From: an uncultured bacterium | Lineage (GTDB): Bacteria > Patescibacteriota > Minisyncoccia > UBA6257 > GWB1-50-10 | DNA: 64,000 nucleotides | Assembly: GCA_963768835.1 (NCBI GenBank) | Contig: CAVYJB010000002.1 | Coordinates: 72,230-136,229, forward strand | Reading direction: 5' to 3' | Part shown: piece by piece, positions 1 through 64,000 of the stretch | Position numbering within the stretch: the first letter of the stretch is position 1 | Layout: every line of letters starts with the position of its first letter | The notes under the pieces: generated by a model | What the model was told of the DNA's origin: nothing | Database searches by the model: none | What the model saw: the letters and a program-made list of their open reading frames with translations, nothing else | Position numbers and translations under genes: made by a program

Positions 1-202
1 CGAGCTGGTCCATCCCCAGGACCGTGGGCGTGGAAGCGCTGAAATTCAGGAGGAGCGAGAAGAGGATCGTGACCGAAATGAAGACGGCGATGGCCGCAAG
101 AATGTTTTTAGCAACAGGTTTCATGGCAGTGTTCCCACTATCGCAAAAAATAGTGGAGGGGTCAAACCCCTCCCCGCCCGCACCGTTCGCCCGCCGCGGC
201 GC

Positions 203-1291
203 CTACGCCCGAAGCTTGAGGACGATGCGGCGTTCGGCGGGCCGAACCTCCTGGATCGTAAAGGAGTACTCCTTCCCGATCGTGAGCGCGGCGCGCATCG
301 CTTCCACGCTTCCGAACTCCGTCACGTGGATCTGTCCTTGAAGGTCGGAGGTCAGCGTGACGATGGCACCATACGGGTTAAAGCTGTACACAGTACCGCG
401 GACCGCGCCACCCACAATATAGACAGTCTCCGCGGTCGTCCACGGATCGGCCTTCAGAGCCTTGAGGGAAAGGGAGATTTTCCCGTCCCGGATGTCCACG
501 ATTTTCACTCGGACGGGGTCGTCCACCTTCACCACTTCCTTGGGGTTTTCGACGGTCCGATATGCGAGCTCTGAAACGTGAATCAGGCCCTCCACAGCAG
601 GGTTATCGGTGAACCGGACGAAGGCCCCGAAGTCGGCTACCCCCGAGATAATGCCTTCGATCTCCTGTCCCACCGTGTAGTTCTTCGCGAACTCCCGCGA
701 GGAAACTTCGGAGGCCTCGCGCTCCGAGAGGATAAGTTTCTCCGTCCGAGGGTTGGCATCGATGATCTTCACCGTGAGCTCCTCGCCGACGAGCGCCTGG
801 AGCGCGGTTCCCACCTGCAGCCGGTCTTCGCCCGAGATTTTAGGATAGTGTTCGTTCGAAAGCTGCGAGACAGGCAGGAATGCCGGAAGGCCGGCGACCT
901 CCGCCGTGAGTCCTCCCTTGTTGGATCCGCGGATGCGCACCTTGAGAGGCTCTCCCTGCTCCATGAGTTCCGCGACCTGCGTCCAGGCCTTCTGCCGACC
1001 CGCCTCGGCGAGCGAGAGTTCCACATACCCTTCCTCATTGTCGACATCGAGGACCTTCGCGTGCACTTCATCGCCCGGCTTCAGGTTCCGAACGATCTCC
1101 CATGCGTTCTTGAGTTCCCCGCGATAGACCATCCCCGTGCCGAACCGGCCGAGGTCCACGATGAGCGCGCGCGCGCTCTTCTCAAGGATGCGCCCCACGA
1201 TAAGATCGCCCACGCGAGGAAGCATGACGAGAGCTGCGTCCTTCCGGAGGAACTCGGAGAGCGGGGTCGGGTTGGTTTTTACTACAGTCAC
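203..1291 (-). CDS. rpsA: 30S ribosomal protein S1 (four S1 RNA-binding domains)
   Basis: 362-aa ORF with repeated S1-domain motifs (GDxVxGxV...GLIHxSE); length and repeat organisation typical of short S1 proteins. Confidence 0.85.
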   Translation of the reverse strand: MTVVKTNPTPLSEFLRKDAALVMLPRVGDLIVGRILEKSARALIVDLGRFGTGMVYRGELKNAWEIVRNLKPGDEVHAKVLDVDNEEGYVELSLAEAGRQKAWTQVAELMEQGEPLKVRIRGSNKGGLTAEVAGLPAFLPVSQLSNEHYPKISGEDRLQVGTALQALVGEELTVKIIDANPRTEKLILSEREASEVSSREFAKNYTVGQEIEGIISGVADFGAFVRFTDNPAVEGLIHVSELAYRTVENPKEVVKVDDPVRVKIVDIRDGKISLSLKALKADPWTTAETVYIVGGAVRGTVYSFNPYGAIVTLTSDLQGQIHVTEFGSVEAMRAALTIGKEYSFTIQEVRPAERRIVLKLRA

Positions 1292-1363
1292 AGGGGGAAG
1301 CGTACCATAGAACCCCGTTGAAAGGCAAGCGGAACGGGCCTATAATGCATATCAACCTACGGC

Positions 1364-1945
1364 ATGGTTATAACCTACCAGGGTGAGAACTACTTCCGGT
1401 TCCAATCGGGCGACCTCACGCTCCTTGTGGACCCCACGAATCAGCGCGCGTTTAAAGGAGCGAGCGTGGTCCTCTGCACGACCTCTCCCGCCTCGAGCGC
1501 GCCGCCCGAGGAGTCGGGGGACGAGGCGCCGTTCTGGGTGGACCACCCCGGAGAATACGAGGCGAAGGGCATCGAGATCCGCGGCATCTCTACCGGGAAC
1601 GACGGCCGCGCGGACCACACCGCCTACCGCGTGACCATGGACGAGATCACGATCGGGCTCCTCGGACACCTCACCGCGGACCTCGACGAGCCTTCCCGGG
1701 AACTTCTGGGAGGCGTCGATATCCTTATTCTGCCGGCGGGCGGGAAACCCTATCTTTCGGAGGCGGCGGCGGCGAAGATCGCGCGCGAACTCGAGCCTTC
1801 CCTCGTCATTCCCTCGCTCACCGACGATCCGCGCACATTCCTGAAGGCGCTCGGGGTGACGGCGGCCGAGGAAGAGAAGCTGGTCCTGAAGAAAAAAGAC
1901 CTCGCGCCGGGGGCCTTGATCGTAAAACGACTGCAACATGCCTGA
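1364..1945 (+). CDS. metallo-beta-lactamase-fold-like protein (UPF0173/UlaG-like, possibly degenerate active site)
   Basis: 193 aa; N-terminal 'ITYQGENYFRFQSGDLTLLVDP' resembles MBL-fold hydrolases, but no clear HxHxDH motif. Confidence 0.4.
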   Translation: MVITYQGENYFRFQSGDLTLLVDPTNQRAFKGASVVLCTTSPASSAPPEESGDEAPFWVDHPGEYEAKGIEIRGISTGNDGRADHTAYRVTMDEITIGLLGHLTADLDEPSRELLGGVDILILPAGGKPYLSEAAAAKIARELEPSLVIPSLTDDPRTFLKALGVTAAEEEKLVLKKKDLAPGALIVKRLQHA

Positions 1946-2366
1946 TTTTTCCTCTTTTGGCTCGCGTTTCGCCGCGCGTCTCCGGCGCCTCCAGCGCGCG
2001 GACCTCGCCGTGCGGCGGCGGTGGCTCGTGGGCCTCTCGAGCGGGGCGTTCGTGGTCATTATCCTTCTCTGGATCTTTTACCTCCATCTCACGCTCCCTT
2101 CCGCGTCGACGGGCACCGACGCGGGTCTCGCGAGCTCCTCGACCTCCCAGGACACGGCACCGCAGGCCTCGACCGGCGACTCCTTCTTCGGGACGCTCGG
2201 CCGCGGCGCGCAGGAGATCTGGGGAAAAATCGCGACCGGAATCGCGAACCTGAGCGGAAGCGTCCGCGGCGCATTCTCCAGCTTCCGATCCACCCTTTCA
2301 ACCCCGAACAGCTTCTCCGTGATGCCGGCCGCGTCGACATCCGCCGGGACCACGAACGGATACTAG
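1938..2366 (+). CDS. hypothetical small membrane protein
   Basis: 142-aa ORF with one hydrophobic helix ([16 protein letters not shown]); overlaps the upstream stop by 8 nt; no recognised domain. Confidence 0.3.
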
Positions 2367-2370
2367 AACC

Positions 2371-4826
2371 ATGAGCGAGAAAGAAAACGAAAAACCAAAA
2401 TCGGCGAACCCGGGAGGGCGCGTGGATGCGCGCGAGATCACCGACGAACTCCGCGAATCGTACCTCGATTACGCGATGTCGGTCATTGTGGCGCGCGCCA
2501 TCCCCGACGTGCGGGACGGACTGAAGCCGGTGCAGCGCCGCATCCTCTGGGCGATGTGGGACATGGGGCTCACCCACAGCGCGAAGTTCAAAAAATCCTC
2601 GAACGTAGTGGGTGAGGTTCTCGGGAAGTATCATCCGCACGGCGACATGGCGGTCTACGACGCGCAGGCCCGCATGGCCCAGGACTTCTCGCTCCGCTAC
2701 CCCTTGATCGACGGCCAAGGAAACTGGGGCTCCGTTGACGGCGACGCGCCGGCCGCGATGCGGTACACCGAAGCCCGGCTCACGAAGATGGCGGGGGAGC
2801 TTCTCCTCGACATCGAGAAGGAGACCGTGGAGTGGGTGCCGAACTACGACGCTCACGCGAAGAGCCGCGCTATCTCCCGGCGAAGCTTCCGAACCTCCTC
2901 CTGAACGGCACCGTCGGCATCGCTGTCGGCATGGCGACCTCCATTCCTCCGCACAACCTCGGGGAGGTGGCGGACGCCCTTCTTCATCTTATGAAGGAGC
3001 CGGACGCGGACGTGAAGGATCTCATGCGAGTTCATCCCGGGGCCGGACTTCCCGACCGGGGGCACCATCTACGATCAGAAGGCGCTCGAGGAGGCGTACG
3101 CACCGGCAAGGGTTCCATCACCATCCGCGCGGTCGCCGAGATCGAGGAGCGGAAGAAGGGAGCTTCCAGATCATCGTGACCGAGATACCGTACCAGGTGA
3201 ACAAATCGGACCTCATCACGAAGATGGCGGAGCTCGTGCAGGAAAAGAAGATAGAGGGCATCCGCGACCTCCGCGACGAGTCCGACCGCGACGGCCTCCG
3301 GATCGTCGTCGAGCTCAAGGGCGACGCCGCCCCCAGAAAATCCTGAACCAGCTTTTCGAATACACGGAGCTTCAGAAGAAGTTCTATCTGAACATGCTCG
3401 CGCTCATGGAGGGCTCCAGCCCCGGATGCTTTCTCGCTCGGAGGTGCTCCGGAATACCTGGCGCACCGCAAATCGTCATCCGCCGGCGGACGCGAGTTCG
3501 ACCTCAAGAAAGCGCAGGAGCGCGCGCACATTCTCGAGGGTCTCTTAAGGCGCTGGACGCCATCGACAGGGTCATCGCCGACCATCAAGAAATCAAAGGA
3601 CCGCGAGGACGCTAAGACAGAACTTGATGAGAACTTCTAAGATCACGGCGATACAGGCGGACGCCATCCTCGAGATGCGCCTCCAGACCCTCGCCGCGCT
3701 CGAGCGCGAGAAATGGACGAAGAGCTCAAGGAGAAGCGGAAGCTGATCGAGGAGCTGGACGCTTATTTTGAAAAGCCGAAGCGGATCCTCGACGATCATC
3801 GGGAAGGAGCTCAGGCCTCTCAAAAGACGCGTTCCCGAGGGCCGGCGGACGAAGATCGTGCCACGGGCTCAAGGAGTTCAATGAGGAGGATCTCAGTCGC
3901 TTGAGGAGGCGGTCATCGTCTCACGCAGGACGGCTACATCAAACGCATGCCGCCTACACGCTTCAGGCCCAGCGCGCGGCGGCAAGGGGCTCATCGGCAT
4001 CGAACTCAAGGAAGAGGACCAGATCCATCAGATTCTCGCGCGACACGCACGACAACATCCTGTTCTTCACCGACGGCGGCAGGGTGTTCCAGACGAAAGC
4101 CTACGAGATTCCGGTCGCGGCCCGCACACCAAGGGGAGTCGATCCACAACTTCCTCGACGATCCCGGCCGACGAAAAGGTGAGCGCCATCGTGAGCTACG
4201 ACCGAGGCGAAAAAAGCAGGACTCCTCGTGATGGCGACGCAGGAGGGCATCGTGAAACGGACCGGCTTGCCGACTTCGAGAACGTGCGCCGGACCGGCAT
4301 CATCGCCATCAACCTGAAGGGCAGGGACCGCCTGCGATGGGTCGGGCACTCAGGCGGGAAGGACCAGGTCGTCGTGTATCGGTGCGCGGACGCGCCATCC
4401 GTTTCAAGGAAAAGGACATTCGTCCGATGGGCCGCACCGCGGCGGGCATCCGCGGCATCCGCCTCGGCAAGGGGGATATGGTGAGCCGGGCTTGATATAA
4501 TAAAGAGCGACCGGAGCCGCGAAGTCCGAACGGCTGCTCGTCGTCATGGGGAAGGGGTTCGCGAAGCAGACGTCACTTAAGGAGTACAAGCTCCAGCATC
4601 GCGGCGGCGCGGGATCCTGACCGCCAAGGTGACCCCGAAAACAGGCGCGGTGATCGCGGTCGCGATCGTGAACGATGCCACCGAGGAGGTGCTCGCGTTC
4701 TCCTCGAAGGGACAGGCGCTCCGGACCCGCCTCAGCGACATCCGGACGGCGGGGAGGGCGACCCAGGGAGTCCGCATCATGGACCTGGGGGAGGGCGATT
4801 CCCTGATCGGCATTGTCTGCCTCTAA
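2371..4826 (+). pseudogene. gyrA: DNA gyrase subunit A, disrupted by multiple frameshifts
   Basis: GyrA motifs ([71 protein letters not shown]-terminal beta-pinwheel repeats) appear in order across at least 8 successive ORF fragments in all three + frames over ~2.45 kb. This matches a full-length ~818-aa GyrA interrupted by many single-base indels. Confidence 0.8.
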
Positions 4827-4856
4827 AGAAGTTTTCCGACGTTCTCCACTAACCGG

Positions 4857-6179
4857 ATGAATCTCACTAGAAACCAGGCGATTGTAATTCTGAGCATCGG
4901 CACGGTAATCCTCCTTTTCGCGCTGATGTTCCTCGGCGTCATCCCGGGGTTCCGTGGCGTCGGCCCGAAACAAAATACGGCGCCGAAACTCACGCTCAAT
5001 GTATGGACGGTGGGGGATCAACAAGACAACTACCAACTCGCGTTCTCGGGCTTCTCAAAAATCTATCCGAACGTCTCCTTCGCGTTCCGCAGCTTCCCCG
5101 ACATCACGACGTATGAATCCTCGCTTCTGGATGCTCTGGCGGCGGGGAGCGGCCCGGACATTTTCATGGTCCGGAACGACAAGCTCGGGTCATACCTTAA
5201 TAAGATCGTAGCCGCTCCGACACAACAATTCACCCAGAGCCAACTCCAGCAGGCGTTCCCTGAAACGGTGGCGAATGATTTCGTGCGGAACGGAGCGCTC
5301 TACGGGCTTCCGGTCTCGATCGACGATCTCGCCCTCCTCTACAACCGCGATCTTCTGGACCGCGCGGCCGTGCCGGTTCCGACAACGTGGGACGATCTGG
5401 TGGCCGCGGTCCCCGCGCTCACAAAATACGATTCCGGGAGGAACATCACGCAGGCGGCGGTAGCCCTCGGCACGGGGACAGGAAACATCTCGCGCGCGGC
5501 TGACATTCTGGAGCTTCTTTTCCTCCAACACAACGTCGCCTACACCGATCAGAATCTCACGGACGGCACAGTGGGCCTTTCTTCGCCCGACGCCGCGAAC
5601 GCCGTGAATTTCTATACGCAATTCTCCGACGCCAACAGCTCGGCCTACACCTGGAACTCGAGTCTGCCACAGGACACCGATTTCTTCGCCGCAGGACATG
5701 TCGCGATGATCCTCGACTACGCGTCGGACCTTCCGGCCATCAAGGCCCAGAACGCGTTCCTGAACCTCGGCGTGGCGCCCGTCCTCCAATCGAATAACGC
5801 GCAGGTGGTTGTCGATCTCCCACGCTACTTCGGCTACGTCGTTTCTCGACAGAGCCCGAACCAGGCATGGGCTTGGAACTTTATTTTGTGGTTCAGCACA
5901 AACCCTTCGGTTGCGAAAACCTACCTCGACGGGACGGGCGGACCGCCCGCTCTCCGCTCGCTCATCCAGACGGACCTCGGGGACTCGGTGCTTGGCCCCT
6001 TCGCTCGGCAGGCGCTGATCGCGCGCGCTTGGGCGCCGCTTGATGCCACCGCGGTGGGCAGTATCCTCTCGAGTCTTATTGATGGCGTGGTGAATTCCCA
6101 ACTGCCCGCCGCCGTCGGACTCCAAACGGCGCAGACACAGATTAAGGCGCTCCAGGGAGGGAACGGTGCAGCTCAGTGA
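4857..6179 (+). CDS. extracellular solute-binding protein (family 1, MalE-like) with N-terminal membrane anchor
   Basis: 440 aa; N-terminal TM/signal region followed by a periplasmic-binding-protein-like sequence; no adjacent ABC permease or ATPase genes. Confidence 0.55.
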   Translation: MNLTRNQAIVILSIGTVILLFALMFLGVIPGFRGVGPKQNTAPKLTLNVWTVGDQQDNYQLAFSGFSKIYPNVSFAFRSFPDITTYESSLLDALAAGSGPDIFMVRNDKLGSYLNKIVAAPTQQFTQSQLQQAFPETVANDFVRNGALYGLPVSIDDLALLYNRDLLDRAAVPVPTTWDDLVAAVPALTKYDSGRNITQAAVALGTGTGNISRAADILELLFLQHNVAYTDQNLTDGTVGLSSPDAANAVNFYTQFSDANSSAYTWNSSLPQDTDFFAAGHVAMILDYASDLPAIKAQNAFLNLGVAPVLQSNNAQVVVDLPRYFGYVVSRQSPNQAWAWNFILWFSTNPSVAKTYLDGTGGPPALRSLIQTDLGDSVLGPFARQALIARAWAPLDATAVGSILSSLIDGVVNSQLPAAVGLQTAQTQIKALQGGNGAAQ

Positions 6180-6580
6180 AGTGCTATAATGAATTCATGA
6201 CGAGGCTCCGTGCGCATTCTCCTCTCCGTTTCCTCTTCGCCTTCGTCCCCCTCGCATCTTTTGCTCTCACCGCACACGCACAAGGTGGAGTCGGTGGAGG
6301 AGGTGGGGCCGGGCTCCAACCCTTCACAGGATCCCCGACAAGCCTCACCGGAATCCTTACGAACATCGCGAATATACTCGCGTATCAGATTGCCCCGGTC
6401 ATCGGCGGCATCATGATCCTCATTGGAGCCTTCCAAATGCTCTTTTCCGCCGGGGACCCCGACAAGTTCCAGACCGGAAAGAAAACTATCTTGTACACGG
6501 TCATTGGGTATGCTATAATCTTTTTAAGCTCCGTAATCATATCGGTCGTCCAGAATCTCCTGACAGGGACGGCAACCTAG
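6176..6580 (+). CDS. TrbC/VirB2-like pilin (T4SS-type pilin)
   Basis: 134 aa. A signal-peptide-like N-terminus and a Gly-rich linker precede two hydrophobic helices separated by a short charged loop (GDPDKFQTGKK). The GTG start overlaps the solute-binding-protein stop, and an alternative ATG lies at 6197. Confidence 0.55.
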   Translation: MKCYNEFMTRLRAHSPLRFLFAFVPLASFALTAHAQGGVGGGGGAGLQPFTGSPTSLTGILTNIANILAYQIAPVIGGIMILIGAFQMLFSAGDPDKFQTGKKTILYTVIGYAIIFLSSVIISVVQNLLTGTAT

Positions 6581-6654
6581 CCTACGGAGAACACCGCGCA
6601 TCCATCCGTCAAAAGGAAAGGTCGAAACGTCAATAACGTAACGATATCTCTGTA

Positions 6655-6996
6655 ATGAAAAAACTAACTGTGGCAGGAGGAGCACTCCTATTGGCGTCTC
6701 TTCCTCTCATCTCTGCAGCACAGACGACATCCTTCGCAACCCCGACAATTTCGACCGTCGGAGGGTTCTTGGGTCTTCTGACCCAGATCTTTGGCTGGAT
6801 TCAGGTCGCATTCTGGATCTTGGCAGCCATCTTCATCCTTCTCACGGCGTTCAAGTACCTGACAGCGCAGGGCGATGAGTCGAAGATCGCAACCGCAAAG
6901 CAGATGCTTGTTTACACCATTATCGCCATCGCGATAGGGCTCTTTGCGACCATCGGTATCAGTCTCGTCCGCAGCTTCCTTTCGGGTGGAGCATAA
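6655..6996 (+). CDS. TrbC/VirB2-like pilin paralog
   Basis: 113 aa with the same architecture (signal peptide, two TM helices, charged loop QGDESKIATAKQ); tandem to the previous pilin gene. Confidence 0.55.
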   Translation: MKKLTVAGGALLLASLPLISAAQTTSFATPTISTVGGFLGLLTQIFGWIQVAFWILAAIFILLTAFKYLTAQGDESKIATAKQMLVYTIIAIAIGLFATIGISLVRSFLSGGA

Positions 6997-7025
6997 CGAA
7001 TCACGAACGGAAACGGACAAATTTC

Positions 7026-7064
7026 AACACCCTCGCCATCCGGCGGGGGTGTTGTGCTTTTCGC
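7026..7064 (+). terminator. intrinsic terminator after the pilin pair
   Basis: GC-rich hairpin (caacaccctcgcc / ggcgggggtgttg) followed by tgcttttcg. Confidence 0.5.
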
Positions 7065-7097
7065 TCCTCCATAGGATAAATAGAGGATAGCGCCTTC

Positions 7098-8489
7098 ATG
7101 AATCGAACCGCTCTCACGCTGACCATTGTCGGCATTTTCGTTCTGAACGTCGGGCTGCGTTGCTTCAATATCGCCTACCCCGATCGCCCCGTCTTCGACG
7201 AAGCTCATTTTACAACCTACGCCGCTGCTTATGCATCGCACCGGCCCTATATTGATATTCATCCCCCCCTCGGGAAAGCCCTTTACGCCATCCCGCTCTT
7301 CTTCGCAGACCCGACGACGTATCGAGGAACTCAGTTTGTGATTCCTTCCACCACCATGATCAACAGCGCGGTGGGGAAAGAGATGAATCTCGACTATATC
7401 ACGACGAGCACTCAGTACGGCGGCTTCCCCTATGTGGCCTTGCGCGTCGAAGGCTCGATTTGGGGCGGAATCCTCGCGGTCTCCGTCTTCGTTTTTGTTC
7501 TCACTCTCACAGGCGAAGTTCTTCCCGCCGCGCTCGCCGTCTTCCTTGTGACATTCGAGAACGCCTTAGTAACAGAGACGCGCCTCGTTTTAATGAACGG
7601 AATGTATCTCTCGCTCGGTTTTTTTGCGCTCGCTCTCTTTTTCAAGAAACGGCCTTTCCAGAAACTCAGTGGAGCCGTGTGGGGACTTTCGATGGGGGTG
7701 AAGGCTATCGCGCTGACTTTCCTCGGTCCTATCCTCGCGGCCGTGCTCCTGCCGGGCGGGAAACCCTGGAACGAGCGAATAAAGACCTTCGGCCGATTCA
7801 TCGGGATGGGCGTGATTGTTTTTGGAATCATCATGCTAGTCGTGAACTCCATCTCCACTCCCGCCCAAGACCGCCTCACGTTCTATTATCGCCTCGCGTG
7901 GGGGAAAGCTTACGTGAACCCACCCCCCCAACCACAGGACCCTCCCATCCTCTCCGCCTTTGTCCGCTGGGCAGGCCCCCCGATTCACGCGGCCATCCTC
8001 GAAACGTTCTTTACCCTTTCAGGCTATACGGAAGGAAGCGCTCATCCTATGGAAAGCGATTGGTATCAATGGCCGGTTATGCAACGATCGATGGAATACT
8101 TTAAGGACGCGGTCTCGGGGAAACGCATCGTGCTCACCGGAAATCCTGTTGTTTGGTACCTTGGGAGCTTGAGCATCCTCGGCGGCGCCTTTTATCTCAT
8201 TTGGTCCCGACGAAAAGGGAGGGGGCTGCTGGAGGGGACTCCTCGCGTTGTTCTTCTGCTCCTGAGCGGCTATCTTACTTCCCTCTTCCCATTCCTCCTC
8301 ATCCAACGCTCGAAGTTCCTCTATCACTACTTCCCGGGGCTCATTTTCTCCATCTGCACCGCGGCGGTGCTCATTGCGGAGCTCCTAAAAAATCGATCCC
8401 CACGGACACGCGCTGTGGTGTTGGGGGTGCTGGGGATTGCCACTCTCGTAGGATTTATTCTTACCGCGCCACTTACTTACGGTCTCTAG
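7098..8489 (+). CDS. GT39-family (PMT/ArnT-like) polyprenyl-phosphate-dependent glycosyltransferase
   Basis: 463-aa polytopic membrane protein; N-terminal 'FDEAHFTTYA...YIDIHPPLGK' matches the DE/HPPLGK signature of protein O-mannosyltransferase-like enzymes. Confidence 0.7.
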   Translation: MNRTALTLTIVGIFVLNVGLRCFNIAYPDRPVFDEAHFTTYAAAYASHRPYIDIHPPLGKALYAIPLFFADPTTYRGTQFVIPSTTMINSAVGKEMNLDYITTSTQYGGFPYVALRVEGSIWGGILAVSVFVFVLTLTGEVLPAALAVFLVTFENALVTETRLVLMNGMYLSLGFFALALFFKKRPFQKLSGAVWGLSMGVKAIALTFLGPILAAVLLPGGKPWNERIKTFGRFIGMGVIVFGIIMLVVNSISTPAQDRLTFYYRLAWGKAYVNPPPQPQDPPILSAFVRWAGPPIHAAILETFFTLSGYTEGSAHPMESDWYQWPVMQRSMEYFKDAVSGKRIVLTGNPVVWYLGSLSILGGAFYLIWSRRKGRGLLEGTPRVVLLLLSGYLTSLFPFLLIQRSKFLYHYFPGLIFSICTAAVLIAELLKNRSPRTRAVVLGVLGIATLVGFILTAPLTYGL

Positions 8490-8494
8490 TTTGT

Positions 8495-8538
8495 AAAAAA
8501 AACCCCCGGTGCTCGATTATTCTCGAGCCCGTGGGGTA
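8495..8538 (-). terminator. intrinsic terminator (minus strand) downstream of the 8557-9546 gene
   Basis: On the minus strand, a ccccacgggctcga/tcgagcaccggggg hairpin is followed by T8; it is near-identical to the terminator at 9926-9969. Confidence 0.6.
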
Positions 8539-8556
8539 TACAACTTTTTAGGCAGC

Positions 8557-9546
8557 TTACTGTTTTCTCACAACAATCAGTACCGTGCCTAGATCCAGCG
8601 CCTCACAATATACGACCCCTGCTGGGTTTGCGCCCGCCCATATTCCACCTATTTCATTGCTACGGAATAATTTCTCACTACCATCCGGCTGCCTAGAAAA
8701 AGCAATGAACGGCTTGTTCGTGTATATCCAGTGGATTGTTCCGTGTCCGGCACTGAACGTCGGCGTCCGAACGCCAACCAGGAGCTTAAACGTATCCACC
8801 CTCCCAAGCGTGGAAGGAGGGATTGTGGTGCCTGAAGGAATCATCGCGTTAGCGTTGCTGGGAAAGCTTACATTCCCCGAAAACGTGGTTGGCTGTCGCT
8901 CTGCTGGTTTCTGATAGCTCTCCGAATGGAAAGGGGGCGGAGCAATGCTTGTATCGGCAATCCAGCGCTCTATTTTTCCAAGCTCATGCTTTCCCCGAAC
9001 CTCGAGGGCTGGACGTAACCCTGGGCTTATTAGCTCGAGCATACCAGGGAGCGACAGCAAACAGAGAAATGCGGCAGCTATGAATCCTATCGCTACCATA
9101 ATTCCCCGCATTCGCTTGGCTGTTTTTTCGATACTGAATCCTGGGAGAGAAAGAGAGAGAAGGGATGCGGCGATGACCGCGAGTAAAAGAATGGCGCTAA
9201 GCGGTCGGTTCGTTGAAAGGTGAATAAACGATAGGAGCACCCCGGTGCTTACACCCATTCCCAGAATGTATCCGACGATTCTCAACACCGCCCGACCAGA
9301 TCCGAAAGAGGAGAGAATAATAGGCACCAACGGGTTAACGCGCGCGATCGCAAGGATCAGTAAGATAACGAAAAGCGCGACCCCTACTACCGCAAGCATG
9401 TACGTGACCCCAGCAAACGAGAAGAGGATGAGTACTACGGGATAAGCAATGAGCGCGATGGTTATCATACGCGCCCACCAACTACCGGTGTCCCAGAGAT
9501 CCATTAGAAATTTCCAGGACTGGGTTAGTAACGCGAGAAAATTCAT
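8557..9546 (-). CDS. polytopic membrane protein with conserved unknown C-terminal domain (paralog B)
   Basis: 329 aa with 6 or more N-terminal TM helices; the C-terminal ~90 aa (PSTLGRVDTFKLLVGVRTPTFSAGHGT...NKPFIAFSR.PDGSEKLFR...PAGVVYCEA) is clearly homologous to the C-terminus of the 9995-10951 product. Confidence 0.6.
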   Translation of the reverse strand: MNFLALLTQSWKFLMDLWDTGSWWARMITIALIAYPVVLILFSFAGVTYMLAVVGVALFVILLILAIARVNPLVPIILSSFGSGRAVLRIVGYILGMGVSTGVLLSFIHLSTNRPLSAILLLAVIAASLLSLSLPGFSIEKTAKRMRGIMVAIGFIAAAFLCLLSLPGMLELISPGLRPALEVRGKHELGKIERWIADTSIAPPPFHSESYQKPAERQPTTFSGNVSFPSNANAMIPSGTTIPPSTLGRVDTFKLLVGVRTPTFSAGHGTIHWIYTNKPFIAFSRQPDGSEKLFRSNEIGGIWAGANPAGVVYCEALDLGTVLIVVRKQ

Positions 9547-9806
9547 GGTACCCTCCTTTCCAACTTTTGTCGTGATTCTCGGTATTCATTTTCCAAATCT
9601 TTCTGCCGCCCCTTCTTCCGTTTTATCCAACGGCTATTGTAGCGATACTCGAGAATTATGTCAGCAAGATTCCCACTAATCTCCCCTGCATCTCGTACAA
9701 CTCGAGAGAGCAATCCCTTGAGACTGGCCAGGGCTCTACGAAAGAATCTTTGAATTCTGCTGTTGCTTACTTTCTCTATCCATTGCTCCAGCTGGTTCCG
9801 TGTCAT
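9543..9806 (-). CDS. small basic hypothetical protein
   Basis: 87-aa ORF whose stop overlaps (ATGA) the start of paralog B; no recognised domain. Confidence 0.25.
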   Translation of the reverse strand: MTRNQLEQWIEKVSNSRIQRFFRRALASLKGLLSRVVRDAGEISGNLADIILEYRYNSRWIKRKKGRQKDLENEYRESRQKLERRVP

Positions 9807-9925
9807 AATTTCCTCGCTCCAGTTAACGGTATTGTTTACAAATTCCTGCCTTGATTAGAGCATTGTAATGCAAGCTTGTCAAATACTAACGCGGCGGCAG
9901 GATGTAGGTCCCGGGGGGAGATTGA

Positions 9926-9969
9926 GAAAAAAAAACCCCGGTGCTCGATGGTTTTTCGAGTCCGCGGGG
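9926..9969 (-). terminator. intrinsic terminator (minus strand) downstream of the 9995-10951 gene
   Basis: On the minus strand, a ccccgcggactcga..tcgagcaccgggg hairpin is followed by T10; it is a sequence paralog of the 8495-8538 terminator. Confidence 0.6.
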
Positions 9970-9994
9970 TTTGTGACTTCTTATCTGTACGACA

Positions 9995-10951
9995 CTACCG
10001 TACTTTTTTGACAACAACTACTGTCGAATCCTCTACTGCTTCACAGTAGATAGTCCCCGCCGGTTTCCAGCCCGTCCAAACTTCGCGTTTATCGATGCGA
10101 AATCGTTTTTCGCTGCCATCCTCTAACCGACTAACAGCGATAAAGGGCTTGTTCGGATAAAGCGAGTCGAGCGTCCCAGGCCCGGCACTGAACGTCGGAA
10201 CCCTGATCCCCACCTGGAGCCTGAACGTGTCCACCCTTCCAACCGTGGAAGGGAGAGGCGCAACACCAGGAGAAACCACCACGTTCCCGAACCCAGGAAT
10301 AGGCACGGTCCCAATCCCTGGAACTGCAGGCTGTTGATCGTCCATCGGTCTCCGATAGTCGGCCGTATGGAAGTTTCCTGAGGATTCTTCCACGGGACGC
10401 TTTCGGATCGCCGCAAGAATCCTTTGGGTCTTCGCAACGATAACGCTGTCGCTTCTCTGGAGCTCCAGAACGCTGTCCGCAAAAGCCTGAAGTGATAGCG
10501 AGTGTCTCCACTCCGCTATCTTCACGCTATCGTCGTAAGCGAGCTGTTCCTTGATCAGGTTCACGTTACGGTTGTATTCCCTATCCGCATCCACGAAGCC
10601 GTTCTTAGCACTTAATTCAGCCGCCCTATCGATATCCTTCCTCACAGCTTCCTCCAAGCGTTGTTCGGTAGTCTCACCGAAGTACGTCCCGTAAAGATTG
10701 GCGACGTCTTGATAGAGCATCTTACCGAGAAACGCGAGGAACGCGATGCTGAAGACCACATGGATAGCGAGCCTCAGAATGCCTTTGGTGTACTTGGTGA
10801 AACCTCTCCAGACTCCAAACGTCACGAACGTTCCCACAAGTATTTTCACCCACGGGAAGTTCAGGAATCCGAAGAAAAACAGCAGGGCGACCGCGACCGA
10901 CGTCACGACGATCGCCAAGACTATGTTTCTGATCGTTCTCATTAGCATCAC
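9995..10951 (-). CDS. membrane protein with conserved unknown C-terminal domain (paralog A)
   Basis: 318 aa with 3 N-terminal TM helices and a coiled/charged middle region; the C-terminal domain (PSTVGRVDTFRLQVGIRVPTFSAGPGT...NKPFIAVSRLEDGSEKRFR...PAGTIYCEA) matches paralog B. Confidence 0.6.
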   Translation of the reverse strand: MMLMRTIRNIVLAIVVTSVAVALLFFFGFLNFPWVKILVGTFVTFGVWRGFTKYTKGILRLAIHVVFSIAFLAFLGKMLYQDVANLYGTYFGETTEQRLEEAVRKDIDRAAELSAKNGFVDADREYNRNVNLIKEQLAYDDSVKIAEWRHSLSLQAFADSVLELQRSDSVIVAKTQRILAAIRKRPVEESSGNFHTADYRRPMDDQQPAVPGIGTVPIPGFGNVVVSPGVAPLPSTVGRVDTFRLQVGIRVPTFSAGPGTLDSLYPNKPFIAVSRLEDGSEKRFRIDKREVWTGWKPAGTIYCEAVEDSTVVVVKKVR

Positions 10952-11814
10952 TACCTCCTTCCAATTGCGCTCGCAAGCTCTTTCGCGAACGCTGGTATGA
11001 ATTTAAGTAAGAACTCGATCGCCAAATCGACGATTCCAAACGCTTCCCAGTTGTCTTTGACCTTGTCCCACACAGACGACTGAGGAGTAGCTGTTGCGGT
11101 AGCCGTTGCTCCGGTACCCGCTCCAGGCGCCGCCGTTGGCGTAACCTGCGGACGGGTTCTCGGACGCTTGGCATAGAATTCTCCGAAACGTTGCGGTCTC
11201 TGCTTCCAGTGCCGCCACGCCAGCCGCCACGCTCCCTTGACCTCAGGCCAGAAATGCAGGCAAAAGATCAGAACTGAGAGAATGCAGGCGATCGGAACGC
11301 TGACAAATGCAGCGATCCACCAAAACCAGCTTCCTGTCTTTTCGCTCGTCGTTGGTACTGCCGGAGATTTGGGCGGTTCCGTCGGTGCCGTTTCTCTTCT
11401 CACCTCATACCTTTGCGCATGAGATTTGTAGGAGAGCACTGTCGGATTCTCTACCCAGCCCGGCTTCACAACTTCTTGCACGCCCTGTACGCCGAGTGGC
11501 ACTCCGGGTTCGCATAGGAATGCGGCCAGAAAGAGCACAAGGACTATCAGCCACAAAACAAGAGTCCATCCCCACCACGAGAGATTGCGTAGAAAACGAT
11601 ATGTTCTGTGAAACACCCCGTCGATGAACCCGGACGCTCCTTTGAGCACTCGAACGATTCTCCGACGTGGTGCCATTTGCCGCTGCTGTGCCGCCTGCAT
11701 GGGAGGTCGCTGACGATTGGACCACCGTTGCAGGAACCAGACGGTTCCCACAAAGAGTACGAGCGCGCAGGAAAGCGTGAGATCTATCCAGAACCAGGAA
11801 ATAGACATGACCAA
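10951..11814 (-). CDS. hypothetical polytopic membrane protein
   Basis: 287 aa with several Trp-rich TM helices; the stop overlaps the start of paralog A by 1 nt; no recognised domain. Confidence 0.45.
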   Translation of the reverse strand: MVMSISWFWIDLTLSCALVLFVGTVWFLQRWSNRQRPPMQAAQQRQMAPRRRIVRVLKGASGFIDGVFHRTYRFLRNLSWWGWTLVLWLIVLVLFLAAFLCEPGVPLGVQGVQEVVKPGWVENPTVLSYKSHAQRYEVRRETAPTEPPKSPAVPTTSEKTGSWFWWIAAFVSVPIACILSVLIFCLHFWPEVKGAWRLAWRHWKQRPQRFGEFYAKRPRTRPQVTPTAAPGAGTGATATATATPQSSVWDKVKDNWEAFGIVDLAIEFLLKFIPAFAKELASAIGRR

Positions 11815-11825
11815 CTCCTTTCTGT

Positions 11826-12461
11826 TTATTCCTTGGAATGACTGAAGCTTTCTGAGAAGAAGGCATCAGCAAACCCAGGAAGCATGATTGTGACTTCGCG
11901 TTCTTTGCCGGGGGTAAGCCTGATTTCATAGAGAGCTGACCCTTTCGAGTCCGTCTCCAGCGTCTTCTTGTGCTTTTTTCCTCCGGTGTCGATTATCTCT
12001 ACAACCATGGAAGCCGGCTTCTCGCTTCCAGGATCACCCTGGATACCATGAAAGGTTGAGATAGCGAGATAGACACGGTTCTTGACCCACGATGGTTTCA
12101 CCACGCACCCAGGAACGGGCTTCTGTTTCTTCTCTTCTGCTTCCTTGGGAAGCAGGAGGAGTGCACGCCCCCGTGTGTTTTCCCCGACAATCTGGGCATC
12201 TATAAACATTTCTCCGCCCTTCGGGAAAACCATCGCCGTCGATGCGCGTCCATTGTCATCTGTAAATACCGGAACACCAAAGATGGCGGTTCCGGCGTAG
12301 AATTGAATGGCGGCACCAGGAACGGCTTTGTTCCCTTTGGTCGCGATTGCTGTAGCGGTAACCTTCCATCCGGTTTCAGTTTTTTCCGCCGGCTGGAATT
12401 CCACCACGATTCGTGGCGGACCCGAGGATTGCTGCTGACCTTGACCTTGGCTCCTTGCCAT
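11826..12461 (-). CDS. hypothetical protein with two transthyretin/carboxypeptidase-regulatory-like beta-sandwich repeats
   Basis: 211 aa, first gene of the minus-strand operon; motifs 'FTDDNGRAST' and 'ETDSKGSALYEI' resemble CarboxypepD_reg-like domains; no signal peptide. Confidence 0.4.
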   Translation of the reverse strand: MARSQGQGQQQSSGPPRIVVEFQPAEKTETGWKVTATAIATKGNKAVPGAAIQFYAGTAIFGVPVFTDDNGRASTAMVFPKGGEMFIDAQIVGENTRGRALLLLPKEAEEKKQKPVPGCVVKPSWVKNRVYLAISTFHGIQGDPGSEKPASMVVEIIDTGGKKHKKTLETDSKGSALYEIRLTPGKEREVTIMLPGFADAFFSESFSHSKE

Positions 12462-12542
12462 AGCTTGTCTCCTTTCTAAGTAAGTAGTTGTTGTATTTGT
12501 GCTTTCAAACTTCTAATGCGATTATATCACTATAATACCGAT

Positions 12543-12571
12543 TTGTCAAACATAACCGGTGGTGGTATGAT
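12543..12571 (+). promoter_or_regulatory. candidate sigma70-type promoter for tRNA-Leu
   Basis: TTGTCA, a 17-nt spacer, then TATGAT, about 30 nt upstream of the tRNA 5' end. Confidence 0.3.
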
Positions 12572-14165
12572 AGAAAAACCCCAGATGGAATAAGGGGTTT
12601 GGGCAGGTGGCGGAACTGGCAGACGCATACGGTTTAGGGCCGTACGCCGAAAGGCATGTGGGTTCAAGTCCCACCCTGCCCACAAGAGTAGAGACTAAAT
12701 CAGTGTTAGAAAAATTCAGCCGCGCTTCGCGGAGCGAAGCGTAAGGTGGGGTGGGGGTAAATTCAATACGACGATTTTTAAGAAACGTGTTCGAGCCGGA
12801 AATTTTTTGGGCAAGAGATTTTTTGAGGGTAAGATCGGTCGAAACGGCAGTTTCGCCAATGTTTGCCGCATCATCTATCCAGCCACGTAGCGGTTCGAGC
12901 CACGCTAGATACCCTCGGTTCAGTCCGGCCATTTTCTCCTCCAGCGACCTTTTGTGCAGGAGAAGCTTCGCCTTCTCCGAGCGGTAGGTATTCCGCTCAA
13001 TATCTTCCTCAAGATAGGCGTCAAAAAGCCGCTGGAGTTTTTCGGTAACGGACGCTATCTCATTGCGGAGGACTTGGTTCTCGCGTATGGGAGATCGGGC
13101 GGCATCCTGCTCGTCCTTGTCCGCCAGCTTGTAGAGTTCGACCGCCCAATCCGAGGGCAACGCAAACTCTTTGAATATATTGGAAAGCTGATCCGATAAA
13201 ACTTCTTCTCTAATGTAGGGCTGAGAGCATATGACCCCTTTCTTACTGCAACGATAGTAAGTGCGACCTTTCTGAAATTCTGCGGTGATCATCCGTCCGC
13301 ACTCGCCGCAACGGAACAGCCCACACAACGGCTTCGGTTGTTTTGTTTTTACCTGCGGCTTGCTCCGCTCCTTCAAGACGGCTTGGACTTTATCGAATAA
13401 CTGCTTGGAAATTATCGGTTCGTGTTTACCTTCATACAACTCTCCGGCATAGCGGAACAGGCCGCAGTAAAAAGGATTTGATAGGAACACTGTAATCTGG
13501 TCGCGCTTCCACGCTCTGCCGCCCTCGCTCATCCATCGGTTGCTCGCTTTGGTTTTGACGCCCTTGTCGAAAAGAAATTTTGAAATATCTTCGAGACGAG
13601 ACTGGTTCTTGGAATACAATTCAAAGGCTTCGCGGACGACGATCGCTTCTTTCTCATCCACGACAATCTGTTTCCTCCGCACGTCATTTATGTAACCCAA
13701 CGGGGCAACGCTCGGATATTCGCCGCGCTTTGCTTTCTCGTGAAGGCCACGTTTCGTGTTCGCGGAAAGATCGCGGATATACTGGTTCGCCATCCCGAAC
13801 TCGACGCCAATCATAAGGACGTTATCGGAAGGATAGTAACTCCGGTCGCTCGTGAGAATGCGCTTTATGACATCCTGCTGAAGCAACCACTGGACGCGGG
13901 CGGCATCCATCGGGTTACGGGCGAGACGATCCAGTTTCCAGCACAAGATACCCTGCGCTTCTCCCCGCTCAATCTTATCCATCATCCCGTTAAAGACAGG
14001 ACGACCGGGCATCTTGGCGGACTGCTTCTCGATAAATTCTCCAATGATGTGGAGCTTCTCTTGCCTAGCCAAAGCACGCAGAACGGAAAGCTGGTCTTCG
14101 ATGGAACGAACTTGTTTGTCCTCGACATCGGTAGATTTTCTAGCGTAGAGGAAGTAGTTGGGCAT
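12546..14165 (-). CDS. large serine recombinase (resolvase catalytic domain, recombinase domain, zinc ribbon, coiled-coil)
   Basis: N-terminal 'YARKSTDVEDKQ...SIEDQ' resolvase motif with the catalytic Ser; 'CGLFRCGECGRMITAEFQKGRTYYRCS' zinc ribbon; the ORF as tracked reads through repeat X and antisense across the tRNA gene, so the true 3' end is uncertain. Confidence 0.8.
   Translation of the reverse strand: MPNYFLYARKSTDVEDKQVRSIEDQLSVLRALARQEKLHIIGEFIEKQSAKMPGRPVFNGMMDKIERGEAQGILCWKLDRLARNPMDAARVQWLLQQDVIKRILTSDRSYYPSDNVLMIGVEFGMANQYIRDLSANTKRGLHEKAKRGEYPSVAPLGYINDVRRKQIVVDEKEAIVVREAFELYSKNQSRLEDISKFLFDKGVKTKASNRWMSEGGRAWKRDQITVFLSNPFYCGLFRYAGELYEGKHEPIISKQLFDKVQAVLKERSKPQVKTKQPKPLCGLFRCGECGRMITAEFQKGRTYYRCSKKGVICSQPYIREEVLSDQLSNIFKEFALPSDWAVELYKLADKDEQDAARSPIRENQVLRNEIASVTEKLQRLFDAYLEEDIERNTYRSEKAKLLLHKRSLEEKMAGLNRGYLAWLEPLRGWIDDAANIGETAVSTDLTLKKSLAQKISGSNTFLKNRRIEFTPTPPYASLREARLNFSNTDLVSTLVGRVGLEPTCLSAYGPKPYASASSATCPNPLFHLGFFYHTTTGYV
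12573..12600 (-). terminator. intrinsic terminator on the minus strand (antisense to the tRNA leader)
   Basis: On the minus strand, an aaacccc/ggggttt hairpin is followed by TTTTTC. It would stop minus-strand read-through from the recombinase gene, yet it lies inside the recombinase ORF as tracked. Confidence 0.35.
12601..12682 (+). tRNA. tRNA-Leu (anticodon UAG), type II with long variable arm
   Basis: The sequence folds as a cloverleaf: acceptor GGGCAGG/CCTGCCC, anticodon stem TACGG/CCGTA with loop TTTAGGG (anticodon TAG), a long variable arm, T-arm GTGGG-TTCAAGT-CCCAC, and discriminator A; no CCA is encoded. Confidence 0.85.
12683..12837. repeat. inverted repeat X (~155 bp), partner at 15662-15815
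   Basis: Reverse complement of 15662-15815 with ~6 mismatches; encodes the C-terminal ~45 codons of the recombinase ORF. Confidence 0.8.
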
Positions 14166-14226
14166 GGGATATGTAACTTATAGTCTGTAGTCTTATTTTA
14201 TGCAACAACTAAAATAAAGTAAAGCA

Positions 14227-14433
14227 ATGGATAACATTCAGTTAAGAGTTGGCAAGAAAATTAAGGCGCTAAGAAGCGCAAAAGGCATCTCACAGGAAGC
14301 TCTAGCTTTTCGTTGCAAGCTACACAGGACTTATATAAGCGATATAGAACGAGGTCTACGCAACGTATCAATTAAGAATATTGAGAAAATAGCAAAGGCA
14401 TTACAGGTTCCCATAAACGAGCTACTCCCATAA
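14227..14433 (+). CDS. XRE-family helix-turn-helix transcriptional regulator (controller-protein-like)
   Basis: 68 aa; 'LRSAKGISQEALAFRCKLHRTYISDIERGLRNVS' is a canonical HTH_3 sequence; AT-rich gene. Confidence 0.75.
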   Translation: MDNIQLRVGKKIKALRSAKGISQEALAFRCKLHRTYISDIERGLRNVSIKNIEKIAKALQVPINELLP

Positions 14434-14435
14434 AT

Positions 14436-14810
14436 ATGGCTAAGATAAAAAAGACGAAAATAGAGACACCTGAAAAACACTTCGCCTCTGACGACAAAAA
14501 TATTTGCGTATATGAAATTTATCGTCGTTCGAAAAAGACGGTTTATTATCTACGAGGAACTCAAGCAAAACATCTTAGCAAGATAATCTTAAATGGTTTT
14601 GAGGGTATCCCTTCAGGACTCTATTTGAATAGAAATGGCTTTGGATTTGGTAAAAAAGGAGTCTTCCTCCTCTCTGCTCTGAAGGATCATCTGGCCGCCG
14701 GAAAGCTTCTAGAATTTATAATCTCAAATAAGAATAATAAGAAAGTCCAAAAAGGATCACTCAAGGTTTCAATCACCATTCCGTCTCAAGATGTTAAAAT
14801 TTACTCATAA
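14436..14810 (+). CDS. hypothetical protein
   Basis: 124-aa ORF starting 3 nt after the HTH gene stop; AT-rich; no recognised domain. Confidence 0.35.
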   Translation: MAKIKKTKIETPEKHFASDDKNICVYEIYRRSKKTVYYLRGTQAKHLSKIILNGFEGIPSGLYLNRNGFGFGKKGVFLLSALKDHLAAGKLLEFIISNKNNKKVQKGSLKVSITIPSQDVKIYS

Positions 14811-14950
14811 GACTCGGTCGCATAAACGAAGATAACAATAACGAACTGCGGACTACAGTTGGTTCATTTCTCAGCACGAAGTTTCCAAAGCACGTAAAGG
14901 TATCTACAGAAGATTTTGATGATTATAAAGGAGGAGAAGTTGCCGCGCTC

Positions 14951-15661
14951 TTGCGTAGAAAAAAGGTCGCCCAGAAGTTAAACGAAGAAGACTTCGAGTC
15001 TCTTAAGGGCTTTTTCCCTAAAATATTTGAGACCTCCTTAAAGGGTAAAAAAGGTGCTGTAAAAGCCGGACGCAACGCACTTATCAGAGATACTAAGAAA
15101 GTTACAGATCGAATTTTCCTAGATGAGGTGATTAAGGAGTTTGAAACTAACCTCTTAAAGAAAACTCTTTCAGAAGAAGACTGGCAGAAATTCCTCCATG
15201 ATAAAGTATTTAGATTCCTAGCTAACTACGTTACGTCTATCGAGAAACAAAATGTCAGTATTAGTGTGAGTTATCCAGATTTTGTTCTTGTAGATGTATA
15301 TGACTTTGTTGATGTTTTTGAAATAAAGAAACATGACGTTCAGTTATTAACTCTCGATGAGAGCCACGATAACTATTATTGGAAACCTGATGTTGCTAAA
15401 GCCATTGCACAAATTGAAAATTATATTGATGAAATCACCCGCAACGCCGATGATTATATTAAAGCTATCAAGCGTAAAAAGGGCATCGACATAAGAGTTG
15501 TGCGCCCCAGAGGATATATTATTGCTGGTACAAGTAAACAATTTAAGAATAAGAAAGAATCAGCAGATTTCAGAAAACTAGGAACCTCTTTGAAAAATAT
15601 CAGCTTTATTCTTTATGATGAATTGTTGGCAAACCTAAAGAATCTACGATCAAAACTCTAA
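14951..15661 (+). CDS. Shedu-like (DUF4263) PD-(D/E)xK nuclease-family protein
   Basis: 236 aa; the 'PDFVLVDVYDFVDVFEIKKHD', 'IAQIENYIDEI', 'VRPRGYIIAGT' and C-terminal 'ISFILYDELL' blocks match the conserved DUF4263 core of Shedu SduA proteins; the stop abuts repeat X'. Confidence 0.55.
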   Translation: MRRKKVAQKLNEEDFESLKGFFPKIFETSLKGKKGAVKAGRNALIRDTKKVTDRIFLDEVIKEFETNLLKKTLSEEDWQKFLHDKVFRFLANYVTSIEKQNVSISVSYPDFVLVDVYDFVDVFEIKKHDVQLLTLDESHDNYYWKPDVAKAIAQIENYIDEITRNADDYIKAIKRKKGIDIRVVRPRGYIIAGTSKQFKNKKESADFRKLGTSLKNISFILYDELLANLKNLRSKL

Positions 15662-15815
15662 TGATCTTACCCTCAAAAAATCCGTTGCCCAAAAAATTTC
15701 CGGCTCGAACGCAGTTCTCAAAAATCGTCGTATTGAATTTACCCCCACCCCACCTTACGCTTCGCTCCGCGAAGCGCGGCTGAATTTTTCTAACACTGAT
15801 TTAGTCTCTACTCTT
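15662..15815. repeat. inverted repeat X' (partner of 12683-12837)
   Basis: Reverse complement of repeat X; together with repeat Y it forms a ~430-bp block whose minus-strand reading equals Y'-CCACAA-X. Confidence 0.8.
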
Positions 15816-16104
15816 GTGGCGTTATACCGATCCGCTCGAGGGTTCTTCGAGGGTCAGACCTAACCATTTTACCCCTACATTCCGAGACTGTTTACCCCTT
15901 CATTTACCCCTTCACTCGCCCTGCGTCCATTTGAAGGGGTAGCAAGTCCAGTTTGCCCTGCAAACGCTGATCTTTTTGACCCTCGTCCGGCAAAATCACA
16001 AGTCCTACTTCACTCCGCTGAGCTCCCCCCAAAGATGTTTGCTCAGCCCCTCAGCCTGCTGGCTTCGGGGCTTCGCGTATGGCGCGCCCAAATTCCTCCC
16101 CCAC
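15816..16104. repeat. inverted repeat Y (~290 bp), partner at 18868-19158
   Basis: Near-perfect reverse complement of 18868-19158; contains three tandem AGGGGTAAA-like 9-mers (read on the minus strand). Confidence 0.8.
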
Positions 16105-16146
16105 AAAAATTTTATATAACGCTCGCGGCCGCGTGGCCGAGAGCGG

Positions 16147-16590
16147 TCAAATAGAAACTGTTTTGATTTTTCTAAGCTGATCAATATATTCCTTCGATAA
16201 GCCGCACTCTTCCGCACCCTCCAAAATCATATCCATATATTTTCGACTAGGAGGGGCAAGTTCTCTGCCAGTTGCGTAATACACAATAGCTTTAATAGAT
16301 TTATCTCCTTCTATGAAAACATCTATCTCTTTACGATTGTATGATTTTGGAAAACCTTCATAACAATCCAGAGCAGCACGATTTGCTTCCGAAATTTCGA
16401 ACAGTCCTCCGCTAACTACAGCACCGGAGAACTCAACAACATTTGCACCAGCTCCTCCCCAAGATTTTGAGTGTCCATCAAAAATCAGTTTATAGTCCCG
16501 AAGATCAGCCTTATATAAGAAGGTATTCCCCGGACATCGCTCATTCATCTGTTTATGGCTCATATTTGAACCATAGGCAAAATACTTCAT
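16147..16590 (-). CDS. gamma-glutamylcyclotransferase-like (AIG2/GGCT family) protein
   Basis: 147 aa; N-terminal 'YFAYGSNMSHKQMNERCP' is the AIG2/GGCT signature; lies 13 nt downstream of the GmrSD-like gene on the same strand. Confidence 0.65.
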   Translation of the reverse strand: MKYFAYGSNMSHKQMNERCPGNTFLYKADLRDYKLIFDGHSKSWGGAGANVVEFSGAVVSGGLFEISEANRAALDCYEGFPKSYNRKEIDVFIEGDKSIKAIVYYATGRELAPPSRKYMDMILEGAEECGLSKEYIDQLRKIKTVSI

Positions 16591-16603
16591 TCTCGATGAT
16601 TAC

Positions 16604-18355
16604 TTAAAAATGCCAAACCTTGTAATAGGCGTTGTGAGCTAACTTACCGGCTCTCATGGCTATCTCATCAGCTCCCCATCCCTTTGTCTTAATATGACTT
16701 TCAAACTCTTCGATGAAAGTCTTCACATGGGGCAAATTAGCAAAACTTTCCTTATTTTTCAGTATCTCTATTTTTTCGAGTGGCATTTTATCTTGGAGCT
16801 TTGAATTGGTGTGTAAGCTAATGATTAGCAAGTTCCCAATGTTATCAGCTATATCAGGATCAGACAGCTCTGCTCTTTTAGAGTTCGGATAAAAATGCTC
16901 AACGTTGAAGCTCCGCCTAAATCCTTTCCTGTCCAAGAAAAACAACTGAGTCTTTTGTCCGCCGACTCTATCAAAATTATTTATGCGATCAATGACATAA
17001 CTGATTAATGGAAGATCGGCCGAGGTAGCATATGAAAGATCCTTAAATTTAGACTCAAACTCTTCGTAACTCGCTTTCTTATCTTCAAGGGTCTTGATAA
17101 GTTCGCTGCAATTCTTTTTGAAATCCTTTACCTTATTAAATCTCGGAGCAAAATCCATATACGTCTTCTCGATCTCGTTACCTACGCGCTCACAGATAAC
17201 ATTGTTAACAAAATGGTATTTCTCAAAAGTTTCGATCAGAGATCTAAGTAGCTTCGCCATCTCGGCGTTGTCTCCATATTTTTCCTGATATGCTTTTACG
17301 GCTGAATAGATAATCGGGTAGGGTTGCGTAACGCGGAAGAGCCTTAGAGCTTCAATGCTCAAATAAATATCATGGCAATAATGTTGATTCCTAGATATTG
17401 CCAAACATCCGTTGGCTTCAAAGTAACTTCTGAGATCTTCTTCTCTTCCCTGCCGCAAGATCGCATAAAAAGTGGAAAAGTCGCTGAGGTCTTTTACAAA
17501 AATCTCGGGCTTGAGTTCTGATGATTGCTTCTGAAGATTTTTGAATATATCTCTTTTTTGTACAGCTCCCTTTCTGGCGACCAGATAATATTTCAACATC
17601 CTCATCATCGTCGTATCTGCATTTTCCACTATTTCATCCCATGTTTCCTCCATGCCTTCGATTTCAGCTGAGAAAAGATCCGCCTTTAAGAGATCGGCCG
17701 CATTAAGTTCTAAGCCACGCGCATTTGCCCTTTCAAAAAGATCGAATACATCCAGTTCGCCATCAACCTCTATCTTAATGACGAATGAGCTATAAAGTTT
17801 CCTCAATAAGGTTGATATATCTTCAAGTTTTTTAAGTGATGATATCCGCTCGCGGAATAATTCGTATACGGGCTTAATCTTGTTAACTTGTCGCTTAACA
17901 GACCTCTTTCCTAGCTTCGCAGGAAAATCTCCCTTCCAATCATCCCTTACGATATATTCAAAAATATCACGTACCGCTATTGATGCACCTAATCTTGCAC
18001 CTGTCATCTCACCAGTAGTGGAATCGCTGAAAGTTAATTTTTCTGTAATCTTGCTGGCAAGCTTATTCTCTTTTATAGCGATTGCTCTAGCCCGACACGC
18101 AATGAGCAATAGACAGATCGTCGTTATTCTCTGCTGGCCATCGACGATAGATATTTCGCCACGCCCCATGTTCTTAACGTCGAGAACAATATTGCCGAGG
18201 TATATTCCCTGATCGGACGAGATAACATCATTCCATAGGTCATCTGCTTCGTCTTTACCCCAATCAAAACCGCGTTGGTACGAAGGAACCATAAAACGAG
18301 CGTTGCCTATATTTAGGAGTTGCTCAATGGTTTGCCGTGATGGAGTTATGGCCAT
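16604..18355 (-). CDS. DUF262/DUF1524 (GmrSD-family) putative modification-dependent nuclease
   Basis: 583 aa; N-terminal 'IVDGQQRITT' (DUF262, ParB-like NTPase motif) and C-terminal 'NVEHFYP...IGNLLIISLHTN' (DUF1524 His-Me finger). Confidence 0.75.
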   Translation of the reverse strand: MAITPSRQTIEQLLNIGNARFMVPSYQRGFDWGKDEADDLWNDVISSDQGIYLGNIVLDVKNMGRGEISIVDGQQRITTICLLLIACRARAIAIKENKLASKITEKLTFSDSTTGEMTGARLGASIAVRDIFEYIVRDDWKGDFPAKLGKRSVKRQVNKIKPVYELFRERISSLKKLEDISTLLRKLYSSFVIKIEVDGELDVFDLFERANARGLELNAADLLKADLFSAEIEGMEETWDEIVENADTTMMRMLKYYLVARKGAVQKRDIFKNLQKQSSELKPEIFVKDLSDFSTFYAILRQGREEDLRSYFEANGCLAISRNQHYCHDIYLSIEALRLFRVTQPYPIIYSAVKAYQEKYGDNAEMAKLLRSLIETFEKYHFVNNVICERVGNEIEKTYMDFAPRFNKVKDFKKNCSELIKTLEDKKASYEEFESKFKDLSYATSADLPLISYVIDRINNFDRVGGQKTQLFFLDRKGFRRSFNVEHFYPNSKRAELSDPDIADNIGNLLIISLHTNSKLQDKMPLEKIEILKNKESFANLPHVKTFIEEFESHIKTKGWGADEIAMRAGKLAHNAYYKVWHF

Positions 18356-18586
18356 AATTACCTTCCATGTTATCAGAAAAAGGGCTTTTTGGTAAACCAG
18401 ATTTCAAGGTACCTAAATAGCCTCTCGCTCACGCATGGGGGTAAGAGCAAGAACCTTTAACCACGCAAAACTTCACAAAGAATGTCCCCTTGTGGTAGTA
18501 CGGAGGTAGCCTCAAGATGAGACTAGAACCGATACTATACGTGCCGCTGCGGAGTCGACGGCGGTGATAAATCAATTGAAGATACA

Positions 18587-18817
18587 ATGGAAGACAAATT
18601 AGTAAAAAGGCGTACCGAGCTTTTAGATCAAATAGAATTGTTGGCCAGAGAGCGTGGCATTGTCGCCATAAGAGATACGGCACTTCTCAACGCTAAGAAC
18701 TACGCACGAGAGCAGTTAGAACACGGCTTTGATAAAGGGCTTACCCAAGATGAACTTGAGATTGAAGGACTTGAAAGACACCTTCGCTCCATGAGGAATC
18801 AGGGTAGACAACAATAG
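18587..18817 (+). CDS. small hypothetical protein
   Basis: 76-aa charged ORF upstream (divergent) of the GmrSD-like gene; no recognised domain. Confidence 0.2.
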   Translation: MEDKLVKRRTELLDQIELLARERGIVAIRDTALLNAKNYAREQLEHGFDKGLTQDELEIEGLERHLRSMRNQGRQQ

Positions 18818-18867
18818 AGCCAAAAGACGTGGAGTTGCCACCTCTCCGGCGCGCCAAAAGGAGGGGT

Positions 18868-19158
18868 TGGGGGAGGAATTTGGGCGCGCCATACGCGAAG
18901 CCCCGAAGCCAGCAGGCTGAGGGGCTGAGCAAACATCTTTGGGGGGAGCTGAGCGGAGTGAAGTAGGACTTGTGATTTTGCCGGACGAGGGTCAAAAAGA
19001 TCAGCGTTTGCAGGGCAAACTGGACTTGCTACCCCTTCAAATGGACGCAGGGCGAGTGAAGGGGTAAATGAAGGGGTAAACAGTCTCGGAATGTAGGGGT
19101 AAAATGGTTAGGTCTGACCCTCGAAGAACCCTCGAGCGGATCGGTATAACGCCACAAC
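18868..19158. repeat. inverted repeat Y' (partner of 15816-16104)
   Basis: Reverse complement of repeat Y; it ends at ...ataacgCCACAA, after which flanking chromosomal sequence begins. Confidence 0.8.
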
Positions 19159-19166
19159 TTCGGTCA

Positions 19167-19211
19167 AAAGAAACCCGCCTTCGGCATGCCGAGAGGCGGG
19201 TTGGGTTTATT
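19167..19211 (-). terminator. intrinsic terminator (bidirectional-looking) at the right edge of the island
   Basis: aaacccgcc / ggcgggttt hairpin with U-runs on both strands, immediately downstream of the 19240-19762 gene on the minus strand. Confidence 0.5.
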
Positions 19212-19239
19212 GGTCGCAAGAACGATTTTGGGGGGACGC

Positions 19240-19762
19240 TTAATGCATCACTTTCCGGAGAAACGCCGGCTCTTCCTTAGGACCGGTGTCCTGAGGAGGG
19301 GTTACAAGTCTCACGGCCTGCAGCCTCAGCGGCGCCTCTTCCTCATCCGCTCCGGCATCGGAAGACGCCGTGAGCGCCCCGTCCATAATGAGGAGGGATT
19401 CCGCACATCGCCATCCTGCGTCCGCTTCTCTGTCGAGGAGGACGCCGCGCTGATGCTCCGGAAGGAGGTCCGCCTTGTCCCACTCAAGTGAGTTTTCGGG
19501 AATGCGGACGACGGGCGTCCACGATTTGGGATCTACGCCGTACCGCAGGAAGAATATCGCGTCGAAACATCGAAAAAGCTCGGCGGGGATAATCTGCCGC
19601 GTATAAACGGTGAAGTGTCCGTCCGGATCCATTTCCATGCGCCATGGAAGTTCTTCGAAGCTTTCTTTGTCGGCCGGTTCTTGGGCTTTCGTGAGATGTC
19701 GGAAGAGCATTAGAACGTCCTCTAGGATCCATCCTTTCCACGCTCCGTTCCACTTCTTCATG
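19240..19762 (-). CDS. hypothetical protein
   Basis: ORF 19240-19839; the likely start is MKKWNGAWKG at 19762; no recognised domain. Confidence 0.4.
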
Positions 19763-19857
19763 TGGGTTCCCCTTCTATGGTGATTTTTTTCGTTCGGTGT
19801 GCTACCGCCAGTGTAACCCGCCGCAGGCGTCATGCGCAAACCGCTCGCCCGGAAAAA

Positions 19858-20577
19858 TCAGGAGGAGGGGACGTCGGGGTCCCGATACCGCCCCCGGAGA
19901 AACCGCAGGAGGACCATGAGCGTCGAGAGCCCGTAGGTGACGCTTCGGGAAAGATTGACCGACGAGACGCCGTCGCGGTAGAAGCACTCCGCCGGAACCT
20001 CCGTGACGCCGTAACCGTTCGCCATCAGCCACGCGATGACCTCGCTGTCGAACACGAAATCGTCCGAGAACGACCGGTAGGGCATCCGCGCGAATAGACG
20101 GGCGTCGTAGACGCGGAGCCCGGAGTGGAACTCCGAGAGGGACGACCGGAACGCGCGGTTCTGGAGGGCGGTCAGCAGCCGGTTCCCGGCGTACTTCCAG
20201 ACGGGCATGTCGTTGCGCAGCGCGGTCCCCATGCGGGTGCCGAGCACAAGGGCGGCGCCGCCCTGCACCGCCCGGATCATCTCCGGCAGGCAACGGGTAT
20301 CGTACTGATTGTCGGGATGCACCATCACGATGACGTCGGGATTCTTCTTGCGCGCGGCGTCGTAGAGCGTCTTCTGGTTGGCGCCGTAGCCTGCGTTCTC
20401 CCGATGGCGGATGGTGGTGATACCAAGGCTCCGGCTCACCTCGTGCGTGCGGTCCTCGCTCCCGTCGTCGCAGAGAATGACCTCGTCGTAGACGGGGGGC
20501 AGCGCGCGGTGCGTGGCCGCGAGCGTGCGTTCGGCCCGGTAGGCGGGCATCACGATGATCACTTTCGTCATGGGCAT
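19858..20577 (-). CDS. family 2 glycosyltransferase (polyprenol-phosphate sugar transferase-like)
   Basis: 'KVIIVMPAYRAERTL...ILCDDGSEDRT' is a GT2 DXD-type signature; the likely start is MPMTKV, since the ORF prefix overlaps the upstream gene. Confidence 0.7.
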   Translation of the reverse strand: MPMTKVIIVMPAYRAERTLAATHRALPPVYDEVILCDDGSEDRTHEVSRSLGITTIRHRENAGYGANQKTLYDAARKKNPDVIVMVHPDNQYDTRCLPEMIRAVQGGAALVLGTRMGTALRNDMPVWKYAGNRLLTALQNRAFRSSLSEFHSGLRVYDARLFARMPYRSFSDDFVFDSEVIAWLMANGYGVTEVPAECFYRDGVSSVNLSRSVTYGLSTLMVLLRFLRGRYRDPDVPSS

Positions 20578-20590
20578 GGACGGTTCATTT

Positions 20591-22026
20591 CTAGAGGCAC
20601 GCGGACTTCGCGTAGTAGACGACGCCGCTCCCCGGGCTCGTGCTTCCACAGGAACGGTAGTGCATGCGGATGTAGGTGTCGAGGGGATTGTTATGATCGT
20701 ACCCGAACACGTCGGTGATGGCGTACCCGAGAAAAGCGAACTCGGGCGCGGCCTGCTGGAAGACCCCGATCATCCGGCTCTGGCACGCGCCGTCGCAGAG
20801 CATCAGGTTGGAGACGGGGAACGGGTTCGGCTTCCGCAGCTCGAAGTAGAAGCCGGGAAGGAACGGGCCGGCGTAGATGGACGGCGCGGCCTCGACGCGC
20901 GGGTCGTTGAAGATGCCGCCGAGACCGTGCCCCATCAGATCGACGTAGTAGATGCTGGAGTAGAAAGGGGCGACCAGCGGGGAGGGGCGGAAGAACGTAA
21001 GAAGGGCGACGGCGGCGGGCAGGAGCGCCACGTATTCGGGGTGGCGCCCGGGATGGGCGGGAAGATGGAAGGGCCATCGTCCGCGCGCGCGGGAGAGAAC
21101 CGCCGCGCTGAACACCACGCAGGGAAACGCATTGAACAGCAGGTGGTAGATATCCACGAGATTCAGGGAGCTCAGGAAGAGCGCCGCCTGCACCGCCGCG
21201 AGCGCCCAGAGCCGCCGGTCGCGCCAGCGAACCGCCGCGAGAACCATGAGGGCGACGAGGAGGACCTCCGCCGCAAGGACCGCCGGCTGGACGAGCGTGT
21301 GCGCGAGGTACGCGCCGCGCATCGGAAGAAGGAACCACGCATCGATGAGGGTGCGCCATCCCCACGCGAGGAAAAGCGGCGCGACGGGGATCAGAAATCC
21401 GAGCACCGCGGAGCCGGCGCGCGAAAAGCGGCTCCGCACATCGGCGGAACCGAACACGAGGAGAAGGACGATGGCGACCGCGAGGAGCGCCAGCCCCTTC
21501 GTCTGCAGAAAAAGAAACGTAAGACCGCTCCAGAACCCCACAGTCAGAGCCTGCGGTACGCGCGGCCGATCAATCGCGCGAAGCAACGCGTCCAGAAACC
21601 ACACAGCGACGAACGCGCTGTAGATATTGTGATTTGCCGCGACCGCCGATAGGGGGATAAGCACGAGCGCCGCGAAGAGGGCGTGCTCGGGGCGGCGCAC
21701 GACATGCTTCGTGCACTGGTAGAGACCGACCGCCGCGAGAACGAAGAAAAGAATGGAAACGAGCTTCGCTCCGACGTAGCTCGCGGCGCCGAGAAGCTTC
21801 CAGGTAAAGAAAACTACGTAGGGGGCTCCGGGAGTGATGAACTCCACGAAATCGACGTAGAGATGTTTTCCGTGCCATAGCTGCCAGGCCGCGTTCAGCA
21901 CGGTCCCTTCGTCGGAGGACAGGAGGTGCGTCGAGAACACAAGAAGCGCGATGAACGCGACGCATCCCCAAAACAAAACTGTCCGGGCAGTGCGATGGCG
22001 GGACAGGATGGTCGCGGTATCCATAG
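20591..22026 (-). CDS. polytopic membrane glycosyltransferase (PMT_2/ArnT-like, GT39/GT83-type)
   Basis: ~478-aa multi-TM protein starting MDTATILS; it lies downstream of the GT2 gene in the classic lipid-carrier glycosylation pair; family assignment rests on topology and weak motif similarity. Confidence 0.5.
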
Positions 22027-22037
22027 AGATAGCGACG

Positions 22038-22946
22038 CTATTTGCGGCGCCGGGCGTGGAACGCGCGGTGCACCTCGCGGAGTTCCTGGTTCGTGATGTG
22101 GGTATAGACCTGGGTTGTCGCAACGTTCGCGTGGCCCAGAAGCTCCTGCACGGAACGCAAGTCCGCACCGTTCACTAAAAGGTCCGTCGCGAAACTGTGG
22201 CGCAGTTGGTGAGGATGCACCCGTTTCGCGATCCCGGCTTCGCGGGCGCGGGCATCCACCATGCGCTCTACCGCCCTCGGTACGATACGCCCCGATACTT
22301 TCCCGTTCCGGCTGAGCCCCACGAAGAGCGCGGGGTCCACGTCGGGCCGCTTCTCGAGATAGGCCTTGATGGTTTTGATGGCCCCCGGCGAAAGAAACAC
22401 CACGCGGAGCTTGTCGCCTTTCCCCCGCACGGAAAGCTCTCCCCGCTCCAGATCCAGGTAACGGTCTAGGGCGCAGAGTTCCGAGAGGCGGAGGCCGGTC
22501 GAAAAGAGTGTTTCGAGGATGGCTCTGTCGCGAAGCGCGCGAAGGTCGCCTCCCTTGGGCGAAGCGAGAAGCCGCTCGAGCTCACGGTAGTCTAAAATCT
22601 CGATGTCGCGGCGCGTCACTCGCGGGAGCTCGATGGTATCAGGGGAGAGGACCCGCATCCCGCGCTTCAGAAGGTATTTTAGGAAGTTGCGGAGCGCGAT
22701 CACGTAATAGCTCTGCGTTATTTTCTTCACGTTCGTCCGCGCGAGTTTCACGCGGAATTCCCGAACCGCGTCGGCGGTGATACCCTTCGGCGCTGTGGCG
22801 CCGGAGAGCCGGAGAAAGACCGCAAGGTAGCGGCCGTAGTTCTCTCGCGTTTTCGGGGAACGGTTCTTCTCGATTTCGAGATACCCGAGATAGTCGTCTA
22901 CGAGCTTTTGAAGTTCGCTCATCCTCCCTATTATACTCTGTCGCAC
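22038..22946 (-). CDS. tyrosine site-specific recombinase, XerC/XerD family
   Basis: 302 aa; N-terminal SAM-like domain and C-terminal catalytic 'HPHQLRHSFATDLLVNGADLRSVQELLGHANVATTQVYTH' with the R..H..R..Y signature. Confidence 0.8.
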   Translation of the reverse strand: MRQSIIGRMSELQKLVDDYLGYLEIEKNRSPKTRENYGRYLAVFLRLSGATAPKGITADAVREFRVKLARTNVKKITQSYYVIALRNFLKYLLKRGMRVLSPDTIELPRVTRRDIEILDYRELERLLASPKGGDLRALRDRAILETLFSTGLRLSELCALDRYLDLERGELSVRGKGDKLRVVFLSPGAIKTIKAYLEKRPDVDPALFVGLSRNGKVSGRIVPRAVERMVDARAREAGIAKRVHPHQLRHSFATDLLVNGADLRSVQELLGHANVATTQVYTHITNQELREVHRAFHARRRK

Positions 22947-23033
22947 AATAAAATTGTCGCGACCGCGACCCCAGAAACCTTGTGGACCCCCTTCCTAGTT
23001 GTTACACTGACCTCAAACGCTCGCCCGAATTTT

Positions 23034-24323
23034 ATGGAACGAATTCTTGTTCGGATTCGGCGATCCCTCTCCGGCACGGGCATTCCTTCGGTCCGCACGG
23101 CCTGGCAACCCGAGGTTGTGATCGCGGTTGCGCTCGGCATCCTTACGCTTCTCGGGATCGGTCTCATGAATCTGGCGCTCCATTCGCAGCCCCAATATGT
23201 GCTCCTCGCCGAGGCGTTCCTCCAGGGGAAACTGCACTTTCTCACCCAACTTCCCAGCGGGGGATACGATGCCGCTTTGATGAACGGTCGCTACTACTGG
23301 CCCCTTCCTCCTTTCCCCGCCGTTCTTCTCATGCCGTTCGTGCTTCTCGGCTACGTGGTGAGAGCCCCGTTTGAGCAGGGGTATCTTCAGTTTCTCCTCG
23401 TCGTTGCGGTCGTCGTGCTTGTCTATAAGATCGCCCGACGTTTCGATTTCGCAGCGGTCGATGCAGGGGTTCTCGCCTTCGCGTTCGTCGTCGGAAGTAT
23501 GTTTTTGGGGGTCGCCTTTCTCCCGTTCTACAGCTATTTCGCCCATGTCGTCGCGACCGTTGCGCTCCTCGCCGCGCTCTTGGAATATCTAGGGAAACGC
23601 CGCTGGTGGCTTGTCGGACTGTGTATCGGAGCTGCGCTCGCGAGCCGCACCACCGCCGGTATCGCAGCTCTTTTCTTCATCGGCGACATTCTCCTCGATC
23701 GCTCCCACGGATGGGTGGAGCGATGGCGACGCGCCGTCGAATTCCTCGGGCCGTTCCTTATCGTCGCCGCTCTCCTTGCCCTCTATAACTATCTCCGCTT
23801 CGGCAACGTCCTGGAGGCGGGTTATGCGCTTCAGGTCATGCAAAACAACGCTCTTATCACCGCTCGATCGTACGGCCTCTTTTCCTTTCGGCATCTCCCC
23901 GGCAATCTTTTCTATGCGTTCTTTTCTCCTCCGGCACCGGTGTTCGCCGGCGGTTCCGGCCCCGTTCTCGCGTTTCCGTTCCTTGCGGTGAACCCGTGGG
24001 GGATGGGAATCTTCTTTACGTCCCCTTACCTCCTTCGAATGTTCTCGCTCCGCTACCGAGAGCGGTGGCAGAAAATCGCATGGATAACGGTCGCGCTCAC
24101 CGCACTCGCTGTTTTTCTTTATTACGGCGTCGGATGGATCCAGTTCGGCTACCGCTACGCGCTGGATTTTCTCCCGCTCGTCTTCGTTCTCTTTCTCTCC
24201 GCGTACCGTTCGCAGATCGGAGCGCTCTCGCGCCCCCTCCGGTGGCTCATCGTGCTCTCGGGAGCGTTTAACCTTTATCTCGTAGCGCAGTTTGCGTTGT
24301 GGGGCGCCGCGCAGCTCCACTGA
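23034..24323 (+). CDS. polytopic membrane protein, glycosyltransferase-like (GT87/DUF2029-type)
   Basis: ~430 aa with 10 or more TM helices; '[16 protein letters not shown]' resembles mannosyltransferase-like DUF2029 proteins; start taken at MERILV. Confidence 0.4.
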
Positions 24324-24409
24324 TTCCTCCGAAGAGAAAGGGGATGCGTTTTCCGCGGGAATACGACCATTCTTTTGACAAGTTTCGGTACCGCTGGTAC
24401 AATCAAAAT

Positions 24410-24676
24410 ATGCTTACAAAACGCCAAAAGGAGGGTGCGATAAAGGACCTCCAGCGCCACGAAAAGGACACGGGTTCCGCAGAGGTGCAAATCGGCCTTC
24501 TTACGAAGCAGATCAAAGAGCTCGCCGAGCACCTGAAGAAACACCCCAAAGACGTCCACTCCCGCCGCGGGCTTCTCATGATGGTGGGGAAGCGACGCCG
24601 TTTTCTACGGTATCTCCGTCGGGAGAACGAGAAACAGTACGAGCGTATCTCGAAGAAGCTCGCGCTGGAATTGTAG
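24410..24676 (+). CDS. rpsO: 30S ribosomal protein S15
   Basis: 89 aa, '[56 protein letters not shown]'. Confidence 0.85.
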
Positions 24677-24694
24677 AATTCCGCAGCGCATCTC

Positions 24695-25249
24695 ATGACC
24701 ACCTCGCATCCGCACCAACGCGTCGGTATCTTCATCGACGTCCAGAACGTCTATCATTCGGCAAAGAATCTCCACCACGCGCGCGTGAATTTCCGTGAGC
24801 TTATCCGCATGCTCGCGGACGGACGACCGGTCATCCGCGCGATGGCGTACGTCGTGAAAAGCGACGCCGTGCCGGGGGAGGAATCGTTCTTCGAGGCCCT
24901 GCGCCAAGCGGGCCTCGAGCTTCGTTTGAAGGACCTTCAGGTGAATGCGGATGGGTCCAAAAAAGCCGACTGGGACGTCGGCATGGCGGTGGATGCCGTC
25001 CGAATGGCGAATTTCCTGGACGTCGTCATCCTTGTGACGGGCGACGGAGACTTCGGACCGCTAATCGAATACCTCAAATGGGGGCTGGGCCGGCAGGTGG
25101 AAGTGGCGGCCTTCAGCCATTCGACTTCCGGGAAACTTCGGGAGCTCGCGGACCGCTTCACGGAGATTGAGAAGATACCGCGCCTTCTCATGAAAATCCG
25201 TCCCCCGTCGGCTTCGGAGAAAAAGTCTTTCGACGGCGGCCGCCGATAA
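24695..25249 (+). CDS. NYN-domain (LabA-like) protein
   Basis: 184 aa; 'IFIDVQNV...' and 'VVILVTGDGDF' are NYN/LabA PIN-like nuclease motifs. Confidence 0.7.
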   Translation: MTTSHPHQRVGIFIDVQNVYHSAKNLHHARVNFRELIRMLADGRPVIRAMAYVVKSDAVPGEESFFEALRQAGLELRLKDLQVNADGSKKADWDVGMAVDAVRMANFLDVVILVTGDGDFGPLIEYLKWGLGRQVEVAAFSHSTSGKLRELADRFTEIEKIPRLLMKIRPPSASEKKSFDGGRR

Positions 25250-25267
25250 TCTGCCCGATCTCACACC

Positions 25268-27316
25268 ATGCAACTCAAACACAAAACTTTTACTACGACG
25301 CTTGCGGATACGGAGCTTCATCTTGAGGTTTCCGAACTCGCCAAGCAGACAAACGCCTCCGTCGTCGCCTATCACGGGGACACGGCCCTTCTCGCGACGG
25401 TCGTGATGAGCGAAACGGACAAGGCGGGCGATTTCTTCCCCCTGACCGTGGACTACGAGGAGCGCTTCTACGCCGCCGGAAAGATCCTTGGAAGCCGCTT
25501 CGTGCGCCGCGAAGGGCGGCCCTCCGACGACGCCACGCTCTCGGCGCGTCTCATCGACCGCACCATTCGTCCGCTCTTCGATCCGCGCCTCCGCCGCGAG
25601 ATTCAGGTCACCATCACGGTCCTGGCGTACGACGAGGTGCATGACCCCGATGAGGTGGCCCTGATCGCCGTCTCGGCCGCCCTCGGTATCTCCGACATCC
25701 CCTGGAAGGGACCGGTGGCGGGAGTTCGCCACATCGAGAAAGACGCGCAGGGGAACCTCCGTTACCACTCGTTCTTCGCGGGGACCAAGGATCGCGTGAA
25801 CATGATCGAGTTCGAAGGCATCGAGGTCAGCGAGAAGGAGGCCGTCCAGGTTTTCCAAACCTCACAGAAAGAGATCCAGCGCCTCGCGACGTTCCAGGAG
25901 GGCATGATCAAGGAGATCGGGAAGCCGAAGGCCAGCGTGAATCTCGCGGAACCGGACGCCGCGCTCCGTGGAAAGGTGGAGGATTTCCTCCGGAAAGGAA
26001 TGGAAACCGCGCTCCACGCGCACACCGTTGAAGAACTCAAGCGCTCTCTTTTCGAAGCCATGACGGTCGAGAAAATTCCGCCCGAACAGTTCCCGCTTCT
26101 TGAAATGCTTTTTGAGGAAGAGCTGGACCGCTTCGTGCATCACGAAGTCATCGCACACGGGAAACGGCCCGACGGGCGCGCCCTGGACCAGATTCGTCCG
26201 CTCCACGCCGAGGTTTCGCTCCTCCGCCGCACGCACGGTTCCGCGCTCTTCATGCGGGGCGATACCCAGGTTCTCGCAGTCACGACCCTCGGGACACCCT
26301 CCGCGGAACAGCTCATCGAGACAATGGAGGCGGTCGGCACGCGGCGCTTCATGCTACACTACAACTTCCCGAAGTTCTCGACCGGCGAGGTGGGCCGTTC
26401 CCGCGGACCTGGACGCCGCGAGATCGGGCACGGGGCCCTCGCCGCGAAAGCGATCATCAACATGCTCCCCTCGAAAGACGAATTCCCCTACACCATCCGG
26501 GTCGTCGCGGAGACGCTCTCCTCGAACGGCTCCTCTTCGATGGCCTCCACCTGCGCGACGACGCTCTCTCTCATGGATGCAGGCGTGCCCCTCAAGAAAC
26601 CGGTCGCGGGCATCGCAATCGGCCTCATGTCCGACGAGAAGGGAACCTACAAGATCCTGACCGACATCCAGGGCCCGGAGGACCACTACGGAGACATGGA
26701 TTTCAAGGTGGCGGGCACCGACGCGGGCATCACGGCCATCCAGATGGACGTCAAGATCGACGGCATCACCGAGCCGATCTACATTGAAGCGCTGGAGCGC
26801 GGGCGGAAAGCGCGGCTCGAGATCCTCGAGGTCCTGCGCGGAGCCCTTCCCGCTCCGCGACCGAAGGTTTCGCCCTTCGCGCCGACCATCGTCATCATCA
26901 CCATCCCCGTCGACCGCATCGGGGAGGTCATCGGCCCGGGCGGCAAGATCATCAACGGCCTCATCGCCTCGACGGGCGGGGCGGTCTCCATCGATATCGA
27001 GCAGACCGGGAAGGTCTACGTCGCCGGGACCGACGTCGTCCAGGTGGAAAATATCGTGACCGAGATCAAATCGATCGTCCGCGACTTCGTGGTGGGGGAG
27101 ATCGTGGAGGGCCCCATCATCAAGATTCTGGACTTCGGAGCCATTGTGGACCTGGGAGGCGGTCGTGACGGCATGGCGCATGTCTCCGAGCTCAAAGAGG
27201 GCTACGTGAAGCAAGTGGAAGACGTGGTGCACCTTGGAGACCTAGTCCGCGCGAAGATCATTCGCGCCGAGAACGGTCGTATCGGCCTTTCCCTCAAGGG
27301 GGTTCCGCAGCCGTAA
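25268..27316 (+). CDS. pnp: polyribonucleotide nucleotidyltransferase (PNPase)
   Basis: 682 aa with two RNase PH domains, KH and S1 (VEGPIIKILDFGAIVDL...GMAHVSEL) domains. Confidence 0.9.
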   Translation: MQLKHKTFTTTLADTELHLEVSELAKQTNASVVAYHGDTALLATVVMSETDKAGDFFPLTVDYEERFYAAGKILGSRFVRREGRPSDDATLSARLIDRTIRPLFDPRLRREIQVTITVLAYDEVHDPDEVALIAVSAALGISDIPWKGPVAGVRHIEKDAQGNLRYHSFFAGTKDRVNMIEFEGIEVSEKEAVQVFQTSQKEIQRLATFQEGMIKEIGKPKASVNLAEPDAALRGKVEDFLRKGMETALHAHTVEELKRSLFEAMTVEKIPPEQFPLLEMLFEEELDRFVHHEVIAHGKRPDGRALDQIRPLHAEVSLLRRTHGSALFMRGDTQVLAVTTLGTPSAEQLIETMEAVGTRRFMLHYNFPKFSTGEVGRSRGPGRREIGHGALAAKAIINMLPSKDEFPYTIRVVAETLSSNGSSSMASTCATTLSLMDAGVPLKKPVAGIAIGLMSDEKGTYKILTDIQGPEDHYGDMDFKVAGTDAGITAIQMDVKIDGITEPIYIEALERGRKARLEILEVLRGALPAPRPKVSPFAPTIVIITIPVDRIGEVIGPGGKIINGLIASTGGAVSIDIEQTGKVYVAGTDVVQVENIVTEIKSIVRDFVVGEIVEGPIIKILDFGAIVDLGGGRDGMAHVSELKEGYVKQVEDVVHLGDLVRAKIIRAENGRIGLSLKGVPQP

Positions 27317-27411
27317 CGTTCGTCGTCGATTTCACGTCACACAAAAAGCGCCCGCCCTCGAGGTGGGTGTTTTCTTATCCACAGGCGCGCGCGAATTCCT
27401 TAAGTGGTATA

Positions 27412-28470
27412 ATGCATGCAATGCCAGACAATCCAATGTACGGAGGGTGGCCGCCAAAGAATCCACCGATCGGGACGGGAGAAGGAGAGGCGCCGCTCGC
27501 TCCGCCTCCGGCACCGAAGATCGACATTCGAACGATGCAATCGGACGTCCGCTCCATGCAGGAAAGCGGGGGAGGAACGCCTCAGCCGTACGCGCCAAAG
27601 GCGGCGGCACCGACCGTGAACATGGCTCCCCCGAAACCCCCCGAACCGACCCGCTCTCCTTTCCAACCTCCGCAAATCTCGAACTCGCCGGCCATGATGC
27701 CTTCCGCCGCCTCAAGGGGTCCCGCGCCGACACCCCGGAAGAAATCTCGGGCTGGTCTCTGGGTCGTTATTATTATTCTGATCCTTGCGGCGCTCGCCGC
27801 GGGTTGGTATTTCTTCTTCCCAACGCTTTTTAGTTCTCCCGCGGTCACGCCGGCACCGGTTGCGCCCGCACCCGTCACATCGACGCCTCCTGTTGCCACC
27901 CCCGCTCCTACGCCTCCCGCCGTGCATCTGACTTTTTTCAAGACGCCCGCGGACGCCACGACGGAAATGACGCTTACCGCCGTTACGCTGCCTAATATCC
28001 GAAGCTCCATCCCCTGGCTGACCGCGGCGACATCCACATTCAACGAGATTGTCTTCAAATGGGGGTCGGGCACGCTCGTGTCATTCCAGGACCTCGCGGC
28101 GCAGCTCTTTCCGACCGTGCTCACGCCCGATCTCACGAGCCAGTTTGAGAGCGACTTCACCTTCTTCACGCTTACGAACAACCGCGGCACGTGGCCCGGG
28201 CTTGTGGCGAAACTGAAGTCCGGCGTGTCGCCCGCAAGCATGGCATCGAGCGTCCAGGCCTTCGAATCCTCAACGGATATCCTGAATCTTTTCCTTCAAA
28301 CCCCGGGCAGCGCACAAGCATGGAAATCGGGCCAGACCGGAATCGCTTCGAACCGCTATGCGACGTTCGCGATGCCGGGCGCGGCGTTCAACTACGGATG
28401 GTACAACGGCTATCTCGTTCTCTCCGCCTCGTATGACGGCTTCAAGGAGGCGGTGAGCCGAACTCAGTAA
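27412..28470 (+). CDS. hypothetical membrane-anchored protein with Pro-rich N-terminal region
   Basis: ORF 27367-28470; a Pro/Ala-rich low-complexity N-terminus, a single TM (LWVVIIILILAALAAGWYFFF), then an extracytoplasmic domain of unknown function. Confidence 0.45.
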   Translation: MHAMPDNPMYGGWPPKNPPIGTGEGEAPLAPPPAPKIDIRTMQSDVRSMQESGGGTPQPYAPKAAAPTVNMAPPKPPEPTRSPFQPPQISNSPAMMPSAASRGPAPTPRKKSRAGLWVVIIILILAALAAGWYFFFPTLFSSPAVTPAPVAPAPVTSTPPVATPAPTPPAVHLTFFKTPADATTEMTLTAVTLPNIRSSIPWLTAATSTFNEIVFKWGSGTLVSFQDLAAQLFPTVLTPDLTSQFESDFTFFTLTNNRGTWPGLVAKLKSGVSPASMASSVQAFESSTDILNLFLQTPGSAQAWKSGQTGIASNRYATFAMPGAAFNYGWYNGYLVLSASYDGFKEAVSRTQ

Positions 28471-28525
28471 TTTTCTTTCGCACCTCCAGTTTGACAAATA
28501 GCCCCTCGAGGGCTATTTTTATGCG

Positions 28526-28873
28526 ATGAAAGCGCTCACGCAGGAAGAAATCGCCTACTTCAAAGAAAAACTCCGGAAAGAGCGGGCAGAAGTCGAGACG
28601 CGCCTCAAAAAAGTGAAAGTGCCGACGGATTTCGGCAACGACATCGACGGTTCCGACGAAGAAACGGATGAATCGGAGGAGTTTGGAAACCAGCTCGGCG
28701 TCCAGCGGCTTCTTGAGGAACAGCGGAATGATATCGATGCCGCGCTCGAGCGCATCGCGGCGGGAACCTATGGGATTTGCGCTTCCTGCAAGAAACCCAT
28801 CGAGCGCGAGGTCCTTGAGGTAGACCCGGAATCGGCGCTCTGCCGGAGCTGCAAGGCAAAATCCACGCCTTAG
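28526..28873 (+). CDS. DksA/TraR-family C4 zinc-finger protein
   Basis: 115 aa; coiled-coil N-terminus and 'CASCKKPIEREVLEVDPESALCRSC' zinc finger. Confidence 0.75.
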   Translation: MKALTQEEIAYFKEKLRKERAEVETRLKKVKVPTDFGNDIDGSDEETDESEEFGNQLGVQRLLEEQRNDIDAALERIAAGTYGICASCKKPIEREVLEVDPESALCRSCKAKSTP

Positions 28874-28900
28874 CGATCGGGCCTCAATTTTCCTCCGTTA

Positions 28901-28932
28901 AAAAATTGCGTCTTTGAGGCGCATCTTTTTTC
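28901..28932. terminator. bidirectional intrinsic terminator between the dksA-like gene and the M23 peptidase gene
   Basis: tgcgtc/ggcgca hairpin flanked by an A-run and a T-run. Confidence 0.4.
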
Positions 28933-28949
28933 ACACGCTTTATTTTAAC

Positions 28950-29915
28950 CTAGTGGAGCGCAAACGGATTTTTGGCTCCAAGTACCTCGAAGTGCACGTG
29001 GCACCCCGCGGGTCCGTCCGCGTTCCCGGTGTCTCCCATAAGCCCGATTGTCTGTCCCTGCGTCACGTAGTCACCGATTTTCACGAGAACCTTTCCGAGG
29101 TGTGCGTAGCGCGTCTTCGTCCCGTTCGGGTGCTCGACAAGCACGAAGATCCCGTACCCTCCGTTCCACCCGTCGGTACCGTCCCCCAGTTGGTCGTCCG
29201 GGATTACAAGTCCTTCCGCAGCAGCGTGAACTTCGGTCCCGCACTTGTTCGCGATATCCACCGCGTTCACCGGATGGAGCTGGCCCCAGTTCCATCCCTG
29301 GGCCGGCAAGATAAAGTAGTCCTTGAGGTCGGGGAGCGCCCCGGTAGTAGTATTTGCGCCCGCGGCAAGCTTCGCGTCAGGTTTCGCATAGGGAATAACG
29401 ACGGCACCGGTTCCGGCCGCAAAAATCTCCTGATATCCTGGGTTGTACTGGCGGACAAGGTCCGGATCCACTCCGTAATGAGCGGCCACCGAATCCACGG
29501 AATCGCCCGCGTTGATGCTCAGGAGAAAGCCGGAAACCGGAAGAATCGTAAGTTGTTCTCCCACGTGGATCCCCGCCTTGAGACCTCCGTTGGCGGCCCG
29601 GACCGTCTGCGTGTCCACGCCGAACTGAGCCGCTATCTTCGCGAGCGTGTCACCCTTCCGGACGGTGTACTGCACGAGGCCGTTCCCGGAACGCGTGAGG
29701 TTTGTGAGAGGACTCGCCTGCGCCACCGCGAGGCCCGCGCCTGCCCACACGCCATCCGTTCCTCCCACGGGCGACACCGACGTGAGTTCCTCTCCGAACA
29801 CCGCGACCGAGTCATTGGTGGGGGCTACCAATGGCCCTCCGGACCCGCGGTACCAACTGGTTTGGCCCGATACTCCGTGACTCAAGGCGGTAAGCGCCAC
29901 GATATTCGCGGCCAC
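28950..29915 (-). CDS. LysM-domain M23-family peptidase (peptidoglycan DD-endopeptidase-like)
   Basis: Two LysM repeats (YTVRKGDTLAKIAAQFGVD..., VAAHYGVDPDLVRQYN) and a C-terminal M23 domain (HxxxD...HLHFEV-like 'CHVHFEV'). Confidence 0.8.
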   Translation of the reverse strand: MAANIVALTALSHGVSGQTSWYRGSGGPLVAPTNDSVAVFGEELTSVSPVGGTDGVWAGAGLAVAQASPLTNLTRSGNGLVQYTVRKGDTLAKIAAQFGVDTQTVRAANGGLKAGIHVGEQLTILPVSGFLLSINAGDSVDSVAAHYGVDPDLVRQYNPGYQEIFAAGTGAVVIPYAKPDAKLAAGANTTTGALPDLKDYFILPAQGWNWGQLHPVNAVDIANKCGTEVHAAAEGLVIPDDQLGDGTDGWNGGYGIFVLVEHPNGTKTRYAHLGKVLVKIGDYVTQGQTIGLMGDTGNADGPAGCHVHFEVLGAKNPFALH

Positions 29916-30059
29916 CGCGAGGAATAGAAAGAGAAGCGACCAAAGACTGGTCGTGTGAAGATAGCCCTTCGCGCGGGCAATAATAGTTAGAGTGAGCGTA
30001 CGAATGGTGCTACTATACCATACACGGGAGCAGGAATCAATTTATTCAAGAAATCGCAT

Positions 30060-30869
30060 ATGCGAGCCAAACTCGGGCAACATTTTCTCACCGACCGCGT
30101 TAAACTAAGGAGTATCGCGGCCGCGCTTGCACCCACGAAGGGGGAGGTTGTAATTGAAATTGGCCCGGGGCATGGGGAGCTCACGCGCGAACTTGTGGGG
30201 TTCGGGGCTCGCGTAATCGCGATTGAGAAGGACGTCCTCTTGGCGGAAAAACTATCGAATCCAAGAAAGGGGGTGGAGAATAACGTTGAGGTTGTTGTGG
30301 GGGATGCGTTAAGGGTTCTCCCGCAGCTCGTAAGTAGATATGGGCTTGGAAAAGCCCAACTTTATCTGCTTGCCGGCAATATCCCCTACAGCATCACCGG
30401 ACGACTTCTCCGAACGCTCGCCGAGCTTTCCGAGAAACCCGTACGGACTGTCTTAACCATTCAGCGAGAGGTCGCGGAGCGGGCAGTGTCCGAACCGCCA
30501 CGAATGAACCTGCTGGCGGCCACTATTCAAGTCTGGGCGGCGTGCCACATTGTGGGCTATATCCCGAGTTCAGCTTTCATGCCGCCCCCAAAAGTGGGGT
30601 CTGCGATTATTCTTCTGGAAACCAGACTTAAGGAACCCCCAGCGAACTACTACGTACTAACTCGAGCTCTTTTTCGACAGCCGCGGAAGACTATTTTAAA
30701 CAATCTCGTTGCTGGAAGTGAAATGTTGGGGTTCCCGAACCGTCCCACAGCGGAGAAGTGGCTTCAGAAACTCAAAATTGATCCCTCCGCGCGCGCCCAG
30801 GAGCTTTCCGTCGACACGCTCACGCGTCTCGCGGAAGCGTTACCGAGTTCTAGATCTCGCCTTAAGTAA
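30060..30869 (+). CDS. rsmA: 16S rRNA (adenine1518/1519-N6)-dimethyltransferase
   Basis: 'LGQHFLTD' N-terminal motif and 'VIEIGPGHGELT' SAM-binding motif. Confidence 0.85.
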   Translation: MRAKLGQHFLTDRVKLRSIAAALAPTKGEVVIEIGPGHGELTRELVGFGARVIAIEKDVLLAEKLSNPRKGVENNVEVVVGDALRVLPQLVSRYGLGKAQLYLLAGNIPYSITGRLLRTLAELSEKPVRTVLTIQREVAERAVSEPPRMNLLAATIQVWAACHIVGYIPSSAFMPPPKVGSAIILLETRLKEPPANYYVLTRALFRQPRKTILNNLVAGSEMLGFPNRPTAEKWLQKLKIDPSARAQELSVDTLTRLAEALPSSRSRLK

Positions 30870-30990
30870 CAACGCGCGATTTTTTCTTATTTCTCGCCTT
30901 CAATAGGCTCTTGAGGGCCGTTCTTCTGTGCACAAATAGTGTATAATTAAATAGGAAAAATCCCATTTTTCGTATTTGGGAACGCCAACT

Positions 30991-31796
30991 ATGCAGAAAG
31001 GGAAAGCTATAGCCATTTTTATACTCCTCATGGGGCAGGGGTCTCTTTTCTCCTCCTCCGGGGGGGTGGGGCTTCAACGAGCCAGGCCTCTTTCTTGGGA
31101 ATGGCGACGGCAGGGACTAATAATCCTTCCCTCGCGTTCCTCCAGACCCCCCCCGTGCCGACTCCGACCGGCGAGAGCACCTCTTCTGCGCCGTCTACGC
31201 TCGACCCGAATAACATGACCGACGCGCTCGCCGCGACGTATCTTCAGGGCCTTTTCTCCGCGAACACCGATGCCACACAAGCACCGGACGCGCAGCACCC
31301 CCTGAAAGCTCCGGGCGGAGATACGCTCAGCCAATCCATCCAAGATGCCACATCCCAGGGGCTCGGCGTGAAACCTTTCACCACGCAGGATCTCCAGATT
31401 TCAGACGACACCTCGTCTGACGCGCAGCGAACTTATTTGGGAGCGACGAATGAAATACTTCGAGAGCGCTTCCAGAACGGCGCCTTGAATTTCCCAACCG
31501 CTCTCCAGGAGCTTGTTTCAAATCAAAATTCAGACCCCATGCTAAAACTTCTCGAAGCTACGGCAGGCGCGACAGGCGATCTCCTCGCGCTCGCCGTGCC
31601 CCAGCCTCTCGCAGATTTTCACCTTCGTCTTCTAAATCTTTTTCGCACGCAACAAAGCATTTATGGCGCGCTCATGAACTCCGACAGCGATCCTCTTCAG
31701 GCCTACACTGCCATGAACCAGATTGCCCCCTCCCAACAGGATGCGGTGGCCCTACAAACCATACTCCAAGAAAAATCTACGGAGCTGGGGCTCTAG
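30991..31796 (+). CDS. hypothetical secreted protein, apparently frameshifted at a G7 tract
   Basis: The signal-peptide-like N-terminus (MQKGKAIAIFILLMGQGSLFSSSGG) is in one frame (ORF 30976-31218), while the body (ORF 31095-31796, Thr/Ser/Pro-rich) is in another; the frames meet at GGGGGGG (31060-31066). Confidence 0.35.
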
Positions 31797-31817
31797 AAAC
31801 GGGGTTGGGAAATTAAG

Positions 31818-33467
31818 ATGAAACGACGTATCGCCACAATTGTAATTGCATTCACAACGCTGCTCGCAACAACGGGTATCGGAGGTTTTACACAAATTCC
31901 AGTTGCGCAGGCGCAGGTCCCCGTCACTGATGTCGGAGCGATTGGGGCCACGATCACGGGATGGTTGCAACAAGCCGGGCGCTTCACTCTCGATACTCTC
32001 TACAAGACCCTTCTTGGAGAATTAAAGCGCCGTCTCCTTAGTACTATTACAGACCAGACGGTAGCCTGGATCCGGGGCGGTCCCGGTAGTGGCCCCCCGC
32101 GTTTCATCACGAACTTTGGAGACACGATCATCCAAGCCACCAATGCGGCGGTGGGGGACACCCTCGTTGCAATTGGAGCGGGCCAGCTCTGCCAAGGCCT
32201 TTCCGCACGCCTCATTCTCCAGCTCACCCAGCCTAGTTTCCAGCTTCAAACGGCCTGCACGCTCACGCAGGTAGTTCAAAATGTTCAAGCATTTGCTAAC
32301 AATTTTGAGGCTGGGGGCTGGATTGGATACCAAGAAGCGTGGGCGCCACAGAACAATATCTTTGGGGCCTCGCTCCTCGCAAACGATCAGCTTATTACGA
32401 ACATTAATAAGCGCCAGACGGCGAACGCCCAAGAAAACGTGGCGAATAACAGCTTCCTCGCGACAAAGAAATGTCAGTGGTGGTCTCTCTATAATACTGA
32501 CGGGGCGACACCGATTATAAACCCCACCAATGGGAGTCAGTACGGCGAACCAGCTGATTCCTACGACGATCCCCAAAACCCCCCGCCCTCGGGCTGGAAC
32601 GGCGCACCTGCGGGAATTTGGAAGTGCACGACGGACTACAACTCAACGCCTGGCCACACGATTGCGATGGGGCTTCAAAAAGCGGTTTATGCGGACACGG
32701 ACTTTATCATCAGCTCAAATGAAATTACAGATGTTATTGGTGCCATCATCGACGCCGCTATCAATCGTCTTGCCCAGGCGGGGGTAGAGGGTATCGTCGG
32801 AATGCGACAATCCGAGACCACGACGGGGACGGGAAATCCCAACCGCGCGAACCCAGGATTGTATATCACAACATCGACGCAGTTAGCGAGCAGCAGCTGG
32901 GGCGGTCTTACGAACGCCACCTTCCAACAAACGAAACAGACCTACGTGACCCAGATCAGCAATGCACTCACGGCACTCTCACATGCATCACAACAGTTCC
33001 TGGCTGTCCGCGCCACCGTGACTCAACTCCAGACAGCTCTCTGCGCACCCGCAGCGACGGCGGGAGGATGCACGCCAAACAGTCTTGTCCAGTGCATCCA
33101 GACACGCACCACGCCCCCCACCAACCCGCCTGCGGTTTGGGACGATCTCCCTTGGGCTACAAACTCTTACAACACTACGCTTCCGCTTCCTGCCCAGATT
33201 AACGGTGGATATACCCAAACCCAACCAGCAGTGCCACCACCCACTCCACCGACTCCCACGCTCTACGACCTCCTCGTCCAAATCCAAAATACCGTCAACA
33301 ACGCCCAGAGCTACGCCGACCTTACCGCCGCAGGTACCGACCAGATCACCTCTCTCTATCAACAAGCGCTCACGCTTGATAGCCAGGCTACCGGCCTCGC
33401 TTCCCAGGAAGCCACCACTCTCACAGACGTTAACAGCCGCCTTTTTAGCTGCGAGGCCACCCCATGA
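31818..33467 (+). CDS. large secreted hypothetical protein (T4SS-like locus)
   Basis: 549 aa with an N-terminal signal peptide, Thr/Gln/Asn-rich, and a Pro-rich patch near the C-terminus; no recognised domain. Confidence 0.5.
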   Translation: MKRRIATIVIAFTTLLATTGIGGFTQIPVAQAQVPVTDVGAIGATITGWLQQAGRFTLDTLYKTLLGELKRRLLSTITDQTVAWIRGGPGSGPPRFITNFGDTIIQATNAAVGDTLVAIGAGQLCQGLSARLILQLTQPSFQLQTACTLTQVVQNVQAFANNFEAGGWIGYQEAWAPQNNIFGASLLANDQLITNINKRQTANAQENVANNSFLATKKCQWWSLYNTDGATPIINPTNGSQYGEPADSYDDPQNPPPSGWNGAPAGIWKCTTDYNSTPGHTIAMGLQKAVYADTDFIISSNEITDVIGAIIDAAINRLAQAGVEGIVGMRQSETTTGTGNPNRANPGLYITTSTQLASSSWGGLTNATFQQTKQTYVTQISNALTALSHASQQFLAVRATVTQLQTALCAPAATAGGCTPNSLVQCIQTRTTPPTNPPAVWDDLPWATNSYNTTLPLPAQINGGYTQTQPAVPPPTPPTPTLYDLLVQIQNTVNNAQSYADLTAAGTDQITSLYQQALTLDSQATGLASQEATTLTDVNSRLFSCEATP

Positions 33468-35761
33468 AGAAACGGTCTATCACTTCTGTAGTTTTAGTCG
33501 GGGGGATCCTTGTCCTCCTTCTATTTGCGGTCCCGCACGCCGTGCATGCACAGATGATTGAGAAAATCGCAAGCAGCGTTGTTACGACCCTCGCAAGCGG
33601 CATTGGATACATCATCGCCTACATCGGCGCCGTCCTTATCGCGTTCGCAAGCGCATGCCTCCAATTCGCCGCCGGTTTGAACCAGAACGTCCTCTCGGTA
33701 ACCCTGAACCCCATTGTGGGGATTGGGTGGGACGTTGTCCGTGACGTCGCGAACCTCGGATTCGTCCTCGTCATCATTATTGTGGCAATCGGAACAATGC
33801 TCCGCCTCCCTTCCTACCAAGCAAAGAAGCTTCTGCCCCGCCTCATCGCCGCTGCTATCATCGTGAACTTTAGTTTTGCCATCGCCTCAGTTTTTGTGAA
33901 CTTCGGGAACACCCTCGGGAGCTTCTTCCTTTCGCGCGCGACAGGGAATGGCGCTTTCTCTATCGCGAACACTATCGTGGGCGCCTTTAATCCGCAGAAG
34001 TTCATGCTCCAAATCGACCAGCAATCAGGAAATCCCATTCCCCCAAATCCAGAGGTTGAGCAGGGAGGGCTTACCACCTTCAGCGCGGCCACGCTCGTCA
34101 GCATCGCATCTATCATCTTTGTCGCGGTTTTCTCCTTCCTTATGGCGTTCGTGCTGCTCGCGATGGCCCTCATGTTCATTATGCGTTTTCTCCATATAAC
34201 ATTCCTTGTCATCATCTCTCCTATCATCTGGCTTTTTTGGGTTATTCCGCCTCTCTCCACCCAGTTTAATAAATGGTGGAACAGCTTCTTGAAGTGGGTG
34301 TTCTTTGCCCCGACCGCCTCCTTCTTTATTTATCTCTCGCTCATCTCACTCCAGCGTATGAACGCGGTAGGAAGTACTTTTCTCCAGGGCATCCCAGTAA
34401 GTGTTTTTAGTGTGTTTGGCAGTACGTTGGGCGGTGTTCTTATTCTGGGTCTTCAGATGATCGTCATTGGAGGTCTCCTTGTAGGCGGCATCATCGTGGC
34501 TCAGAGCATGGGTATCGCGGGCGCGGCAGGTGCGATGAGTATCCTCAACAAGACGAAGGGGTCTGTGCAAGCGTGGGCCGGCCGGAAGGGCCGTCAGGCC
34601 GCGACCGCCCCACTCCGTGTCGATACCGGCAAGAAAGTGACGGACTGGATGCAAGCGGAAGGAAAAGGGAGTTTTGGGAAACTCATCCATAATCCTCTAA
34701 CGCAACAGATTGGCGCGGTTGCAAGTCGTTTCGCCGCTACAGGCGAGAAACTTCCTTCGCAGGCTAAGTCGCGCGTGGATGCGTTCGGAAGCGATGCGCG
34801 CGCGGCGAAAGCATATCACACACTTGATGCCCCGGGGAAAATCGCTCTTGTGGAGAAACTCACCAAGAACAACTCGATGAACCTCTTGCCGCAATCGGCG
34901 AAAGAGGACCTTTTGAAAGATGAGCAAAGTCGAAAACTCTTCGAGCGGTATGATAAGAAAAAGGCGTTTGGAGATGCCGAGAAAGGCTTGGGAATAAATG
35001 TCGAGACGTATCAAGCCATACAGGGCAATAAGTCGACACGGGAAACAGCGCTGAAAGAAAAGGAAGATATTAAGAAACGGGGCGGGGAGGAGGGTGGCGA
35101 GATTGGGAGGCGCTGGTCTCAAGCGAAAGAAGAGGAAAAGAAAGCCGCAGAGGAAGGACGTCTCGACGAAGCGCTCGATGCGCGAAAGCGAGCTGACAGC
35201 TATGCGGAGCAGGGAGGTGCTGGGCTAAAAGATAGGGCGGACGCTTTCGAGAAAGCGGAGGAAGCTCAGCGCAACGCGGAACGGCCTGCTGTCGAAGCAT
35301 TCCAGAAGTGGCACTCCACTTGGAAGCCGGATGATTATGCGAAGTTCCCTGTGAATGACATTTATGGAGAAAAAGTTGTTGACAAGGGTAAGCCGACCGA
35401 ACGCACGGAGTACTCTCATGGCCTAGATCCGGAAACCGTCCGAATGCTACGCGAGGTTAGCGTTCAGGGTGCTGCGGCTAACAATGTCGGTTCTCTTCGA
35501 CCTCTTCTTAGGAATGCGAAGGCGGAGAACTTCGATCGGGTGGCGCGCTCCATCGACAATTTGGTTTATATTCTAAGACGGGGGACTAGAGATGAGCAGT
35601 CGAGAGCAGATCAAATCTTATCAATGCAAAAAAGTGCTCTCGCGTGGAGAAGCCTTGGTATTGAACAGCCCCTAAAAACTGAAGCGGCTGAGGATACAGG
35701 TGGAGCTGGCGCGCCACCCGCTCCAGCGGCGGGTGGAGGCGGTGGTGCCCCCAAGCCTTAA
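33464..35761 (+). CDS. VirB6/TrbL-like polytopic membrane protein with long charged C-terminal tail
   Basis: 765 aa; a signal peptide and 8 or more TM helices in the first ~380 aa, then a Lys/Glu-rich coiled region ending in a Gly-rich tail; 4-nt overlap with the upstream gene. Confidence 0.5.
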   Translation: MKKRSITSVVLVGGILVLLLFAVPHAVHAQMIEKIASSVVTTLASGIGYIIAYIGAVLIAFASACLQFAAGLNQNVLSVTLNPIVGIGWDVVRDVANLGFVLVIIIVAIGTMLRLPSYQAKKLLPRLIAAAIIVNFSFAIASVFVNFGNTLGSFFLSRATGNGAFSIANTIVGAFNPQKFMLQIDQQSGNPIPPNPEVEQGGLTTFSAATLVSIASIIFVAVFSFLMAFVLLAMALMFIMRFLHITFLVIISPIIWLFWVIPPLSTQFNKWWNSFLKWVFFAPTASFFIYLSLISLQRMNAVGSTFLQGIPVSVFSVFGSTLGGVLILGLQMIVIGGLLVGGIIVAQSMGIAGAAGAMSILNKTKGSVQAWAGRKGRQAATAPLRVDTGKKVTDWMQAEGKGSFGKLIHNPLTQQIGAVASRFAATGEKLPSQAKSRVDAFGSDARAAKAYHTLDAPGKIALVEKLTKNNSMNLLPQSAKEDLLKDEQSRKLFERYDKKKAFGDAEKGLGINVETYQAIQGNKSTRETALKEKEDIKKRGGEEGGEIGRRWSQAKEEEKKAAEEGRLDEALDARKRADSYAEQGGAGLKDRADAFEKAEEAQRNAERPAVEAFQKWHSTWKPDDYAKFPVNDIYGEKVVDKGKPTERTEYSHGLDPETVRMLREVSVQGAAANNVGSLRPLLRNAKAENFDRVARSIDNLVYILRRGTRDEQSRADQILSMQKSALAWRSLGIEQPLKTEAAEDTGGAGAPPAPAAGGGGGAPKP

Positions 35762-35771
35762 ACCAAAACCC

Positions 35772-36935
35772 ATGATTACACCCTCACGACAACAGTTGCT
35801 CGAACGGCTCGATCTCCTTACACCACCCCTTAAGGACGTGCTTTTCGACCCCGCTGTCGGAGAACTCTTGGAGAGTATCGGAAAGCGATATGGTTGGGAA
35901 CAAAAAAAGACCGATTCTCTTTTTCGTGTTCTCACCAACCTCCTCTTCGGCTTCCTTCCGCCCGGCGATTTCGTGAAGGAGGTTCAGTCGTCGGTCGGAC
36001 TCGACGCATCCACAACCGAATCGGTCGTGGAGGAGTTAAACCTCAAGATTCTGGGGAAGGTGGACCGTGAACTCAAAAATTTCCACCAGACAGTTTTGAA
36101 AACCCCGGGTGGCGGAGGAAGCCTGCCTCCCCGGAAAACCATCTCTATCGACACCTTAGGTGGAGCCGGCGGAGAACGGACAGTCCGCGTGGAGCGGGTG
36201 GAAGAGAAACCGAAATCTCCGACCACACCGAAGTCGGCTTCTGACACATCGAGTGCACCTTTTATTCTCCATTCTGAAAAATCGGCCGTCGAGTCAAATC
36301 AGCCAGCACGGCGAGGGTTCTCTCTCTCCTCTCTGCGACTCTTCGGCTCCGGACCCCGATTGTCCGCCGAGAAAGAACCGGTAAGGGTCCAGGTTGAGAC
36401 GCCGGACAAAGAGAAAGACGCGAAGCGTGTTGTGCACTATAACGAACTCCACACTCCACTTACGCCTTTCACGAAGGAGGGGGTTACAAACTTCTCACCC
36501 CTTGGAGGCTTTGTCACGGAGCAACCACGCCCCGCAACACCTCCGGTATCCGCATCACCCGCATCGATGTCTACGACCGCATCGGTTCCCAAGACGGCTC
36601 CTCTCGCACCCTTTTCTGTAAAACCACCGGAATCAAGACTTGTGCCGCCGCCACCAAAACCTCCCACATTTCCGGCACCGAGCCCGGCTCGTCCATCATC
36701 TCCGATGATTCCTCCGTCCTCACCTTCGGCACTCCGACCAGTCGACAACGGTCCTGCTCCCTCCCCGATCCGACCAGCGCCTCCTGCATTTCCTGCTTCT
36801 TCCCAGGGATCCGCACCCGCCACGCCTCCCAAGGTTCCTCCTACGCCCTTTTCCCCGACTGAATTCGGAAGGCCCACCCCAAAGTTAGAAGGCAATACCG
36901 TCGACCTAAGCAAGCGGGAGAGGAACACCCCATAA
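35772..36935 (+). CDS. hypothetical protein with Pro-rich C-terminal half
   Basis: ORF 35700-36935; start taken at MITPSRQQLL; the C-terminal ~150 aa are Pro/Ser/Ala low-complexity. Confidence 0.4.
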   Translation: MITPSRQQLLERLDLLTPPLKDVLFDPAVGELLESIGKRYGWEQKKTDSLFRVLTNLLFGFLPPGDFVKEVQSSVGLDASTTESVVEELNLKILGKVDRELKNFHQTVLKTPGGGGSLPPRKTISIDTLGGAGGERTVRVERVEEKPKSPTTPKSASDTSSAPFILHSEKSAVESNQPARRGFSLSSLRLFGSGPRLSAEKEPVRVQVETPDKEKDAKRVVHYNELHTPLTPFTKEGVTNFSPLGGFVTEQPRPATPPVSASPASMSTTASVPKTAPLAPFSVKPPESRLVPPPPKPPTFPAPSPARPSSPMIPPSSPSALRPVDNGPAPSPIRPAPPAFPASSQGSAPATPPKVPPTPFSPTEFGRPTPKLEGNTVDLSKRERNTP

Positions 36936-36971
36936 CAGCCTCGCGCTTGTGAGTGGGAACTGGACGAAAAA

Positions 36972-37532
36972 ATGAGTATTAGCCCCGCATTACTAGCCGT
37001 CGACCCCCATTCACCAACTTTCGATATCATGGCCACTTTCCAAGTACCACAATTTATTGAGCAGAAGCCAAAGATCGTCGGATTTCTAACGCTCCCGCAG
37101 TTTCTCTACGTAGCGGCGGCTACGGTTCTTATCTTCGCGTTCTACTTTGCCTTCACTTTCTTCATTTGGATGCTGCTCTCCGTCGTCATCGCAACTTTCG
37201 CAATCTCATTCGCCTTCGTGAAAGTCGGCGGACAGCCGTTCCCCCTCATTTTCCGCAGCGCCGTAGGATACATCTGGGCTCCCCGGCGTTATACGTGGCA
37301 ACGAGCTATGCCACAGACATCTCTCGATATCTCAAGCCTTGAGAAACTAGAGGCGATGCGAAAACGAATGACTCTTGAAGAACGCATCAAATCCGTTGCG
37401 CTCGGTATCACGACCGGGAAAATGTTCTCTCTTAACCAGTTTCGGACGCAAACAACTAAAGAGAGCCCTCATTATCAGGTCGTAACCTACATTACCGGCG
37501 AGCGGAAGCTCGCAAAGCGGATCGATTACTAA
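36972..37532 (+). CDS. VirB3/PrgI-like small membrane protein
   Basis: 186 aa with two adjacent TM helices, located immediately upstream of the VirB4 gene, as in Gram-positive-type T4SS loci. Confidence 0.4.
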   Translation: MSISPALLAVDPHSPTFDIMATFQVPQFIEQKPKIVGFLTLPQFLYVAAATVLIFAFYFAFTFFIWMLLSVVIATFAISFAFVKVGGQPFPLIFRSAVGYIWAPRRYTWQRAMPQTSLDISSLEKLEAMRKRMTLEERIKSVALGITTGKMFSLNQFRTQTTKESPHYQVVTYITGERKLAKRIDY

Positions 37533-37533
37533 C

Positions 37534-38196
37534 ATGGCTGAACCTTCACTCCCAACTCAAAAGTTTGTCGACATCAAGGAGATTCGCAATGGCGTTCTCT
37601 ACCTCAAAAGCGGGGGTCTGCGCCAAGTCCTTATTGTTAGCGGGGTGAACTTCGACTTGAAATCCGAGGCGGAGCAGAACCTTATCCTTGTGGGGTTCCA
37701 GAACTTCTTGAACAGTCTCGACTTCTCTATCCAGCTCTTCGTCCACTCTCGAAAGGTCAACGTGGACGCCTATCTCCAATCCATCGAGGCTCGTCGCGAG
37801 GAAGAAACGAACGAGCTTCTCCAGATCCAAATCGGGGAATACATTCAGTTTATCCGCGCGTTCGTGGAACAAAATACCATCATCGCAAAGACATTTTTTG
37901 TGGTAGTCCCTTATGAGACAACCCCCGCCGTCGAACCCACGAAACAGCTTCTCTCGTTCCTGAGGCCTTCGGGCCCGAAGCCCGATGCAGGGACAAATCT
38001 CCAGGAAGTCCTGGATCAGCTAACCCGCCGCGTGGCACAGATAGTCGAAGGGCTTGAGGTGATCGGTCTCCGCGCCGCACTCCTCGAAGATGAGGAGCTC
38101 ACGGAACTGTTCTATAATCTGTACAACCCACAGCTTACGGAGAAAAAAACCTTAGAGATCGCCAGAGAGAAGCACCCACGGAAGTCCTCCCCCTAA
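37534..38196 (+). CDS. VirB4-family ATPase, N-terminal domain fragment
   Basis: 220 aa resembling the VirB4/PrgJ N-terminal domain; it ends at a stop 13 nt before the ATPase ORF, which is in a different frame. Confidence 0.55.
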   Translation: MAEPSLPTQKFVDIKEIRNGVLYLKSGGLRQVLIVSGVNFDLKSEAEQNLILVGFQNFLNSLDFSIQLFVHSRKVNVDAYLQSIEARREEETNELLQIQIGEYIQFIRAFVEQNTIIAKTFFVVVPYETTPAVEPTKQLLSFLRPSGPKPDAGTNLQEVLDQLTRRVAQIVEGLEVIGLRAALLEDEELTELFYNLYNPQLTEKKTLEIAREKHPRKSSP

Positions 38197-38209
38197 CACA
38201 CCCGCTACC

Positions 38210-39979
38210 ATGGCAAAGATAAAGATACCAAAAGCCTACCAACCCTCCGATGAGGATCTTTCGAACGTCATTGCCCCCGCGGGGCTCGAGGTGGGCCCCG
38301 CAAACCTGAAAATTGGGGACTACTTCGCAAAGACTGTCTTTGTTTATACTTACCCGCGCTATATCTCGAGCGGTTGGTTCACCCCCATCGTCAACATGCC
38401 GCAGATGATGGACATCTCCCTTTTCATCCATCCAATGGACACTGCGCTCGCGCTTCGCAACCTCCGCAAGAAGATTACGGAAATTCAGGCGGAAATCACC
38501 GAGCATGAGGAAAAGGGGATTGTGCGCGACCCCATTCTTGAGACGGCCTACGAAGACATCGAAAACCTCCGAGATGCTCTTCAGCAGTCGCGCGAGAAAC
38601 TTTTCGAAGTTGGCATCTACCTCACTATCTACGGACGGACTCCCGAAGAGCTCGCGAAGATTGAAAGTACGGTTCAGTCCACCCTCGAAGCGAAGCTTGT
38701 GTACACGAAACCAGCGCTTTTCCGACAACTCGAGGGGTTCGAATCCGTTCTTCCCGAGGGGCACGATTCGCTCGCTATCCACACGCCCCTAAACAGTGCT
38801 CCTGTTTCCTCCATCTTCCCGTTCGTTTCCCCCGACCTTACCTCGGATCGAGGTATCCTCTACGGCGTGAATATGCACAACAATAGCCTCATTATTTTCG
38901 ACCGTTTTTCGCTCGAGAACGCGAATTCGGTTGTTTTTGCGAAGTCCGGCTCGGGAAAATCGTATGCAACGAAGCTCGAGATCCTTCGCTCTATGATGCT
39001 TGGAACGGATGTTATCGTCATTGACCCGGAAAATGAGTATCAGAACTTGGCGAATGCTATAGGAGGAAGTTACTTCAAGATATCGCTCACCTCCCAGAAC
39101 CACATCAACCCTTTCGATATCCCTGTCATCCCAGAAGGAGAAGAGCCGGGCGATGTTTTCAAGTCTCACGTCTTAAACCTCACCGGCCTTGTAAAGCTCA
39201 TGCTCGGCACTGTCACGCCCGAGGAAGACGCGCTCCTCGACCGCGTCATCACGGAAACCTATGCCTCCCGCGACATTACGGCTGAGAGTTTCGGAGGGTC
39301 TCAGGCTCTCACACCACCACTTCTTGGAGATCTGCAAACTATTCTTGAGAACACTGAGGGGGGGCGTGGAATCGCACAGCGGCTGGATAAGTTCACCCGC
39401 GGCTCCTATGCGGGTTTCACAAACGCCCCCACAAATGTCGATATCGCGAATCGTCTGATTGTGTTTTCCATTCGGGACCTCGAGGAAGAGCTGCGGCCCG
39501 TCGCAATGTACATTGTCCTCAACTTCGTATGGAGTCTTGTGCGCTCCCAGTTAAAGCGCCGGCTGCTTATTATCGACGAGGCGTGGTGGATGATGAAATA
39601 CCGCGATTCGGCGTCGTTCCTTTTCGGTCTTGTGAAACGCGCTCGGAAATACTACCTCGGTATCACGACTGTTACGCAGGATGTCGAGGACTTCGTGAAA
39701 TCGGAGTATGGTCGCCCCATCATCACAAATTCTTCGCTTCAGCTGCTCCTTAAACAATCCCCAACCTCTATCGGCGCCGTGGGTGAGGCCTTCGATCTTA
39801 CGGATGGAGAACGGGCGCTGCTCCTCGAGGCGGGGGTGGGGGAAGGCCTTTTCTTCGCCGGCCTCAAGCACGTCGCTATCAAGGTGGTGGCTTCTTACAC
39901 CGAGGATCAAATTATTACTACAAACCCGGAACAGATGATATCGATTAAAGGTCTCCAGAAATCGGCTCCGCCCGCCTGA
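38210..39979 (+). CDS. VirB4-family T4SS ATPase (C-terminal ATPase domain)
   Basis: 589 aa; Walker A 'FAKSGSGKSY' and Walker B 'RLLIIDEAWWMM', VirB4/TrbE-type. Confidence 0.8.
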   Translation: MAKIKIPKAYQPSDEDLSNVIAPAGLEVGPANLKIGDYFAKTVFVYTYPRYISSGWFTPIVNMPQMMDISLFIHPMDTALALRNLRKKITEIQAEITEHEEKGIVRDPILETAYEDIENLRDALQQSREKLFEVGIYLTIYGRTPEELAKIESTVQSTLEAKLVYTKPALFRQLEGFESVLPEGHDSLAIHTPLNSAPVSSIFPFVSPDLTSDRGILYGVNMHNNSLIIFDRFSLENANSVVFAKSGSGKSYATKLEILRSMMLGTDVIVIDPENEYQNLANAIGGSYFKISLTSQNHINPFDIPVIPEGEEPGDVFKSHVLNLTGLVKLMLGTVTPEEDALLDRVITETYASRDITAESFGGSQALTPPLLGDLQTILENTEGGRGIAQRLDKFTRGSYAGFTNAPTNVDIANRLIVFSIRDLEEELRPVAMYIVLNFVWSLVRSQLKRRLLIIDEAWWMMKYRDSASFLFGLVKRARKYYLGITTVTQDVEDFVKSEYGRPIITNSSLQLLLKQSPTSIGAVGEAFDLTDGERALLLEAGVGEGLFFAGLKHVAIKVVASYTEDQIITTNPEQMISIKGLQKSAPPA

Positions 39980-39981
39980 TC

Positions 39982-40473
39982 ATGGAACCTGCCCACCAAA
40001 AAATCGAGGTTGGCGAGATGGTGCTTTACACCCTCCTCGCAATTCTTGTTTCCGGCGCGTGCGCAATCTTGGATCTTTTCGTCGTTGGTCTCTTGATTTC
40101 CCCACTCCTGAACGCAGCTTTCGTTCTCATCCTCGATTACACTCTCCTGAAGCCCCGCGGGGGCCAGACGACGGGAAAGATTGGGCGTCAAATCGCGAAG
40201 TACGCTGCGGGCCTTATCCCGATTCTTCCCACGTCTGTGGCGGTGCTCTGGTTTGAAATCGTGAACCACAATCATCCAAAACTCACGGCTTTGGCTACCA
40301 AAACGGGCGGCGCTGCACTTGGTGGGGCGCTCGGCGGTCCTGCTGGAGCTAGAATCGGCCAAGCGGTGGGAGGCTATGCTACCAACGAGTCAGCCTCCCA
40401 GGCTATCCGCGGGAACATTGTTGCCGCCCCACGCCCTTCGCTCCAGCGGTCTGCCTATAGGGAAGCTGCTTAA
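39982..40473 (+). CDS. hypothetical membrane protein with Gly/Ala-rich C-terminus
   Basis: 163 aa with 3-4 TM helices; starts 3 nt after the VirB4 stop. Confidence 0.4.
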   Translation: MEPAHQKIEVGEMVLYTLLAILVSGACAILDLFVVGLLISPLLNAAFVLILDYTLLKPRGGQTTGKIGRQIAKYAAGLIPILPTSVAVLWFEIVNHNHPKLTALATKTGGAALGGALGGPAGARIGQAVGGYATNESASQAIRGNIVAAPRPSLQRSAYREAA

Positions 40474-40477
40474 CGCA

Positions 40478-41197
40478 ATGAAAAATAAAAAGATATCAGT
40501 CGGATTCAGGAAAAATGCTGTTTTTTTCGGAGTGGGTGTGGTTTTAGTCATGTCCCTTCTTCTTCCCAGCACCAGCATTGTTCATGCTGCGATACCACCG
40601 GGGCAGGTAATTCTCACTTGGCAGGCGAATAATTTCTATCCAGCGGACTATGTAGGCAAGGCTCTTGTTACACCAGGTACGCCGGTTTCCGTCTCTGTGG
40701 AATACGCGGAGAATGGGAAGCTTGTAGACCTTTCGCGCGCTTCGATTGCTTGGTATGTGGATGAAAATTTCGTCGGTAGTGGCGCGGGGAAAAAGGAAAT
40801 TGTTTTTATCTCCAATGGAGCTGCGGGAGGAAGCCATTTTGTCCGCGTCTCCATCTTGAGTGGAAGCGAGACGCTCGACACTTCCATACGCATTCCGATT
40901 GTTAACCCCAAAACAGTTATCGATGCGCCTTTTCCAAACGACACCGTGCCGGCTAGCTCCAAAATCTCGTTGAGCGCTTCCCCTTTCTTTTGGAACATCC
41001 CAGATATTCAGGGGCTTCAGTTTACGTGGCAGGCGAACGGCAGTCAGGCACAAGCAACTGGGGACACGAGCCTCGACCTTACGGTCGGTACCCCGCGTTC
41101 AGCAAGCGACCAATTTCTTCTCCTTTCCCTTCTCACCCAGAATTCGACAAATCCTTTGGAGTTCTCAAATGATCACGCGAAGCTTATAATCCAATAG
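40478..41197 (+). CDS. secreted hypothetical protein with internal repeat (TWQAN...)
   Basis: 239 aa from the ATG at 40478; signal peptide; two similar beta-rich segments beginning 'LTWQANNF' and 'QFTWQANG'. Confidence 0.45.
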   Translation: MKNKKISVGFRKNAVFFGVGVVLVMSLLLPSTSIVHAAIPPGQVILTWQANNFYPADYVGKALVTPGTPVSVSVEYAENGKLVDLSRASIAWYVDENFVGSGAGKKEIVFISNGAAGGSHFVRVSILSGSETLDTSIRIPIVNPKTVIDAPFPNDTVPASSKISLSASPFFWNIPDIQGLQFTWQANGSQAQATGDTSLDLTVGTPRSASDQFLLLSLLTQNSTNPLEFSNDHAKLIIQ

Positions 41198-41201
41198 AAC
41201 T

Positions 41202-41924
41202 ATGTTTCGATCTCAAGCGTTTCTCCTACTTCTCGTCGTCGGATTTATGGCAATGACTTTTGTGGCGCCTTTTTTGGCTCGTGCTGCGAACCTAGATACC
41301 ACGTTCGCCAATCCAGGCTACGTCCCACCTACGGATGCGAGTGGTGCGGTTAATATTGGTTTATATATCCAGCAGGTTTACAACTTCGCGGTTGGAATCT
41401 CCGGCATTCTTGCGGTGGGACTCATCGCGGTCGGTGGCATCATGTACGCCATTTCAGGGGGACGCCCCGACCGCCAGAACGAGGGGAAAGAGATGATTAT
41501 CGGCGCGCTCTGGGGTCTCGTGCTTTTATTCGGCTCCTACTTCATTCTCAAGACCATAAATCCGCAGATTGTAGCTCTGAACACGCCGGGCGGGACAGGA
41601 TTCGCGACTGCGCTAGCACCCTCGGCGACAACCACGACAACAAGCCCCTGTGGCAACATCTCATGCGCGGCGCATACCTACTTGAATCAAGGAACCTCTT
41701 TTCTTCTACCTACCTGCGGTCAGTTGGGGATAAATGACTGCACGGTGAATGTCGTCTTGGGCGTTACGGCCCATGCCCAGTACAACAACACAGAGATATG
41801 GCAGGCTGCGTATTACCCTTCAAGGGGGGGGACTGCACAATGTGTTGTCTACGCCTACAGGGACCCAGGAGAGAGTGTGACCATGATGACACCGAGTATG
41901 TCCGGACTCGCCCTGTGCCCCTAA
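41202..41924 (+). CDS. TrbC/VirB2-like pilin with Cys-rich C-terminal extension
   Basis: 240 aa; a signal peptide plus two hydrophobic helices with a charged loop (GGRPDRQNEGKE), as in the pilins at 6176-6996, then a ~110-aa extension with 6 Cys. Confidence 0.5.
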   Translation: MFRSQAFLLLLVVGFMAMTFVAPFLARAANLDTTFANPGYVPPTDASGAVNIGLYIQQVYNFAVGISGILAVGLIAVGGIMYAISGGRPDRQNEGKEMIIGALWGLVLLFGSYFILKTINPQIVALNTPGGTGFATALAPSATTTTTSPCGNISCAAHTYLNQGTSFLLPTCGQLGINDCTVNVVLGVTAHAQYNNTEIWQAAYYPSRGGTAQCVVYAYRDPGESVTMMTPSMSGLALCP

Positions 41925-41928
41925 TATC

Positions 41929-43092
41929 ATGTCCTCACGCACACGAATCATCGTCATTGCTTGCGCTCTTGTTATTGTTGGGGTTCTGGTCGTCGTTGCC
42001 TGGAACAGGATTTTTTCTTCGATACCTACTACAACACCTCCATCGACTAGTGGGGGTGGGAGCGCCCTTCCTATTGCACCATCAAACCCCGGGGGGGTGG
42101 CTGGACCATCCACCGTCACGGGGAGCGGTGTGACGCTACGCCGTCTTTCGGACGGTCCCGCCTTCGGTCTCTGGGCCGTGCCGGGCACCGGGGAGGTTTA
42201 CTACCTTACCCTTGAGGGCTCTGTTATGGATGCTAAGGAGGGCCCCGATCTTGAGATCTCGTCTCAGCCGATGCAAGCTCTGAACCGCATTATTCCCTCC
42301 GCGGACGGTTCGGAAGTGCTTGCCGCTTTTGGAAATCCTGCGGCCCCTTCATGGGGCATCTTTAGCTTGACCGATAAGGCATGGCATCCTCTTCCGACGG
42401 AAATTACGGAGGCGGCATGGGGATGGAAACCCAACCAACTCTTGGTCCTTATGAAGGTCTCCGATCTCACTTCGCTTGCAACTGCGGATATCTCAAAAAC
42501 CCCCATAGCCTACGCTGTGATTCTAAAAGATTTCCGGTTGAAAGATGTTCATCTTCAAGCGGAATCTCCTCAGGACATTCTTATATACGAAAAGCCTTCC
42601 GCTAATCTCGCGGGCCACCTTTGGGAGCTCGATAGCAAAACACTCGCGTGGAACCTTCTTCTCAAAGAAGAGCAGGGTCTTACGCTTGGGTGGTCGACTG
42701 ACGGATCGCTGCTTTTCAAGTACTCTCCTTCGCAGGGCTTCGTTATTCTAAACAACCAGCTAGGAATCGCCCTCCCGGCACCATTTACCACATTTCCTTC
42801 AAAATGTGCATCAATTGCTTCCTCGACGGCGTTTTGCTTCGTTCCCCAGAACCTTCCGACGCCGGGTCCGAGCGTGAGTCTTCCGGACGACTACTTCATG
42901 CGAACCCTTTACACCATTGATAATCTTTACCAGGTAACTTCGGTGGGGGGCTCAAGCAAGCTTTTCACCAGCTTTTCGGATTCCTTCCCCGCCATTGATG
43001 CAGAAAACCCGGTTATAGTAGCTGGGTCTGTTTACTTCCGGAACCGCTACGATAACTTTATTTACGAGCTTACTGTTCCGGTGACGCCTTGA
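41929..43092 (+). CDS. membrane-anchored hypothetical protein (last gene of the T4SS-like locus)
   Basis: 387 aa with an N-terminal TM anchor, a Pro/Thr/Ser/Gly linker and a large extracytoplasmic domain; no recognised domain. Confidence 0.45.
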   Translation: MSSRTRIIVIACALVIVGVLVVVAWNRIFSSIPTTTPPSTSGGGSALPIAPSNPGGVAGPSTVTGSGVTLRRLSDGPAFGLWAVPGTGEVYYLTLEGSVMDAKEGPDLEISSQPMQALNRIIPSADGSEVLAAFGNPAAPSWGIFSLTDKAWHPLPTEITEAAWGWKPNQLLVLMKVSDLTSLATADISKTPIAYAVILKDFRLKDVHLQAESPQDILIYEKPSANLAGHLWELDSKTLAWNLLLKEEQGLTLGWSTDGSLLFKYSPSQGFVILNNQLGIALPAPFTTFPSKCASIASSTAFCFVPQNLPTPGPSVSLPDDYFMRTLYTIDNLYQVTSVGGSSKLFTSFSDSFPAIDAENPVIVAGSVYFRNRYDNFIYELTVPVTP

Positions 43093-43115
43093 TTTGTTTT
43101 CTCAATGATTAAAAC

Positions 43116-43142
43116 AAAAAATCCGCATGAGCGGATTTTTTT
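43116..43142. terminator. bidirectional intrinsic terminator
   Basis: Perfect aaaaaatccgc-atga-gcggatttttt hairpin between convergent genes. Confidence 0.7.
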
Positions 43143-43155
43143 GTAGAACAGCTGA

Positions 43156-43590
43156 CTACTGGACGTGTTTGATAACCACTCGGCGCTCCTTGCCGACCCC
43201 CGTGCTTTCGGTGGTCAGCTCGGGATGCGTCGTAATTTCCATGTGCACAAGGCGGCGTTCGTAGGCGTTCATGGGGGGCAGCTCCACTTCGGTTTTTGAA
43301 ATCATCGCTTTTTTAGCCGCTGCACGCGCAAGCTCCGTGATAAGACGCTCCCGCTCCTTGCGATAGTAATTCACGTCGACAACGAACGAGGGGAGGTTTT
43401 CCTTCCGAAGCATCAGGTTCACGACGTGATCCACGGCTACAAGGAAGGGAGCGGTCCCGTCTTCCACGAGGCGGTCGGTGATAACGATTGAAACGCGCCG
43501 ACGAGGCTCGTCGAGAGTCACCTCGACGTCGTTGAACCCCATCATAAGGATAAGTGTTTTGATCCGTTCCAGAAGAATTTCTGTGGTCAT
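43156..43590 (-). CDS. Jag/KhpB-like RNA-binding protein (KH and R3H domains)
   Basis: 144 aa; C-terminal 'MNAYERRLVHMEI' R3H motif; positioned after yidC as in the conserved origin-proximal operon. Confidence 0.7.
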   Translation of the reverse strand: MTTEILLERIKTLILMMGFNDVEVTLDEPRRRVSIVITDRLVEDGTAPFLVAVDHVVNLMLRKENLPSFVVDVNYYRKERERLITELARAAAKKAMISKTEVELPPMNAYERRLVHMEITTHPELTTESTGVGKERRVVIKHVQ

Positions 43591-44294
43591 TGGGGTTGGT
43601 TAGTTTGCGTTTTGAGTGCGGTGACTTCGGGTGGCACCGGCAGGTGTCGGTTGATGTAGAGCTGCTGGAAAACCGAGAAGATGGTGGAGGTAACCCAATA
43701 GAGACCGATGGCGGAAGGTAGGTTCCAGAGGATGACGAGGGTGAGAACGGGGCCCATCACGACCATTGTTCTCCCCATTGAAGCCATGGGATTTCCGCTG
43801 TCCTTGGCGACCGCTTTCGGCAACGCGAGCCTCCCTTGAAGGTACTGTAGGCCCGCGGCCAGGAGCGCTACCACAATACTCTTCGCTCCCAGGTTTATTA
43901 AACCCAAAAAACTGTTGCTGTCAAACGCTCCGCCTCCCAATCCTCTCGTGAACACTTGAAAAAGCGCGATGAAAATAGGGAGCTGTACGAGTAATAGAAG
44001 GAGTCCGGAGAAGGGATTCAGGCGGTGTTTTTTATAAAGATCGAGTAGTTCTTTCGCTTGCTTCTCTTTGTCATCCTTGTGGTCCAGCTGGATTTTTTTT
44101 ATGTGTGGTTGGAGATGCTGCATGAGCGTCTGGTCGCGTGTTCCTTTGTAAAAAATGGGGAAGAGCACGGCACGCACAAGAACGGTAAGCATCACGATCG
44201 AGAGACCGAGATCGTGGAATGCGAGTGTTCGGTAAATGAAAATAAGCGCATCAAGGATGGGCTGGTAAATATAAGAATTGAAAAGATTACCCAT
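43587..44294 (-). CDS. yidC: membrane protein insertase YidC (short form)
   Basis: ~235 aa from MGNLFNSYIYQPILD; YidC/Oxa1 60-kDa-IMP core with 5 TM helices. Confidence 0.8.
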   Translation of the reverse strand: MGNLFNSYIYQPILDALIFIYRTLAFHDLGLSIVMLTVLVRAVLFPIFYKGTRDQTLMQHLQPHIKKIQLDHKDDKEKQAKELLDLYKKHRLNPFSGLLLLLVQLPIFIALFQVFTRGLGGGAFDSNSFLGLINLGAKSIVVALLAAGLQYLQGRLALPKAVAKDSGNPMASMGRTMVVMGPVLTLVILWNLPSAIGLYWVTSTIFSVFQQLYINRHLPVPPEVTALKTQTNQPQ

Positions 44295-44298
44295 AAGA

Positions 44299-44562
44299 TT
44301 AGGAGGTTTTTTGGAGTAGTTCGTCCCGGACCTCGTTGAATGTGGCGCGCAGGGCTTCTGGGCGAGCAATTACCGTGAGCCCGCTGCGGCCGGAAATTCG
44401 GCCCTGAAGTACCGAGCGAACGCGTCGCCGGAGGCGATTTCGATCCACGGCGCGTCGCGCCGCCGACTTGGGAATGACCACGATTAGTGGTTTTTCCTTC
44501 GTTTTTCGCTCGTGCACTCGAAGGGCGAAAAGCACGTCGCTAGACGGACAACTTCTTGCGTC
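44299..44562 (-). CDS. rnpA: ribonuclease P protein component
   Basis: Basic protein containing '[13 protein letters not shown]'; the start is uncertain because the tracked ORF runs through rpmH. Confidence 0.55.
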
Positions 44563-44674
44563 CCTTGGCCCGTCGCCGGCGAATAGTGGCTCTTCCACCG
44601 GCGCTGCGGCTCCGGACGCGGAACCCATGGGTCTTCTTTCGTTTTCTCTTCCTGGGTTGGTAGGTAACACTCAT
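44540..44674 (-). CDS. rpmH: 50S ribosomal protein L34
   Basis: 44 aa, '[44 protein letters not shown]'. Confidence 0.85.
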
Positions 44675-44866
44675 AGGGAAGTGGGTTCTTGGTTCCTCCT
44701 TCGACTCGGTGGGATTGTAACACGGGCGACGGCCTTCGGCAATCAAAAACCACCGACAGGGTTATGAACAGTTCGTGCACAATTAGAACACGAAGGATCT
44801 TTGTATTCAACGTTGCATCCAGATACAATACTCGTAAGATTGAGGTTGCGCGGACCCAACTACATC

Positions 44867-46246
44867 ATGGACACCAAAGAGCTCTGGCAATCGGTGTTAG
44901 GCGAGATCGAACTGCAGATTTCGCGCCCTAATTATCTTACGTGGTTTAAAAATAGTCGGCTTGTGGATACAAACGAAAAAGATGGCATCGCTTTGGTGGG
45001 GCTACCCAATAACTTCGCCCGAGAGTGGGTGAAAAACCGCTATCACAAGTTGATTCTTGGATCGCTCCGTAATCTCAACGTCTCTATTAAGCACGTTAAT
45101 TACACCGTATTGAACCAAGCAACAACACTCCCGAAGGTGGTGCGCGCTGGACAGGGCGTTCCCTCGGCTCCGCTCACCGACGAGAAGCAGTTACCAATCA
45201 CAGAACTTAAGGTGGACCCGGTTTCCAACCTAAACCCTCGCTACACATTCGCTTCTTTTGTCGTCGGGTCTTCTAACGACATAGCGAATGCTGCCATCCA
45301 GGCCGTAATCCAAGACGTGGGGCGCAAATACAACCCGCTTTTTATTTACGGCGGTGTTGGTCTCGGAAAGACCCACCTTCTCCAAGCTGCGGGGAATGCG
45401 ATCGTTGAGCGTTACCACGGGAAAGTGCGAGTTCTTTATGTGACGTCAGAAAAGTTTATTAACGATGTTGTTTGGGCGGTCAGGAACAAACGGATGGAGG
45501 ATGTGAAAAAACGGTATCGAGACGTCGACGTTCTCATTATCGACGACATACAGTTTATTGGGGGGAAGCCAACAACAGAACTGGAGTTTTTTTATACCTT
45601 CAACGCTCTCCACGAAAACAACAAGCAAATTATTCTTTCCTCGGACCGGCCTCCGGCAGCCATACCAACCCTGGAGGAACGCCTCCAGTCGCGTTTCGAG
45701 GGTGGTATGCTCGCAGACATCACCTACCCCGACTACGAAATGCGGCTCGCCATTCTTAAAACACGGGCGCAGGAGCAAAACTGGAATGTTTCCAATCTTG
45801 TTTTGGAACAAATTGCGGCGAGGGTCCAAAAAAACATTCGGGAGCTTGAGGGGGTTCTAAATAAGGTGGTTTTTTACCAAACCTACAAACGTGGGGTGGT
45901 AGATCAGCACAAACTGGAAGAGATTATCAGTGAAACGGCCCAAGTAAGCGCTAAGAACATAACGCCGAACGACGTAACCAAGGCGGTAGCGGACTTTTTT
46001 GAGGTCCAGTTAGGGGAACTTACGGACCGGAGTCGGAAGCAGGAAATTGTAGAACCCCGTCAGATTGCGATGTTCTTACTTAGAGATATCCTAAAACTGT
46101 CTTATCCCCACATTGGAGAGAAACTAGGGAAAAGAGATCACACGACCGCGATCCACGCATACGAAAAGATAAGTCGGGAAATGAACCAGAATCCCACCTT
46201 GAACCAGAAGATTATGCTTATACGTGAACGTCTGTATAAGACCTAG
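44867..46246 (+). CDS. dnaA: chromosomal replication initiator protein DnaA
   Basis: AAA+ Walker A 'GGVGLGKTHL', Walker B 'VLIIDDIQF', and a C-terminal DnaA-box-binding domain; start taken at MDTKELWQ. Confidence 0.9.
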   Translation: MDTKELWQSVLGEIELQISRPNYLTWFKNSRLVDTNEKDGIALVGLPNNFAREWVKNRYHKLILGSLRNLNVSIKHVNYTVLNQATTLPKVVRAGQGVPSAPLTDEKQLPITELKVDPVSNLNPRYTFASFVVGSSNDIANAAIQAVIQDVGRKYNPLFIYGGVGLGKTHLLQAAGNAIVERYHGKVRVLYVTSEKFINDVVWAVRNKRMEDVKKRYRDVDVLIIDDIQFIGGKPTTELEFFYTFNALHENNKQIILSSDRPPAAIPTLEERLQSRFEGGMLADITYPDYEMRLAILKTRAQEQNWNVSNLVLEQIAARVQKNIRELEGVLNKVVFYQTYKRGVVDQHKLEEIISETAQVSAKNITPNDVTKAVADFFEVQLGELTDRSRKQEIVEPRQIAMFLLRDILKLSYPHIGEKLGKRDHTTAIHAYEKISREMNQNPTLNQKIMLIRERLYKT

Positions 46247-46463
46247 ATATTCTGTGGATGGTTGGGAATAAAATAATTACTTTTTCTTTTTTTATCAACA
46301 CCAAGAGTAGAAGAATCCACAGTTAAGAACTTTTTGGTTCTAAATAAAAACCAGTTTTTCTCGACCTATAAATAAGTTTTCCACATATCCACAGTCCTAC
46401 TATAACTACTTCTTCTTATCTTTACTATGAAACATATCGGAGGGGTGGTGGGTAAAACAAAAT
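46247..46463. promoter_or_regulatory. candidate oriC: AT-rich dnaA-dnaN intergenic region with DnaA boxes
   Basis: About 30% GC; it holds at least three close matches to the TTATCCACA DnaA box: tgtggat at 46252-46258 (on the other strand), atccaca at 46313-46319, and tatccacag at 46386-46394. A weaker ttttccaca lies at 46377-46385. Confidence 0.5.
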
Positions 46464-47567
46464 ATGAAGGTTATTGTTTTAAGAAATAATTTTCTAGAAG
46501 GACTCACGATTGTTGAGCGGGCGGTGGGTGCCAACACCAACCTCCCGGTTTTGAAAAGTGTCCATATCCGGACAGAGGAGGGGCGTATTCTTCTTTCAGC
46601 AACCGATCTTGAGCTTGCGATAAGAAGTACGGTTTCTGGTAAGGTTGTTGAGGGAGGAGAGTGTGTAGTTCCTTTTAATGTTTTAAACACTATCGTAAAA
46701 AACGTACCAGCAGAACGTTTAACCCTAGAAGAAAAAGAACGCAAACTTTTGATCAGTACCGACAACTACGAAGCGGTTATTCAAGGACAAAGCCCCAAAG
46801 ATTTCCCTATTATCCCAAGTATCCAAAATGCCGAACAATCACTTGTTTTAAGTAGTAAAGAATTCCGCGACGCCCTCACCGCTGTTACGGTGGCGGTTCA
46901 GTACTCTGAGATTCGGCCAGAGATTAGTGGGGTACTTTTTCGGCTAGAAAACCGCCGGGTGATTCTTGTTGGTACTGATAGTTTCCGGCTTGTAGAAACA
47001 TCCTTTCCTATCGAGAAAAGCTCAGGACTCGAGACCTTCTCAATGATTATACCGCTCAAAACCGCAGAGGACCTTCTCCGAATTCTAGATGGGCAAAACG
47101 AGTCAATTGAAATAACAAGCGACTCAAACCAAGCGCTTTTCCGGACCCCCACGAGGCAAATCACCTCCCGGCTAATTGATGGAGCGTTTCCTGAATACCA
47201 AGCAGTAATTCCCAAAGAGACGCAGTCTGATGCCGAAGTCGACCGAGAGGAGCTCCTTGGGGCAGTGAGGCTCACCGCCACATTTGCTGGACGTACCCAA
47301 GGGATAACAGTGAGTGTTGGAGATAGTAAAAAATTCATAGAACTTTCTTCCGCGGATACCACACTCGGAGAAAACCAATATCGGGTTCCTATCAAACTAC
47401 GCGGCGAGAAATTCTCTGCGATCCTTAACTGGCGCTATCTCATGGACGGACTTAAGATCTACAAGTCCGAGGAGATAACAATAGGAATTTCGCCCGAGCG
47501 CCCCGCGATTATTCGGACGAGCTCCGAACCATTTCTCCTTTACGTCCTAATGCCTATCAAGCTTTAG
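46464..47567 (+). CDS. dnaN: DNA polymerase III beta sliding clamp
   Basis: 367 aa with three-domain clamp architecture, located immediately after dnaA. Confidence 0.9.
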   Translation: MKVIVLRNNFLEGLTIVERAVGANTNLPVLKSVHIRTEEGRILLSATDLELAIRSTVSGKVVEGGECVVPFNVLNTIVKNVPAERLTLEEKERKLLISTDNYEAVIQGQSPKDFPIIPSIQNAEQSLVLSSKEFRDALTAVTVAVQYSEIRPEISGVLFRLENRRVILVGTDSFRLVETSFPIEKSSGLETFSMIIPLKTAEDLLRILDGQNESIEITSDSNQALFRTPTRQITSRLIDGAFPEYQAVIPKETQSDAEVDREELLGAVRLTATFAGRTQGITVSVGDSKKFIELSSADTTLGENQYRVPIKLRGEKFSAILNWRYLMDGLKIYKSEEITIGISPERPAIIRTSSEPFLLYVLMPIKL

Positions 47568-47571
47568 TCCT

Positions 47572-50106
47572 CTAGTGGTAGACGATAAACGAAGCAGAGG
47601 ACTGATTTCCATTTAGGTCGGTGACCCTAATCTCAAACTGGTTTTGTGGCGCAAGCCCAAGTTGTGCGTTGTATTGGTAGTGGTAGGAAGTCCCGTTAAT
47701 CGCAAAGGCATTTATAAGGCCCCCGTTGAAATAAAGCTCTAACCGCTCAAGCCCTCTTGGTGAGGCGATGTCGGCATTGATTGTGAACGGGGATGACACG
47801 AAAGAGCCATTTCCTGGAGTAATATTGGTGATTGTGGTACTAGAGGAAGGAGAAGCAATCGGCGCGGTGCCAGAAGCAGAACCAGCCGAAACCGCTCCCG
47901 GGGGAATTGGTTGGTTGTAAGAGCTGAAGTTTGGGATGTTTGATTTTCCCCAATCAAGAACAGCGCTCTCCCAGTTTTTAAACTGCGGATCACTTGTCGG
48001 GTCCTGTGGCGCTGGTCCCAATGGATCGCTCGGGTTCACGTAATATAAAATCGAATGGAATTGTGGATAAGACACGCCGTTTAGGGTTGGGGTAGAAACC
48101 GCTTCGCCGTTCAGCATGGGTTTGTTGGGAAGAGAAATGGGATCGGGGCGTGTAAATGTGTCGGGAGGATAGAGGGGAAGCGCCGCTTTAAGAAAAGCGC
48201 TCCAGATGGGGATTGCGGCAAGGATACTCGAGCCTTGCCGTATCATGGGTGTATTGTCGTTATTTCCTGCCCATACCCCGACGGTCAATGAAGGTGTGTA
48301 GCCGAACGCCCACGCATCCCTGTGGTCCTCCGTTGTCCCTGTTTTTAAAGCCACCTCATGATCCGGAAACACCGTAAGAGGAAGAGTGTTTCCAAAAATA
48401 GGTTCTCGTAGCTGGGGATCCGAAAGGATCTGGGTTACGAGACGAGGATTCTGCGGATCAGCAACACGCGACGAGTTATCGTGGTATTGTTCGAGAGTGT
48501 TGCCGTCGCTGTCTGTGACGCTTAAAACCATCGACTGGTCGTGACGAACACCTTCTTGTGAGAGCGTGGAGTAGGCGTTCAAAAGATCGATGAGTTTAAT
48601 CTCGCCGCCCCCGAGCGTCAACGAGAGGCCGTACCGCCAACGCTCATTCAGTGTGGTGATACCAAAAGAATGAAGGTTGTTTAAAACATCATCAAATCCA
48701 GCAAGGTATAAAACCTGGACGGCGGGGATATTAAGAGATTGAGCAAGGGCGTTTTCGAGATGAACAGGTCCCCGCACCTGATTGTCGAAATCCGCCGGCC
48801 GGTAGCTTTTGGTTGGATCGTCGGCGTTGCGGGAATCAAACTCGATAGACACGTCGTCTACAACCGTTTTAGGAGAATATCCTTTCTGGAATGCGGTCAT
48901 GTAAACAAAGGGTTTTAGGGCAGAGCCGGGTTGTCGGAGGCCTTGGGTGACAACATCGAAGTTCCCCCCGTTTTGGACATCGAAGTAGTCCCTAGATCCC
49001 ACAAGAGCCAAAATCTGACCCGTCTGAGGATCCTGAACAGCCATCGCAGCATTCTTCGCGCCATAGGTTTGTTGGTTGTTTGCGCTTCCTTCTTCCACCG
49101 CCTTCTCTGCGATCTGCTGGAGTCCCCAGTCGAGTGTTGTGATAACCTTTAACCCCCCATTTTCGACGAGGGTGTCGCCATAACGGCTAGTAAGATAGTC
49201 TTTCACGGCGAGCGAAAAATGCGGGGCTTTAATAAGGCCGAGAGAGGGCGGGGCAAATTTAAGAACTTGTTGTTTCGCGGCATCGTGGTCTGCCTTTGAG
49301 ATAAAACCAAGTTCCAACATATGGTCGAGAACAGAATCTTTCCTGGCTAGCAGATCTGAGACGTGGTCGCCCCACGGCGAGTAATAACTTCCCTTGGGAA
49401 GGCTCGCTAGAGTGGCGGCTTCCGCGAGCGTAATATCTTTCACTGATTTTCCAAAAAAGGTCTGGCTAGCCGCTTCGATACCATAGGCGTTCGATCCATA
49501 AGGTATCTCATTGAGATAGAAAGCGAGAATCTGATCTTTGGTGTAATGCGTCTCGAGCTCGACGGCGAGCGCCAACTCTTTTAACTTTCGATCAAACGTA
49601 CGTTCGTCTGAAAGAAAAACATTCTTCACAAGCTGTTGGCTGATAGTTGAGCCACCTTGGGTAATTTGGCCCTGCTTTATATCCACAAAAAGCGCCCGAA
49701 CAATCCCTTTCCAATCAAAAGCAGGCTCTTGATAAAAGCTCGCGTCTTCGGCGGCAAGAGTCGCCTGTTTTACAATGGTTGGAATTTCATCGAAAGAGAC
49801 AATGGTTCGTTTTTGCTCCCCATGAATTTCATAAAGAAGAACCTGCCCCGTCCGGTCATAGATTTTAGTAGATTGGCTAATTTGCTGGTTGCCGATCTGG
49901 TCCGGAGAGGGGAGACCACGAAGAACAATCGCAAGATAAATAATAATGGCGGCGATGAGTGTCAATACGCCGAGGAAAAAGAAAACCGCCACGCGAGCCA
50001 GGGTGCGACGCTTAGATGGCAAGCGAGGGTGCGCCCCGCGGTTATGCGGTGTTCGAAGTCGATGGAACATCTGTATCATGATAAAACCCCGCGAGGTAGC
50101 ACGCAA
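47572..50106 (-). CDS. class A penicillin-binding protein (PBP1A-type transglycosylase/transpeptidase) with C-terminal beta-rich extension
   Basis: N-terminal TM anchor, GT51 motifs (EDxxFYxH-like 'AAEDASFYQEPAFDW', 'GGSTISQQLVKN') and a transpeptidase SxxK 'GSALKP'. Confidence 0.85.
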   Translation of the reverse strand: MRATSRGFIMIQMFHRLRTPHNRGAHPRLPSKRRTLARVAVFFFLGVLTLIAAIIIYLAIVLRGLPSPDQIGNQQISQSTKIYDRTGQVLLYEIHGEQKRTIVSFDEIPTIVKQATLAAEDASFYQEPAFDWKGIVRALFVDIKQGQITQGGSTISQQLVKNVFLSDERTFDRKLKELALAVELETHYTKDQILAFYLNEIPYGSNAYGIEAASQTFFGKSVKDITLAEAATLASLPKGSYYSPWGDHVSDLLARKDSVLDHMLELGFISKADHDAAKQQVLKFAPPSLGLIKAPHFSLAVKDYLTSRYGDTLVENGGLKVITTLDWGLQQIAEKAVEEGSANNQQTYGAKNAAMAVQDPQTGQILALVGSRDYFDVQNGGNFDVVTQGLRQPGSALKPFVYMTAFQKGYSPKTVVDDVSIEFDSRNADDPTKSYRPADFDNQVRGPVHLENALAQSLNIPAVQVLYLAGFDDVLNNLHSFGITTLNERWRYGLSLTLGGGEIKLIDLLNAYSTLSQEGVRHDQSMVLSVTDSDGNTLEQYHDNSSRVADPQNPRLVTQILSDPQLREPIFGNTLPLTVFPDHEVALKTGTTEDHRDAWAFGYTPSLTVGVWAGNNDNTPMIRQGSSILAAIPIWSAFLKAALPLYPPDTFTRPDPISLPNKPMLNGEAVSTPTLNGVSYPQFHSILYYVNPSDPLGPAPQDPTSDPQFKNWESAVLDWGKSNIPNFSSYNQPIPPGAVSAGSASGTAPIASPSSSTTITNITPGNGSFVSSPFTINADIASPRGLERLELYFNGGLINAFAINGTSYHYQYNAQLGLAPQNQFEIRVTDLNGNQSSASFIVYH

Positions 50107-50134
50107 ACTACTCTCGCGGGGTCTTGAATCGACT

Positions 50135-50320
50135 CTACCACTCTTCTCCTTCTTCCTCTTCAGGGAGCGGCGCTTCTACCTCAAGAGGGAGTTCTTCCTC
50201 ACCATCCCCGACGGCGGGCCCAACCTCCTCTTCTGGTGAAGGAGATGCGGGGACGCTGATGTCTGGATCAAGGGTTTGGTCGTCGTCGTGCACTTTCGCC
50301 AGTGTCACCGTGTTCAGCAT
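50135..50320 (-). CDS. small highly acidic hypothetical protein
   Basis: 61-aa ORF (Asp/Glu/Pro-rich) in the 290-bp gap between ruvC and the PBP gene, on the same strand; it could also be non-coding. Confidence 0.2.
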   Translation of the reverse strand: MLNTVTLAKVHDDDQTLDPDISVPASPSPEEEVGPAVGDGEEELPLEVEAPLPEEEEGEEW

Positions 50321-50398
50321 AATATGTCAACGTGGAACGACCTTTCGTTGGTACTACGCGCTGCCAATGGGAACAGTATACGGGACGAAGTGAGCTTG

Positions 50399-50884
50399 TC
50401 AATGCACAGGAGATTCCCCCAACTGGTGGCTCGAAGCCGCGATAGCTATCGCGAGTGCGTCGGTAACATCGTCGAGTGTGCGGCTAGGGGTAACACCAAG
50501 GAGACGAAAGACCATGGTCGCGACACTTGTTTTTGTGGCACTGCCGTAACCAGTGACCGCCACCTTCACTTCGCCTGGTGTAAGCTCAACAAGGGGAATC
50601 CCAAGCCGGGCGGTGCACGCAAGGAGAACGCCGCGCGCTTCTGCAACCTCAATGCCCGTTCGTTGGTTTTTGGTGAAAAAGAGGCGCTCAATCCCTACGC
50701 GTTCCGGCTCCATCTCTCGTATAAGCGTCTCCAAGCTCTTCTCGAGAGTCACGAGTCGCTTGGGTAGGCCACCCTCCGAAACAGCCAAAAGACCGCTCCG
50801 GAGATGTTCTAGATGATTACCATTCGTTTTAATGAAGCCATATCCCACCCGCGTGCTCCCCGGATCGATGCCTAAGACTATCAT
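50399..50884 (-). CDS. ruvC: crossover junction endodeoxyribonuclease RuvC
   Basis: 'MIVLGIDPGSTRVGYG' RNase H-fold start; 161 aa. Confidence 0.85.
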   Translation of the reverse strand: MIVLGIDPGSTRVGYGFIKTNGNHLEHLRSGLLAVSEGGLPKRLVTLEKSLETLIREMEPERVGIERLFFTKNQRTGIEVAEARGVLLACTARLGIPLVELTPGEVKVAVTGYGSATKTSVATMVFRLLGVTPSRTLDDVTDALAIAIAASSHQLGESPVH

Positions 50885-51420
50885 CGTGCAGATTGGATTA
50901 TGTTCGTCACAACCAAGACAACGTCATCGTGGTCGCTAAGGGCCTTAAGGAGCGTTTCGAGTTTAGGGCGTTCCTCGGGGCTTAACGCCTGGGGAAATTT
51001 GGGGGTGAAGCCCGACAAACTCTCTTCAAAAGCCCAACGTACGCTCCCTGGATCTGCCCATTTTCCTCCGTGCTCCTTCAGCAATATCTTAATTTCCATG
51101 ATTGTTCTGTTTTTGCTGTCGGTAACACCCTTGAGGATAATGGCGGTACCACCTGGCCCATAAGCTTCACACACAACTTCTTCTAGGTTCCGATCTTCTG
51201 CCGAGGCCCGATGGACCGCGCGCTCAACGGTGTCGGAAGCTACTCCCGCATCTCTGGCGTCCTGTACGGCGCTCCGGAGACGGGGATTGAAATCAGGATT
51301 CGGTTCGTTCTTGGCGGCTATCGTAACGGAACGGAGAAGTTTAGAAAAAAGGGCGCCACGTTTTTTATCCGTTGACCCCTTCTGTTCCTTGATCTGTTTC
51401 CAGTGGCTGTGTCCGGACAT
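50881..51420 (-). CDS. YebC/PmpR-family DNA-binding regulator (short form)
   Basis: 'MSGHSHWKQIKEQKGSTDKKRGALFSKL' matches the conserved YebC N-terminus; at 179 aa it is shorter than the typical ~245 aa. Confidence 0.7.
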   Translation of the reverse strand: MSGHSHWKQIKEQKGSTDKKRGALFSKLLRSVTIAAKNEPNPDFNPRLRSAVQDARDAGVASDTVERAVHRASAEDRNLEEVVCEAYGPGGTAIILKGVTDSKNRTIMEIKILLKEHGGKWADPGSVRWAFEESLSGFTPKFPQALSPEERPKLETLLKALSDHDDVVLVVTNIIQSAR

Positions 51421-51432
51421 AGAACGAAGAGC

Positions 51433-52767
51433 TCACACCGCAGGAGCGAGGGGGTTGATGGAGGATGGCCGAAGCGGAAGAGTAAACCAGAAAGAGCTTC
51501 CTCGGTTTTGCACCGATTCGAACCCAACCTCGCCGCCATGCTGTTCGATAATATTCTTTGTGATGTAAAGACCGAGGCCGCTTCCATTCGGCTCAAGCGC
51601 AACAGCATTAGAGCCGCGGTGAAGTTTTTGGAAGAGCGCCTTTTCATCCTCAGGTGGGACGCCCACCCCCGTATCCTCGACAGTAACCTTTACATACGGT
51701 TGCGTAGGAAGGGTGGTCAACGAAACCACCACCTTACCGTTTTTGGTGTTGTATTTAATCGCGTTATCAACAAGGTTTAAGAGGGCGGTTGAGATGCGGG
51801 CTGGATCGATGCGAACCGCAACCACGGGTTCTGCAGGCGGTTCCAGATAGACATTCACGCCATATTGTTTTGCAATCGGCGCGATGCTCGCGAGGACGCT
51901 TTCTAAAAGCTCAACAAGGTTCGTCTCCACGTACGCATAACCGAACTTTCCCTCCTCAATCTTCGAGGCGTCCAAGAGATCGTTGGTGATCTTGAGAGAG
52001 CGTTGAGCTAATTGATAAGTTTCCTCCACAAGACCATGGATCTCCACCGGGGAATGTTCGGTAAGCTTCTGGAGACTTTCTAGCGACCACCCGATGGCCG
52101 TGAGAGGCGTGCGGAGTTGGTGAGCCGCGACGCCTATAAAGTCATTTTTCTGAGAAAGAAGCTGCTTTTCCCGCGTAAGGTCCTTTACGAGACGGAGAAA
52201 CCCAATGGGTGCCCCGTGGTTGTCTACAAGTCGATGGAGGGTTGTCCGGAGCTCGAGGTTGGGCGCTTCCAGCGAAAGGTCGATGACCTGCGGCCATGTA
52301 TTGGAGCCCGACACTTCGGTCATCGCAGAGGCAAGCGATGGATAAATAACCTGCGCGAGAATGCGGAAATGCGGATTCTTCACCATCCCAGGGTCGATGC
52401 GGCGCCCCAAAACCTCACTGGCTGCGATTTTAAAAATCTCTTCTGCTGTCCGGTTAAAAGTAAGGATCTTAAATGTCGGGTCGTAGAGGATAACGCCGTC
52501 AGGGAGGTAGTTAATTAAAGAGGAAAATTCCTGATCGCTTAATTGACGGTCAACCCGGAGGCGAATAAGCTCAGTCGTGTTCTTTAGCTTCACCACTCCG
52601 AGGCCAATAAGAACAAGAAGGGACAGGAACCAGAGCGAAAAAGGAGCGAAAACAATATTGATGACGAGGGGCACGCTTGCGAAAAGCAAGAACGCGAGAA
52701 GTCCGATAATCTCGGTTCGCCGCAAGTACATCCGGAGCGTCTGGCTGATATAGCGAAGCGCATTCAT
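51433..52767 (-). CDS. sensor histidine kinase (TM-PAS-HisKA-HATPase_c)
   Basis: H-box 'AAHQLRTPLTAI' and G-boxes 'GVGVPPED...GSGLGLYITKNII'; no response regulator gene is adjacent. Confidence 0.75.
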   Translation of the reverse strand: MNALRYISQTLRMYLRRTEIIGLLAFLLFASVPLVINIVFAPFSLWFLSLLVLIGLGVVKLKNTTELIRLRVDRQLSDQEFSSLINYLPDGVILYDPTFKILTFNRTAEEIFKIAASEVLGRRIDPGMVKNPHFRILAQVIYPSLASAMTEVSGSNTWPQVIDLSLEAPNLELRTTLHRLVDNHGAPIGFLRLVKDLTREKQLLSQKNDFIGVAAHQLRTPLTAIGWSLESLQKLTEHSPVEIHGLVEETYQLAQRSLKITNDLLDASKIEEGKFGYAYVETNLVELLESVLASIAPIAKQYGVNVYLEPPAEPVVAVRIDPARISTALLNLVDNAIKYNTKNGKVVVSLTTLPTQPYVKVTVEDTGVGVPPEDEKALFQKLHRGSNAVALEPNGSGLGLYITKNIIEQHGGEVGFESVQNRGSSFWFTLPLRPSSINPLAPAV

Positions 52768-52774
52768 GGGTTTG

Positions 52775-55264
52775 TTAGCGAGGAAAGGGAACCATCGACC
52801 CCCAATCAGCACCAGATTTAGTTTCTGTGAGTAATGGCACCGCGAGCGGGAGGATGTTTTCCGCAATTTCCTTCAGAAGACTCGCTATATTTGTAAGAAT
52901 AGCATCGCGGACCTCGAAGAGCAATTCGTCGTGGATAGAAAGAACCAAACGTGCGTCTGTTCCAAACCACCCACGTTCCTTAAGCAATGCGCAACTCCGA
53001 ACCATCGCGGATTTTAAAATATCAGCGCCAAGGCTTTGGAGCGGCATATTAACAGCGGCTCTCTCCACCTCGCTTTCATATCGAGGAGTACTTGATTTAA
53101 GAAACCATCGGCGACGGCCGTTCTGATTCCGGACATAACCAAAAGTGCGAGCCTCAGCTCTCACCCGCTCCTGCCAATCGTAGATCCCTGGAAAGTTATG
53201 GTGATACTCTCGAATGAACTTACTAGCGTCTGCGAGTGTTACACCGCTAGCTTTCGCAAATGAGCGCGGGCCCATACCGTACACGACGCCAAAGTTAAGC
53301 GTCTTCGCGGTGCGACGCATTGCAGGAGTCACAGCGTTAGGATTCACGCCGAAAATTTTCTCCGCCGTCAGGCGATGAATGTCCTCACCCGCATGGAAAG
53401 CCGCGCAAAGATTTTTATCTCCTGACGCATGGGCGAGAAGACGTAGCTCCAGTTGCGAGTAGTCGAGAGACAAAAACGAATATCCTGGAGCTGCGACAAA
53501 AGCCCGCCGGAGTTCACTGGACCATTTAGACTCCTGTGGAATGTTTTGTAGATTTGGGTTCTGCGAAGAGAGGCGCCCCGTGGCGGCGCCGGTCTGATCG
53601 AATTGCGTACGAACCCGTCCGTCTGATTCGACCGCCGCGAGGAGGGGGAGCACAAAGCCCGATCGGATTTTGAAGTCCTCCCGGTAGATCAAGATTTGTC
53701 CTACGATGGGATGTGCTCCCTGGAGCTCTTCGAGGACGTCTCGGTTCATACGAACCTGGCCAGTGGCGGTTTTTCGCTTTCTAGACGGGATAATTTTCAG
53801 TCGTTCGAAAAGAACCTCACCCACCTGACGGGGGGAATTGAGGTTGAACGGGCCCCCCGCAGACCGGTAAATATCCTCCGTAAGTTCCTTAAGCTCCGCG
53901 TCAATAGCACGGGAGAGCTCCTCGAGGGTTTTTGTGCGGACACCGATACCCCATCGCTCCATCGCCACGAGGACGCGGACCAAAGGCATCTCAATGGTTT
54001 CAAAAATGCCCCGGAGGTCATACTCGGTCAGTTTGGAATCCAAGAAGCGGAAAAGGTCCCGCAAAAAGTCTTCGGAGGCGCTGTCATTGTCGATTGCTGG
54101 GATAGAGCGTTTCAAAAATCGTTTTCCAAGAGCAGCCGGCGTAAATTCAGTGTTGTCGGAATCCACAAGCCACCCCGCTATGGAGAGGTCAAAAAGTGGA
54201 TCCCGTACCTCCAGGTTTTCTTTTGCTAAATCCTTCAAGATCGATTTCCAGTTCGGAGCGACCTTCAGGGTTGAGGAGGACGCGATGTCGGGATGGCTCC
54301 GCACAAAAGCGCCCGATGTAACAATAGCTATATCTTTCCTTTCTTTCTGTTGGGACACGGCCGTTTCTGCGGTAAGAAAAGGAAGTTCGCCCGGAGAGGG
54401 AGAGGTGGTCCACTTTAGTTGCTTCAAGATGCGATCGAATCCAAGTTCTTGAAAATAAGGCTCGAGCGATGAGCGGTCGAGGTCGGAGGATACAATGCTT
54501 TCAAGGTCCACATCCACGGGCGCGTCCGTGCGGATCGTGCCAAGTCTTTTCGAAAGCAATGCCATCTCGCGTTCAGCGAGGATCTTTTTCGAAGCAGCGT
54601 CCGTTGGTTCCAGCCCTTTCAAAAGCAACCCAAGGGTTCCTGCTTCTTTTAGTAGTTTTGCCGCAGTCTTCGGCCCAATTCCTTTCACGCCCGGTATGTT
54701 GTCGGAGGTGTCACCCACAAGCCCCTTATAGTCCGGGATCTGGCGCGGCGAGAGCCCGTAACGCGCGATGACAGCCGCCTCGTTGTAAGTTACTATCCCT
54801 TCGCCTTTCCGAGGAGTTTCGACAACCACATGGTCGTCTTCCACGAGTTGGACGGCGTCGAGATCTCCCGTGAGGATAACAATCCTCAGCCCCTCCTGGT
54901 TCCGGAGCTTCGCGACAAAGGTCCCTATAACATCATCCGCTTCATACCCTGGAGCCGAGAAGGTGCGAATACCGAGCCGCTCGAATATTTCAGGGGCTCT
55001 CACGAGCTGAGGAACCAGTTCATCTGCGGTTGGTGGACGATGGGCCTTATACTCTGCAAATTCTTTTTTTCGTAATGTAGGTTCTTTTCTGTCGAATGCC
55101 GCCGCGACATAAGAGGGTTTTTTCTCGCGGAGAGTTTTTAAAAGCGCGGACGTAAGTCCGAAGAGCGCCCCCGTAGGTTCCCCCAGACGAGAGGTGAGCG
55201 GGGGAAGTGCGTGAAACGAACGGTGGACGAGAGAGTTTGCGTCGATGAGAAGGAGCGTTTTCAT
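52775..55264 (-). CDS. polA: DNA polymerase I
   Basis: 5'-3' exonuclease N-terminus (MKTLLLIDANSLVHRSFHA) and family A polymerase motifs (DYSQLELR, RRTAKTLNFGVVYG, HDELLFE). Confidence 0.9.
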   Translation of the reverse strand: MKTLLLIDANSLVHRSFHALPPLTSRLGEPTGALFGLTSALLKTLREKKPSYVAAAFDRKEPTLRKKEFAEYKAHRPPTADELVPQLVRAPEIFERLGIRTFSAPGYEADDVIGTFVAKLRNQEGLRIVILTGDLDAVQLVEDDHVVVETPRKGEGIVTYNEAAVIARYGLSPRQIPDYKGLVGDTSDNIPGVKGIGPKTAAKLLKEAGTLGLLLKGLEPTDAASKKILAEREMALLSKRLGTIRTDAPVDVDLESIVSSDLDRSSLEPYFQELGFDRILKQLKWTTSPSPGELPFLTAETAVSQQKERKDIAIVTSGAFVRSHPDIASSSTLKVAPNWKSILKDLAKENLEVRDPLFDLSIAGWLVDSDNTEFTPAALGKRFLKRSIPAIDNDSASEDFLRDLFRFLDSKLTEYDLRGIFETIEMPLVRVLVAMERWGIGVRTKTLEELSRAIDAELKELTEDIYRSAGGPFNLNSPRQVGEVLFERLKIIPSRKRKTATGQVRMNRDVLEELQGAHPIVGQILIYREDFKIRSGFVLPLLAAVESDGRVRTQFDQTGAATGRLSSQNPNLQNIPQESKWSSELRRAFVAAPGYSFLSLDYSQLELRLLAHASGDKNLCAAFHAGEDIHRLTAEKIFGVNPNAVTPAMRRTAKTLNFGVVYGMGPRSFAKASGVTLADASKFIREYHHNFPGIYDWQERVRAEARTFGYVRNQNGRRRWFLKSSTPRYESEVERAAVNMPLQSLGADILKSAMVRSCALLKERGWFGTDARLVLSIHDELLFEVRDAILTNIASLLKEIAENILPLAVPLLTETKSGADWGSMVPFPR

Positions 55265-55707
55265 GTTAATCGTAGAACCCGTTCGTTTGGCTTTCGGCCG
55301 TGCTGGAGACGAATCCAAAGAGTGGAAGCAGGAAGTGCTCGACGGATGTTTGTCGGCCATTCGACGAGAACAATATTTTTCGGGTCCGCTATGACACCCT
55401 TCAAATCAAGTGGGTCGAGTTCGCGCACACAGGAGAGCCGATAGGCGTCTACGTGAAACAATCGGTGATACCGTGTGCTGCGGATACGATAGCCGCGGAA
55501 GATTATGAAAGTGGGACTCGTGATCCTTTTTCGGACACCTAACCCCCGCGCGAATCCTTGCACAAAAGTCGTTTTCCCAGATCCTAAGGTTCCTGATAGC
55601 GCGACAACGAGCGCGCGGGGGTGGCGAAGCTCTGTTTGGAGCAGTTCCTTCGCCAGAAGCGTGGCAAACGCTTGGGTCGTTTTGGGAGAGGAGCTTGCGA
55701 ACTCCAT
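55261..55707 (-). CDS. tsaE: tRNA threonylcarbamoyladenosine biosynthesis ATPase TsaE
   Basis: P-loop 'LSGTLGSGKTTFVQG'; 148 aa; 4-nt overlap with polA. Confidence 0.7.
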   Translation of the reverse strand: MEFASSSPKTTQAFATLLAKELLQTELRHPRALVVALSGTLGSGKTTFVQGFARGLGVRKRITSPTFIIFRGYRIRSTRYHRLFHVDAYRLSCVRELDPLDLKGVIADPKNIVLVEWPTNIRRALPASTLWIRLQHGRKPNERVLRLT

Positions 55708-55718
55708 TTGGCGTGGCG

Positions 55719-56717
55719 CTAAAGAAGCGTTGATTTATCAGGGATCTTTAGGTGCCGGAAGGCCGCTTCGGTTGCTACCCGACCCGAGGAGGTGCGATTC
55801 AAAAAACCTAATTTCATGAGAAAAGGCTCGAAAACATCCTCGACGGTACCAGGCTCTTCATTTAGACCGGCCGCAAGAGTTTTCAGACCCACGGGCCCCC
55901 CGTTGAACTTCCGGATGATAATCTCCAGAAGATGACGATCGGCTTGTTCGAGGCCGAGCTCGTCAATTTCCAGAAGTTCCAGGGTTTTCGTGACTACCTC
56001 ACCGTCAATCGTATTCCGTCGGTTCACTTGGGCATAGTCGCGAGATCGCTTAAGAAGTCGGTTCGCAACACGAGGAGTAAAACGTGAGACGCGAGCTAAA
56101 AGTGCGATGGCGTCAGGCGTTGCCGTGACACCAAGAAGTTTTGCGGAACGCCCAAGGATACGCCCGATATCTTCTACGCTATAGTAATCGAGGCGGAACG
56201 TAGCTCCGAATCTGGAGCGCAACGGCGCCGACAGGAGATTCATTTTCGTAGTCGCCGCGATGATCGTAAAAGGAGGGAGCTCGAGAGAGAAAGTTCTAGC
56301 AGAGGGTCCCTTCCCCACAACGAGATGTAATTTCCGCGACTCCATCGCGGGATAAAGAATCTCTTCAGCAATCTTGTTTATACGATGAACCTCGTCTATG
56401 AATAAAATATCGTGAGGTTCGAGGTTCGATAGAATAGCGGCGACATCCCCCGCCTTCTCGAGCGCGGGTCCTGAGGTCGTACGAAGATTCGCTCCCATCT
56501 CTTTCCCGGTGAGGTAGGCGAGAGTTGTCTTGCCGAGACCCGCCTGCCCGAAGAGAAGAAGATGATCGCACGCTTCGTGGCGTTCGCGCGCCGCATCAAT
56601 AATCAGGCGAAGATTTCGCTTGATCTGGTCCTGCCCCACGTACTCCTCCCACCGGGTGGGGCGCAGCGCGGCATCCCAGTTAACATCAGTTTCTCCCTTA
56701 GAAACCTTGGGTTCCAT
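55719..56717 (-). CDS. ruvB: Holliday junction branch migration helicase RuvB
   Basis: AAA+ 'LLFGQAGLGKTTLA' and 'ILFIDEVHR' motifs, typical RuvB sequence. Confidence 0.9.
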   Translation of the reverse strand: MEPKVSKGETDVNWDAALRPTRWEEYVGQDQIKRNLRLIIDAARERHEACDHLLLFGQAGLGKTTLAYLTGKEMGANLRTTSGPALEKAGDVAAILSNLEPHDILFIDEVHRINKIAEEILYPAMESRKLHLVVGKGPSARTFSLELPPFTIIAATTKMNLLSAPLRSRFGATFRLDYYSVEDIGRILGRSAKLLGVTATPDAIALLARVSRFTPRVANRLLKRSRDYAQVNRRNTIDGEVVTKTLELLEIDELGLEQADRHLLEIIIRKFNGGPVGLKTLAAGLNEEPGTVEDVFEPFLMKLGFLNRTSSGRVATEAAFRHLKIPDKSTLL

Positions 56718-56750
56718 ACTATTGACAAATATATTTATTTATGCTAGACT

Positions 56751-56925
56751 GCCACTTAGAATCTCAAGCTGAGATCTGTGGGCAACGGATAATCTCCAGA
56801 TTTAGGACCTCTTAGCTTTGGCTTGGAATATCCGCTGGAACTATCCAACCTTTCCTAGTTTTCATTAGGAAACCTCAACGCTCTCCCGGGCGTATTGCCC
56901 ACAGATCTCAGGTCGGGATTCTTTT
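56751..56925 (+). ncRNA. candidate structured small RNA of unknown class
   Basis: TTGACA-17 nt-TAGACT promoter-like element at 56722-56750; a perfect 17-bp long-range stem (ctgagatctgtgggcaa, 56769-56785, pairing with ttgcccacagatctcag, 56895-56911) encloses ~110 nt with internal hairpins (cggata/tatccg; cctttccta/taggaaacc) and is followed by tctttttgttt. Confidence 0.3.
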
Positions 56926-56928
56926 TGT

Positions 56929-58611
56929 TTAAGAACGTTCGCCCTTCGGCCAGACAAGAGGTCCTGTTACATCTTCCACCTCCTTGAATGTCGTAATGCC
57001 CTGGAAAACCTTTAGGACGCCATCCTCCTGCATTGTAGTCATCCCTTGCTTGCGTGCCAAGTCCTTAAGCTCGATTTCGGTCGGATTTCGATAAATCGCC
57101 TGCTCTATAACGTCGCTTACCAGGAAAAGCTCAAAAATAGAAGTCCGTCCTCGGTATCCGATGCCGCCACACATCTCGCACCCCTTAGCTTCAAAAAGCG
57201 TTGCGTTTTTGAAATGACCAGCGTCTGCGCGGGATGGCAGCGAGGAGAGGAAAGTGCTGACGCGCCCCTCCCATTCCTTGGTTAGGGGGACGGGGACGCG
57301 GCAATGGGGGCAGAGGATTCGGACGAGTCGCTGAGCAATTACGAGAGAGAGGGCGGGGCCCAGGATTTGTGGCTTAGCGCCAAGATCCAGGAGGCGAGGG
57401 ATAGCTCCTACTGCGTCGTTTGTGTGAAGGGTGGAAAAAACGAGGTGGCCCGTGAGACTGGCATTCATAGCGATGTCGGCTGTTTCGGCATCCCGTATCT
57501 CACCAACAAGAATGACGTCCGGGTCCTGTCGGAGAATGGAGCGGAGGCCGTTCGCGAAGGTGTAGCCCGCCTCGGCATCAACCTGTGTCTGAGAAATACC
57601 GGCGATGTGATATTCGATCGGGTCTTCGACTGTGATGATTTTAATCTCAGGAGAAAATATGTTCTGAAGGAAAGCGTAAAGCGTGGTCGTTTTTCCGGAG
57701 CCAGTGGGGCCGGTGTTTAGGATAAGTCCGTTGGGTTCTCGGAGAACCTGTTTTACGATCTCGAGATCGTCGGGACGCCACCCCAAATCCTCAAGATTCA
57801 CCTTAAGAGCGTGTGGATCAAGGAGTCGAAGGACCACTGTTTCCCCATACTCGGAAGGAATAATAGAAGTCCTAACTTCAATGTCGCGATCGGAGAGCGA
57901 AACAGTGAAACGCCCATCCTGTGCTTGGTCGTGGATGTTAAGTTTCAGGTTTGAAAGAAGTTTGATGCGGGTAATGATTGAGTTATAGGCGTGCAAAGGG
58001 AGCTCATCTGTCGCTGAGTGGAGAACACCGTCCATACGAACGCGGAGCGCTCCGCTGGTCTCTCCAGGTTCTAGGTGAACATCGGATGCGGCGAGGGCGA
58101 TAGCTCCGCCGAGGACCACCTCGAGGAGTTCCGTAGTGAGAGGGCTTTTAAAGTCATGGATAGAACGTCGCAGATTGTCGAGTGTCCGAATCTCCTCCTG
58201 AAGTTTTGTTAGGCGCGCCTTATCAATCTCTATTCGGCCGCTGATCTCGTGGCTTTCCTTTCCTACGTACCGGTAGAAGGCCCACGCGTGCTCGAGCCCG
58301 CTCAAGGAACACACCGCCACCGTCACGGTATAGGTTTCCCCCAAGCGGTCAATGACCGCCTTAGTTTCCGGTCGATGTGGATCGAGCGCCGCAACAGTCA
58401 AATCCTTCCTCACGAGCTGGAGTGGCACCAAAAATGCTGCGCGCGCCTCTGCTTCTGGCACAAGCGCCATCGCCTTCAGTTCCGTGGGTACCTTAGCGGA
58501 GACGAGGTTTAGGTAGGGGAAACCAAGGCTGATAGCCCGACGCTCTGCATCGGCCTCCTCGGCCTGCCGGCGCTGCTGCCGCATCTTCTCGAGGAGCTCC
58601 TTGGTGTCCAT
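56929..58611 (-). CDS. GspE/PilB-family type II secretion or type IV pilus assembly ATPase
   Basis: Walker A 'GPTGSGKTT', Asp box, Walker B, His box, and C-terminal tetracysteine 'CPHC...CEMC'; start taken at MDTKELLEKM. Confidence 0.8.
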   Translation of the reverse strand: MDTKELLEKMRQQRRQAEEADAERRAISLGFPYLNLVSAKVPTELKAMALVPEAEARAAFLVPLQLVRKDLTVAALDPHRPETKAVIDRLGETYTVTVAVCSLSGLEHAWAFYRYVGKESHEISGRIEIDKARLTKLQEEIRTLDNLRRSIHDFKSPLTTELLEVVLGGAIALAASDVHLEPGETSGALRVRMDGVLHSATDELPLHAYNSIITRIKLLSNLKLNIHDQAQDGRFTVSLSDRDIEVRTSIIPSEYGETVVLRLLDPHALKVNLEDLGWRPDDLEIVKQVLREPNGLILNTGPTGSGKTTTLYAFLQNIFSPEIKIITVEDPIEYHIAGISQTQVDAEAGYTFANGLRSILRQDPDVILVGEIRDAETADIAMNASLTGHLVFSTLHTNDAVGAIPRLLDLGAKPQILGPALSLVIAQRLVRILCPHCRVPVPLTKEWEGRVSTFLSSLPSRADAGHFKNATLFEAKGCEMCGGIGYRGRTSIFELFLVSDVIEQAIYRNPTEIELKDLARKQGMTTMQEDGVLKVFQGITTFKEVEDVTGPLVWPKGERS

Positions 58612-58719
58612 TGGTAGCTCCAGTGTAGCGCGTTTCTTATCCACCAGCAAGGAAAATATTGATTTTTTCTCATGTGTCTTGCTGGCGCACCGGCCGGAAG
58701 AGGATACAATAAAAGACGC

Positions 58720-59577
58720 ATGATCATCTTGCTTCACGGCGAGGACTCGTATGGACGGGAGCGTAAGCTCAAAGACCTCGTCCGTGAATATCGTTCAAAA
58801 CACGTCGCAGCCGATCTTCTCTCCGCGGATCTCGATGATGATCCCGGGGCATGGGTCAAGGTCCGCGACTTTCTTTCACAACCATCACTCTTTGTAGACT
58901 CAAAGATTGCTGTGATCCGCGGGGGTGCTTCAGTAAACGAGAAAGGTTGGGCTGCGGCGCTACGGAGCGAGCTCGAAAGTGCGCGGACCTTCATTGTGAT
59001 TTCAGACCAGGGAACTCCTCTCAGGGCCCTCGCTTTTCTTCTTAAACCCCCCGTTCTTCAGCAAACATTCCCCTTGCTTGAAGGATCTACGTTGAGCACC
59101 TTTGTTCGGAAAGAGGCGGCCGTCCGGAAACTTGCGTTTGCGGGCGAGGGCCTTAGGTTTTTTCTAGAATACGTTACAGGCTACGATGCCGATCCGGGTG
59201 ATCCGAGAAAAAAACGAGGAATGGACAGGGGCTGGCTTATTATAAACGAGCTGGAAAAGGTAAGACTTGCAGGGTTCGAGGAACCGATTTCAGAGGAGGA
59301 CCTCCGAAGTCTTCTCCGATGGTCGGCAGATTCTGCGCTCTTCTCGATAGCTGGAAAGATTCTTCGTGGTTCGACTCCTGGAATGAAACTTATCAGTCTT
59401 GAGACGGCGCTCCGTCGTAATGACGCACCCCATGTCTTCAACCTCGTTTCGTATCAAGCCTCAGGCGCGCTGGCGACGTCACTAGCCCACTACGACATTT
59501 CTATCAAAAGCGGCGGCCTGGAATACGAGGAGGCGCTGACCAGTTTTGCGCTCCAGAACGGAACTCCCTCCGAATAA
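58720..59577 (+). CDS. holA: DNA polymerase III delta subunit-like protein
   Basis: 'MIILLHGEDSYGRERKL' resembles the HolA N-terminus; length ~285 aa; weak overall similarity. Confidence 0.45.
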   Translation: MIILLHGEDSYGRERKLKDLVREYRSKHVAADLLSADLDDDPGAWVKVRDFLSQPSLFVDSKIAVIRGGASVNEKGWAAALRSELESARTFIVISDQGTPLRALAFLLKPPVLQQTFPLLEGSTLSTFVRKEAAVRKLAFAGEGLRFFLEYVTGYDADPGDPRKKRGMDRGWLIINELEKVRLAGFEEPISEEDLRSLLRWSADSALFSIAGKILRGSTPGMKLISLETALRRNDAPHVFNLVSYQASGALATSLAHYDISIKSGGLEYEEALTSFALQNGTPSE

Positions 59578-59604
59578 AAAACCCGCCAATGCGGCGGGTT
59601 CTTA

Positions 59605-59865
59605 TTATTTCCGATTGAGCGATTTTGTAAGACGGGATTTCAGCCGATCTACTCTCCCGCGAGGAACAATCCCTGTTTTAGCGGCTTTATCGAGTGCTTT
59701 GTAAACTGCCGAAAGGTTTGCGCGCGCTTCATCTTGTTTGCCCGTGCTGGCAAGCCGGCGGAACTTCTTGAGCGTCGATTGAAGCCCCGCCCGCTGGGTG
59801 AGATTTCTCTTTCGCCGACGGACGTTCTGGCGAAGCGCCTTCTTGGCAGAGGTGGTTCGTGGCAT
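59605..59865 (-). CDS. rpsT: 30S ribosomal protein S20
   Basis: 'MPRTTSAKKALRQNVRRRKRN...' is the S20 signature; 86 aa. Confidence 0.85.
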   Translation of the reverse strand: MPRTTSAKKALRQNVRRRKRNLTQRAGLQSTLKKFRRLASTGKQDEARANLSAVYKALDKAAKTGIVPRGRVDRLKSRLTKSLNRK

Positions 59866-59947
59866 GTTGGTCTCCATTAAAGCGCAAGGATGTCGCGGTG
59901 TCAAGAAATTTCACAAGATACTCGTTCTCCTATACTATGAAAGGGAA

Positions 59948-60529
59948 ATGCTCTATACGCTGACCGGCACACTCCGGGGAACTAGTGAAGGAGCCTTCGT
60001 TGTGGAGATAGGAGGCTTAGGTATTCGCATCCTCACGAACGGACGTACTCTTGAGCGGCTTCCCGGGGCTGGAGCGACGGTGACGCTCTACACGCGGCTT
60101 TATATCCGCGAGGATCAATGGGAGCTCTACGGTTTTCTTGAGGAACAGACCCTGAAGCTCTTCGAACTCCTGATCGGCGTTTCAAGCGTTGGACCCAAAA
60201 CCGCACTCGGTGTTCTCGAGAGCGACTCGGTTGAAAACCTCATCGCGGCTATTCTTGAGCGGCGCCCAGAGCTTCTCACTCGGGCGCCTGGCATCGGACG
60301 GAAGACTGCCGAACGAGTCATTCTCGAGCTTCAGAACAAAGTGCGTCTCGCGGGTGCAACCGCTCGGACTGAAGCGATGGATTTGAACGCGGAAGTTGAA
60401 GATGCGCTAGTCGGTTTGGGATATCGGCGCGCCGATGTGCGACGTGTCCTTGAAAAACTTGATTCTAAGGAAAAAACACTTGAAGAGAGGCTCCGAGCCG
60501 CGCTTCGCGCACTCGGCAACCGCACCTAA
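59948..60529 (+). CDS. ruvA: Holliday junction DNA helicase RuvA
   Basis: 193 aa from MLYTLTGTL; OB domain, HhH motifs 'GVSSVGPKTALGVL' and 'APGIGRKTAERVILEL'. Confidence 0.85.
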   Translation: MLYTLTGTLRGTSEGAFVVEIGGLGIRILTNGRTLERLPGAGATVTLYTRLYIREDQWELYGFLEEQTLKLFELLIGVSSVGPKTALGVLESDSVENLIAAILERRPELLTRAPGIGRKTAERVILELQNKVRLAGATARTEAMDLNAEVEDALVGLGYRRADVRRVLEKLDSKEKTLEERLRAALRALGNRT

Positions 60530-60530
60530 T

Positions 60531-61802
60531 ATGGCGTCGCTTCTCTCCTTCTACCATCTCCTCTGGGCCTTTTGGGGAAACTTGTGGTACGGCCGTCCGA
60601 GTCGGAAGCTCTTTGTGATTGGTGTGACTGGGACAAAAGGGAAATCGACGGTAGTCGAACTCATGAACACCATCCTCGAGGCGTCCGGGCGCTCTACCGC
60701 GGTCCTAAACTCGGTTCGTAGGAAGGTTGGTGACGAAGATTCCACGAACATGACCGGGAACTCGATGCCAGGGCATGCGCTCATCCAACGATTTCTCCGA
60801 GATGCCGTTCGGGCGCAGTGTTCATATGCGCTTGTCGAGGTAACGTCCGAAGGGGTTCTCCAGCACCGGCACCGCTTCATCGACTGGGATGCCGGGACGT
60901 TTCTAAACCTCGCTCCTGAGCACCTGGAACGGCACGGCTCCTTTGGGGCGTACCGGGCCGCAAAAGTGCGGTTTTTTAGCGATTTTGCCCGATCCGGAAA
61001 ACGTCGGAAGTACCTCTTTGTGAACGAACAGGACGCGAACCATCAGTACTTTGCGGATGCCGCTCGCGGTGTGCCTGGCGTTACCCTCACGTACTTCAGC
61101 CGAGAGCGCTTCGTAGCCGAAGAGCTTGGAGGACGGTACGACCTCCACTCGCTTGAAGGGAGGCGCATGGTAGGGGACTGGCTTACCGCGGATTTCAATC
61201 TTGAGAACGCTGCAGCCGCAGTCGCCCTCGCGAGAGTTCAGGGGATTGATTGGGATACTATCCGACGGGGCCTCGATAGCTTTCATGGGGTGCCCGGGCG
61301 CCTTGAATATGTACAAAAGAAGCCATTTGCAGCGATTGTTGATTACGCGCACACACCAGACTCGCTCGAGAAGATATACAGCGCCATCGAGATGAGCGTT
61401 CTTCAGGAAACAAAAGGCCACCTCATCGGTGTCCTTGGGTCTGCGGCCGGTGGTCGCGATACTTGGAAAAGGCCCGTGATGGGCCGCATTGCCGCAGAGC
61501 ATTGCGATTCGCTAATCCTTACAAACGAAGATCCGTTCGATGAGGATCCACGCGCGATCGTGGATGCGATCGCTTTGGGTTTTAAGGACGCTAAATCAAG
61601 GAAGCTGAGAGCAGGGAACATAGAGATCGTCCTCGACCGACGGGAGGCTGTTCGGCGAGCGATAAAACTCGCCCATCCGGGCGATGCGGTAATTGTGACA
61701 GGAAAAGGCAGCGAGCCCTATCTCCATCTTGCGGGAGGCGTGCGCGCTCCCTGGAGTGACCGACGCGTCGTTGAAGAAGCGCTTGCCGCGAGCGGGCAGT
61801 AG
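60531..61802 (+). CDS. Mur ligase family protein (MurE/MurF-like)
   Basis: P-loop 'VIGVTGTKGKSTV' and 'DYAHTPDSLEKIY' are Mur ligase middle/C-terminal signatures; start taken at MASLLSF. Confidence 0.6.
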   Translation: MASLLSFYHLLWAFWGNLWYGRPSRKLFVIGVTGTKGKSTVVELMNTILEASGRSTAVLNSVRRKVGDEDSTNMTGNSMPGHALIQRFLRDAVRAQCSYALVEVTSEGVLQHRHRFIDWDAGTFLNLAPEHLERHGSFGAYRAAKVRFFSDFARSGKRRKYLFVNEQDANHQYFADAARGVPGVTLTYFSRERFVAEELGGRYDLHSLEGRRMVGDWLTADFNLENAAAAVALARVQGIDWDTIRRGLDSFHGVPGRLEYVQKKPFAAIVDYAHTPDSLEKIYSAIEMSVLQETKGHLIGVLGSAAGGRDTWKRPVMGRIAAEHCDSLILTNEDPFDEDPRAIVDAIALGFKDAKSRKLRAGNIEIVLDRREAVRRAIKLAHPGDAVIVTGKGSEPYLHLAGGVRAPWSDRRVVEEALAASGQ

Positions 61803-61835
61803 CGTACCGCAAAGAAAACGCCTATCCTTAGTTCC

Positions 61836-63197
61836 ATGGATATCCGACTTACCTTCCACGGCGGCGCACAGAGCGTTACTGGTTCCAACTATCTTTTGGA
61901 GGCGGACGGCACGAAAATCTTGATTGACTGCGGCATGCACCAAGGCTCGAGTTATTGTGAGGCGCATAACTTTGAACCTTTTCCTTACCAACCGAGAGAG
62001 ATTGCGGCAGTCTTCGTGACCCATGCCCACATTGACCACACGGGGCGCCTCCCGCAGCTTGTGAAATCCGGCTTTCAGGGGACAATCTACTCCACCCACC
62101 CCACAAAAGACATGGGGGAATTTCTGCTCCTCGACTCGGAACATATCATGCGGGAGGAAGCCGAACACAAGAAGACGCCACCCCTTTACACGGGACTCGA
62201 CGTGGAGAAAACGATGGCTGTCTGGCGCAAAATCGGGTACCACACGCCAGTCACCGTGGGCCCTTTTACGGTGGAGTTTTATGACGCAGGGCATATTCTA
62301 GGGTCGAGTTCGGCGGTTGTTCGCGTAGATGGAAAGACCATCGCATTTTCGGGAGACCTTGGAAACGTACCAAGTCTTTTCATAAAACCGACAGAATATA
62401 TTCCGGACGCGGACTACGCACTCGTGGAGTCAACCTATGGGAACCGAATTCACGAACGGGGAGATAAGCGCATTAACATTTTGGAGGACGTGGTTGAAGA
62501 AGCGATCCAGTCGAGAGGCGTACTTATGATTCCCGCCTTTGCGCTCGAACGAACACAGGAAATGATTTTTGAATTGAACGAACTCGTGAAGCACGGGAGT
62601 GTCCCCCGAGTCCCCGTTTTCGTTGACAGCCCGCTCGCCATCAGGCTTACGGGGGTTTACCAGAAGTACTCTGAGGATCCAGAGTACTTTAACGACGCCT
62701 CGATAAAGCTTGTTAAAAAAGGGGACCTTCTTTTCGATTTTCCGGGGCTTACTATGACGCTCACAACCGAGCAGTCGAAAGCGATCAACGATATTCCTCC
62801 GCCCAAGGTGGTAGTGGCGGGTGCCGGGATGTCTAATGCGGGACGCATCTTGCATCATGAGCGGCGCTATTTGCCGGATCCCGCCAGTACAATCCTCTTT
62901 GTCGGATATCAGGCGGGTGGAACTCTCGGAAGAATGATCCTCGATGGCGCATCCACCGTAAAGATGTTCGGTGAGACAGTACCAATCCGATGTCGCCGAC
63001 GGGCGATTGGTGGCTACTCCGCTCACGCGGACCAGCCGCAGCTCATGGCGTGGGTAAGTGCGATGCGGGAGCAGGTGAAACGCGTGTTCGTGGTGCAAGG
63101 CGAAGCGTCAGAAGCCGGGCCTCTGGCGCAACGGATACGGGACGAACTAGCCGTGAACGCACAAATTCCTTCCGCGGGTGAGAGCGTGGTGTTATAA
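61836..63197 (+). CDS. beta-CASP-family MBL-fold ribonuclease (RNase J/CPSF-like)
   Basis: 'FVTHAHIDHTGRLP' HxHxDH motif, beta-CASP motifs, C-terminal His; 453 aa. Confidence 0.7.
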   Translation: MDIRLTFHGGAQSVTGSNYLLEADGTKILIDCGMHQGSSYCEAHNFEPFPYQPREIAAVFVTHAHIDHTGRLPQLVKSGFQGTIYSTHPTKDMGEFLLLDSEHIMREEAEHKKTPPLYTGLDVEKTMAVWRKIGYHTPVTVGPFTVEFYDAGHILGSSSAVVRVDGKTIAFSGDLGNVPSLFIKPTEYIPDADYALVESTYGNRIHERGDKRINILEDVVEEAIQSRGVLMIPAFALERTQEMIFELNELVKHGSVPRVPVFVDSPLAIRLTGVYQKYSEDPEYFNDASIKLVKKGDLLFDFPGLTMTLTTEQSKAINDIPPPKVVVAGAGMSNAGRILHHERRYLPDPASTILFVGYQAGGTLGRMILDGASTVKMFGETVPIRCRRRAIGGYSAHADQPQLMAWVSAMREQVKRVFVVQGEASEAGPLAQRIRDELAVNAQIPSAGESVVL

Positions 63198-63204
63198 TTT
63201 AAGT

Positions 63205-63825
63205 ATGCCTATGAAAAAAATTCTCACGCCCAGGAATCACAGTAACCACAATCATCATCTTAAGTACAAAATCTGTGTCTCGGGCGCGGCAGAAACGGGG
63301 CACTGTGCGGCCGGCGCCCTTGAGAAAGCCGAAGCTGTCGGGCGAGCCATCGCGAACCAAGGGTCGGTTCTTCTGACGGGAGCAACGACCGGCGTTCCCT
63401 ACTGGTCGGCTAAGGGAGCAAAAGCAGAAGGTGGCATCGTGATCGGCCTTTCGCCGGCTTCCTCAAAACTTGCTCACCTAAAAACCTATCGCTTGCCTCT
63501 CGACTATCACGATCTCGTGATTTACACCGGTTTTGACTACGCCGGCAGAAATCTCCTTCTCACACGCTCTGCGGATGCGGTTATTGTTATCTGTGGACGC
63601 ATGGGCACCCTAAATGAATTCACGATTGCGTTTGAAGACCAAAAACCCATTGGTGTGCTTGAGGGTAGCGGAGGTCTCGCCGACCGTCTGAAAGAGCTTA
63701 TTGAACAATCCCACCGAGGTCCGGGGCGAGTGATCTTCGATGCCGATCCTGAAAAACTCGTTGCGCGACTTCTGGACCTTGTTGAAAACGAGGAGGAGAA
63801 GAACGGCGTAAAAGGTCGAATATAG
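63205..63825 (+). CDS. TIGR00725/LOG-like Rossmann-fold nucleotide-binding protein
   Basis: 'KICVSGAAETGHC...VLLTGATTG...AVIVICGRMGTLNE' matches the DprA/LOG-like SLOG fold. Confidence 0.55.
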   Translation: MPMKKILTPRNHSNHNHHLKYKICVSGAAETGHCAAGALEKAEAVGRAIANQGSVLLTGATTGVPYWSAKGAKAEGGIVIGLSPASSKLAHLKTYRLPLDYHDLVIYTGFDYAGRNLLLTRSADAVIVICGRMGTLNEFTIAFEDQKPIGVLEGSGGLADRLKELIEQSHRGPGRVIFDADPEKLVARLLDLVENEEEKNGVKGRI

Positions 63826-63846
63826 ATAGAGATTCCTACGCTATAC

Positions 63847-64000
63847 GATGGCCATGTTCGATTTTCTAAGAAGGAAGAACACCACACCTAAGGCGTCCGG
63901 AAAACCTACAGGACCCGTGAAGGTGGGGAAACCCATCGGGGTGGTAACACACTACTTCGGTCACCTCTCGGTCGCCATTGTGAAATTCAGCCGTGCCGTT
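63847..64000 (+). CDS. hypothetical protein (5' partial, runs off the window)
   Basis: ORF starts MAMFDFLRRKN and remains open to the window end. Confidence 0.3.

What the first reader, a model, noticed from the sequence alone, without database searches (positions are those of the whole stretch)
12601..19211. tRNA-Leu-anchored island with two nested inverted-repeat pairs joined at a common CCACAA core
Directly after the 3' end of tRNA-Leu (12601-12682), a ~6.5 kb segment is built from four repeat blocks. X (12683-12837) is the inverted copy of X' (15662-15815), at about 96% identity. Y (15816-16104) is the near-perfect inverted copy of Y' (18868-19158). All three junctions share the same core: tRNA|X reads ctgcCCACAAgagtag; Y|X', read on the minus strand, reads ataacgCCACAAgagtag; Y'|flank reads ataacgCCACAActtcgg. 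The simplest reading is integration of a circular element, with attP equal to Y'-core-X, into an attB at the tRNA-Leu 3' end (ccacaa|cttcgg, just before the downstream terminator). That element would have to carry an internal, intact, inverted copy of its own attP. The internal block divides the island into a recombinase/Shedu segment and a GGCT/GmrSD segment. Each segment is flanked by long inverted repeats that could drive inversion. Y also contains three tandem AGGGGTAAA-like 9-mers, and Y' ends next to paired GGCGCGCC palindromes. The gene interior is AT-rich against a GC-rich chromosome.
Basis: seen in the sequence. Interest (0 to 1): 0.75.

Follow-up and report, generated by a model that had tools for sequence, protein, structure and literature searches.

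The report
Serine-recombinase island with inverted attP
The 6.5-kb defence-gene island after tRNA-Leu belongs to a large, apparently undescribed family of tiny mobile elements in Patescibacteria, in which the serine recombinase gene ends exactly at its own attachment site and a second, inverted, intact copy of that site is nearly always kept.

Summary
X/X' is a 157-nt inverted repeat (151/157) and Y/Y' a 290-nt one (289/290). The three junctions share CCACAA, as expected for attB x attP products plus one intact inverted attP. New here: X is coding. It encodes the last folded ~50 residues of a large serine recombinase (LSR), whose ORF runs through the core into the antisense tRNA. The layout is a family trait. 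Of 164 related loci, mostly Patescibacteria MAGs, 112 have an X/X' repeat. Fifteen more show the complete double-repeat layout with a 2-10 nt core at the tRNA discriminator/CCA end, across 15 tRNA types. The P arm carries the tRNA T-loop motif exactly 4 nt further out than the tRNA does (46/48 loci). That resembles the ~5-bp attP/attB offset I recall for LSRs. Repeat copies are near-identical within elements although recombinases diverge to 47%, which implies gene conversion. Both orientations of the recombinase segment occur (L023, L134). Cargo is variable; here it is Shedu (frameshifted) and GGACT+GmrSD. There are no phage, replication or transfer genes. Best model: a circular element with two inverted attP repeats, laid out like the yeast 2-micron plasmid. 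Why the second attP is kept is unresolved. I found no description of this in the literature I could search.

The parts
12601..12682 (+). tRNA-Leu(TAG). Its last 3 nt (acceptor CC + discriminator A) are the first 3 nt of the core. This is the B arm of attL.
   Evidence: ARAGORN; Rfam RF00005, 51 bits. A promoter-like TTGTCA-17-TATGAT lies at 12543-12571.
12680..12685 (+). Core CCACAA at attL (tRNA | X).
12686..12836 (-). X, the P' arm of attP. It is also the last ~50 codons of the recombinase (..LKKSLAQKISGSNTFLKNRRIEFTPTPPYASLREARLNFSNTDLVSTLV). It contains the GCGAAGC palindrome and a terminator-like hairpin at 12732-12720.
   Evidence: family alignment conserved up to the core; structured, pLDDT ~83-85.
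12546..14165 (-). Large serine recombinase ORF of 539 aa. The conserved protein is residues 1-~494 (12684-14165). Residues 495-539 are a tail read from the antisense tRNA and the upstream spacer.
   Evidence: Pfam Resolvase+Recombinase+Zn_ribbon_recom. Foldseek hits to SPbeta, Bxb1, phiC31 and A118 integrases, E 1e-22 to 1e-13. Tail pLDDT <50.
14227..14433 (+). HTH_3 / 'control protein' gene, divergent from the recombinase. The same pairing is seen in L085, L086, L087 and L176 (also L177/L178), so it is probably the element's regulator.
14436..15661 (+). Shedu (SduA) gene, split into 124-aa and 236-aa ORFs by a 1-nt deletion in an A-run at about 14796. It is intact (408 aa) in sample ERR10755942.
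15663..15813 (+). X', the inverted copy of X (non-functional copy of the recombinase 3' end). It starts 1 nt after the Shedu stop codon. Terminator-like hairpin at 15767-15779.
15814..15819 (-). Core of the internal, inverted, intact attP (TTGTGG on the + strand).
15820..16103 (+). Y, the inverted P arm. It holds the family P half-site (CGTTATACCGATCCGCTCGAGG), three TTTACCCCT 9-mers (15868-15911) and a terminator-like hairpin at 15951-15965.
16147..16590 (-). GGACT/AIG2-like gamma-glutamyl cyclotransferase-fold gene (cargo, segment 2).
16604..18355 (-). GmrSD-type (DUF262/DUF1524; PADLOC HEC-06) restriction-like defence gene (cargo, segment 2).
18587..18817 (+). 76-aa ORF with no family match (cargo, segment 2). 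Also called as a gene in the Logan contig.
18868..19151 (+). Y', the P arm of attR, with three AGGGGTAAA 9-mers (19060-19103).
19152..19157 (+). Core CCACAA at attR (Y' | B').
19158..19212 (+). B' arm. This is the original tRNA-Leu trailer, with a GC-rich hairpin (AAACCCGCC..GGCGGGTT) followed by a T-rich run.
   Evidence: Read directly from the sequence; not called by the simple terminator scan.

Best explanation
Window 12686-19157 is an integrated copy (6,472 bp between equivalent core positions) of a small cargo-carrying integrative element, one of a large family found mainly in Patescibacteria. Its only dedicated mobility gene is a large serine recombinase (LSR). The element inserted by conservative site-specific recombination between attB and attP. 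attB is the discriminator end of tRNA-Leu plus its trailer (..ctgcCCACAActtcgg..). attP is ..ataacgCCACAAgagtag... The P' arm of attP is the 3' coding end of the recombinase gene itself, so the ORF now runs on into the antisense tRNA. The P arm is non-coding and carries the tRNA T-loop motif (GGTTCGA) 4 nt further from the crossover than in the tRNA. That lets one protein read both sites and target many different tRNAs. The element also keeps a second, complete, inverted attP (X'-core-Y). The free form must therefore be a circle in which two inverted attP-bearing repeats (about 440 bp here) separate two unique segments. Segment 1 holds the recombinase, the HTH gene and cargo slot 1. Segment 2 is cargo slot 2. 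This is the geometry of the yeast 2-micron plasmid. Inferred steps: either attP copy can be used for integration, and/or the segments flip by recombination between the repeats, giving orientation isomers. Arm-to-arm gene conversion keeps the copies identical. Excision would be attL x attR, but no conserved directionality factor was seen. What the second attP is selected for is not established. My ranking is: (a) orientation-free integration or flip-flop; (b) repeat-based copy correction of the att arms and the recombinase 3' end; (c) a regulatory binding site; (d) folding of single-stranded DNA.
For: LSR identity: Pfam domains; invariant R9-K10-S11 in the alignment; AF2 model plus Foldseek hits to SPbeta, Bxb1, phiC31 and A118 integrases. 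X is coding: homologues align up to ..LV at the core and then diverge into G[IVFL]EP tails, which are antisense T-arm. The X-encoded part is confidently folded and the tail is disordered. Canonical junction logic holds in the window and 14 further complete loci, with a core of 2-10 nt at the discriminator/CCA end. L176 shows the same double-repeat layout. Fifteen tRNA types are used. The P arm is conserved across about 80 loci, and the TCGAAC offset is 13 in B versus 17 in P, a +4 difference in 46/48 loci. Family trait: 112 of 164 loci have X/X', and 58 of 78 loci with at least 3 kb of upstream sequence do. Many k141 contigs stop about 137 nt past the core, as expected if Y is repeated there too. 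Concerted evolution: median X/X' identity is 97.3% and 32 pairs are identical; Y/Y' is at least 99.6% in 11 of 15 complete loci, while recombinases diverge to 47%. Both orientations of segment 1 exist. In L023 an X'-type copy abuts tRNA-Thr and the recombinase points away. In L134 X and X' are 90.7% identical, so the orientation is not an assembler choice. In 9 loci the recombinase reads into a P arm instead of a tRNA. It is not a phage or plasmid: no close relative in IMG/VR, INPHARED or PLSDB, and the cargo lacks replication, transfer and capsid genes. It is not an artefact: Logan unitigs from two samples agree with the window.
Against: No read data are available. Isomers within this population, the excised circle and an empty attB were therefore not observed, and no sister genome is available (the best PNPase hit is 68% identical). 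No closed circular contig was found; L156 and L143 are only compatible with one. LSRs are not known to recombine attP with attP (my own knowledge), so enzyme-driven flipping is conjecture. No directionality factor is conserved, so excision is unexplained. X' is not kept as a coding copy: 43 of 80 non-identical pairs have frameshifting indels, and the synonymous:nonsynonymous count is 56:71. This argues against the idea that the two copies alternate as the recombinase 3' end through homologous exchange. The tRNA-proximal orientation outnumbers the flipped one by about 10:1, which is unexpected if the two attP copies were equivalent. Twenty loci with at least 3 kb of upstream sequence show no X'.
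Confidence: 0.75

Rival explanations
1. Programmed invertible switch. The island is essentially fixed, and the recombinase acts as an invertase on the inverted sites (as Hin or Gin do). It would flip segment 1 and/or segment 2 to change expression of the recombinase, its C-terminal tail or the defence cargo. Integration would be only history.
For: Each segment is bracketed by inverted sites that contain the recombinase core. The recombinase lies inside an invertible segment, as hin does. Both orientations of segment 1 exist among relatives. Orientation changes the recombinase tail (tRNA-encoded versus ALYRSARGFFEGQT) and whether tRNA read-through is antisense to the recombinase.
Against: The brackets are symmetric for 150-400 bp, so flipping changes no local promoter-gene junction. 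Promoter and terminator hits are not above shuffle expectation. The protein is a full LSR, not a small invertase. Close relatives sit in different tRNAs and hosts with different cargo, so the family is mobile. Segment 2 gene orientation is mixed between loci.
Confidence: 0.12
2. Accretion relic. X'-core-Y is what is left of a second, related element (its recombinase 3' end plus attP) that fused with the first, so the internal site has no function.
For: Tandem arrays do occur (L134). X' is a pseudo-copy, often with frameshifts. In this window X' carries substitutions that match residues seen in homologues (AV as in P0001 and P0004).
Against: Site-specific accretion gives direct repeats, not inverted ones. 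The same inverted layout recurs in 112 loci, with breakpoints at the same nucleotide (GGC^TCGAACC) and near-identity between the arms of each element. A decaying relic would not show this.
Confidence: 0.05
3. Two adjacent transposon-like elements with terminal inverted repeats (X..X' and Y..Y'), each inserted at a CCACAA target.
For: Each block is formally bounded by inverted repeats that end in the same 6 nt.
Against: There are no target-site duplications; the cores are part of the repeats and are shared between the blocks. Segment 2 has no transposase. The junctions fit attB x attP exchange in every complete locus. The Y arm is a conserved recombinase half-site that is always joined to X'.
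Confidence: 0.02
4. Assembly artefact, either a collapsed-repeat or an inverted chimeric join.
For: Inverted chimeras are a known artefact. Contig L143 (1,550-nt terminal inverted repeat) may be one.
Against: X and X' differ at 6 positions, so they are distinct sequences. Logan short-read unitigs from ERR11594402 match every unique segment at 100% and end at the repeat borders, and both ends of each unique segment lead into the same repeat. ERR10755942 independently gives the Shedu-X' junction. The same layout appears in independent long contigs and complete MAG chromosomes (L008, L086, L087, L176).
Confidence: 0.02

Closest known systems
Phage and ICE large serine integrases (phiC31, Bxb1, A118/LI, SPbeta SprA, TP901-1)
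   Same: Same domain architecture and fold. Short non-palindromic crossover core. attP x attB gives hybrid attL and attR. The distal recognition motif lies further out in attP than in attB half-sites (+4 nt here; about 5 bp for LI integrase, from my own knowledge).
   Different: At most 32% identity to any phage or plasmid LSR. The target is the generic 3' end of tRNA genes (15 types). The P' arm is the enzyme's own coding 3' end. A second inverted attP is conserved. No directionality factor was identified, and there are no phage or conjugation genes.
Yeast 2-micron plasmid (FLP/FRT in 599-bp inverted repeats)
   Same: The inferred circle is divided into two unique segments by two inverted repeats, each containing the recombinase target, with the recombinase encoded in one segment. 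Two orientation isomers are expected, and both are seen among relatives.
   Different: FLP is a tyrosine recombinase acting on identical sites. 2-micron is a replicon that uses inversion for copy amplification. Here there is no replication gene, the element integrates into a tRNA, and flipping by the enzyme is unproven.
Myxophage Mx8 intP/attP and SSV1-type integrases (attP inside the integrase gene)
   Same: Integration changes the 3' end of the recombinase gene, and tRNA genes are the targets (my own knowledge).
   Different: Those are tyrosine recombinases. Mx8 replaces a functional C-terminal region and SSV1 splits the gene. Here only a disordered tail after the last folded residue changes. 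Neither carries an inverted spare attP.
Tycheposons of Prochlorococcus
   Same: Small cargo-carrying, tRNA-targeting integrative elements in streamlined genomes, and a hotspot for defence and niche genes (bioRxiv 10.1101/2020.12.28.424599).
   Different: 910 of 937 use tyrosine recombinases, and many carry replication genes. No inverted attP architecture is described.
Hin/Gin/Cin serine invertase systems and engineered inverted-attP cassettes (MiMIC/RMCE)
   Same: Inverted recombinase sites bracket a segment. In Hin the recombinase gene lies inside that segment. The engineered phiC31 inverted-attP pair has the same site geometry.
   Different: Invertases are small and need an enhancer and Fis, with 26-34 bp sites. 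RMCE needs paired attB sites, and no such pair is present here.

Membership tests
Large serine recombinase (LSR) integrase | N-terminal resolvase catalytic domain with nucleophilic Ser, followed by a recombinase domain and a zinc-ribbon domain with an embedded coiled coil | tested here: met
   Pfam PF00239+PF07508+PF13408. Invariant Y4..R9 K10 S11. The AF2 model has long helices at 338-441, and Foldseek gives E 1e-22 to full-length SPbeta, Bxb1 and phiC31 integrases.
Large serine recombinase (LSR) integrase | attP x attB exchange at a short (2-nt minimum) non-palindromic core, giving hybrid attL and attR | tested here: met
   B|x, P|x and P|B' junctions with a shared 2-10 nt core in the window and 14 other complete loci. 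This is sequence inference only.
Large serine recombinase (LSR) integrase | Zinc-ribbon recognition motif displaced outward in attP relative to attB half-sites | tested here: met
   TCGAAC lies at offset 13 in B and 17 in P, a +4 nt difference in 46/48 loci. The published value I recall is about 5 bp.
Large serine recombinase (LSR) integrase | Recombination directionality factor controlling excision | tested here: inconclusive
   No gene other than the recombinase is conserved across the minimal elements. The HTH gene is conserved only in the window's clade. RDFs are too diverse to exclude.
Large serine recombinase (LSR) integrase | Catalytic activity on the predicted sites | not testable with these tools
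   Needs in vitro or in vivo recombination assays.
tRNA-anchored genomic island / integrative element | Insertion at the tRNA 3' end, foreign composition, an integrase at the edge, variable cargo, and presence/absence polymorphism | tested here: inconclusive
   The first four features are met. Mobility is inferred from relatives at 75-93% identity that sit in different tRNAs with different cargo.
2-micron-like flip-flop circle | Circular form with two inverted repeats carrying the recombinase site, plus both isomers | tested here: inconclusive
   The geometry follows from the junctions. Both orientations of segment 1 are seen in different loci. No closed circle and no within-population isomers were observed.
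2-micron-like flip-flop circle | Autonomous replication, with inversion used for amplification | tested here: not met
   No replication genes among 65 cargo ORFs of 14 complete loci or in the window.
Small serine invertase switch (Hin/Gin) | A ~190-aa recombinase with a C-terminal HTH, 26-34 bp sites and an enhancer | tested here: not met
   The conserved protein is ~494 aa with LSR domains, and the repeats are 114-400 nt.
Transposon with terminal inverted repeats | A transposase plus target-site duplication flanking the inverted repeats | tested here: not met
   There is no direct duplication. The core is inverted at the two ends of each block and shared between blocks.
Shedu defence system | Intact SduA with a DUF4263 nuclease domain | tested here: not met
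   The SduA_C domain is present (E 2e-26) but the gene is split by a 1-nt frameshift at about 14796. It is intact (408 aa) in ERR10755942.

The most novel reading that the evidence does not exclude
The two inverted attP copies may exist so that a single strand of the element can fold back on itself. Such a strand could enter through the competence/type IV pilus machinery of Patescibacteria. X would pair with X' and Y with Y', forming a dumbbell whose stem is a double-stranded attP. A donor chromosome fragment could then yield an integration-competent, self-primed substrate in a new host, with no prior excision and no flanking homology. This would be analogous to CTXphi attP hairpins and integron attC sites, but for a serine recombinase. 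On paper, integration of such a dumbbell, followed by replication and attL x attR resolution, regenerates exactly the observed B-x-S1-x'-y-S2-y'-B' layout.
Probability: 0.07. Interest if true: 0.92.

Novelty: new variant of a known kind. Interest (0 to 1): 0.78.

Why it matters
Patescibacteria make up a large share of bacterial diversity, but how their tiny genomes exchange genes is poorly known. This analysis defines what looks like one of their major vehicles. The elements are 3.7-10 kb and encode a single mobility enzyme. They insert after almost any tRNA and carry defence, restriction-modification, aminoacyl-tRNA synthetase and other accessory genes in two exchangeable slots. The att-site anatomy shows how an LSR can be retargeted to a universally conserved RNA-gene feature: its own coding end forms the P' arm, and a T-arm mimic shifted by 4 nt forms the P arm. 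That is relevant to genome-engineering uses of LSRs and to genetics in uncultured lineages. A strictly conserved, gene-converted, inverted spare attP has no counterpart in the textbook LSR systems. It poses a concrete, testable question about what a second attachment site does for an integrative element.

Tried and rejected
1. Misassembly. Rejected from Logan unitigs of two samples and from many independent loci.
2. Phage or plasmid origin. IMG/VR gives only a 33% relative. INPHARED and PLSDB give at most 32% identity.
3. Known RNA families in the island. Only the tRNA is found.
4. Promoter and terminator scan. Counts are not above shuffles (12 versus 10.8 and 9 versus 6.4), so the symmetric hairpins in X and Y are only suggestive.
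5. The idea that X' is a spare coding 3' end used alternately after homologous flipping. Weakened by frameshifts in 43 of 80 non-identical pairs and near-neutral codon changes.
6. The idea that X' is the operator of the recombinase promoter. This is plausible in minimal elements, where X' lies 27-350 nt from the start codon. It is not general, because X' lies 1.5 kb from the recombinase start codon in the window.
7. Search for Y' in 18 loci that lack a Y/Y' pair within 10 kb. None was found except for a short match in L079, so the cargo may be longer than the fetched flank.
8. Closed circular contigs. None found; L156, L137 and L143 are only compatible with a circle.
9. Near-identical elements in different arrangements. 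Too few close pairs to compare.
10. Empty attB.
11. Literature. Six full-text searches found no description of this family or architecture. Only engineered inverted-attP cassettes and tycheposons turned up.

Full report
OBSERVATION. tRNA-Leu(TAG) occupies 12601-12682. Two long inverted-repeat pairs follow it. X/X' has arms 12680-12836 and 15663-15819, 157 nt with 6 mismatches, all in the distal 57 nt. Y/Y' has arms 15814-16103 and 18868-19157, 290 nt with 1 mismatch. The pairs overlap by a 6-nt core: CCACAA at 12680 and 19152, and TTGTGG at 15814. No other inverted repeat in the region exceeds 25 nt. AGGGGTAAA occurs three times in each Y arm and nowhere else in the window (6 found, 0.39 expected). 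GC drops to 0.34-0.44 in the cargo, against 0.55-0.69 in the right-hand flank and 0.47-0.57 in the left-hand flank.

NOT AN ARTEFACT. Logan short-read contigs of ERR11594402 reproduce the left flank up to 30 nt into the repeat (L001), segment 1 with the diverged parts of X and X' (L003) and segment 2 (L002). All match at 100% and all end at the repeat borders. A different sample, ERR10755942, reproduces the recombinase-HTH-Shedu-X' stretch (L004). Both ends of each unique unitig lead into the same repeat. The graph therefore allows only the double-repeat layout, integrated or circular.

GENES. The minus-strand ORF 12546-14165 is a large serine recombinase with Resolvase, Recombinase and Zn_ribbon_recom domains. 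Its AF2 model matches full-length SPbeta, Bxb1, phiC31 and A118 integrases. An HTH 'control protein' gene is divergent from it. Then comes Shedu, which is split by a 1-nt deletion in an A-run at about 14796 and is intact (408 aa) in the other sample. Segment 2 carries a GGACT/AIG2 gene, a GmrSD/HEC-06 gene and a 76-aa ORF. The host is a Patescibacterium: PNPase best hits are 67-68% identical to Patescibacteria, Jorgensenbacteria and Paceibacterota, and the window also encodes PolA, PBP1A, MurE and PilB.

KEY NEW POINT: X IS CODING. The recombinase ORF has no stop codon before 12546. It runs through X, the core and the antisense tRNA. Homologues cover 84-99% of the query, typically about 93%, in the best 120 of 5,303 hits at E<=1e-20. 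They align up to ..SExxLxxxLV, exactly at the core. They then diverge into tails such as G[IVFL]EPT, which is the translation of an antisense tRNA T-arm. In the model the X-encoded residues 443-488 form a confident helix, beta-hairpin and helix (pLDDT ~83-85). The tail after the core is disordered. The P' arm of attP is therefore the end of the recombinase gene, and integration changes only a disordered tail. In the attP configuration that tail would be ALYRSARGFFEGQT, encoded in Y.

A FAMILY TRAIT. I fetched 80 genome loci, 80 metagenome loci and six loci of named homologues. Of 164 loci analysed, 112 have an inverted copy of the recombinase 3' end upstream of the gene. Its length is 55-237 nt (median 138), its median identity is 97.3%, and 32 pairs are identical. 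Among loci with at least 3 kb of upstream sequence, 58 of 78 have it. In 42 loci X' lies less than 400 nt from the recombinase start, so the minimal segment 1 is the recombinase gene alone. The complete double-repeat layout is seen in L008, L043, L044, L049, L052, L063, L075, L077, L078, L086, L087, L120, L121, L150 and L176. L085, the closest relative at 93% aa identity, has its Y' cut by the contig end. These elements total 3.7-10.1 kb. Many k141 contigs end 136-138 nt past the core, as expected if Y is a repeat there too.

JUNCTION LOGIC. In the window and 14 other complete loci, attL (B|x), the internal site (P|x) and attR (P|B') share a core of 2-10 nt. The minimum is CA, in L150. The core lies at the discriminator/CCA end of the tRNA. 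The recombinase 3' end abuts an ARAGORN-called tRNA in 98 loci, covering 15 amino-acid types. The P arm is conserved across about 80 loci: TGGTG|nnTnTATACAACnnnGCTCGAACCTATTTTAGC. The TCGAAC motif, which in the B arm is the antisense T-loop, starts at offset 13 in B and 17 in P. The difference is exactly +4 nt in 46 of 48 loci. This resembles the outward displacement of the zinc-ribbon motif in attP relative to attB half-sites reported for LI/A118 integrase (my own knowledge). B' arms are not conserved. This explains the broad tRNA range. Relatives at 75-93% identity sit in tRNA-Leu(CAA), tRNA-Val(TAC) and an uncalled tRNA-like gene, with different cargo in both slots.

ISOMERS. In 9 loci the recombinase reads into a P arm rather than a tRNA (L031, L088, L091, L106, L134, L137, L143, L156, L164). 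L134 is a 12.6-kb contig with the order Ybar_a-core-X'-segment 1 (recombinase pointing inward)-X-core-Y_b-segment 2-Ybar_c-core-B'-tRNA-Thr. Segment 1 is flipped, and there is a tandem junction. X and X' are 90.7% identical there, so the orientation is not an assembler choice. In L023 an X'-type copy, recognised by its characteristic distal motif, abuts tRNA-Thr, and the recombinase lies 5.3 kb away pointing outward. L156 (5.3 kb) has the order x-S1-xbar-core-y-S2-ybar with both ends inside the repeat. That is compatible with a circle. The usual orientation outnumbers the flipped one by about 10:1.

X' IS A PSEUDO-COPY WITH A REGULAR BREAKPOINT. Of 80 non-identical pairs, 43 have frameshifting indels. 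Thirty of these carry an 8-12 nt insertion, TTTG(A/T)ATTT(T/C), at the same place: inside the FGSNL codons (TTCGGC^TCGAACCT), about 113-116 nt from the core. The short repeat class (~114 nt) ends at exactly that nucleotide. Codon differences are 56 synonymous to 71 nonsynonymous. X' is therefore maintained as DNA, not as a spare ORF. The reason for the regular breakpoint is unexplained.

CARGO AND CONTEXT. Sixty-five cargo ORFs from 14 complete loci encode DNA methyltransferases, class II aminoacyl-tRNA synthetases, radical-SAM/HydF proteins, LemA/DUF2207, an ABC transporter, thymidylate kinase, GreA and peptidases. None encodes replication, transfer or capsid functions. L176 carries a restriction-modification system plus a GmrSD_N gene. 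The family is absent from IMG/VR (best hit 33% identity) and reaches at most 32% identity in known phages and plasmids.

MECHANISM. Shown by sequence: LSR identity, the canonical attL/attR products, an intact inverted attP, family-wide conservation, concerted evolution of the arms, and the existence of both orientations. Inferred: the free form is a 6,472-bp circle with two inverted ~440-bp attP repeats, the geometry of the 2-micron plasmid. Integration would use attP x attB at the tRNA end, through either copy. Flipping and copy correction would occur by recombination between the arms. Excision would be attL x attR, with an unknown directionality control. The selective role of the second attP is open. 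I rank the options as follows: orientation-free integration or flip-flop, copy correction, regulatory binding, and single-strand folding (the novel case). The rivals are a pure inversion switch, an accretion relic, paired inverted-repeat transposons and an assembly artefact. They are weighed in their own entries.

NOVELTY. Six full-text searches found no description of this family or of a natural inverted attP. The nearest items are engineered inverted-attP cassettes and the tycheposons, which use mostly tyrosine recombinases. I rate it a new variant of a known kind: an LSR integrative element with an unprecedented but conserved two-attP architecture and a tRNA-mimicking attP.

Noticed in passing
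window 14790-14800 (Shedu); L004 659-1885: The Shedu gene is frameshifted by A4 versus A5 in a homopolymer run. The short-read Logan contig of the same sample confirms A4, while a second sample has the intact 408-aa gene. It could be a decaying defence gene or a slippage-prone on/off tract.
   Followed up: partly
X' copies of 30 loci, e.g. L010 3405-3573, L014 3819-3986, L017 7919-8080: A recurrent 8-12 nt insertion, TTTG(A/T)ATTT(T/C), is present only in the X' copy. It always lies between TTCGGC and TCGAACCT (the FGSNL codons), about 113-116 nt from the core. The ~114-nt repeat class ends at the same nucleotide. A similar GGCTTTGTATTCTTG string occurs in some Y arms (L059). The function is unknown.
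   Followed up: partly
window 12716-12740 and 15759-15783; the same position in most loci: The conserved peptide ..YA(S/A)LR(E/A)AR.. is encoded by a GC-rich palindrome that contains GCGAAGC, known as an unusually stable DNA mini-hairpin. It is followed by a T-run in the recombinase sense. The conservation may be on DNA/RNA structure as well as on the protein.
   Followed up: no
L060 9709-9842 and 11334-11482: Both X and X' (83% identical) abut antisense tRNA-like sequences, so segment 1 lies between two convergent tRNA genes. This could be a remnant of a second element or a cassette-exchange-like product.
   Followed up: no
L134 637-863, 3978-4059, 11031-11256: Three P arms lie in one contig, a tandem (accretion) junction Ybar-core-X' between two related elements (arms ~85% identical), next to tRNA-Thr.
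   Followed up: partly
L143 1-1550 / 3102-4651: A 4.65-kb contig consists of segment 1 flanked by a perfect 1,550-nt inverted repeat that begins with attP. Either the repeat is very long in this element or the contig is a 'lollipop' assembly path.
   Followed up: no
L177 6205-7815, L178 340-1950: A homologue (about 60% identity) is not followed by a tRNA or a P arm and has no X' repeat. It sits next to a small terminase subunit, a PG-binding protein and a second serine recombinase, so some family members occur in a phage-like context.
   Followed up: no
window 14227-14433; L085 5142-5348; L086 9731-9940; L087 9721-9948; L176 9717-9920: A 67-75 aa HTH_3 gene always lies divergent from the recombinase in the window's clade. 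PADLOC calls it a restriction-modification 'control protein', but its linkage suggests it regulates the element. It is a candidate repressor or directionality factor.
   Followed up: partly
window 12521-12571: Back-to-back promoter-like sites. A perfect TTGACA-17-TATAAT with an extended TG lies on the minus strand (towards the 211-aa Ig-like gene). TTGTCA-17-TATGAT lies on the plus strand, 30 nt upstream of tRNA-Leu. Read-through from the tRNA promoter would be antisense to the recombinase.
   Followed up: no
window 38210-39979 and 56929-58737: The host encodes a VirB4-like ATPase of the CD1110 family and a PilB/GspE-type ATPase. DNA-uptake or transfer machinery is therefore present in the same genome, which bears on how a gene-poor element could spread.
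   Followed up: no
window 16147-18355; L176 5253-8127: In the window, GmrSD is paired with a GGACT/AIG2 gene. Another family member carries a GmrSD_N protein behind an MTase plus an MvaI/BcnI restriction pair. GmrSD-type genes recur as cargo.
   Followed up: no

What the first reader, a model, noticed from the sequence alone, without database searches (positions are those of the whole stretch)
16147..18355. GmrSD-like DUF262/DUF1524 nuclease co-transcribed with a GGCT/AIG2-family protein
A 583-aa protein carries the DGQQR (DUF262) motif and a DUF1524 His-Me finger, as in type IV restriction and BrxU-type defence nucleases. A gamma-glutamylcyclotransferase-like gene (YFAYGSNM motif) follows it 13 nt downstream on the same strand. 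The pair is bounded by the perfect inverted repeats Y and Y'. I do not recognise a GGCT-like partner for GmrSD-family nucleases; it may be an accessory or effector module.
Basis: partly seen in the sequence, partly recalled or inferred. Interest (0 to 1): 0.55.

Follow-up and report, generated by a model that had tools for sequence, protein, structure and literature searches.

The report
Restriction nuclease with swappable GGCT enzyme
A known type of phage-DNA-cutting nuclease sits in a small mobile island next to a γ-glutamyl cyclotransferase gene that is not its dedicated partner but belongs to a group of such enzymes repeatedly found inside bacterial restriction and defence operons, which no paper or defence-gene library I could search describes.

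Summary
ORF 16604-18355(-) is a GmrSD-type nuclease: DUF262 with DGQQR at residues 72-76, and DUF1524 with EHFYP at 486. It matches PADLOC HEC-06 over its full length. ORF 16147-16590(-), 13 nt downstream, is a catalytically intact γ-glutamyl cyclotransferase (TM 0.93-0.94 to human GGCT). Perfect 290-nt inverted repeats flank the pair.

The pair is cargo of a ~6.5-kb island that a large serine recombinase inserted into tRNA-Leu. The "repeats" are duplicated flanks of the attachment site.

GGCT is not a GmrSD-specific partner:
- A sister island with a 93-98% identical GmrSD carries two unrelated genes in the GGCT slot.
- Five more distant GmrSD relatives lack GGCT.
- GGCT is far more diverged than GmrSD within the same cassettes.
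- HEC-06 defends alone (published).

The GGCT does belong to a clade found again and again at the 3' end of, or inside, restriction and defence operons (type IIG, type III, Hma, SNF2-PLD). One member is fused to an OLD/AriA-type ATPase. Across 144 loci, 16 of 22 members of the two defence-linked clades have such neighbours, against 5 of 122 elsewhere (p≈2e-12).

Its role in defence is inferred, not shown. I found no prior description.

The parts
12601..12683 (+). tRNA-Leu (anticodon tag), the integration target of the island
   Evidence: ARAGORN; Rfam tRNA 51 bits, E 6.9e-09.
12680..12685 (.). attL core CCACAA, at the junction of the tRNA 3' end and the island
   Evidence: The same 6 nt occur at 19152-19157 as a direct repeat and, inverted, at 15814-15819. 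Junction sequences were read.
12680..12836 (.). 'a' arm: island-side flank of the attachment site. It also encodes the C-terminal ~52 residues of the recombinase.
   Evidence: Inverted repeat I2 with 15663-15819, 157 nt, 96%; translations.
12546..14165 (-). Large serine recombinase, 539 aa. Its ORF crosses the att core and ends antisense to the tRNA.
   Evidence: Pfam Resolvase 3.9e-21, Recombinase 3.3e-17, Zn_ribbon_recom 6.6e-10.
14227..14433 (+). HTH protein, 68 aa, resembling the control (C) proteins of restriction systems
   Evidence: Pfam HTH_3 1.7e-17; PADLOC Control_protein 1.6e-27.
14436..14810 (+). 124-aa protein with no family match, lying between the HTH gene and the Shedu-like gene
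   Evidence: No Pfam or PADLOC hit.
14951..15661 (+). Short Shedu-like nuclease, 236 aa, SduA C-terminal domain only. This is the second defence cargo of the island.
   Evidence: Pfam SduA_C 2.2e-26; PADLOC SduA 1.2e-25.
15663..16103 (.). Internal, inverted, intact copy of the attachment-site region: a' arm 15663-15819, core 15814-15819, b arm 15814-16103
   Evidence: Repeats I1 and I2 abut with a 6-nt overlap. The reverse complement reads b-CCACAA-a without a break.
16147..16590 (-). γ-glutamyl cyclotransferase (GGCT/C7orf24 type), 147 aa, with an intact active site
   Evidence: Pfam. Family profile against human GGCT, E 3.5e-27. AF2 pLDDT 94.8. Foldseek TM 0.93-0.94 to 2i5t, 3cry and 2rbh. 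Y6-G7-S8-N9, E78, Y84, Y104 and Y118 are conserved.
16604..18355 (-). GmrSD-like type IV restriction nuclease, HEC-06 type, 583 aa
   Evidence: Pfam GmrSD_N and GmrSD_C. PADLOC HEC-06 7e-57, full length. DGQQR at 72 and EHFYP at 486.
18587..18817 (+). 76-aa ORF, divergent from GmrSD, with no family match. It is conserved in related cassettes.
   Evidence: A 76-77-aa gene is called at the same place in L172 and L177. No Pfam or PADLOC hit.
18868..19157 (.). b' arm, ending in the attR core CCACAA at 19152-19157
   Evidence: Repeat I1, 290 nt, 100%.
19171..19212 (+). G+C-rich hairpin followed by a T run, just outside attR. This is probably the original terminator of tRNA-Leu, so attB = tRNA 3' end + CCACAA + this sequence.
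   Evidence: Sequence read. The reconstruction is an inference.

Best explanation
The two genes are cargo of a ~6.5-kb integrative island (window 12680-19157). A large serine recombinase inserted it into the 3' end of tRNA-Leu.

The 583-aa protein is a HEC-06-type GmrSD-like type IV restriction enzyme. It has an NTP-hydrolysing DUF262 domain and a His-Me-finger DUF1524 nuclease, and it should restrict phage DNA on its own.

The 147-aa protein is a catalytically intact γ-glutamyl cyclotransferase of the GGCT/C7orf24 type. Its expected reaction is γ-Glu-X -> 5-oxoproline + X. It is probably transcribed with the nuclease.

GGCT is not a subunit of the nuclease. It occupies an exchangeable slot at the 3' end of the cassette. 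It belongs to a clade of GGCT genes that has been recruited again and again to the 3' end or the interior of DNA-restriction operons: type IIG, type III, Hma/DUF499 and SNF2-PLD systems. In one case it is fused to an OLD/AriA-type ATPase.

The most likely role is a self-contained accessory enzyme of the defence cargo. It would remove a γ-glutamyl group from a small molecule or peptide that matters during infection. One candidate substrate is a product of the amidoligase modules that phages carry next to their own GGCT genes.

Shown here: domains, fold, active-site conservation, island anatomy, the neighbourhood census, and slot exchange.
Inferred: co-transcription, enzymatic activity, any contribution to defence, and the substrate.
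For: GmrSD identity:
- Domains, motifs and the full-length HEC-06 match.
- HEC-06 defends as a single gene, and defence is lost in DGQQR and EH mutants (paper 10.1101/2024.01.29.577857).

GGCT identity and activity:
- Sequence and structure matches to human GGCT.
- Catalytic residues are invariant in all 21 defence-linked members.
- The gene is under purifying selection, dN/dS 0.10-0.16.

Island anatomy:
- tRNA-Leu target, recombinase domains, 6-nt core at attL, attR and the internal copy.
- Cargo G+C is 35-45% against 50-69% in the flanks.
- The same architecture occurs at tRNA-Asn in L176, and a decayed version in L001.

GGCT is not GmrSD-specific:
- L176 carries other genes in the slot. Homology to the window breaks 18 nt into the GGCT ORF and resumes at the repeat.
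- Five other GmrSD relatives lack GGCT.
- Divergence is discordant between the two genes.

Recurrent defence contexts of GGCT:
- Type IIG: L008, L101 and L012.
- Type III mod-GGCT-res: L062.
- A 986-aa methyltransferase: L022.
- ResIII helicase: L019.
- HmaB-GGCT-HmaC in about 9 loci.
- An island with a DUF262-Schlafen gene, a type I S subunit and PDDEXK_3: L093.
- 16 of 22 members of the two clades are defence-linked against 5 of 122 elsewhere, Fisher p=1.8e-12. Clade support is 75-78 of 100 NJ bootstraps.

Other support:
- A full GGCT is fused to an OLD/AriA/GajA-type ATPase, in an operon with a T5orf172 nuclease.
- In IMG/VR viral contigs, 34 of 80 GGCT loci have an Amidoligase_2 gene within 6 kb and essentially none has a restriction gene.
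Against: - No experiment links any GGCT to phage defence.
- PADLOC has no model that matches the protein.
- The family is large, with 8,130 cluster representatives at E<=1e-10. Most clades sit in ordinary contexts: gatA-GGCT-gatB, oxoprolinase, UvrA, and amidoligase with pilin genes.
- Six of the 22 members of the two 'defence' clades have no recognised defence neighbour.
- The tree is a neighbour-joining tree of a 147-residue protein, with only moderate support.
- Phages and plasmids also carry GGCT. The association could therefore reflect shared residence in mobile cargo regions rather than function.
- A constitutive 147-aa enzyme has no obvious sensor or regulator.
- No substrate is known. 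Many hosts, including archaea and CPR bacteria, may lack glutathione (my own knowledge).
Confidence: 0.55

Rival explanations
1. GGCT is a passenger. It is a small metabolic gene common on mobile elements that happens to ride in cargo slots of defence islands and operons, and contributes nothing to defence.
For: - The family is broad, with many non-defence contexts.
- It occurs on phages and plasmids.
- It has no PADLOC match.
- The slot is freely exchanged.
- The adjacent GmrSD type works alone.
Against: - It is repeatedly placed inside operons with overlaps or gaps of 1-13 nt: between type III mod and res, between HmaB and HmaC, and after type IIG genes.
- It is retained in Hma operons across deep divergence, with GGCT identities of 53-70% among clade members.
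- It is under purifying selection with an intact active site.
- It is fused to a defence-type ATPase.
- Defence contexts are concentrated in two clades.
Confidence: 0.27
2. GmrSD and GGCT form an obligate two-gene system, in which GGCT is an effector or activator needed by the nuclease.
For: - The genes share a strand with a 13-nt gap that is conserved in three cassette variants.
- The pair lies within one repeat-bounded segment.
- The closest metagenomic GGCT relative (59% identity, L093) also lies near a DUF262 protein.
Against: - L176 has a 93-98% identical GmrSD without GGCT.
- None of five further GmrSD relatives has GGCT.
- The two genes have discordant divergence.
- The same GGCT clade pairs with unrelated enzymes.
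- HEC-06 is active alone.
Confidence: 0.08
3. The inverted repeats mark an invertible, phase-variable switch or a transposon that controls or moves the GmrSD-GGCT pair. On this view they are not att-site duplications.
For: - The arms are 100% identical in the two genomes with an intact recombinase (290 nt in the window, 266 nt in L176). They are 85-89% identical where the recombinase is truncated (L001).
- Arms within a genome are more alike than arms between genomes, which suggests ongoing exchange.
Against: - The outer arm ends exactly at the attR core and the inner arm at an intact inverted att core. The repeats are therefore copies of the att flank.
- There is no transposase in the segment.
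- All three genomes show the same relative orientation of the two segments, so no inversion polymorphism was seen.
- Typical invertons have far shorter repeats (my own knowledge).
Confidence: 0.15

Closest known systems
HEC-06, a GmrSD-like single-gene phage defence (Payne et al., bioRxiv 10.1101/2024.01.29.577857); wider family GmrSD, BrxU, SspE
   Same: - The DUF262-linker-DUF1524 architecture and a length of about 580 aa.
- The DGQQR and EH(x)xP motifs.
- Full-length match to the HEC-06 models, 7e-57.
   Different: - Here the gene is not embedded in an Hma system. It lies in a recombinase island.
- It is followed by a GGCT gene, which that paper and its supplements do not mention.
- Target modification and activity were not tested.
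Human γ-glutamyl cyclotransferase GGCT/C7orf24 (PDB 2i5t, 2pn7, 2rbh, 3cry); B. subtilis YkqA
   Same: - Fold: TM 0.93-0.94, rmsd 1.2-1.5 Å, 33-34% identity.
- The YGSN loop, the catalytic Glu (human E98 = E78 here) and the active-site tyrosines.
   Different: - It is a 147-aa minimal form.
- It has cysteines characteristic of its clade: C19, which is widespread in the family, and C129, which is largely confined to this clade.
- It sits on a prokaryotic mobile element. Substrate and physiological role are unknown.
Phage and prophage amidoligase-GGCT(-GATase II) modules (Iyer et al. 2009, Mol Biosyst, known to me and cited in PMC11318856; examples)
   Same: The same enzyme family on mobile elements in conflict settings. 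In IMG/VR viral contigs, 34 of 80 GGCT loci have an Amidoligase_2 gene nearby.
   Different: - The window's GGCT has no amidoligase or amidotransferase partner.
- It sits in a restriction cassette.
- Viral homologues are at most 42% identical and fall outside its clade.
Genes embedded in multi-gene defence systems (Hma, BREX, type I RM; Payne et al. 2024)
   Same: Relatives of this GGCT lie between HmaB and HmaC, and between type III mod and res, in the same orientation as those genes. This is the pattern used to nominate HEC-01 to HEC-09.
   Different: - GGCT is not among the reported candidates.
- It is an amide-bond cyclotransferase, not a nuclease, ATPase or RNase.
Large-serine-recombinase integrative islands that target tRNA genes
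   Same: - The Resolvase, Recombinase and Zn-ribbon domains.
- Insertion at a tRNA 3' end with a short core repeat.
- Low-G+C cargo of defence genes.
   Different: - The integrated island holds an extra, inverted, intact copy of the att region. This splits it into two segments, each bounded by inverted repeats.
- The same layout recurs in L176 and L001.
- I know of no described element with this layout. That is a statement from memory, not from a search.

Membership tests
GmrSD-like type IV restriction enzymes (DUF262 + DUF1524) | N-terminal DUF262/ParB-like domain with the DGQQR nucleotide-hydrolysis motif | tested here: met
   Pfam GmrSD_N 1.2e-32, residues 10-228; DGQQR at 72-76.
GmrSD-like type IV restriction enzymes (DUF262 + DUF1524) | C-terminal DUF1524 His-Me finger with an acidic residue followed by His, (D/E)H | tested here: met
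   Pfam GmrSD_C 1.4e-09, residues 429-573. EHFYP at 486, compared with EHICP in HEC-06 and DHIYP in BrxU.
GmrSD-like type IV restriction enzymes (DUF262 + DUF1524) | Both domains in one polypeptide, and a full-length match to a validated subfamily | tested here: met
   PADLOC HEC-06 PDLC04154, 7e-57, residues 3-582 on profile positions 7-565 of 569.
GmrSD-like type IV restriction enzymes (DUF262 + DUF1524) | Cleavage of modified DNA and protection against phage | not testable with these tools
   Needs plaque assays and nuclease assays.
γ-glutamyl cyclotransferase, GGCT/C7orf24 subfamily | GGCT fold | tested here: met
   AF2 pLDDT 94.8, pTM 0.89. Foldseek TM 0.93-0.94 to human GGCT structures.
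γ-glutamyl cyclotransferase, GGCT/C7orf24 subfamily | YGSN(L/M) substrate-binding loop and catalytic glutamate | tested here: met
   Y6-G7-S8-N9-M10. E78 aligns with human E98 in LDxxEG. Both are conserved in the family.
γ-glutamyl cyclotransferase, GGCT/C7orf24 subfamily | Conversion of γ-glutamyl compounds to 5-oxoproline | not testable with these tools
   Needs an enzyme assay.
   - TM to GGACT (3juc, 3jub) is 0.58-0.59.
- TM to ChaC2 and yeast ChaC is 0.5-0.67.
- TM to GGCT is 0.93-0.94.
- Profile E-values: 3.5e-27 to GGCT against about 1e-3 to AIG2-like proteins.
Obligate two-gene GmrSD+GGCT system | The partner gene is kept wherever close relatives of the nuclease occur | tested here: not met
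   L176/L177 have a GmrSD 93-98% identical but no GGCT. L173, L174, L182, L183 and L184 also lack it.
Obligate two-gene GmrSD+GGCT system | The two genes diverge together | tested here: not met
   For the window against L178: GmrSD is 98.1% identical at the amino-acid level with dS 0.41; GGCT is 70.7% identical with dS 1.33.
Hma-embedded defence candidates | The gene lies between the Hma helicase, methylase and ATPase genes | tested here: not met
   There are no Hma genes in the island. GGCT relatives in other genomes are embedded between HmaB and HmaC.
Large-serine-recombinase integrative element | Recombinase with Resolvase, Recombinase and Zn-ribbon domains, plus a short core repeated at both ends next to a target gene | tested here: met
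   CCACAA at 12680-12685 and 19152-19157. The junctions recombine on paper into an attB of tRNA plus terminator.
Large-serine-recombinase integrative element | Excision and integration activity; existence of the empty site | not tested

The most novel reading that the evidence does not exclude
γ-glutamyl cyclotransferases of this clade are a new class of portable defence module, or of module that counters phage counter-defence. They would be embedded in, or appended to, restriction systems (type IIG, III, IV, Hma) and sometimes fused to OLD/AriA-type ATPases. They would act on a γ-glutamyl conjugate that is made or needed during infection, for example the product of phage amidoligase modules. 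This would add amide-bond cyclotransferase chemistry to the known repertoire of anti-phage immunity.
Probability: 0.3. Interest if true: 0.75.

Novelty: new variant of a known kind. Interest (0 to 1): 0.55.

Why it matters
The nuclease itself is an ordinary member of a validated family. The value lies in the neighbour.

A canonical small-molecule enzyme, GGCT, turns out to be a recurrent, exchangeable and unusually diverged passenger of many unrelated DNA-restriction operons, and it is sometimes fused to a defence ATPase. If it contributes to immunity, this would reveal:
- a new enzymatic activity in phage defence;
- a possible host answer to the widespread but unexplained amidoligase-GGCT modules of phages;
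- a testable candidate for defence-prediction tools, which currently have no model for it.

The island is a compact example of modular defence-cargo exchange on a recombinase element with an unusual double-inverted att architecture.

Tried and rejected
- **Rfam** on 11500-20000 found only the tRNA, so the repeats are not a known RNA.
- **The promoter and terminator scan** was no better than shuffled sequence.
- **The first locus scan**, with alignment A1, failed because two gene calls were truncated at the N-terminus. It was redone with A2.
- **Literature searches** for AIG2 or GGCT together with GmrSD, DUF262, defence or restriction found nothing relevant. The one hit, the Pyrococcus island PYG1, has GGCT in an amidotransferase/ADP-ribosylglycohydrolase module, not next to its McrBC genes.
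- **Iyer et al. 2009** could not be opened.
- **A first bootstrap script** timed out. It was rewritten with a faster routine.
- **PADLOC and Pfam** gave nothing for the 282-aa and 74-aa genes that replace GGCT in L176, for the 1157-aa GGCT neighbour in L005, or for the 419-aa neighbour in L098.

Ideas considered and dropped:
- **Assembly artefact for the inverted repeats.** Rejected because the same layout occurs in L176 and, with diverged arms, in L001-L004.
- **Transposon terminal repeats.** Rejected because the arm ends coincide with the att cores and no transposase is present.
- **GGCT acting on SAM or SAH**, suggested by its frequent position after DNA methyltransferases. Rejected because the active site is canonical for γ-glutamyl substrates and the ring geometry does not fit (reasoning only).
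- **GGCT stripping folyl-polyglutamate or peptidoglycan γ-Glu.** Rejected because these lack the free α-amine the reaction needs (reasoning only).
Full report
**1.

ORF 16604-18355(-) encodes 583 aa and ORF 16147-16590(-) encodes 147 aa. They are 13 nt apart on the same strand.

The larger protein matches Pfam GmrSD_N (1.2e-32) and GmrSD_C (1.4e-09). DGQQR is at residues 72-76 and the His-Me motif NVEHFYP at 484-490. It matches the PADLOC HEC-06 models end to end, at 7e-57.

The smaller protein matches AIG2_2 and GGACT and begins MKYFAYGSNM.

A 290-nt, 100% complementary inverted repeat (15814-16103 and 18868-19157) brackets the pair together with a 76-aa ORF.

Co-transcription is an inference. 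It rests on the 13-nt gap and the lack of a terminator-like site between the genes. A weak promoter-like match just upstream of GGCT cannot be excluded.

**2. What the two proteins are.**

HEC-06 is a GmrSD-like protein that protects against phage as a single gene. Protection is lost when the DGQQR motif or the EH nuclease motif is mutated (Payne et al., bioRxiv 10.1101/2024.01.29.577857, read). The window's protein has both motifs.

The 147-aa protein is a true GGCT rather than a GGACT/AIG2 or ChaC enzyme:
- A profile of its relatives hits human GGCT at 3.5e-27 over the full length.
- The AlphaFold model has pLDDT 94.8.
- The model superposes on human GGCT structures with TM 0.93-0.94 at 33-34% identity. 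The values are 0.58-0.59 for GGACT and 0.5-0.67 for ChaC.
- The YGSN loop, the catalytic glutamate (E78, aligned to human E98) and three active-site tyrosines are conserved. They are invariant in every defence-linked relative.
- Pairwise dN/dS of 0.10-0.16 shows the gene is maintained by selection.

**3. The setting is a small integrative defence island.**

G+C falls from 50-69% in the flanks to 35-45% between about 14.2 and 18.5 kb. tRNA-Leu lies at 12601-12683.

A 539-aa large serine recombinase with Resolvase, Recombinase and Zn-ribbon domains runs on the minus strand from 14165. It ends antisense to the tRNA.

Reading the junctions gives three sites:
- attL = tRNA 3' end-CCACAA-'a' arm (12680-12836).
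- attR = 'b' arm (18868-19157)-CCACAA-host.
- In the middle (15663-16103), an intact but inverted b-CCACAA-a copy.

Joining the outer flanks on paper gives tRNA-Leu followed by a G+C-rich hairpin and a T run, which is a plausible original terminator. That reconstruction is inferred.

The "perfect inverted repeats Y/Y'" are therefore two copies of the b flank of the attachment site. A second pair, 157 nt and 96% identical, is the a flank. The a flank also encodes the recombinase C-terminus. The tail after the core differs between the integrated and the circular configuration.

The island thus has two segments:
- One holds the recombinase, a C-protein-like HTH, a 124-aa unknown and a short Shedu nuclease.
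- The other holds GGCT, GmrSD and the 76-aa ORF.

**4. The island type recurs with different cargo.**

| Locus | Source | Target | b arms | a arms | Recombinase | Other cargo | Slot after GmrSD |
|---|---|---|---|---|---|---|---|
| Window | this window | tRNA-Leu | 290 nt, 100% | 157 nt, 96% | 539 aa | Shedu-like | GGCT |
| L176 | 829-kb ENA/NCBI contig | tRNA-Asn | 266 nt, 100% | 141 nt, 93% | 526 aa | PDC-M34A/B | 74-aa + 282-aa genes, no family match |
| L001-L004 | four NCBI MAG contigs | next to tRNA-Gln | 85-89% | one copy only | 294 aa, truncated | 645-aa unknown; MvaI-type RM beyond the repeat | GGCT |

Sources.

All three genomes show the same relative orientation of the two segments. 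I therefore saw no evidence of inversion.

A 2,801-bp Logan contig equals the unique segment between the b arms. This is what an assembler produces when a real repeat breaks the graph.

**5. GGCT is not a GmrSD-specific partner.**

Homology between the window and L176 runs through GmrSD, the 13-nt spacer and the first 18 nt of the GGCT ORF. It then stops and resumes at the b arm.

GmrSD relatives at 64%, 48% and about 42-43% identity, in five further contexts, have no GGCT anywhere in the fetched DNA.

Among the cassettes that do share the pair:

| Gene | Amino-acid identity | dN/dS |
|---|---|---|
| GmrSD | 92-98% | 0.02 |
| GGCT | 67-71% | 0.10-0.16 |

For the window-L178 pair, dS is 0.41 for GmrSD and 1.33 for GGCT. 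The two genes therefore have different histories, and the slot has been refilled or recombined.

The same pattern appears in an unrelated setting. In three Hma loci the C-terminus of the methylase is 83-88% identical, while the adjacent GGCT is only 63-70% identical.

**6. The GGCT belongs to a defence-associated clade.**

I fetched GGCT loci without any defence criterion:
- 80 from species-representative genomes.
- 80 from metagenomes.
- 11 from protein look-ups.

Together with the window's own copy these gave 144 non-redundant sequences.

Neighbours were annotated with Pfam and PADLOC and by tblastn with annotated seeds.

The window's protein falls in a clade of 14. Nine have restriction or defence genes beside them, or within about 2.5 kb on the same strand:
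- GmrSD (window, L001).
- MmeI/Eco57I-like type IIG enzymes, with gaps of 1 and 13 nt (L008, L101).
- An SNF2-PLD helicase, a IIG methylase and Mrr_N (L012).
- A 986-aa N6/N4 methylase (L022).
- A ResIII helicase (L019).
- An island with a DUF262-Schlafen protein, PDDEXK_3 and a type I S subunit (L093).
- A 1157-aa unknown protein next to a ParB-methylase (L005).

A second clade of 8 is embedded between the Hma methylase and ATPase (7 of 8).

Elsewhere, GGCT lies between type III mod and res in an Altiarchaeota MAG (L062). It lies after an SF1 helicase-PLD gene in L163.

In total, 16 of 22 members of the two clades are defence-linked, against 5 of 122 outside them. Fisher p = 1.8e-12. The core sets stay together in 75-78 of 100 NJ bootstraps.

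Other clades look like housekeeping:
- gatA-GGCT-gatB, in 13 loci.
- Oxoprolinase.
- UvrA.
- Amidoligase_2 with thioester-pilin genes, in Lachnospiraceae.

**7. Domain fusions point the same way.**

Among the best 150 hits of the family profile in 1.84 billion proteins, several are fusions:
- One carries a complete GGCT fused to an OLD/AriA/GajA-type ABC ATPase (Walker A GENNAGKT; PADLOC Old 3.6e-23, AriA 8.1e-22). It sits in an operon with a second such ATPase and a T5orf172 nuclease.
- One is GGCT fused to DUF4145.
- One is a NADAR-like DUF6939 fused to GGCT.
- One is GGCT fused to Amidoligase_2.

**8. GGCT on the other side of the conflict.**

Phages carry GGCT homologues: 53 isolate genomes and at least 435 IMG/VR contigs. 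All are at most 42% identical to the window's protein.

In viral contigs, 34 of the 80 best loci have an Amidoligase_2 gene within 6 kb. Only one has anything resembling a restriction gene.

This matches the amidoligase-GGCT modules described for phages (Iyer et al. 2009, from my knowledge and as cited in PMC11318856).

A small Mesorhizobium plasmid has DNA methyltransferase-GGCT-ParA.

**9. How it most likely works.**

Shown: a stand-alone-type GmrSD nuclease and an intact GGCT share a cassette inside a recombinase island. The GGCT slot is exchangeable. The GGCT clade recurs in restriction operons.

Inferred:
- The nuclease restricts modified phage DNA on its own.
- GGCT converts a γ-glutamyl compound into 5-oxoproline plus the free amine or amino acid.
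- It acts in parallel with the nuclease, as a self-contained accessory.

One concrete possibility follows from the contrast in contexts. Phages pair an amidoligase with GGCT, while host defence operons carry GGCT alone. The host enzyme might therefore destroy or reverse a γ-glutamyl conjugate made by the phage. This is a hypothesis without direct support.

The main rival is that GGCT is a passenger of mobile cargo regions. I give the accessory-module reading 0.55, the passenger reading 0.27, and the obligate-partner reading 0.08.

**10. Comparison with what is known, and novelty.**

The nuclease is a new member of a known, validated family.

I did not find the GGCT association in any of these places:
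- PADLOC (no model hits it).
- The paper that defined embedded defence candidates, or its supplements.
- A 2026 survey of BREX- and DUF499-related systems.
- Full-text searches.

The held library is incomplete, so absence from it is not proof.

I rate the whole as a new variant of a known kind. It is a type IV restriction cassette with an unreported, portable enzymatic companion.

**Caveats.**
- The census covers about 170 loci out of a family of thousands.
- Neighbour calls rest on simple ORF finding.
- The tree is neighbour-joining on a short protein.
- The dS values are near saturation.

Noticed in passing
window 12680-19157 (arms 12680-12836, 15663-15819, 15814-16103, 18868-19157): Besides attL and attR, the integrated island contains an intact inverted copy of its own attachment region (b-CCACAA-a). 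This splits it into two segments, each bounded by inverted repeats, so a circular form would resemble a 2-micron-style molecule. The same layout is in L176 (tRNA-Asn) and L001. Its origin and purpose are unexplained.
   Followed up: partly
window 15814-16103 / 18868-19157; L176 7521-7786 / 10952-11217; L001 3712-3977 / 6438-6831: The b arms are 100% identical in the two genomes with a full-length recombinase (window, L176). They are only 85-89% identical in L001, where the recombinase is truncated to 294 aa. The a arms are 93-96% identical in both intact islands. This suggests recombinase-linked homogenisation, but collapse by the assembler is not excluded.
   Followed up: partly
window 12546-12836(-) and 15663-15860(+): The recombinase ORF crosses the att core. 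In the integrated state it ends 44 codons later, antisense to tRNA-Leu. In the attP configuration it would end 14 codons after the core (...STLVALYRSARGFFEGQT*). The protein's C-terminal tail therefore depends on the state of the element.
   Followed up: partly
window 14227-15661: A C-protein-like HTH (68 aa), a 124-aa protein with no match, and a short Shedu (236 aa, SduA C-terminal nuclease domain only, without the usual N-terminal sensor region) form a second cargo module. The same slot holds PDC-M34A/B in L176 and a 645-aa unknown in L001.
   Followed up: partly
window 18587-18817(+): A 76-aa ORF divergent from GmrSD has no family match. It is called at the same position in related cassettes (L172, L177). 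It may be a regulator.
   Followed up: no
window 15868-15916 and 19054-19103: Three copies of TTTACCCCT(T/A)CA(T/C)T, spaced 12 and 23 nt apart, lie inside each b arm next to a short local palindrome. They may be protein-binding sites.
   Followed up: no
L176 9785-10946; L177 2071-3152: In a sister island, a 74-aa gene and a 282-aa gene without Pfam or PADLOC matches replace GGCT downstream of a 93-98% identical GmrSD. The first 18 nt of the GGCT ORF remain as a remnant.
   Followed up: partly
L005 1947-6713 (also L006, L007): A GGCT 50% identical to the window's overlaps the stop codon of a 1157-aa protein that has no Pfam or PADLOC match. A 194-aa gene precedes it and an 86-aa gene follows, all next to a ParB-methyltransferase. 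This is a possible uncharacterised defence operon.
   Followed up: no
L186 1844-7145: Operon with an AAA_15/21 ATPase (568 aa), a 471-aa unknown, a GGCT fused to an OLD/AriA-type ATPase (the true start is ATG 4974, giving MKYFAYGSNM), and a T5orf172/MUG113 nuclease.
   Followed up: partly
L013, L014, L017, L018, L026, L054, L096, L097, L099, L100, L102-L104: In the MAGs (Nitrospira/Nitrospirota and Methylomirabilis/Methylomirabilota) and in several unassigned metagenome contigs, a GGCT 35-47% identical to the window's lies in the gatCAB region, in most of these loci between gatA and gatB. This link to Glu-tRNA(Gln) amidotransferase is conserved and unexplained.
   Followed up: no
L112, L115, L151 (Hma loci); window, L001, L178: In two unrelated operon types, GGCT is two to three times more diverged than the adjacent defence gene at both synonymous and non-synonymous sites, with similar dN/dS. 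This points to allele swapping or an older allele pool at the GGCT slot.
   Followed up: partly
L181 (Mesorhizobium jarvisii plasmid pMJ700743b) 4282-6271: On a 23.8-kb plasmid, an orphan DNA methyltransferase is followed by GGCT and then ParA. GGCT is also followed by a ParA-like gene in L012.
   Followed up: no
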